The translations under genes were made by a program, and so were the position numbers. Shown here piece after piece: positions 1 through 5,697 of a stretch of DNA of 5,697 nt. Within the stretch, counting starts at the first letter, position 1, and every line of letters begins with the position of its first letter. Below the pieces are notes generated by a model. The model had not been told where the DNA came from and did not search any database. It saw only the letters and a program-made list of their open reading frames with translations. The DNA lies in IMG/VR virus record IMGVR_UViG_2695420871_000005. One strand, given 5' to 3'. This DNA comes from a virus (lineage: Duplodnaviria; Heunggongvirae; Uroviricota; Caudoviricetes).

Positions 1-61
1 GGCAGCGGGCTTGTAATGGGTTAAGTGATAACAGATGTCTGGAAATATAGGGGCAAATCCA
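1..61 (+). mobile_element. IS2 right terminus (IRR end), partial; the body of the IS lies left of the window
   Basis: Positions 1-61 match my recollection of the last 61 bp of IS2 (...GGCAGCGGGCTTGTAATGGGTTAAGTGATAACAGATGTCTGGAAATATAGGGGCAAATCCA). Its reverse complement is a near-perfect inverted copy of 5642-5697. Identification is from memory, not a search. Confidence 0.75.
3..50 (+). CDS. 3' end of IS2 transposase OrfB (InsD), partial; start is outside the window
   Basis: In-frame translation of 3-47 gives [15 protein letters not shown] with TAG stop at 48-50, which matches the IS2 OrfB C-terminus as I recall it. Confidence 0.6.
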
Positions 62-160
62 CTTACGCTTATCTTCTCTTATTTTGAAATACAGATTCGT
101 CAGATAAGTCAGAAGCCCCAGAAGCAGACTTCCCAGCACACCAATCGCAGCCCACTGTGA
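62..160. repeat. 99-bp direct repeat, copy A (duplicate of holin 3' half), directly abutting the IS2 end
   Basis: 62-160 aligns with 723-821 at 97 of 99 positions (mismatches at 71 vs 732 and 97 vs 758). Homology begins exactly at the IS2 boundary and ends at ...cccactgtga. Confidence 0.9.
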
Positions 161-207
161 GACGATGATGCAGATAACCAGAGCGGAGATAATCGCGGTG
201 ACTCTGC

Positions 208-705
208 TCATTGCTGCCCCCACAAACAGACTTCACGCTCAATCTCACGACGGGTCATCAGCCCTTTCCATTGCTTACCGCCAGCATATGTCCAGCGACG
301 TAGCTGGTCACATGCGCCTTTGATATCGCCCTGGTTTATTTTGCGAAGAAGCGTCGATGTTCTGAAATTGCCAGCGCCCACGTTGTAAACGAACGAGTAA
401 AGAGCGCCGCGCGTTGTTTCCGGTATATCGACTTTGATGTACGGGTTAATTTGTCTGGCGACAGTGGCAAGGTCTTTATTCAGGAGGGCTTTGCATTCTG
501 CTTCGGTATACGTTTTACCGAGCATGATGTCTTTTCCGGTGTGTCCGTGACATACAGTCCATACACCAATGATATCTTTGTATGGTATGTAGCTGACACC
601 TTCCAGACCATCGTTACCACCTGGGCCAGTGATTAACACAGATGCTATAGCAACAGCCCCACCACCAATAGCAGCTGCAACAGCCTTGCGTAATGATGGC
701 GACAT
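208..705 (-). CDS. R: SAR endolysin (phage-21 R21-type lysozyme), 165 aa
   Basis: The N-terminus [30 protein letters not shown] is a Gly/Ala-rich weakly hydrophobic signal-arrest-release helix. E35, D44 and T50 ([17 protein letters not shown]) fit a T4-lysozyme-like catalytic triad. The start overlaps the holin stop at 705. Confidence 0.93.
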
Positions 706-920
706 TATTCACCTCTCGCAGCCTTACGCTTGTCTTCTCTTATTTTGAAATACAGATTTGTCAGATAAGTCAGAAGCCCCAGAAGCAGACTTCCCAGCAC
801 ACCAATCGCAGCCCACTGTGATGGACTGACCTGATCCAACCACTGCAAAAACCAGTAGCCGGCACTGCCGGCGGAGGTGCCGTAGGCAATGCCTGTTGAT
901 ATTTTTTCCATCTGATACAT
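705..920 (-). CDS. S: Class II pinholin / antiholin (phage-21 S21-type), 71 aa with dual start at Met1 and Met4
   Basis: [71 protein letters not shown] has two TMDs and a charged C-terminal tail, and the 71/68 dual-start arrangement of S21. It sits immediately upstream of the endolysin. Confidence 0.9.
723..821. repeat. 99-bp direct repeat, copy B, inside the intact holin gene (codons 34-66)
   Basis: Partner of 62-160; lies within the S coding sequence. Confidence 0.9.
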
Positions 921-948
921 ATCCCGCCCCCCGACAGACCTGTGCTAT

Positions 949-986
949 CGGAAAGAAAAAAGGCCATCAGCAAAACTCTGATGGCC
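949..986 (-). terminator. Intrinsic terminator about 30 nt upstream of S
   Basis: On the minus strand: stem GGCCATCAG (986-978), 7-nt loop, CTGATGGCC (970-962), followed by TTTTTTTCTTTCC (961-949). Confidence 0.6.
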
Positions 987-1031
987 TGAATCACCTTTAC
1001 CAATATTGTATGAAAAAACACGCACGACTAA

Positions 1032-1060
1032 TTGACAATAATTTTCATTTCCATTAAAAA
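1032..1060 (+). promoter_or_regulatory. Candidate sigma70 promoter pointing away from the lysis genes
   Basis: TTGACA at 1032-1037, 17-bp spacer, TAAAAA at 1055-1060. The -10 is weak because the final T is missing. Confidence 0.3.
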
Positions 1061-1066
1061 AGATCG

Positions 1067-1163
1067 CGTAGCATTCTTAATTCATGAGGAACTTTACCCG
1101 CCAGCAATCTGAGTAGCGAAAGCTGTTCATCCCCAATGTTTTTGCTGGCGGGTCCTTTTTTCT
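1067..1163 (+). ncRNA. Candidate small RNA of about 100 nt (hypothetical)
   Basis: Bounded by the candidate promoter at 1032-1060 and a plus-strand terminator at 1096-1163. The only ORF inside is 10 codons with no RBS. Not supported by homology. Confidence 0.25.
1096..1163 (+). terminator. Plus-strand terminator-like hairpin
   Basis: Perfect 12-bp stem ACCCGCCAGCAA (1096-1107) with TTGCTGGCGGGT (1142-1153), a 34-nt loop, then CCTTTTTTCT. A second GC hairpin with a T-rich tail follows at about 1172-1205. The T-runs are on the plus strand only. Confidence 0.4.
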
Positions 1164-1600
1164 ACGGTCCTCCTCCCCGGAGGGGGGCATTTCATTATTT
1201 TTCTAATCGTTACTGGTGAGAAGGCGGAAGAAAAAGCCAGTTCTTCGCCCCTAAATAACAGCATGATTCCAGTCCATGCAAAATCTGATTTCCAGCTCAC
1301 ACATACCGAGCACTGTACAAAAAACCGCCAGCCAAGGCAGTTAAGAGTGTGTTCCCGGGGTTTGCTTAGAATATTTTGTAAGTTGTCCGAAGAGATATTT
1401 ACAACACCAGAATGATGAATCATCAGTCCCCTGCCAGAGGTTCACTACGTAACCTGACCGACAATGCACCATTCTGGTGCTGAAAAAAGAGCACTGGAAC
1501 TGCAACAAAACAACATCACAGAACAGGAGATGGTAAGGAGTCAGACATTCCCACACAATATTGTGTCAGTGCAAATAACAACCTTCGTCTCAAATCTCGC

Positions 1601-1675
<75 letters not shown>

Positions 1676-1678
1676 ATA

Positions 1679-1754
<76 letters not shown>

Positions 1755-1759
1755 GCAGG

Positions 1760-1833
1760 CCCACCACCGAGGACTCGAACCTCGCACCGTCAACTTAGAA
1801 GGTTGATGCTCTATCCGGATGAGCTAGTGGTGG
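1760..1833 (-). tRNA. tRNA-Arg (anticodon UCU, reads AGA/AGG); 3' CCA not encoded
   Basis: Acceptor CCACCAC/GUGGUGG, D-stem GCUC/GAGC, anticodon stem UCAAC/GUUGA with loop CUUCUAA, T-arm CGAGG-UUCGAGU-CCUCG, discriminator G followed by CCU. Confidence 0.8.
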
Positions 1834-1834
1834 T

Positions 1835-1911
1835 TGGTGGCCCTTGCTGGACTTGAACCAGCGACCTGGCGATTATGAGTCGCTCGCTCTGACCAACTGA
1901 GCTAAAGGGCC
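1835..1911 (-). tRNA. tRNA-Ile2 (anticodon CAU, presumably lysidine-modified, reads AUA); ileX/ileZ-like
   Basis: GGCCCUUUAGCUCAG...GCGACUCAUAAUCGC...GGUUCAAGUCCAGCAAGGGCCACCA, with acceptor GGCCCUU/AAGGGCC. The body closely resembles E. coli tRNA-Ile2 as I recall it; the CAU anticodon alone cannot exclude tRNA-Met. Confidence 0.8.
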
Positions 1912-1920
1912 GGAGGCAGA

Positions 1921-1949
1921 ATAATAACCATATGTCATCACATCTGCAA
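1921..1949 (-). promoter_or_regulatory. Candidate sigma70 promoter for the tRNA cluster
   Basis: Minus strand: TTGCAG (1949-1944), 17-bp spacer, TATTAT (1926-1921), then the GC-rich discriminator TCTGCCTCC. The first tRNA 5' end at 1911 is about 10 nt downstream. Confidence 0.5.
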
Positions 1950-1998
1950 ACTCATCTGACCACCAGCACGTTTAACGTCCTGTGCCGTTTTTCAGGTA

Positions 1999-2022
1999 TA
2001 AAAAAACCCGCTCATCGGCGGG
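1999..2022 (-). terminator. Intrinsic terminator downstream of the ORF6N-like gene
   Basis: Minus strand: stem CCCGC/GCGGG (2022-2007, extendable by A-T pairs) with a 6-nt loop, followed by TTTTTTTAT (complement of the A-run at 1999-2006). Confidence 0.6.
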
Positions 2023-2100
2023 TTTAAGCTGTGTGGCGTAGTAACCACTCTTAACAGGATATTCAACTTTTTACGATCGTAAAGTTTTCGGAAAAAATTT

Positions 2101-2664
2101 TTAAAACCGCATCAACCGCTCCACCAGTTGCTCTTTACGGGCAACGATCCACCCGTGTTGCTCCAGATAAAATTTAAACCGTTCCAGAGTACATACCATC
2201 GCATCGGCGGGTACCTTTTCCGTGAACTCAACCTGACCGTGTTTATCGAAGTGGCTCAGTAATGCGCATCCATCATTTTCGATAGATGTGTTTTGTGCCG
2301 CTGGTGGCTGTTTCTGGTTGAAATAACAGTCTTCCAGTTTTTCGAACACTTCCCACGCCTGATCGGTTTCGAGCATTTTGGCGTGACGGGCTGCGCCACG
2401 TTCTGTCCAGAGGATGAGGGAGCGAACGTTACGGGCAATTTTCACAGAAACTCTTAAAGAGTTTTCGTTCTTCAACTCTCGTAACGCATCACCTTCTATC
2501 AGGAAAAAATGTTTACCTTCTATAAACCGTTCTTTGTTTCGATTGAAATTGTTTGTCAAACGCTGGCGCTCTGTTCCGTACAAATCAGCCAGCAGCTCTG
2601 TTGTCATGACAGGAAGATGGTTATGCGTAAGTGACGGGAGTTTTTCAATAGACGTGCGATTCAT
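2101..2664 (-). CDS. ORF6N-like phage protein (KilA-N/Bro-N superfamily, antirepressor-like DNA-binding N-domain) with an unassigned C-terminal domain, about 187 aa
   Basis: Start chosen at ATG 2664-2662 (AAGGA RBS 7 nt upstream); the ORF track's longer N-terminus (GTG at 2862) has no RBS. Motifs LADLYGTERQRLTNNFNRNKERFIEGKHFFLIEGDALREL and LWTERGAARHAKMLETDQAWEVFEKL fit my recollection of ORF6N. The C-terminal 80 aa have no recognisable family. Confidence 0.7.
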   Translation of the reverse strand: MNRTSIEKLPSLTHNHLPVMTTELLADLYGTERQRLTNNFNRNKERFIEGKHFFLIEGDALRELKNENSLRVSVKIARNVRSLILWTERGAARHAKMLETDQAWEVFEKLEDCYFNQKQPPAAQNTSIENDGCALLSHFDKHGQVEFTEKVPADAMVCTLERFKFYLEQHGWIVARKEQLVERLMRF

Positions 2665-2870
2665 AGACATGTCCTTTCGAATATTTTGATTTACCCCTTT
2701 TGAGAGGGTGACCGGGCGCTCAAAACCGTCGAAAGTCGGCGGGCGTATTTCCATTGCTGGTATTGTATTAGCCGCACACCCGGTCATAAACCAAGAATTC
2801 TGGACACAAAAAAACCACATGGCTATCGGGTGTGGATACCGCTTTCGAGGTGTTTTGAGCACCGCGGGGA

Positions 2871-2899
2871 AATGTAAACTGCAAACCTGAAACTGTCAA
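2871..2899 (-). promoter_or_regulatory. Candidate sigma70 promoter for the ORF6N moron
   Basis: Minus strand: perfect TTGACA (2899-2894), 17-bp spacer, TACATT (2876-2871). It would give a roughly 200-nt 5' UTR. Confidence 0.4.
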
Positions 2900-3024
2900 C
2901 ACCGTCAGGTTCCAATCATCGGGTGGTGAGACGCACAGGGTTGGAACTACCGGGAAACCGACCGGCGAGCTTTTCAGCTCCCCCATGCGCCCCACCATAA
3001 TTCAGATGTGCGCGTGCATACGAC

Positions 3025-3049
3025 AATAAAAAACACGCTCGCGGCGTGT
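3025..3049 (-). terminator. tR'-like intrinsic terminator downstream of the late promoter
   Basis: Minus strand: stem ACACGC/GCGTGT (3049-3033) with loop CGCGA, followed by TTTTTATT (3032-3025). Confidence 0.6.
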
Positions 3050-3110
3050 GTCTGTCGCGGTCTCTATCCGGGGTTCCAATCCCGACGCCAGATTTTGCTG
3101 GCGCGTGAGG

Positions 3111-3140
3111 AATATAGCCCCGGACAATGTGTCTGGTCAA
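3111..3140 (-). promoter_or_regulatory. PR'-like late promoter (target of Q antitermination)
   Basis: Minus strand: TTGACC (3140-3135), 18-bp spacer, TATATT (3116-3111), starting 4 nt after the Q stop codon. A hairpin CGCCAG/CTGGCG lies in the early transcribed region (about 3083-3104). Confidence 0.6.
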
Positions 3141-3144
3141 GCAC

Positions 3145-3531
3145 CTACATAATTCGTTCTACGTATCTGTCCATCTCCAGCCGGATATCAAGCATCATCA
3201 ACATGCCATCAATAACCCCTTCCGCTTTCTGCAGGCGCTTGCCAATACAGGTATCCGAACACCCATGTTTCCGTGCCAGACTCATAAAAGTCATTCCACC
3301 TACGTAATAATCCACCAGCAAATCGTGCAAATCCTGATTTTTCTTGTTCAACCGGGCCATACAGCCACAAATTATCATTGCATCATCATCAGAACACTGA
3401 GGGCGTGATTTCACTTTCGACGGAATTAACCCTTTAAAACCAGCAGCGATCGACGCCCAGGATACATCTTCATGAGTGTTTGCAGCCCAAGCCCCCCACC
3501 GTTCCATAACCTGCTGAATATCACGCGCCAT
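3145..3531 (-). CDS. quuD: Late-gene antiterminator Q (phage-82 / DLP12 QuuD family), about 128 aa
   Basis: [61 protein letters not shown]... closely matches QuuD as I recall it, including the cysteine cluster. Start chosen at Met8 of the track ORF (GGTGA RBS 5 nt upstream). It is followed directly by the PR'-like promoter. Confidence 0.88.
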
Positions 3532-3892
3532 CGTTATCACCTGTGATTTCATAAATCTTCACGCCCAGTCGCCCACCAGGAACGAGCTGACCGCGCACAA
3601 TATTGATTTCATCAAACTGCTCGTCGTCTATGAGTAGTCCGGCATGCGTCAGCGCATCCAGTGGTGCTTTCAGGATATTGTCCAGGTCACGACGGCGCTT
3701 ATCCGGTGGCTCTGCAATAATCTTTATCGCCAGCCTTCCGGACAGGTTTAATTTCAGCCGCTGCTGGCGAACAATTAGCGTCACATCACGGCGATAACGC
3801 TCACCAACTTTTGATACAAAATATGTGCTGCCACGACGTCGCCAGTAAGTATTCACCGTCGGCGGATAAGGTAAAATAAACTCATGGCGCAT
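3521..3892 (-). CDS. rusA: RusA-family Holliday-junction resolvase, 123 aa
   Basis: [22 protein letters not shown]... with the acidic catalytic motif RRRDLDN and downstream LIDDEQ. AGGAGG RBS 10 nt upstream. The start overlaps the upstream stop; the 3' end overlaps the Q start by 11 nt. Confidence 0.88.
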
Positions 3893-4149
3893 CAGCGCAG
3901 CACCTCCTGCACCATTTTTTCAAACTTTCCAACTTTGGTTTCCAGCTCTGCCACACAATCAACGAGCTCATCCACCGCTTTTTGTGCGCGATGTTTCGCC
4001 TGCATCAGTTCCCTGAGCGCTGGCACCATATCCCGACGAATGGCATCTTTTGTTACACCTGTTTTTTCCAGTTGTTCCGCCTGTCGCAACATTTCCTGCG
4101 CGTGTTTACGCAATTGTTCAGAGGTAAAAGTCATTGTCTGGTTGTTCAA
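3892..4149 (-). CDS. Hypothetical small protein (85 aa from TTG, or 80 aa from ATG at 4134), predicted helical/coiled-coil, family not recognised
   Basis: TTG at 4149 lies 7 nt after a GGAG RBS and overlaps the helicase stop (TTGA). The sequence ...LRQAEQLEKTGVTKDAIRRDMVPALRELMQAKHRAQKAVDELVDCVAELETKVGKFEKMVQEVLR is charged and helical. It sits in the nin-region position between the helicase and rusA. Confidence 0.55.
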   Translation of the reverse strand: MNNQTMTFTSEQLRKHAQEMLRQAEQLEKTGVTKDAIRRDMVPALRELMQAKHRAQKAVDELVDCVAELETKVGKFEKMVQEVLR

Positions 4150-5537
4150 AAGAAACGCTCCATCTTACTGCTGTCGGTACGTGTATTGCTGTATCTGCGC
4201 GGCTGGGGCTGCCGCATTGGGGTGGAAAGAACCTGTGCGCTTTCCTGGTCCACAGGCAGAAAATGTCCGTTATAAAAACGCCGGTAAATCGTCCCCAGAG
4301 AACCGTTACGTTGTTTCGTGATATTAATTTCTGCTATGCCTGTAGCCTGTGTATCCGGGTTGTACACTTCATCCCTGTAAAGCATCAGAATGATGTCTGC
4401 ATCCGCCTCTATTTCTCCGGAATTTTTCAGGTCTGAGTTCATGGGACGTTTATTGGGTCTGGACTCCACACCGCGGGAGAGCTGGCTCAGCGCAATCAAC
4501 GGAAAACCACCGGATTTTGCCAGGCCTTTAAGCCCCTTTGAGATTTCACCCACGGCAAGGTCATGACGCCCCGTGGTTCGGGTTTTTATCAGCCCGAGAT
4601 AATCAACCACCACCAGCGCCGTTTCCGGATGTTTAATCAGATGGTGTTTCGTTGTTGCGCATATCTCATCAATGGTCAGGTTCGCCTGGTCCACCATCCA
4701 GATATTGCGCCCGGTCATCCGCCCCACCCCTTGTGAGAAACGCGCCCAGTCTTCATCTTCAAAGTGAGCCACAGATTTCAGGCGTGATACTGGCATCCCT
4801 CCAGCCGCAGACACCATACGTTCACCAATCTGGATGTTCGCCATCTCCATGGTGAACAGAAGCACACCATGCCCCTGCTCAGTCACCTTGTCGATGATGT
4901 CCAGCGCAAGTTCGGTTTTCCCCATCGAAGGACGGGCGGCAATGAATACCAGGTCTCCGGGCTCCATACCGCCTGTTTTTGCGTCCAGTTCATCAATACC
5001 GGTCATCAACGTCCTGGATTTCTCCAGCCCCTGATTCCGGCATTCAACACGCTCAACCACTTCCGGAAGCACATCATCAATATGTACCGGCTGAATGACG
5101 CCCTTTCCTGTCGACAGTGTGACCATCATGTTCTGCGCATCCTTCAGGGCATCTTCAGCTGCTTCACAGGTATGCGCATCACGTAATTTCTGCAGCGCCT
5201 CATTCAGTGTTTTTTCTGCATCGCGCAGTGCGGCATTGCGCCGCAACGCTGCAACATAGTGCTCCAGTGAAGACTTCACCCAGGTTTTACGCCCGGTATC
5301 AGTAATCACCGGGGCAAGTTCCGGCATCTCATTACACAACAGCACGGGGTCAATCACTCCTGAAACACGGGCCTGTCTGCAGATGCCTGTGTAGATATCC
5401 CGATACGCTCGTACAGAAAAAATGTCCGCCGGTAGTGTGATCAGAATATCCATCACTTCATGATCTGCCCCACGCAGAAAGAATGCGCCAATGACAGCGC
5501 CTTCCAGGTCATCATTACGCCAGACTGGTGTTGTCAT
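4146..5537 (-). CDS. DnaB-family replicative DNA helicase (P22 gene-12-like), 463 aa
   Basis: Start chosen at MTTPVWRNDDLEGAVIGAFFL (ATG 5537-5535, GAGGTG RBS 7 nt upstream) rather than the track's Met at 5678, which lies inside the IS. Walker A is ARPSMGKTELALDI, Walker B is ALVVVDYLGLI, with IALSQLSR and a DnaB-like N-terminal domain. Confidence 0.9.
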   Translation of the reverse strand: MTTPVWRNDDLEGAVIGAFFLRGADHEVMDILITLPADIFSVRAYRDIYTGICRQARVSGVIDPVLLCNEMPELAPVITDTGRKTWVKSSLEHYVAALRRNAALRDAEKTLNEALQKLRDAHTCEAAEDALKDAQNMMVTLSTGKGVIQPVHIDDVLPEVVERVECRNQGLEKSRTLMTGIDELDAKTGGMEPGDLVFIAARPSMGKTELALDIIDKVTEQGHGVLLFTMEMANIQIGERMVSAAGGMPVSRLKSVAHFEDEDWARFSQGVGRMTGRNIWMVDQANLTIDEICATTKHHLIKHPETALVVVDYLGLIKTRTTGRHDLAVGEISKGLKGLAKSGGFPLIALSQLSRGVESRPNKRPMNSDLKNSGEIEADADIILMLYRDEVYNPDTQATGIAEINITKQRNGSLGTIYRRFYNGHFLPVDQESAQVLSTPMRQPQPRRYSNTRTDSSKMERFF

Positions 5538-5641
5538 GCAGCCACACCTCTGATACAAGAACGGTAGCTGGGCCAGTTGAACGACAACCAGTTGCGCCCC
5601 CCGTCTGTGATCCTGTCGGCAATGCGGGGGCTGATGAACGC
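5534..5641 (-). pseudogene. 3' fragment of the gene upstream of the helicase (probably a replication initiator), truncated by the IS2-like insertion
   Basis: An open frame ending ...FISPRIADRITDGGRNWLSFNWPSYRSCIRGVAA with its TGA overlapping the helicase ATG (ATGA), typical of coupled phage replication genes. The frame runs into the IS terminus at 5642, so the native 5' part is missing. Too short for a confident family call. Confidence 0.35.
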
Positions 5642-5697
5642 TGGATTTGCCCCTATATTTCCAGACACCTGTTATCACTTAACCCATTACTGGCTTG
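5642..5697 (-). mobile_element. IS2-family terminus (IRR-type end), diverged variant, inverted relative to the left-edge copy; the body lies right of the window
   Basis: 5642-5690 is the reverse complement of 13-61 with one mismatch (C at 5668 vs T). The inner 7 nt diverge, and the differences are silent or conservative in the transposase frame (A-S-N-G vs A-C-N-G), suggesting a distinct functional IS2 isoform rather than the same copy. Confidence 0.7.

Follow-up and report, generated by a model that had tools for sequence, protein, structure and literature searches.

We analysed a window of 5,697 nucleotides (the whole stretch of DNA under study, from the virus record IMGVR_UViG_2695420871_000005), whose sequence matches two prophages of Shigella sonnei that we call A and B. 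The features discussed below lie as follows.

1-61, plus strand: right end of a canonical IS2 (IRR, tip at 61), with its leftward continuation beyond the window.
2-211, minus strand: fusion ORF, Rz(1-17)-S(34-66)-IS2 read-through, from the in-window translation; open at the window end.
62-160, minus strand: S' block, codons 34-66 of a phage-21-type pinholin gene, from prophage B (100% to loci L003-L008).
160-161, no strand: novel, apparently illegitimate join between the BLAST boundaries 1-160 (prophage B) and 160-5697 (prophage A).
161-211, minus strand: Rz' remnant, codons 1-17 of the prophage A i-spanin gene, identical to the first 51 nt of an intact Rz (L010).
208-705, minus strand: intact R, phage-21-type endolysin, 165 aa (PF00959, 154.5 bits).
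705-920, minus strand: intact S, class II holin (pinholin), 71 aa, with dual starts M1/M4 (PF04971, 121 bits).
1127-1423, minus strand: 98-aa ORF between the tRNA genes and S, called in public annotations.
1601-1911, minus strand: late-region group of four closely spaced tRNA genes, Met-CAT, Arg-TCT, Thr-TGT and Gly-TCC, between the ORF6N gene and S.
2702-2785, minus strand: sRNA-Xcc1 (Rfam, 77 bits).
2919-3002, minus strand: C4 antisense RNA (Rfam, 71 bits).
3028-3104, minus strand: isrK (Rfam, 77.5 bits).
3065-3117, minus strand: c4-a1b1 target (Rfam).
5642-5697, minus strand: right end of a variant IS2 whose tip is at 5642, in inverted orientation to the IS2 of 1-61; it forms a 49-nt inverted repeat with 13-61.

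All lysis genes of the window are on the minus strand. Both S and R are intact, S is free of IS elements, and the exact R protein is listed in 3,085 blocks of the collection. The fusion ORF starts with an ATG at 211 that overlaps the R stop codon as ATGA, runs through Rz codons 1-17 and then through 33 codons corresponding to S residues 34-66, and enters the right end of IS2 at 61/62. Its first 17 residues are the N-terminus of the intact Rz that the same prophage has in other genomes, and its residues 18-50 match residues 34-66 of the intact S (705-920, 71 aa) exactly, a segment that holds TMD2 and most of the basic tail. Translation and alignments thus bore out the anatomy that the original prediction had described, a 17-codon Rz' followed by S 34-66 and IS2. 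The prediction had also claimed a block duplication, and this was reproduced: 62-160 and 723-821 of the window's own S are identical at 97 of 99 positions (mismatches at 71/732 and 98/759), and the similarity falls off sharply at both edges. Positions 1-61 match the canonical IS2 right end at 61 of 61 positions, both in annotated E. coli copies and in the S. sonnei S::IS2 locus. The terminal inverted repeat of IS2 (IS3 family) therefore lies at the junction, which supports the further claim that the block ends at the IS2 terminus with the frame running on into the element. When a canonical IS2 is appended to the window, the ORF stops 84 nt inside it, giving a predicted protein of 78 aa. A 99-nt, 98% direct repeat that ends exactly at an IS terminus is no chance resemblance.

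Prophage A, which we reached through an exact look-up of the R protein, accounts for nearly all of the window. Positions 160-5697 match prophage A of complete S. sonnei genomes with 99.96% identity over 5,538 nt; besides the Rz truncation, the only differences are two mismatches, at 1312 and 1757. Prophage A is a known IS-riddled cryptic lambdoid remnant of S. sonnei, and near-identity, gene order and the junction between the variant IS2 and the DnaB-like gene all assign the window to it. Its order is variant IS2, DnaB-like helicase, an 85-aa ORF, RusA, Q, ORF6N protein, four tRNAs, S, R and Rz, followed after Rz (154 aa) by HNH, terminase, a truncated portal, IS4 and IS2; the gene content of the window corresponds to the part from the variant IS2 to Rz codon 17. 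In reference S. sonnei genomes the Rz of this prophage is intact, with 154 aa and a match to PF03245. The remnant is without the early region and most morphogenesis genes; an IS2 truncates it on the upstream side of the DnaB-like gene, and its portal gene is cut by IS4 and IS2 in reference genomes. In four of the five complete prophage A loci, a canonical IS2 is present 5.6 kb downstream from codon 17 of Rz, with an identical 61-nt tip and with its IRR turned towards the lysis genes, as it is in the window.

The variant IS2 at 5642-5697 truncates the gene upstream of the DnaB-like helicase, and both this end and its junction are identical in all S. sonnei prophage A loci examined. It reads …CCATTACTGGCTTG where the other copy has …CCATTACAAGCCCGC, a difference fixed in the S. 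sonnei genomes examined. The 5.58-kb remnant in the window is bracketed by inverted IS2 right ends (13-61 and 5642-5690; 49 nt, 98% complementary). Between Q and the ORF6N gene lies a cluster of Rfam matches (2702-3117, minus strand), which we take to resemble the P1/P7 immI-type C4/ant module and the Salmonella Gifsy isrK-anrP region; the cluster may regulate how the ORF6N (antirepressor-like) gene downstream of it is translated. The private SNP at 1757 sits in the 3-nt spacer between tRNA-Thr and tRNA-Arg, and the one at 1312 changes R38 to C in the 98-aa ORF. That ORF, which several terminator-like hairpins overlap and to which the locus gene tables assign no Pfam family, is perhaps not a true gene.

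A protein search with the fusion led to a second S. sonnei prophage, B. The match, P0001, is annotated as 'lysis protein S [Shigella sonnei]', is 91 aa long, occurs in 234 blocks of the collection, and consists of S residues 4-66 followed by the same IS2-encoded tail as that of the fusion. In the prophage B loci (L003-L008, from complete or near-complete S. sonnei genomes) a simple IS2 insertion interrupts S at codon 66 with duplication of GTAAG, and the full element and this duplication are both present at the donor locus. The far flank of the IS2 is GTAAGGCTGCGAGAGGTGAATAATG followed by R(B), and in the reference genomes examined prophage B has its own R (165 aa) and an Rz ORF (156 aa) after S::IS2. 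Window positions 1-160 match this locus at 100%, including both SNPs that separate the block from the window's S. The ancestor inferred in the original prediction, an IS2 in the S gene at codon 66, is accordingly a common S. sonnei allele. Over the 61-nt tip that the window contains, the IS2 of prophage B and the downstream IS2 of prophage A are the same, with no distinguishing base. Prophages A and B are found together in the same genomes, separated by about 2.7 Mb and inverted relative to each other. Their S-R-Rz regions form a 98.6-99.6% repeat, and the 139 nt beside the join (161-299) are identical in the two.

IS2 has entered such cassettes elsewhere. In other strains the S gene is hit after residues 55, 65 and 66, and Rz at codons 19, 27, 76 and 85. 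Two Rz::IS2 loci have the element at 4061/4062: in L001 it follows codon 19 with a duplication of ACAGG, 6 nt from the Rz break of the window, and in L002 it follows codon 27 with a duplication of ACGGT. Phage-21-type cassettes have thus been hit by IS2 many times in the orientation that gives a read-through tail (P0002, P0004, P0005, P0007, P0009), and a divergent S allele (P0002) has the element at codon 66 too. The recurring sites suggest either a target preference or spread by recombination. With IS2 insertions and fusions turning up repeatedly in the S and Rz genes of E. coli and Shigella, the scar in the window is typical of IS-driven prophage decay.

What sets the window apart is the join at 160/161, the only new feature, since all of its components (the cassette, the S::IS2 allele and the IS2 insertions) are already known. 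In gene sense, intact Rz(A) reads …ATCATCGTC TGC CTG TCA TGG GCT GTT across the break (the intact Rz(A) sequence being GTCTGCCTGTCATGG), S(B) reads …GTC AGT CCA TCA CAG TGG GCT GCG, and the window reads …ATCATCGTC TCA CAG TGG GCT GCG. A single nucleotide (T) can be assigned to either parent, and the nearest 7-mer common to both, TGGGCTG, lies a few bases downstream and out of register. As no IS end lies at the join, it was probably not made directly by a transposase, and as the overlap is just 1 nt, we infer that recombination was illegitimate and at the level of microhomology. Of the two kinds of recombination that the original prediction had offered, illegitimate or homologous, the illegitimate one is therefore upheld.

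We searched for the same Rz'-S'-IS2 junction in other genomes, as the original prediction had proposed, and it was found in no collection. By megablast the join was absent from 5,426 complete E. coli genomes; 11 E. coli matches with at least 80% coverage were two-piece matches, with S and R/Rz in their normal places. The join-spanning 23-mer CCCACTGTGAGACGATGATGCAG had no exact match in GTDB representatives, metagenome contigs or viral contigs. Among about 15 billion proteins, neither a homology search with the 78-aa sequence nor exact look-ups of 70 aa and 78 aa returned the fusion, in full or in part. Every match among deposited phages ended at position 160, and none had the join. The closest relatives were recovered through the exact 98-aa ORF protein as altered by the SNP at 1312, which occurs in 34 blocks of the collection. 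None of them has the join: Rz is intact (L018) or the contigs break inside R (L021-L023), at positions that distinguish A from B. Since relatives with the rare SNP at 1312 keep an intact Rz (L018), the event would be recent and private. A literature search on Shigella sonnei, IS2, prophage and holin returned no paper.

We regard the window as probably a strain-specific rearrangement scar in the cryptic lambdoid prophage of S. sonnei, with the fusion ORF as an incidental product. Of the routes considered, we favour a template switch or break repair, with a 3' end at codon 17 of Rz priming on S(B) at codon 34 and 99 nt then being copied up to and into IS2(B). Synthesis would have returned, through IS2 homology, to the canonical IS2 of the same orientation 5.6 kb downstream of Rz in prophage A. 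The net outcome would be a 5.6-kb deletion, removing Rz 18-154, Rz1, HNH, terminase, the portal fragment and IS4, together with a 99-nt templated patch. On such a route the in-frame 78-aa ORF would be a by-product, in effect a fusion pseudogene; because an in-frame outcome has odds of one in three, selection is not needed to account for it. The weak point of a template switch is that 1 nt of microhomology would prime poorly. An alternative is an inversion between A and B by reciprocal illegitimate exchange, whose geometry fits because the prophages are inverted relative to each other. The precise reciprocal product, S(1-33) joined to Rz(18-154), was not found with either start of S, an argument that is weak in that it assumes a precise join and a source assembly within the collection. 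Deletion with a patch and inversion predict the same sequence over the window because the window ends inside IS2. Two other histories were rejected, the first of them as a sole explanation. A single tandem duplication of about 2 kb within prophage B alone conflicts with the intact, IS-free S(A) and the A-type SNPs in R upstream of the join, and a homologous inversion between two IS2 copies would preserve each IRR flank and could not place S(B) 34-66 beside Rz(A).

Transposition could in principle have delivered the block as well, if IS2(B) had moved with S codon 34 as a surrogate right end and carried a unit of IS2 plus 99 nt into Rz(A), with Rz 18-154 now beyond the element. IS2 does enter Rz nearby in other strains (L001 at codon 19, L002 at codon 27). 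IS3-family transposases use a terminal CA-3'. The outer end of the block (…CCCACTGTGA) is unlike the IS2 terminus TGGATTTGCCCC and is without this CA-3', so by appearance it is not an end that a transposase made, and we give this history almost no credence. An artefact of assembly or library preparation, in which a chimeric read or mis-threaded contig hides a prophage A with intact Rz, deserves more weight and is still unlikely. In its favour, and as a weak point of a rearrangement scar, the join is a singleton known from one assembly across all collections searched. The window also resembles a complete short-read contig with IS2 repeats at its two ends, A and B have near-identical copies of the S-R-Rz region, and related draft assemblies break or swap between the two in the lysis region. 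Against it, a mis-join in a de Bruijn graph depends on a k-mer common to both sides, which here have 1 nt in common; the contig is unbroken through the join, implying read coverage; and the two sides agree in sense and derive from one genome, as a real local event would predict. One intermediate possibility is a real join whose attachment to A instead of B was mis-threaded: because 161-299 are identical in A and B and hybrid A/B drafts exist (L017, L019), it is the assembler that ties the join to A and not to B. Of these draft S. sonnei contigs, L017 is A on the left and B on the right and L019 the opposite, both via the 98-aa-ORF allele. The pair resembles what an inversion by homologous exchange between the inverted A and B would leave behind, or what an assembler that systematically mis-threads the region would produce.

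As a protein, the fusion retains part of a holin and little of a spanin. The Rz1 o-spanin gene is embedded in the +1 frame of Rz, and S21 makes its holin and antiholin forms from the dual start M1/M4. The 78-aa fusion has no match to PF03245 (Phage_lysis), and the periplasmic coiled coil that follows the N-terminal anchor in i-spanins is absent from it. An Rz1 partner is likewise missing, as the window holds 51 nt of Rz past the R stop and, in L015, an intact prophage A locus, Rz1 (PF06085) begins 217 nt past that stop. Of the class II holin, residues 18-50 keep the pore-lining helix TMD2 and basic cytoplasmic tail; the PF04971 score in the Pfam scan is 61 bits (cut-off 26), covering profile positions 26-62 of 64. 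The SAR-type TMD1 and dual start M1/M4 are gone, S residues 1-33 having been replaced by Rz 1-17. The original prediction had also expected a lysis defect from the loss of spanins, and this found no support: prophage A is already a dead remnant with no phenotype to affect, which makes such a defect moot. The Rz ORF (156 aa) of prophage B in the reference genomes also bears on the predicted spanin loss.

A function for the fusion would require expression from the late transcript by coupling to R, with an N-in Rz anchor ahead of TMD2; the product would modulate or mimic the S pinholin, either like an antiholin, as the original prediction had speculated, or as a TMD2-only pore. The overlap of the Rz start with the R stop (ATGA) is native, all of TMD2 is kept and scores above the Pfam holin threshold, and residues 4-42 form a single unbroken hydrophobic stretch in the hydropathy profile. 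In published truncation experiments S21 30-68, which is TMD2 alone, is reported to give transient pores still, with a C-terminal tail that can largely be dispensed with (bioRxiv 10.1101/2021.04.20.440580). These points make a membrane-active product conceivable. Set against them, the ORF occurs in one assembly, with no conservation from which selection could be inferred, and the remnant is without the early region, leaving Q and late operon expression doubtful. The Rz part moreover adds just 14 hydrophobic residues, and the 28-aa tail is an arbitrary read-through into IS2. A functional fusion is therefore very improbable in our estimate, and we place slightly less faith again in the specific proposal that it is expressed with S and R and that TMD2 behind a non-releasable hydrophobic helix makes it a dominant-negative antiholin or a leaky pinholin. 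If that proposal were true, the toxicity of the intact S/R pair would be altered in this Shigella lineage.

The join is ordinary IS-associated prophage decay with one private junction. If real, the rearrangement is a clean example of decay in IS-laden Shigella prophages, in which an IS2-hit holin gene would have donated the 99-nt patch that, through a join at the level of microhomology, took the place of the spanin genes in a second prophage. The near-identical lysis cassettes of the two prophages make the region error-prone in short-read assemblies. For phage lysis biology the join has no bearing unless the fusion ORF is expressed and active.

The closest known system is the phage 21 lysis cassette (S21 pinholin, R21 SAR endolysin, Rz/Rz1). 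The S, R and Rz 1-17 of the window are of the same type and in the same order, the overlap of R stop and Rz start is the same, and DNA identity is 92.9% over 160-916. In contrast to phage 21, Rz ends after codon 17 in the window, and the periplasmic domain with the embedded Rz1 is missing. The S. sonnei S::IS2 allele (P0001, prophage B) shares with the window an identical S-IS2 junction, the preceding 99 nt and the 28-aa IS2 tail. There, however, S codons 1-33 lie upstream and R and Rz downstream, whereas the window has Rz(A) 1-17 in place of codons 1-33. In E. coli Rz::IS2 loci (L001, L002, P0007, P0009) IS2 sits in the spanin gene in the same orientation and gives the same read-through tail. 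Those insertions are direct and have 5-bp duplications, whereas in the window 99 nt of holin sequence lie between Rz' and IS2 and the break in Rz is not an IS junction. Engineered pinholins that lack TMD1 (S21 68 delta-TMD1 and S21 30-68) offer a further parallel, as the S part of the fusion corresponds to residues 31-63 of S21 68 and, with its TMD2 and tail, approximates the minimal unit reported for transient pores. Unlike those constructs, the fusion is natural and combines this unit with a foreign hydrophobic N-terminus and an arbitrary, basic 28-aa tail.

What the first reader, a model, noticed from the sequence alone, without database searches (positions are those of the whole stretch)
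1..5697. Prophage segment bracketed by two non-identical IS2-family ends in inverted orientation
Both window edges are IS2 IRR-type termini facing inward (1-61 on plus, 5642-5697 inverted). The right copy differs at several positions that are silent or conservative in the transposase frame, so these are two distinct IS2 isoforms, not one repeat collapsed by assembly. The left IS abuts the rearranged lysis cassette and the right IS truncates the replication gene upstream of the helicase. The 5.58-kb helicase-to-lysis block is therefore an IS-delimited prophage remnant that could invert or delete by IS-IS recombination, or move as a composite unit.
Basis: partly seen in the sequence, partly recalled or inferred. 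Interest (0 to 1): 0.55.

Follow-up and report, generated by a model that had tools for sequence, protein, structure and literature searches.

The report
IS2-bounded contig of Shigella prophage
This is an ordinary piece of a decayed Shigella sonnei prophage whose sequence stops at both ends in copies of the common jumping gene IS2; the right copy is a real boundary of the prophage, the left one is attached through an odd one-off join, and the pair cannot move the block as a unit.

Summary
Bases 1-61 are the last 61 nt of canonical IS2. Bases 5642-5697 are the inverted last 56 nt of a second IS2 isoform, 97.6% identical over its full length. Both right ends (IRR) face inward.

Bases 161-5697 are 99.96% identical to a phiP27-like prophage remnant ("A") in complete Shigella sonnei genomes. 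There the right IS2 is full length, cuts a DnaC-like helicase-loader gene down to 35 codons, has no target duplication, and abuts non-phage DNA. It is therefore a real rearrangement boundary.

In every complete genome examined, prophage A runs on past the lysozyme into Rz, HNH, terminase and portal genes. No IS2 sits there.

The window's left 160 nt are instead 100% identical to a different S. sonnei prophage ("B"), whose holin carries a simple IS2 insertion with target duplication GTAAG. That piece meets Rz codon 17 through an in-frame join with 1 nt of microhomology. I found this join in no other sequence. The next 139 nt are identical in A and B.

So the left bracket is either a private rearrangement or an assembly mis-link. 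Inverted copies can invert but not delete. With both left ends (IRL) outward, IS2 cannot mobilise the block. IS-bounded contigs are routine in Shigella.

The parts
1..61 (+). Right end (IRR side, nt 1271-1331) of canonical IS2; the IS body lies to the left, outside the window
   Evidence: 100% identical to K-12 IS2A and to the IS2 copy in the prophage-B holin of S. sonnei
62..160 (-). 99-nt holin fragment (codons 34-66) of the prophage-B allele. Bases 62-66 (CTTAC) are one copy of the GTAAG target duplication of that IS2 insertion
   Evidence: Bases 1-160 are 100% identical to L013 10250-10091. There are 2 mismatches to the window's own holin at 723-821
160..161 (.). Unique non-homologous join between Rz codon 17 and holin codon 34. 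It has 1 nt of microhomology and is in frame
   Evidence: Searches show the three sequences side by side. The join is absent from E. coli complete genomes, the protein collection, GTDB representative genomes and JGI metagenomes
161..211 (-). First 17 codons of the i-spanin gene Rz ([17 protein letters not shown])
   Evidence: Bases 161-299 are identical in prophages A and B
208..705 (-). Phage lysozyme (endolysin), 165 aa
   Evidence: Pfam PF00959, E = 2e-45
705..920 (-). Class II holin (phage 21 S type), 71 aa, intact
   Evidence: Pfam PF04971, E = 1.5e-35
1601..1911 (-). Cluster of four tRNA genes: CAT (Met, or Ile2), Arg-TCT, Thr-TGT, Gly-TCC
   Evidence: ARAGORN and Rfam. The CAT tRNA is annotated tRNA-Ile in the relative VL40
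2101..2664 (-). ORF6N-domain (antirepressor-like) gene, 187 aa
   Evidence: Pfam PF10543, E = 9e-21
2702..3117 (-). Small-RNA region between Q and the ORF6N gene, with matches to isrK, C4 antisense RNA, its a1/b1 targets, and sRNA-Xcc1
   Evidence: Rfam matches above gathering scores
3145..3531 (-). Late-gene antiterminator Q, 128 aa
   Evidence: Pfam PF06530, E = 2e-52
3521..3892 (-). RusA Holliday-junction resolvase, 123 aa
   Evidence: Pfam PF05866
3892..4149 (-). 85-aa protein of unknown function, conserved next to the helicase
   Evidence: No Pfam family above cut-off. Called as a gene in all related loci
4146..5537 (-). DnaB-type replicative helicase, 463 aa
   Evidence: Pfam PF03796, E = 8e-73. 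The exact protein occurs in 3506 blocks of the assembly collection
5537..5641 (-). Last 35 codons of a DnaC/IstB-like helicase-loader gene, cut off by IS2
   Evidence: 34 of 35 residues identical to residues 258-292 of the intact 292-aa gene of E. coli VL40, which matches PF01695
5642..5697 (-). Right end (IRR side, nt 1331 back to 1276) of a second IS2 isoform; the IS body lies to the right, outside the window
   Evidence: Continuous with a 1331-bp IS2, 97.6% identical to K-12 IS2, in L002-L010

Best explanation
The window is a short-read contig from Shigella sonnei, or a very close relative. It covers the helicase-to-lysis part of a degraded phiP27-like lambdoid prophage ('A'). It ends on both sides where the assembler ran into multi-copy IS2.

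Right end. This is a genuine, fixed, full-length IS2 isoform. It removed all but 35 codons of the DnaC-like loader gene and everything upstream. It has no 5-bp target duplication, and non-phage DNA lies beyond it. It therefore marks an IS-associated deletion or rearrangement boundary.

Left end. These 160 nt are not the normal neighbour of the block. They are the IS2-plus-holin junction of a second prophage ('B'), where IS2 inserted simply after holin codon 66 with target duplication GTAAG. They are joined to Rz codon 17 by an illegitimate join with 1 nt of microhomology. The join is either private to this isolate or not physically linked to prophage A at all.

Mobility. The two IS2 copies are independent insertions of an expanded IS family, not the arms of a composite transposon. 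Homologous recombination between them could only invert the block. IS2 transposition needs an IRR donor paired with an IRL recipient, and it could not move the block.

Shown here: the identities, junctions, target duplications and contexts in complete genomes. Inferred: the short-read origin of the contig and the nature of the 160/161 join.
For: Identity of the ends:
- Both ends match IS2 right ends as described under the observation check.

Placement of the block:
- Bases 160-5697 are 99.96% identical (2 SNPs) to S. sonnei loci L002, L004 (strain 53G), L009 and L011.
- In those loci the gene order is IS2, helicase, 85-aa gene, RusA, Q, ORF6N gene, tRNAs, holin, lysozyme, Rz, HNH, TerS, TerL, portal.

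Right IS2:
- Its flanks are GTTGC and GCGTT, so there is no target duplication.
- The neighbour beyond it is an AIDA-type autotransporter fragment.
- The rest of the loader gene is absent within 10 kb.
- The intact ancestral arrangement is seen in E. coli VL40.

Left 160 nt:
- Bases 1-160 are 100% identical to prophage B, L013-L022.
- The holin::IS2 fusion protein P0001 occurs in 234 blocks and is annotated as S. sonnei lysis protein S.
- That insertion has target duplication GTAAG.
- The A and B loci are at 3.76 Mb and 1.07 Mb on opposite strands in CP044191.1.
- Bases 161-299 are identical in A and B.

Contig lengths and background:
- The helicase lies mostly on contigs of 2-20 kb (3216 of 3506 blocks), as expected if assemblies break at IS copies and at the repeated lysis cassette.
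- Shigella chromosomes carry 229-348 IS copies, with IS2 among the five expanded families, and they share IS2 variants distinct from those of E. coli (PMC7373316).
- IS2 IRL lacks donor function, and elements with two left ends make no minicircles (PMC3299598).
Against: - The 160/161 join has only 1 nt of overlap, so no k-mer or overlap assembler could create it from reference-like sequence. It must be present in reads, so something unusual does exist in the source DNA or library.
- The contig carries prophage-A alleles consistently at all 8 A/B-discriminating sites in 300-674 and at the 2 in the holin. This suggests the assembler was resolving the paralogues correctly, so the left IS2 may really adjoin the block in this isolate.
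- I could not identify the source assembly or its reads.
- In some complete genomes (L002, L005, L006, L008, L010) the prophage remnant really is bracketed by inverted IS2 copies with IRR inward, although over 11.1 kb.
Confidence: 0.8

Rival explanations
1. The contig is correct as assembled. In this isolate a private rearrangement joined Rz codon 17 of prophage A to holin codon 34 of the IS2-interrupted prophage-B cassette. Possible routes are break repair or template switching copied from the paralogous cassette, or an A-B exchange. The 5.58-kb block would then truly lie between two inverted IS2 copies.
For: - The join cannot be a k-mer artefact, because the overlap is 1 nt.
- The partner is a paralogous lysis cassette in the same transcriptional orientation and reading frame, not random DNA.
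- A-specific alleles are kept across several A/B-identical stretches of 139-159 nt.
- Lysis cassettes of S. sonnei prophages visibly exchange sequence: there is a 21-SNP patch in the lysozyme of L003 and L007.
- Other S. sonnei assemblies carry another short-homology junction at this same IS2. In P0125 and P0128, 27 nt of IRR are fused to the lysozyme start.
Against: - The join is found in no other assembly, protein or contig searched.
- The reciprocal product is not on record.
- A simple A-B exchange would invert about 2.7 Mb asymmetrically about the replication axis.
- The stretch that links the join to prophage A (161-299) is identical in A and B.
Confidence: 0.35
2. The join is real but sits in prophage B. 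For example, it could be the novel junction of a roughly 2-kb tandem duplication running from holin codon 34 through IS2 and the lysozyme to Rz codon 17. The contig would then be an A/B chimera threaded through the 139-nt stretch that is identical in both cassettes. Alternatively, the join is a library chimera. Either way the left IS2 is not next to the prophage-A block.
For: - Bases 1-299 are 100% identical to prophage-B sequence on both sides of the join.
- An Rz(17)-to-holin(34) junction is exactly what a head-to-tail duplication of that segment would create, and it needs one event only.
- All complete genomes show Rz_A continuing into HNH and terminase genes.
- The lysis cassette is a repeat with long exact stretches, where many assemblies break (contig-length distribution).
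Against: - Assemblers usually break at such forks rather than thread through them.
- The contig stays on A alleles everywhere else.
- No duplication of this kind is seen in the complete genomes read.
Confidence: 0.4
3. The two IS2 copies and the block form a composite transposon that moves the Q, tRNA and lysis genes as a unit.
For: Two IS2 ends flank the block. In some genomes two full IS2 copies bracket the larger remnant.
Against: - The outer ends would both be IRL, which lacks donor function. Derivatives with two left ends form no minicircles (PMC3299598).
- The inward IRR pair defines the rest of the chromosome as the 'element', not the block.
- The outer flanks of the reference copies differ (CTTAC and GCAAC), so there is no shared duplication.
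- The block is found only at this one chromosomal context.
Confidence: 0.02

Closest known systems
IS2 (IS3 family) insertions in Shigella sonnei chromosomes, e.g. strain 53G (HE616528.1)
   Same: The terminal sequences are identical. The right copy sits at exactly the same site, with the same flank, as in all complete S. sonnei genomes read. The left junction is identical to the fixed IS2 insertion in a prophage holin gene. IS2 is one of the five IS families expanded in all Shigella (PMC7373316).
   Different: In the window the holin::IS2 junction is attached to Rz codon 17 of another prophage rather than to the rest of its own holin. That join is unique to this sequence.
phiP27-like lambdoid (Stx-phage-type) prophages of E. 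coli, e.g. phage phiP27 and the intact prophage of E. coli VL40
   Same: The gene order is DnaC-like loader, DnaB helicase, small ORF, (RusA), Q, tRNA cluster, class II holin, lysozyme, Rz. The helicase region is 94% identical to phiP27 and the block is 97% identical over 67% of its length to VL40.
   Different: The early region is deleted at the IS2. There is no stx gene in the slot between the tRNAs and the holin. An ORF6N antirepressor gene with a C4/isrK-type RNA module follows Q. The prophage is a remnant broken by IS2 and IS4.
Composite transposons built from IS3-family elements
   Same: Two copies of one IS flank a block of passenger genes.
   Different: The copies are inverted with IRR inward. 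Both outer ends are therefore IRL, which cannot act as donor in IS2 circle formation. There is no common target duplication and no second location.

Membership tests
IS2 (IS3 family, IS2 group) | Terminal sequence of the right inverted repeat ending ...GGGGCAAATCCA (CA-3' donor end) | tested here: met
   Bases 1-61 are 100% identical to nt 1271-1331 of K-12 IS2A. Bases 5642-5697 match a 97.6% isoform
IS2 (IS3 family, IS2 group) | Full element of about 1331 bp with orfA (HTH) and orfB (DDE/rve) transposase genes | tested here: met
   Not testable in the window itself, which holds only 56-61 nt per end. In related loci both copies are 1331 bp with InsC (121 aa) and InsD (301 aa) and match Pfam HTH_Tnp_1 and rve
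IS2 (IS3 family, IS2 group) | 5-bp target-site duplication for a simple insertion | tested here: inconclusive
   Met for the copy in the prophage-B holin, GTAAG on both sides. Not met for the right copy, GTTGC against GCGTT, which indicates a later rearrangement. The outer flank of the window's own left copy is unknown
Composite transposon | Outer ends able to act together in transposition | tested here: not met
   The orientation gives IRL at both outer ends. IS2 IRL lacks donor function, and elements with two left ends make no minicircles (PMC3299598)
Composite transposon | One target duplication flanking the whole IS-block-IS unit | tested here: not met
   The outer flanks of the reference copies are CTTAC and GCAAC. 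This assumes the left copy is the prophage-B copy
Composite transposon | The same unit found at more than one genomic site | tested here: not met
   Only one chromosomal context appears in all loci read. There is no match covering at least 80% of the window in 5426 E. coli genomes
Lambdoid prophage (late-regulation and lysis region) | Q antiterminator followed by holin, endolysin and spanin genes, with nin-region genes (RusA) and replication genes upstream | tested here: met
   Pfam matches to DnaB_C, RusA, Phage_antitermQ, Phage_holin_2_1 and Phage_lysozyme. Rz is truncated at codon 17. The order is the same as in VL40 and phiP27

The most novel reading that the evidence does not exclude
The 160/161 join is a real, isolate-specific event. 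In it, a break in the Rz gene of one prophage was repaired or replicated using the IS2-interrupted lysis cassette of a second prophage about 2.7 Mb away. This would create an in-frame Rz(1-17)::holin(34-66) membrane-protein fusion and place a second, inverted IS2 next to the block. It would be a caught-in-the-act example of microhomology-mediated exchange between paralogous prophage remnants in Shigella.
Probability: 0.35. Interest if true: 0.25.

Novelty: already known. Interest (0 to 1): 0.12.

Why it matters
It matters little beyond bookkeeping. IS expansion and IS-broken prophages are a well-described hallmark of Shigella genome decay, and short-read contigs ending in IS termini are their routine signature.

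There are two useful lessons. First, two IS ends at the edges of a contig do not show that the sequence between them is an IS-delimited unit. Here the reference genomes show 5.6 kb more prophage beyond one 'end'. Second, the orientation of IS2 ends decides what recombination and transposition can do. Inverted copies with IRR inward allow inversion only and give no composite mobility.

The one unusual item is the unique join with 1 nt of microhomology between two prophage lysis cassettes. It would be a minor example of illegitimate exchange between paralogous prophage remnants if reads confirm it.

Tried and rejected
- I searched all 5426 complete E. coli genomes with the whole window and with bases 1-330. 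No record holds at least 80% of the window. No record has the 62-330 arrangement in one piece. The best 'places' are two pieces in the normal holin-lysozyme order.
- I searched the 5.8-billion-cluster protein collection with the predicted Rz'::holin'::IS2 read-through protein. Only holin::IS2 and Rz::IS2 fusions came back, never the chimera.
- Exact look-ups of ten possible full and contig-end-truncated versions of the chimera, and of two versions of the reciprocal holin(1-33)::Rz(18-154) product, were all absent.
- Exact scans for the 50-nt junction in GTDB representative genomes and JGI metagenomes found nothing. A scan of the GTDB representatives for a 36-mer carrying the window-specific SNP at 1757 also found nothing. 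Shigella is probably not represented separately in that set.
- I considered that IS2 might have carried the 99-nt flank by using a surrogate end inside the holin. I rejected this because the sequence at the join shows no resemblance to the conserved IS2 end motifs (by eye against IRR and IRL, output), and the flank lies on the IRR side, which is the obligatory donor end.
- I considered a de Bruijn or overlap misassembly at the join and rejected it, because the overlap is only 1 nt.
- I tried to infer the assembler from the 61-nt and 56-nt extents into IS2, without a conclusion.


Full report
**1. The observation**

The window's ends form a 49-nt inverted repeat, 13-61 against 5642-5690, that is 98% complementary. 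I fetched IS2A of E. coli K-12 as a reference.

- Bases 1-61 equal the last 61 nt of IS2 (nt 1271-1331) with no mismatch.
- The reverse complement of 5642-5697 equals the last 56 nt of a second isoform. In complete genomes that isoform is a full 1331-bp element differing from K-12 IS2 at 32 positions, 97.6% identity. Its InsC is unchanged and its InsD has nine amino-acid replacements.
- Both are the IRR end, and both face the 5580-nt block at 62-5641.
- Within the shared 56 nt there are five differences: R288Q, silent A289, C290S and a silent Arg codon in InsD.

**2. What the block is**

On the minus strand the window encodes the following (Pfam; tRNAs):

- the last 35 codons of a DnaC/IstB-like helicase loader
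- a DnaB-type helicase (463 aa)
- an 85-aa ORF
- RusA
- the antiterminator Q
- an ORF6N antirepressor-like gene
- four tRNA genes (CAT, Arg-TCT, Thr-TGT, Gly-TCC)
- a phage-21-type class II holin
- a lysozyme
- the first 17 codons of Rz

The nearest isolated phage is phiP27, 94% identical over the helicase region. An intact relative sits in E. coli VL40. There the gene upstream of the helicase is a 292-aa AAA+ loader, and its residues 258-292 match the window's remnant at 34 of 35 positions.

**3. Where it comes from**

The exact helicase protein occurs in 3506 blocks of the public assembly collection. The long contigs carrying it are Shigella sonnei chromosomes, including strain 53G, HE616528.1. 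Bases 160-5697 align to these loci at 99.96%. The two differences, at 1312 and 1757, are both intergenic. I call this locus prophage A.

**4. The right IS2**

In all ten loci the right IS2 is full length and sits at exactly the window's junction.

- Its two flanks are GTTGC and GCGTT, so there is no 5-bp duplication.
- The DNA beyond it encodes an AIDA-type autotransporter fragment and DUF5507/5508 proteins, not phage genes.
- The first 257 codons of the loader gene are nowhere within 10 kb.

It also marks a deletion or rearrangement boundary of the prophage that is fixed in S. sonnei.

**5. The left end**

In every complete genome read, prophage A continues past the lysozyme. It runs into a full Rz (154-155 aa), an HNH endonuclease, small and large terminase subunits and a portal gene interrupted by IS4. 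The window follows this sequence only down to base 160/161, which is Rz codon 17.

Bases 1-160 are instead 100% identical to a different S. sonnei locus, prophage B, L013-L022.

- There, IS2 is inserted after holin codon 66 with a perfect GTAAG duplication.
- This gives the annotated fusion protein 'lysis protein S', P0001, seen in 234 blocks.
- In CP044191.1 prophage A lies at 3.76 Mb and prophage B at 1.07 Mb, on opposite strands.

The join links Rz codon 17 to holin codon 34. It has one shared nucleotide and is in frame.

I could not find this join anywhere else:

- not in 5426 complete E. coli genomes
- not among homologues in the 5.8-billion-cluster protein set
- not as any of ten exact full or truncated versions of the chimeric protein
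- not as the reciprocal product
- not in GTDB representative genomes or JGI metagenomes

**6. How secure is the link?**

Two facts pull in opposite directions.

First, a 1-nt overlap cannot be produced by a k-mer or overlap assembler. The join must therefore exist in reads.

Second, the 139 nt next to the join (161-299) are identical in prophages A and B. The first A/B-discriminating base is at 300. So the left 160 nt are tied to the A block only through sequence that cannot tell the two loci apart.

Three readings remain:

1. A private rearrangement that really places the B-type holin'::IS2 next to prophage A.
2. A real junction located in prophage B, with the contig threaded wrongly through the shared 139 nt. 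An Rz(17)-to-holin(34) join is exactly the novel junction of a roughly 2-kb tandem duplication spanning IS2 and the lysozyme.
3. A library chimera.

In favour of (1): the contig keeps A alleles at all eight discriminating lysozyme sites and both holin sites. S. sonnei lysis cassettes demonstrably exchange sequence, as shown by a 21-SNP patch in L003 and L007. Other assemblies show another short-homology junction at this same IS2, in P0125 and P0128.

In favour of (2) and (3): the join is unique. All complete genomes show the canonical continuation. A simple A-B exchange would need a large asymmetric inversion.

I cannot decide among these without the reads.

**7. What the IS2 pair can and cannot do**

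The two copies are inverted, so homologous recombination between them would invert the block. It could not delete it.

For transposition, IS2 uses a copy-out, paste-in route. In it IRR is the only donor end and IRL the exclusive recipient. Derivatives with two left ends make no minicircles (PMC3299598).

A composite unit carrying the block would have IRL at both outer ends. The inward IRR pair encloses the rest of the chromosome, not the block. The outer flanks of the reference copies (CTTAC and GCAAC) are not a shared duplication. The block has only one genomic context. Composite mobility is therefore not supported.

**8. A partial vindication**

In five of the complete genomes (L002, L005, L006, L008, L010) a second, canonical IS2 has inserted into the IS4 that interrupts the portal gene. 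Its IRR faces prophage A. In those strains the remnant really is bracketed by two inverted IS2 copies with IRR inward, but over 11.1 kb rather than 5.58 kb. No inversion of the block relative to its left neighbours is seen in any of the ten loci.

**9. Comparison with what is known, and verdict**

Shigella chromosomes carry 229-348 IS copies. IS2 is one of five families expanded in all Shigella species, and Shigella shares IS2 variants distinct from those of E. coli (PMC7373316).

A prophage remnant cut by IS2, and a short-read contig that stops in IS2 at both ends, are what this biology routinely produces. The helicase sits on contigs of 2-20 kb in 3216 of 3506 blocks. The finding is a correct observation of an ordinary, already known situation.

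The only unusual element is the unique join at 160/161. It is of minor interest, and only if reads confirm it.

Noticed in passing
window 2702-3117 (minus strand): Between Q and the ORF6N antirepressor-like gene, Rfam finds isrK (3028-3104), the a1/b1 targets of C4 (3065-3117), C4 antisense RNA (2919-3002) and sRNA-Xcc1 (2702-2785). All score above their gathering thresholds. This looks like a P1/P7 immI-type (c4-ant) or Gifsy-1 isrK-type small-RNA and antirepressor module placed in the late operon of a lambdoid prophage.
   Followed up: partly
window 1601-1911 (minus strand): A cluster of four tRNA genes (CAT, annotated tRNA-Ile in a relative; Arg-TCT; Thr-TGT; Gly-TCC) lies between the ORF6N gene and the holin. 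This is the slot where Stx phages carry their tRNAs and stx genes. The about 680 nt between the tRNAs and the holin (921-1600) hold no called gene and no stx remnant that I looked for.
   Followed up: partly
window 961-987 and 2004-2025 (minus strand): There are strong terminator-like hairpins with T runs, one just upstream of the holin start and one just after the ORF6N gene. These are presumably terminators read through under Q antitermination.
   Followed up: no
L003 and L007, region equivalent to window 200-676: In two complete S. sonnei genomes the prophage-A lysozyme carries a patch of 21 SNPs relative to the window and to the other genomes. It matches neither the A nor the B allele, with 28 differences to B in the same genome. 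This suggests gene conversion from a third prophage lysis cassette.
   Followed up: partly
proteins P0125, P0128, P0129, P0130, P0133, P0134 (members of the P0001 cluster): Several S. sonnei assemblies encode holin(1-66) plus 9 codons of the IS2 IRR, fused directly to the out-of-frame start of the lysozyme gene. This is an about 1.3-kb loss of almost the whole IS2, apparently at a CATC microhomology. It may be a clade-specific deletion or a pipeline artefact.
   Followed up: partly
L002, L005, L006, L008, L010 at about 20985: A canonical IS2 is inserted into the IS4 that interrupts the prophage-A portal gene. It is present in five of ten complete genomes and absent in 53G, so it is a lineage-marking IS2 insertion. 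In those strains it makes the 11.1-kb remnant IS2-bracketed.
   Followed up: partly
L002 8536-8565 and 9897-9926 (flanks of the right IS2): The fixed IS2 isoform next to the helicase has no target duplication. It abuts a 459-aa AIDA-type autotransporter fragment, so an IS2-associated deletion or inversion joined prophage DNA to a degraded adhesin locus.
   Followed up: partly
window 1312 and 1757: Two intergenic SNPs (A where the references have G, and A where they have T) distinguish the window from all ten complete S. sonnei loci read. The source may therefore be a lineage not represented among them, or these may be sequencing errors.
   Followed up: partly

Follow-up and report, generated by a model that had tools for sequence, protein, structure and literature searches.

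A candidate plus-strand small RNA gene between the tRNA cluster and the holin gene of a lambdoid prophage

Results

A candidate transcription unit opposed to the late operon

In the late region of a lambdoid prophage, we identified an interval of the plus strand (positions 1032 to 1163) that joins a promoter-like site to a structured, terminator-like stem-loop and is conserved as a unit among its relatives. Judging from these sequence features, we consider the case about evenly balanced that the interval is an independent plus-strand transcription unit, with a predicted non-coding RNA of about 97 nt as its product. Under the proposed mechanism, a sigma-70-type promoter (TTGACA-17-TAAAAA) would fire against the direction of the late operon, and the RNA would consist of an A/U-rich, mostly unpaired 5′ part followed by a long stem around a GNRA-capped hairpin and a 12-nt C/U-rich stretch, ending at an intrinsic terminator with a U6 tail.

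The window, by which we mean the whole 5,697-nt stretch of DNA analysed here, is the late-regulatory part of a lambdoid prophage of E. coli/Shigella. On the minus strand, it carries a holin gene of the phage-21-type class II (the S gene, 920-705, with a match to PF04971), the lysozyme gene R (705-208) and a cluster of four tRNA genes (Met, Arg, Thr and Gly, 1911-1601), along with recognisable genes for a DnaB-type helicase, RusA, the antiterminator Q and an ORF6N (antirepressor-like) protein. The earlier note on this DNA had placed all genes on the minus strand, which is correct for every recognisable gene and for the four tRNAs. The candidate unit occupies part of the non-coding DNA, 680 nt in length, that separates tRNA-Gly from the start of the holin gene. 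The tRNA operon has a terminator of its own at 1342-1317 (minus strand), which ends a trailer of about 280 nt (1600-1317).

The borders of the window have a history of their own. Positions 1-62 and 5642-5690 represent the same IS2 terminus in inverted orientation, with 100% and 98% identity to the end of an IS2 copy on plasmid pAMSC2; given that both window ends are inverted IS2 termini, the prophage segment is bracketed by two inward-facing IS2 ends. The lysis cassette is rearranged at 62-211, where, reading by eye, we find an apparent start of Rz after the lysozyme gene (about 211-163, minus strand) that continues into a 98% copy of the 3′ half of the holin gene (62-160 versus 723-821), followed directly by IS2.

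The promoter-like site

The TTGACA-17-TAAAAA promoter-like site that the earlier note had pointed out is present at 1032-1060. Its −35 hexamer, TTGACA (1032-1037), is the sole TTGACA on the plus strand of the window and is invariant in all 8 aligned variants, and the −10-like hexamer TAAAAA (1055-1060), which follows after 17 nt, matches TATAAT in 4 of 6 positions; in the −10 region, CATTAAAA is invariant in 7 of the 8 variants. The complete pattern has a single match in the window, against 0.02 matches expected from shuffled sequences. Measured against the sigma-70 consensus, the −35 is perfect, the spacer is 17 nt long, and the A at position 2 of the −10 is present, whereas the T at position 6 is absent. 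Because this usually conserved last T is missing, the site does not appear in a consensus promoter scan. The verified promoter of PasA, a prophage sRNA discussed below, has a comparably A-rich −10. The promoter-like site lies 59 nt upstream of a perfect 12-bp stem with a T6 tract, and transcription is predicted to start near 1066-1068.

The stem-loop, the U-tract and the predicted fold

The first 30 nt or so of the predicted RNA (1066-1095, plus strand) are unpaired in the centroid fold. This 5′ part is the most variable segment of the RNA body (76% identity), yet columns 12-29 of alignment A2 are almost invariant, and it includes a conserved AUUCUUA.UUCAUGAGGA stretch. It is followed by the terminator scaffold (1096-1153, 95% mean pairwise identity), which agrees with the description in the earlier note of a perfect 12-bp stem closing a 34-nt loop with a T-run at 1096-1163. 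The outer stem is a perfect inverted repeat, ACCCGCCAGCAA / TTGCTGGCGGGT (1096-1107/1142-1153), with 34 nt between the arms. This "loop" is not open: in the predicted fold, it contains an inner 8-bp hairpin capped by a GAAA tetraloop (1110-1129) and a C/U-rich unpaired stretch of 12 nt, UCCCCAAUGUUU (1130-1141). Two nucleotides (CC) after the stem, a U6 tract (1156-1161) forms the predicted 3′ end of the RNA; the tract is invariant in all 8 aligned variants, is reduced to five T in single variants from IMG/VR and metagenomes (L012, L218), and is likely to serve as an Hfq-binding tail. The minimum free energy of 1067-1163 is −31.6 kcal/mol (z = −4.1), and none of 200 shuffled sequences was as stable.

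With its GC-rich stem and a U-run that follows on one strand only, the element is similar to an ordinary Rho-independent terminator. It differs from such terminators in that the stem encloses 34 nt with a hairpin of their own, that 2 nt precede the U-run, and that the element has its own conserved promoter-like site and no gene upstream on that strand. The structured, unusually large interior and the 2-nt gap before the U-tract are the reasons why the terminator is missed by a standard scan.

The strandedness of these signals bears on a different reading, under which the structure has its function in the minus-strand transcript, where it would process or stabilise the late mRNA from within its leader. 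The 12-bp stem is palindrome-like and would also fold in the late transcript, and the covariance model described below gives a weak reverse-strand match to the outer stem alone (14.9 bits, E 2.5). However, both the T6 after the stem and the upstream TTGACA-17-TAAAAA exist on the plus strand only, and the G.U pairs of the inner hairpin would turn into A.C mismatches in a minus-strand RNA. Furthermore, the long stem is followed on the minus strand by UAAAGUUCC, so that it can terminate plus-strand transcription only. Taking into account both lines of evidence, we regard a minus-strand role as very unlikely.

The predicted sRNA need not extend beyond the U6 tract. The earlier note had proposed a transcript of about 100-135 nt and had included in it a second GC hairpin with a T-rich tail. 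This hairpin is present, as a terminator scan places it on the plus strand at 1167-1205 (hairpin 1167-1188, 9 pairs), but it is not part of the conserved unit: the second hairpin and its tail are the least conserved segment (68% identity), with the pairing largely lost in the VE-T10 type and the T-rich tail deleted in the plasmid type of the sequence variants introduced below. Probably, the second hairpin is incidental and lies outside the functional unit, where it would act at most as a back-up terminator. Because of this poor conservation, we delimit the core RNA to about 97 nt, and the form of about 135 nt would be, at most, an optional read-through product.

Distribution and conservation of the element

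DNA with 85-90% identity to the interval 952-1301 is found in 1427 of the 5426 complete E. coli genomes, with the element intact in 1427 of them. The sequences fall into about 10 variants in E. coli and Shigella that are 85-100% identical among themselves. The window type (9 genomes, for example CFSAN029787) shares the tRNA-holin context, and the VE-T10 and N64 types belong to intact prophage late regions, with the element of the N64 type positioned between the holin gene and an ADP-ribosyltransferase/AB5 toxin pair. In the B2-chromosome type (ATCC 25922, NZ_CP037449.1 1106710-1107057, plus strand; Nissle 1917, NZ_CP171242.1 905154-905334, minus strand; EC5654), the prophage has decayed to a remnant in which the element is accompanied by an Rz fragment and an ISL3 copy, and papI is about 2 kb away. 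The plasmid type, on ColV-like plasmids (for example, NZ_CP031107.1 135027-135370), adjoins the serum-resistance gene iss and an Rz/Rz1 remnant. In the B2-chromosome and plasmid types, the holin and lysozyme genes are gone while the promoter and terminator of the element are kept (about 1400 genomes).

IMG/VR and metagenomes contributed no more than minor variants to this set. Of 62 holin-anchored GTDB loci (one genome per species), only two carry the element, those of Shigella flexneri SFBU1023 and E. coli ECMA0423. A scan of IMG/VR with the loop core retrieved 52 loci of about 5 types, and a scan of metagenomes anchored on the 5′ part retrieved 87 loci, comprising the same types and three minor variants. 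When IMG/VR was scanned with the stem arms and a free interior, 50 new loci emerged, all of them unrelated by the covariance model. The scans of IMG/VR and metagenomes that were aimed at variants with different stems or loops found none.

We compared the conservation of consecutive segments as the mean pairwise identity across six sequence types. Starting next to the holin gene, the identity is 88% in the late-direction terminator described below, 81% in the spacer, 91% in the promoter, 76% in the 5′ part of the RNA, 95% in the stem-loop with the U-tract, 68% in the second hairpin and tail, and 82% in the downstream segment. The promoter and the stem-loop with its U-tract form one conserved unit that exceeds its flanks (about 81%).

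The helices themselves are nearly invariant. Across the variants from E. coli, IMG/VR and metagenomes, none of the 26 predicted pairs is altered on both sides, that is, there are no compensatory changes, and only a few single-side G.U/A.U changes occur among the helix pairs. The outer stem has one A.C break in the plasmid type, L061 has one G.U, and the N64 type has lost the two outer pairs of the inner hairpin. Given that the stems are invariant across the variants, the predicted structure is backed by folding energy and conservation only.

These observations can also be read as the trace of a region that is not a gene at all, in which a promoter-like site and a hairpin with a T-run arose by chance in a spacer and have been conserved by ancestry or hitch-hiking (for example, with iss/bor). 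The variants are restricted to Escherichia/Shigella, and because they are close relatives, part of the conservation may indeed reflect recent common ancestry or hitch-hiking; such an origin would also be compatible with the lack of compensatory changes, the imperfect −10 and the A.C mismatch in the stem of the widespread plasmid type. On the other hand, the contrast between the promoter (91%) and the stem-loop (95%) and the sequences between and around them (68-81%) is unexpected under uniform neutral drift, the promoter pattern is rarely expected by chance, and the PasA/PasC loci have a verified sRNA gene with this layout in this position. We therefore consider a chance origin possible but doubtful. 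The plus-strand regulatory sRNA that was first proposed in the earlier note finds partial support: the pattern of conservation fits such a gene, no ORF is shared among the variants, and both position and orientation are like those of PasA/PasC.

Coding potential

The earlier note had found no credible ORF in the interval, and the comparison of variants agrees: frames are shifted by indels, so that no ORF on either strand has the same frame, start or length in all six sequence types. In the window, the ORFs in the region of the element encode 26-57 aa and are not hydrophobic. The RefSeq annotation of VE-T10-type genomes includes a 63-aa hypothetical protein on the minus strand of the homologous stretch, and this protein is not conserved. 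Therefore, although this annotation exists and hok/sok loci occur in related prophages, we regard it as highly improbable that the interval encodes a small protein, such as the 63-aa product in VE-T10, or a type I toxin-antitoxin pair. A toxin-antitoxin system of the hok/sok type was specifically considered and rejected, given that there is no conserved ORF and no match to Sok or any other toxin-antitoxin RNA of Rfam (E ≤ 1).

Terminators upstream of the holin gene and possible action in cis

About 40 nt upstream of the holin start, the minus strand contains an intrinsic terminator in the late direction (951-987) with a 10-bp stem and a T-run, which sits between the predicted sRNA promoter and S and is conserved in all variants. 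We scanned loci with class II holins from many Enterobacteriaceae (L064-L125) and found that 25 of the 52 non-identical loci have a late-direction terminator no more than 130 nt away from the holin start, compared to 2% of the shuffled controls. Terminators in the antisense direction were detected upstream of the holin in 3 of the 52 loci by a crude scan that was limited to loops of up to 20 nt and misses the element of the window. The late-direction terminator looks like a general device that keeps transcripts that are not antiterminated out of the lysis genes, and the frequency of such terminators upstream of class II holins points to a general silencing of the lysis genes in lysogens.

A candidate promoter directed against the late operon next to this terminator might act in cis. 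Under such a scenario, head-on transcription against late transcripts coming from the tRNA/moron region would shield S and R from leaky expression in the lysogen, and the RNA, perfectly complementary to the leader of the read-through transcript, would act together with the terminator (987-961). The location of the unit, between the tRNA operon with its own terminator and the holin gene and directly upstream of the conserved late-direction terminator, is consistent with this possibility, as are the presence of PasA/PasC in the same slot and orientation and the antisense orientation of AsxR to the stx2 transcript. Nevertheless, the RNA does not overlap the ribosome-binding site of S and would be transcribed away from S, and the promoter and terminator are retained in the genomes of the B2-chromosome and plasmid types, where there is no holin or lysozyme gene left to protect. 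In addition, antisense-direction terminators are rare outside Escherichia compared to those in the late direction, with the caveat that the crude scan is blind to loops of more than 20 nt; because the former are rare and the latter common, insulation does not generally need an antisense unit. We accordingly judge action in cis to be unlikely, and the suggestion of the earlier note that the RNA could be an antisense regulator of late read-through into S loses ground on the same evidence.

Other RNA signals in the window

Apart from the candidate sRNA, the window contains several RNA signals on the minus strand. In the gap between the Q and ORF6N genes (2702-3117), just downstream of the late antiterminator gene, four Rfam families score above their gathering thresholds, namely, c4-a1b1 (3065-3117), isrK (3028-3104), C4 antisense RNA (2919-3002) and sRNA-Xcc1 (2702-2785). 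This cluster presumably resembles an antirepressor control module, P1 immI-like or Gifsy-1 IsrK/AnrP-like.

The trailer of the tRNA operon is unusual in two respects. First, the stretch TGTGATGTTGTTTTGTTG (1503-1520, minus strand) matches the GU-rich stretch of gcvB from E2348/69, which we take to be the R1 seed region, in 17 of 18 positions, a score that was reached in 1 of 1000 shuffles. The homologous trailers of phages SerU-LTIIb and 683R6 lack the motif, and there is no match to the GcvB family of Rfam; the motif could be a seed mimic or a product of chance. Second, a 31-nt imperfect inverted repeat with 77% complementarity is located inside the trailer (1398-1486). Some stretches of the trailer, among them CCAGTGCT..TTTTTTT, GGAATGGTGCATTATCGGT and CATCATTCTGGTGTTGTAAA, are preserved in SerU-LTIIb and 683R6, which suggests a second structured RNA derived from the 3′ end of the tRNA operon.

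Discussion

Taken together, the results translate into a model in which the interval between the tRNA cluster and the holin gene harbors an sRNA gene that is transcribed against the late operon. By analogy with PasA/PasC and the AsxR/AgvB anti-sRNAs, which are antisense and located in the same region of lambdoid prophages, the RNA would most likely be produced during lysogeny. The terminator and the U-tail would provide the contact to Hfq, and the unpaired 5′ part or the internal loop would base-pair in trans with RNAs of the host or of a prophage. We infer its transcription, start site, Hfq dependence and action in trans from these parallels and from the sequence. Potential pairing with the translation-initiation regions of S, R, ant, Q, rusA and dnaB was no better than that of shuffled RNA.

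About a quarter of the complete E. coli genomes retain the element with its promoter and terminator intact, in some cases next to iss on ColV-type virulence plasmids or near the pap island of B2 strains, which invites a broader interpretation. Tentatively, and with more doubt than confidence, we suggest that the element represents a prophage sRNA that was domesticated and, having survived the loss of its phage, regulates host or virulence genes in trans, as an unnoticed, ExPEC-associated counterpart of the Pas sRNAs of EPEC and EHEC.

Several known sRNAs were considered and rejected as identities of the element. PapR and C271 of UPEC were examined because the B2-chromosome copy is located about 2 kb from papI. 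The start GGGCTGAAGTCCGGAAGTT and the end TCTCCCAGCGCGGGCTTTTTTT of PapR, as given by its cloning primers (Khandige et al. 2015, S3 Table), do not occur in the element, and the primer and probe sequences of C271 do not match it. The STnc100/PasD model (RF02076) does not match anywhere in the window, and it scores 41.4 bits on its positive control, the PasD2 region of the E2348/69 locus (L005). In the literature on sRNAs of ExPEC, Nissle and OMVs, we found no existing description of the element. A search of 920-1600 against Rfam 15, as suggested in the earlier note, gave no match at E ≤ 1; Rfam does not contain PasA either, so that this negative result has little weight.

Prophage sRNAs encoded downstream of PR′ are a known class, and the prophage anti-sRNAs among them combine a conserved 3′ scaffold with a 5′ end that varies more (Tree et al. 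2014, PMC4104026). AsxR and AgvB (RF02703 and RF02702; PMC4104026) are such sRNAs: they come from the moron region downstream of PR′ and bind Hfq, and AsxR is antisense to the late stx2 transcript. The candidate likewise combines a conserved 3′ part with a variable 5′ part, albeit on a different scale, as AsxR/AgvB are 51-60 nt long (conserved 3′ part of about 42 nt, variable 5′ part of 14-18 nt) compared to about 97 nt. Moreover, AsxR/AgvB form convergent pairs just after the moron coding sequence, whereas the candidate lies beside the holin gene, and unlike the case of AsxR/AgvB, no known core sRNA was found to be complementary to the candidate. Identity with AsxR/AgvB was rejected on the basis of this length difference and the lack of a match to RF02703 or RF02702 in 920-1600 at E ≤ 1.

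The closest parallel is provided by PasA and PasC (EPEC E2348/69; EcOnc51/52 in EHEC), which are Northern-verified, Hfq-dependent sRNAs (Pearl Mizrahi et al. 2021, PMC8550237). PasA maps to positions 743499-743415 on the minus strand of NC_011601.1 (PMC8550237, Table S6), and pasA, pasC and pasD1 typically adjoin the holin/lysozyme operon (Zhu, Shabalina & Storz 2026, bioRxiv 10.64898/2026.05.13.724894). In the E2348/69 locus, PasA (L005:2916-3000, minus strand) is located between a sialate esterase (moron) gene and a class II holin gene (3214, plus strand) and is antisense to both. Followed in the direction of the sRNA, this locus consists of an A-run with a hairpin (the late-direction terminator before the holin), a spacer, TTGACA, an A-rich −10 and the RNA body, which ends in a terminator with a large loop, GCCAGCAC..CGAAAG..GTGCTGGC, and a U-run. 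Directly downstream of PasA, at L005:2765-2870 (minus strand), we noticed a second unit of the PasA/PasC kind, which has a TTGACA of its own and a terminator that combines GCCAGCG...CGCTGGC with a U-run. The position of this terminator approximately agrees with 743,264, the 3′ end reported for the "minor" form of PasA of 236 nt (Table S6, PMC8550237).

By sequence similarity, the element of the window does not belong to the PasA/PasC family, for which the published measure is a blastn match over >75% of the query. An nhmmer search with the window element retrieved L123/L124 only, and the PasA/PasC loci (L005, L006 and L088) were absent at E ≤ 10. Smith-Waterman and global alignments to PasA, PasC and the second PasA-like unit stayed within the range of shuffled sequences (p 0.09-0.77). 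A covariance model built from nine variants of the element scored 130.7 bits in the window and found no match in the PasA/PasC loci at E ≤ 10. The link between the candidate and the verified Pas sRNAs is one of analogy only.

The analogy in the organization of the loci is nonetheless extensive. The window element (1032-1163, plus strand) lies in the gap between moron cargo and holin, antisense to the late genes, which is the location that defines PasA/PasC. As in the case of PasA/PasC, this slot separates the moron region from the class II holin/lysozyme cassette of a lambdoid prophage; the promoter combines a perfect TTGACA −35 with an A-rich −10; a late-direction terminator stands between the sRNA unit and the holin; and the parts follow each other in the same order as in PasA. 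The sizes are similar (79-85 nt for PasA/PasC compared to about 97 nt). Another shared trait is the ending in a stem and U-tract (12 bp and U6 in the window), with an unusually large terminator loop, a stem that contains GCCAGC(A)...(T)GCTGGC and a U-rich tail: the stem motifs are GCCAGCA/TGCTGGC in PasA and GCCAGCG/CGCTGGC in PasC, and the CGAAAG motif in the loop of PasA recurs in the window terminator, GCCAGCAA..CGAAAG..TTGCTGGC. The candidate differs from PasA/PasC in its stem, which has a greater length (12 bp) and surrounds a second hairpin. The neighboring cargo is a tRNA cluster in the window and the sialate esterase gene at PasA, and the distributions differ as well, with the window element found in ExPEC chromosomes and ColV-type plasmids and PasA/PasC in EPEC/EHEC.

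Probably, the candidate represents a new sequence family in a class of prophage sRNAs that is already known, that of late-region sRNAs in antisense orientation, and it is one that surveys based on Rfam and BLAST miss. Unannotated as it is, the element is widespread in remnant form, both on ColV virulence plasmids and among probiotic and extraintestinal pathogenic strains. The sRNAs from the late and moron regions of prophages that rewire host regulation in pathogenic E. coli, namely AsxR, AgvB, PasA-D and Esr41, were found in EHEC/EPEC; if transcribed, the candidate adds to them a distinct sRNA family at the same prophage position.

Follow-up and report, generated by a model that had tools for sequence, protein, structure and literature searches.

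Positions 1,999 to 2,899 of the window (the whole stretch of phage DNA that was analysed, 5,697 nt) hold, with a probability that we put at about 78%, an antirepressor cassette gated by an immunity RNA, comparable in kind to P1 immI (c4-icd-ant) and to Gifsy-1 isrK-orf45-anrP. This kind of system, RNA-gated control of an antirepressor, is a known one, built here on an RNA that is treated in the literature as a trans-acting virulence sRNA. Judged from its sequence, the region as a whole consists of two immunity-RNA modules in tandem, with the cassette fused directly to an upstream IsrK-C4 module. All of the features described in an earlier sequence-only reading of this DNA were found where it had placed them, on the minus strand (Table 1).

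Table 1. Features of the antirepressor cassette and of the module upstream of it, in order of transcription
Feature	Position	Strand	Basis
PR'/PisrK promoter just downstream of Q, TTGACC-18-TATATT	3111..3140	-	Promoter scan, 10/12 matches
IsrK-type short RNA, module 1	3028..3104	-	Rfam isrK, 77.5 bits; box complementarity
C4 antisense RNA of module 1, gene-less orphan	2919..3002	-	Rfam C4, 71 bits
b2 box of module 1 (GAUUGGAAC)	2909..2917	-	Comparison with Gifsy-1 and locus L005
Predicted promoter P2, TTGACA (2899-2894)-17-TACATT (2876-2871)	2871..2899	-	Promoter scan, 10/12 matches; position kept in relatives
Upstream target boxes b1 (GGUGCUCAAAAC, 2863-2852) and a1 (UCGAAAG, 2848-2842)	2842..2863	-	Complementary to RNA junction and loop
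Conserved hairpin (CCACA...UGUGG) and U7; probably terminates an IsrK-like decoy RNA of ~55 nt	2808..2835	-	Conservation and covariation
sRNA-Xcc1-type, c4-like antisense RNA, 84 nt	2702..2785	-	Rfam RF02221, 77.4 bits, end-to-end match
Downstream targets b2, second b2-like and a2	2672..2708	-	Sequence reading, three-way covariation, 64-locus statistics
ORF6N antirepressor-family gene, AnrP homologue	2101..2664	-	187 aa; Pfam, PHROG, identity to STM2616
Predicted intrinsic terminator closing the cassette	1997..2025	-	Scan: 8-bp stem (2025-2004), 5 GC pairs, then T-run

The N-terminal domain of the gene product, proposed earlier to be ORF6N-like, was recovered by HMM search as Pfam ORF6N (PF10543, KilA-N clan) with 74.4 bits (E = 8.9e-21) over residues 13-97 and profile positions 5-86 of 86, the gathering threshold being 27.8 bits. 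The full-length protein matched PHROG 2379 (E = 4.4e-85, residues 2-187 on profile positions 3-187 of 187), the 'anti-repressor' name of which is an annotation only, and was 49% identical over 184 aa (E = 6e-58) to AnrP (STM2616) of Gifsy-1. Expression of AnrP raises early-operon transcription and the mRNA of the antQ operon and induces the Gifsy-1 prophage (PMC4825925), so that a product whose function had been called unknown falls into a named antirepressor family with a prophage-inducing homologue. A Shigella sonnei protein (P0001) is 99% identical and has the same length of 187 aa, the homologue search recovered 5247 homologues, and the ATG at 2664 is conserved as the start in relatives, inside a longer mechanical ORF (2101..2862, minus strand); the Shine-Dalgarno sequence AAGGA lies 7 nt upstream of this ATG and is correctly spaced for it only.

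The C-terminal part, in which no family had been recognised from the sequence, indeed had no Pfam family and no NCBIfam match over its ~70 aa, and its PHROG matches were to function-unknown groups only. The structure prediction and Foldseek search that had been suggested for it gave no lead: AlphaFold confidence was low (pLDDT 54-68), Foldseek found nothing at E < 0.1 in the PDB, and a PDB sequence profile search was empty. With the C-terminal 73 aa as query, only 17 homologues were recovered, mostly fragments; one of them joins this domain to a Rha N-terminal domain, and none gave a clue to the function. Since the last ~65 aa are only ~25% identical to AnrP (read by eye from the alignment), the target of the protein may differ.

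The 5' untranslated leader of about 200 nt that had been described for this gene was recovered as the stretch from a predicted transcription start near 2864 to ATG 2664 (minus strand), and it contains the 84-nt RNA. Matches to isrK, c4-a1b1, C4 and sRNA-Xcc1 were all above the Rfam gathering score on the gene strand; for sRNA-Xcc1 (RF02221) that score is 53. The fold of the sRNA-Xcc1-type RNA shows compensatory changes at 12/17 consensus pairs, and a c4-like closing stem and an ACCC tail are visible in its 84 nt, which would be cut from the leader transcript; in the P1 immI type of control it is RNase P that matures the RNA from the operon transcript. Its hairpin-2 loop (a', CUUUCGA, 2735-2729) is complementary to UCGAAAG twice, in a1 (2848-2842) and in a2 (2680-2674), the latter overlapping the Shine-Dalgarno sequence (2676-2672, minus strand), and its junction (b', UUUUGAG, 2725-2719) is complementary to CUCAAAA twice, at 2858-2852 and 2704-2698. 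A small hairpin (2708-2694, minus strand) holds the second of these CUCAAAA copies, b2, in its loop, a second b2-like UCAAAA is present at 2689-2684 (minus strand), and in an in-cis fold the b1/a1 boxes were paired with the antisense RNA. The ORF list holds no ORF between the 84-nt RNA and the ORF6N gene. The upstream box was first indicated by sliding RNAduplex energies of the small RNAs against the leader, which are inflated by long loops and were not counted as evidence. In the window each box pairing spans only 7 nt, and one such match by itself would be expected almost by chance; what carries the argument is the duplication of the boxes and their covariation.

Covariation was evaluated in 64 related phage loci, which are viral contigs picked by a motif in the RNA, and cognate pairings were compared with 4032 mismatched pairings. 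Loops were defined by the columns of an alignment (A3); an RNAfold-based loop definition misfolded some elements. Variable spacers left the boxes unaligned in A3. The loop, the upstream box and the Shine-Dalgarno box read CUUUCGA, UCGAAAG and UCGAAAG in the window and in locus L005; CUACUUG, CAAGUAG and CAAGUAG in phage Nil2 antB and locus L029; and CUACUGA, UCAGUAG and UCAGUAG in E. coli EC12. Complementarity of at least 6 nt between a' and the 24 nt before the start codon was found in 88% of cognate versus 8.9% of mismatched pairings, and of at least 7 nt in 72% versus 2.9%; with the upstream region, a' matched in 96% versus 9.7%. The corresponding values for b' were 84% versus 17% with the downstream box, and those for the b1 upstream box 69% versus 13.8%. 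Bro-N, KilA-N, P22_AR_N, Rha, ORF6N or AntA domains occur in 58 of the 84 genes downstream of such RNAs, and an overlapping small ORF is present in some other family members (L060, L070). The antisense RNA, its complementary boxes and their covariation thus favour the earlier suggestion that the leader may itself be regulatory, and the boxes and the 84-nt RNA most likely keep the ORF6N gene untranslated.

The near-consensus promoter and the terminator that had been assigned to the gene itself were both recovered by scans, and the promoter position is conserved. Five promoter-like sites were counted in the region versus 3.0 ± 1.6 in shuffles, the scan score of P2 being weak by itself; a -35/-10 pair is kept at its position in nine related leaders, the sequence of which has otherwise diverged, and phage Nil2 has an annotated promoter at the equivalent place before antB. 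The hairpin at 2835-2808 and its U7 are kept in nearly all of the 64 loci, with 89.6% of cells paired versus 30-46% when the partners were slid, and with 48 double-change cells versus 14.6 ± 6.2 in shuffles. From these patterns we infer that P2 is active and that termination occurs at U7. The consensus scans predict a single gene flanked by its own promoter and its own terminator, which is the layout of a moron.

The isrK and C4 matches of Rfam, which define module 1, lie between Q (3531-3145) and the ORF6N gene. The PR'/PisrK promoter aligns with the isrK promoter of Gifsy-1 (TTGACA..CTATATT), a c4-a1b1 match of 50.1 bits covers 3117-3065, and the IsrK-type RNA carries the boxes b1 (UUGGAAC, 3079-3073) and a1 (GAGACCG, 3064-3058, minus strand) and a terminator (stem 3049-3033) that is the tR' of the sequence-only reading. 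At the C4 RNA an orf45-like ORF begins (ATG 2998, 76 aa, end 2768), which stops 104 nt before ATG 2664 and is in a different frame. No a2 box was found for this C4, the hairpin loop having no downstream complement, and homology to the Gifsy-1 leader stops just past the b2 box. To judge by these elements, the PR'/tR' unit of Q is an IsrK-C4 module minus its gene. The gene had been described as self-contained, which holds for its own promoter and terminator but not for its setting: the PR'/tR' unit is overlapped by an IsrK-C4 module, and to this module the cassette is fused.

From the elements, the complementary boxes and the covariation between them, a mode of operation can be proposed for the cassette. 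Transcription would start from P2 near 2864, and most transcripts would probably end at the conserved hairpin and U7, giving a short RNA with b1 and a1, while read-through transcripts would carry, in this order, the 84-nt c4-like RNA, b2 and a2, and the ORF6N gene. Pairing of a' with a2 across the Shine-Dalgarno sequence and of b' with b2 would block ribosome loading, so that no protein would be made in the lysogen, and translation could be opened when the short b1/a1 RNA titrates away the antisense RNA, the role that IsrK has in Gifsy-1. The 187-aa protein, as an antirepressor or an activator of the early operon, would then push a prophage to lytic growth; late in growth, Q-modified polymerase from PR' would read through the cassette to the tRNAs and lysis genes. 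The window is a prophage remnant bounded by IS2 and has no repressor gene within it, and a cognate target for the cassette may therefore be lacking in this host.

The sequence-only reading leaned to lysogenic-conversion or anti-phage cargo. As a true moron, the gene would be accessory cargo of this sort in the Q-to-lysis slot, expressed from its own promoter to the benefit of the host, and the ORF6N domain would merely bind DNA. The slot does vary among close relatives, as that reading had supposed: Q is followed directly by the tRNAs, or by WYL and methylase genes, or by an ORF6N gene. This variability and the promoter-terminator layout would suit cargo, as would the PADLOC matches, all to the candidate system PDC-S05 (residues 19-115 at E = 1.4e-7), but these are weak (E = 1.4e-7 to 2e-3) and confined to the shared N-terminal domain. 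The full-length match to the antirepressor PHROG and the induction of a prophage by the homologue AnrP (PMC4825925) argue against cargo, as does the immunity-type antisense RNA that precedes the gene, such RNAs preceding antirepressor genes across the family. Antisense-RNA control of an antirepressor is, moreover, phage regulatory circuitry in P1 and Gifsy-1. We consider the cargo explanation unlikely; the sequence evidence points to a phage regulatory antirepressor rather than to a host-serving gene.

It is also improbable that the protein activates the early operon through sequence-specific DNA binding instead of being a repressor-binding antirepressor, an arrangement that would leave the RNA gating unchanged. 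P22 Ant and P1 Ant, which likewise stand behind antisense control in the corresponding position, are repressor-binding proteins, and families with the same domain layout are annotated as antirepressors. Consistent with an activator are the place of ORF6N in the KilA-N superfamily, the best fold matches, which are viral KilA-N DNA-binding proteins, very weak PDB matches (E = 0.17-0.44) to the Ski/Dachshund DNA-binding fold, and the activating activity proposed for AnrP by its authors (PMC4825925, Hershko-Shalev et al. 2016). That the real gene is instead the 253-aa ORF from GTG 2862, or a form of ~215 aa from ATG 2751, the leader being coding and not regulatory RNA, is hardly credible: 77 codons of open frame precede ATG 2664 and the annotated length of some Salmonella entries (P0005, P0118) is 215-217 aa, but the extension is interrupted in several relatives by an in-frame stop 3-9 codons before the same ATG (L029, L034, L058, L097), has no Pfam match, and coincides with an RNA family match at 77 bits that shows compensatory base changes, and the Shine-Dalgarno spacing is right for ATG 2664 only.

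Beyond the antirepressor cassette itself, we give a little better than an even chance to the wider proposal that the P1 c4 immunity RNAs have a second branch in sRNA-Xcc1, which would be common in phage contigs, with self-targeting modules, a specificity code, and effects of tandem and orphan copies. Each module would then comprise a promoter, a terminated decoy RNA, the antisense RNA and boxes at the ribosome-binding site, and would lock the next gene, usually an antirepressor; the two patches of 6-9 nt would form a rewritable specificity code that defines heteroimmunity groups, and tandem or orphan modules, such as the gene-less C4, could hold or release the antirepressors of other prophages. 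P1 c4, Salmonella IsrK/STnc1160 and Xanthomonas sRNA-Xcc1, which have been studied apart, share a common architecture and control logic. Thousands of enterobacterial genes annotated as 'ORF6N domain-containing protein', counted here as 5247 homologues, are given a concrete and testable role, and ORF6N genes occupy the slot where stx sits in Stx phages. Should the antisense lock prove real, prophage induction would have an SOS-independent switch whose specificity code is short and mutable, which bears on the cross-induction of co-resident prophages in Shigella and STEC; for plant pathogens, the 'trans targets' that have been predicted for homologues of sRNA-Xcc1 would need re-reading.

The family of sRNA-Xcc1 (Rfam RF02221), named for the RNA of Xanthomonas campestris (Chen et al. 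2011), is described as an integron-borne, trans-acting sRNA controlled by HrpG/HrpX, and hundreds of trans targets have been predicted for it in Xylella. Whereas this literature describes a trans-acting RNA, the loops in the window and in the 64 phage loci match the ribosome-binding site of the next gene and an upstream duplicate, and the RF02221 copies in these loci are, by their pairing pattern, cis modules of c4 type. One paper on APSE phages notes a copy of sRNA-Xcc1 upstream of an ORF6N gene and proposes no mechanism, and an sRNA-Xcc1 locus of E. coli EDL933 gave abundant RNA with little ribosome coverage in an uninduced culture (PMC5331693). No paper linking sRNA-Xcc1 to antirepressors mechanistically was found in the literature. 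In the Stx phages Nil2, 2851 and VT2-Sa, and in PA2-type phages, the leader, together with the gene's N-terminal half, has ~80% DNA identity to the window; in Nil2, an annotated promoter and an sRNA-Xcc1 element (79 bits) precede antB, and an isrK-C4 module lies just upstream, before antA. These phages differ from the window in the place of the modules, which are found in the nin region or close to int rather than behind Q, and in that module 1 retains its gene (antA); the a' of Nil2 (CUACUUG) differs from that of the window (CUUUCGA), and so do the C-terminal halves.

In Gifsy-1, anrP also comes directly after Q/isrK, with the same promoter, IsrK RNA and C4-type RNA (isrK at 77-79 bits and C4 at 69-71 bits in both loci), a homologous 187-aa ORF6N protein with 49% identity, and a short terminated RNA with boxes that match an antisense element further downstream. 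IsrK supplied in trans increased anrP translation 114-171-fold in the experiments of Table 1 of the Gifsy-1 paper, with 139-fold in the basic fusion, and c4 is nowhere mentioned in that paper (PMC4825925). The C4/orf45 of Gifsy-1 abuts anrP, the orf45 stop overlapping the anrP ATG (AUGA, translational coupling), whereas the orf45-like ORF of the window, of 76 aa, is uncoupled from the ORF6N gene, and the gap from Q to the gene is 272 nt in Gifsy-1 and 480 nt in the window. The window has lost the a2/Shine-Dalgarno box of module 1, homology being broken after b2, and its gene stands under a complete second module with its own predicted promoter, boxes, terminator and sRNA-Xcc1-type RNA. The C-terminal domain has diverged, and isrJ, present downstream in Gifsy-1, is absent downstream of the gene in the window.

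The c4 antisense RNA of P1/P7 immI reportedly controls icd-ant, as Citron and Schuster in 1990 and Biere et al. in 1992 are said to have described. P1 c4 blocks a ribosome-binding site. The immI system is summarised in PMC12197685. The gene-adjacent RNA of the window belongs to RF02221 and not to RF01695 (C4), whose match is the upstream orphan; the two have equivalent architecture but are not one family or clan in Rfam. In P1, Rho-dependent polarity on ant results when translation of the icd leader ORF is blocked, whereas the window has no icd-like ORF and its box covers the Shine-Dalgarno sequence of the antirepressor gene itself; the window also has a conserved terminator after a1/b1, and its ORF6N N-terminal domain is of a different family, at the domain level, from P1 and P22 Ant. 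The plan of P1 immI, with a promoter, a1/b1, a structured ~80-nt RNA from the same transcript, a2/b2 at the ribosome-binding site and an antirepressor gene, is nevertheless matched by the window, where the same-strand leader RNA, the box at the ribosome-binding site and the duplicate a1/b1 pair are all present. In both RNAs a long stem closes the structure around two inner hairpins, the 3' tail is of ACC type, and specificity lies in two short single-stranded patches.

All the genes of the window lie on the minus strand, and every feature that the sequence-only reading had listed for the cassette (the ORF6N gene with its own promoter, leader and terminator) was present. The ORF6N domain scored 74.4 bits in an HMM search, against a cut-off of 27.8, and the promoter (P2, TTGACA-17-TACATT) and terminator were recovered by the respective scans. 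The promoter scan returned five sites with 3.0 ± 1.6 expected, and P2 alone was not significant; a -35/-10 pair was detected at the equivalent position in nine related leaders, the sequence having otherwise drifted, and phage Nil2 has an annotated promoter at this site before antB. Translation was assigned to ATG 2664, the only start with a correctly spaced SD (AAGGA), yielding 187 aa, the length of a 99%-identical database protein. A longer ORF, with 77 open codons upstream in the window, was rejected as a real gene, since the frame meets a stop within 3-9 codons in loci L029, L034, L058 and L097.

Location of the genes, RNAs and control elements of the window
Feature	Position	Strand	Remarks
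DnaB-type helicase	5540-4146	-	
Small coiled-coil ORF		-	between helicase and RusA
RusA	3892-3521	-	
QuuD-like antiterminator Q	3531-3145	-	Pfam Phage_antitermQ, E=2e-52
c4-a1b1	3117-3065	-	Rfam; module 1
isrK	3104-3028	-	Rfam; module 1
C4 antisense RNA	3002-2919	-	Rfam; module 1
Promoter P2	2899-2871	-	first element of module 2
Box b1	2863-2852	-	GGUGCUCAAAAC
Box a1	2848-2842	-	UCGAAAG
Hairpin + U7	2835-2808	-	
84-nt RNA	2785-2702	-	sRNA-Xcc1 type; Rfam, 77 bits
Box b2	2704-2698	-	CUCAAAA, in loop of small hairpin
Box a2	2680-2674	-	UCGAAAG, overlaps SD
ATG of ORF6N gene	2664	-	last element of module 2
ORF6N gene	2664-2101	-	between Q and tRNAs
Terminator	2025-2004	-	
Four tRNAs (Met, Arg, Thr, Gly)	1911-1601	-	
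Phage-21-type holin + lysozyme		-	after tRNAs

Both window ends are inverted IS2 termini. A 49-nt inverted repeat (13-61 and 5642-5690, 98% complementary) matches the IS2 end, which thousands of E. coli records annotate as 'IS3-like element IS2 family transposase'; a 5.6-kb phage segment therefore lies between two oppositely oriented IS2 copies. No complete E. coli genome reached 80% coverage of the window, and the best match to the ORF6N protein came from Shigella sonnei; together with the IS2 ends, this identifies the window as an IS2-bracketed lambdoid prophage remnant, in which no repressor gene is visible. The 3' part of the holin gene is present twice, as a 99-nt direct repeat (62-160 and 723-821). 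From ATG 211 an ORF runs downwards, overlapping the lysozyme stop codon as ATGA; its first 17 residues, which we take to be the N-terminus of Rz, are followed in frame by the holin C-terminus (33 residues) and then by IS2. It is an Rz::holin chimera, presumably left as a recombination scar. At the position of the tRNA cluster, the closest E. coli relatives (L125 and L126) have tRNA-Ile, Arg, Thr and Gly. The first tRNA of the window was called Met (CAT anticodon) and may be of the Ile2 (lysidine) type.

The ORF6N protein matched PHROG 2379 'anti-repressor' along its entire length (E=4e-85) and had 5247 database homologues. The Gifsy-1 homologue STM2616, also of 187 aa and located directly after the Gifsy-1 Q gene, was 49% identical (E=6e-58); conservation covers the ORF6N domain together with a central block (LILWTERGAARHAKMLETDQAWEVFEKLEDCYF), and the last ~65 residues are divergent. 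STM2616 is AnrP (PMC4825925), whose expression increases antQ operon transcription and induces Gifsy-1, and whose translation is turned on by the small RNA IsrK (Hershko-Shalev et al., PMC4825925). AlphaFold pLDDT values were 85-90 for the N-terminal and 54-68 for the C-terminal domain; viral fold matches were KilA-N and antirepressor proteins, and a PDB fold search gave no match at E<0.1. The C-terminal domain is without a Pfam family and recurs joined to different N-terminal domains (PHROGs 995, 25059 and 22471, and one Rha-domain protein), a shuffling that would at least fit a module for target specificity.

The gene, earlier described as of unknown function, is largely explained: judged by sequence, it joins the known family of AnrP-like ORF6N antirepressors as a new member. 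Rather than binding a repressor, the protein might be a DNA-binding activator, which we regard as improbable. A host-benefit moron or defence gene, suggested by the variable Q-to-lysis slot among relatives and by weak PADLOC PDC-S05 matches, is likewise improbable, considering the antirepressor family to which the protein belongs, the experiments on its homologue and the regulatory setting of the gene.

An Rfam scan of the Q-to-gene interval detected four known RNA families, all on the gene strand. Three of them (c4-a1b1, isrK and C4) constitute module 1, which is co-linear with the Gifsy-1 leader; therefore, the unit formerly read as PR'/tR' keeps its terminator and is reassigned to the IsrK RNA. 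In Gifsy-1 the C4 element, read as orf45, continues straight into anrP, whereas in the window the homology ends just past the b2 box of module 1 (GAUUGGAAC, 2917-2909); the a2/SD box of this module is absent, and a second complete module comes next. The upstream C4 RNA is an orphan, with its b2 box kept and neither an a2/SD box nor its own gene, and may be a relic or act in trans on the antirepressor module of another prophage. An orf45-like ORF (MVGRMGE..., as in Gifsy-1) at 2768-2998, minus strand, is 76 aa long here compared with 45, spans P2 and the upstream boxes, and stops inside the sRNA-Xcc1 element. Within the c4-a1b1/IsrK motif, no loop is better conserved than that of IsrK hairpin 1 (GCAAAAUC, 3092-3097). 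It includes CAAAAT, a -10-like hexamer located around +8 to +13 of the PR' transcript; no complement to this loop was found in the C4 RNA, and, speculatively, the hexamer might serve Q as a sigma-dependent pause element.

The 84-nt RNA of module 2 is laid out like c4: two inner hairpins within a closing stem, and an ACCC tail. The loop of hairpin 2 (a', CUUUCGA) is complementary to a1 and a2, and the junction (b', UUUUGAG) to b1 and b2; these box names are our own, and their correspondence to the P1 nomenclature may not be one-to-one. Since one 7-nt RNA-box match alone is not beyond chance, sRNA-Xcc1-type loci were gathered from viral contigs by the hairpin 1 motif (120 loci, 93 distinct elements), a set skewed to phage contigs and to elements with that motif. 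Among close relatives the loop, upstream box and SD box varied together: CUUUCGA with UCGAAAG at both boxes in the window and L005, CUACUUG with CAAGUAG in Nil2 antB and L029, CUACUGA with UCAGUAG in EC12, and CUUUUGUG with ACAAAAG upstream and CACAAAAG at the SD in L058. The b boxes covaried too (e.g. UUUCGAA with UCGAAA, UUCUGAA with UCAGAA).

For 64 loci of comparable spacing, a' and b' were taken by alignment columns and compared with their own flanks and with 4032 cross pairs, a conservative control because near-relatives are among the latter. Complementarity of at least 6 nt was found between a' and the 24 nt 5' of the start codon in 88% of own flanks and 8.9% of cross pairs, between a' and the upstream region in 96% and 9.7%, between b' and the RNA-to-SD region in 84% and 17%, and between b' and the upstream region in 69% and 13.8%; at least 7 nt between a' and the start-codon region occurred in 72% and 2.9%. 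Compensatory changes affected 12 of the 17 pairs of the RNA fold, and the hairpin 5' of the U-run was 89.6% paired, against 30-46% with partners slid, with 48 double-change cells against 14.6 ± 6.2 in shuffles. Antirepressor-type N-terminal domains were present in 58/84 first downstream ORFs (Bro-N 15, KilA-N 11, P22_AR_N 9, Rha 8, ORF6N 8 and AntA 7). In GC-rich, Xanthomonas-like loci (L013, L022, L075, L084 and L115) an ~80-aa ORF without a Pfam match comes after the RNA; the SD of this ORF is complementary to the RNA loop over 7-8 nt, and an ORF of about 100 aa comes next. Serial modules were frequent, as isrK-C4, sRNA-Xcc1 with its gene, and isrK-C4 again (L058, 2422-3753; phage Nil2, L002, 3390-4603), and isrK, C4 and sRNA-Xcc1 are listed in the same neighbourhood of Xylella De Donno (coordinates in PMC12189769).

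The cassette shares the layouts of P1 immI and Gifsy-1, on which a mechanism is proposed. The P1 c4 RNA, studied by Citron and Schuster in 1990 and Biere et al. in 1992 (summary in PMC12197685), is reportedly cut from the operon transcript and pairs with two boxes at the ribosome-binding site, preventing antirepressor synthesis. In Gifsy-1, a short terminated RNA with the upstream boxes opens translation in trans (PMC4825925). From this homology of layout, as distinct from the observed elements and covariation, we infer that most P2 transcripts would stop at U7 as decoy RNA, and that read-through would produce both the mRNA and an antisense RNA, the latter masking the SD of the ORF6N gene. Surplus decoy would lift the block, and the protein would derepress or activate a prophage early operon; late in infection, Q-modified polymerase from PR' would also traverse the cassette. 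The RNA of an sRNA-Xcc1 locus in EDL933 is abundant and untranslated without induction (PMC5331693), and Gifsy-1 lysogens express IsrK and STnc1160 constitutively; both observations fit an immunity RNA made during lysogeny.

By analogy, the control system would work like P1 c4 and Gifsy-1 IsrK. We give a probability of roughly 55% that a second, widespread class of c4-type immunity RNA with its own decoy RNA has been recognised, which is directly testable and of possible use to specialists. The Gifsy-1 paper (PMC4825925) does not mention c4, and for APSE phages an sRNA-Xcc1 copy 5' of an ORF6N gene was noted in one paper, with no mechanism proposed. Unlike Gifsy-1, the cassette is without orf45 coupling and another RNA adjoins the gene; unlike P1, it lacks an icd leader ORF, and this RNA does not belong to Rfam C4. 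Loci L060 and L070 each have a small ORF with an 8-nt overlap onto the next ORF, resembling the P1 icd-ant coupling; the N-terminus of that next ORF looks Rha-like (L060) or Bro-N-like (L070) by eye. In the literature searched, the sRNA-Xcc1 family is described as a trans-acting, integron-borne virulence sRNA, whereas here a member of the family would do a c4/IsrK-type job at an ORF6N gene.
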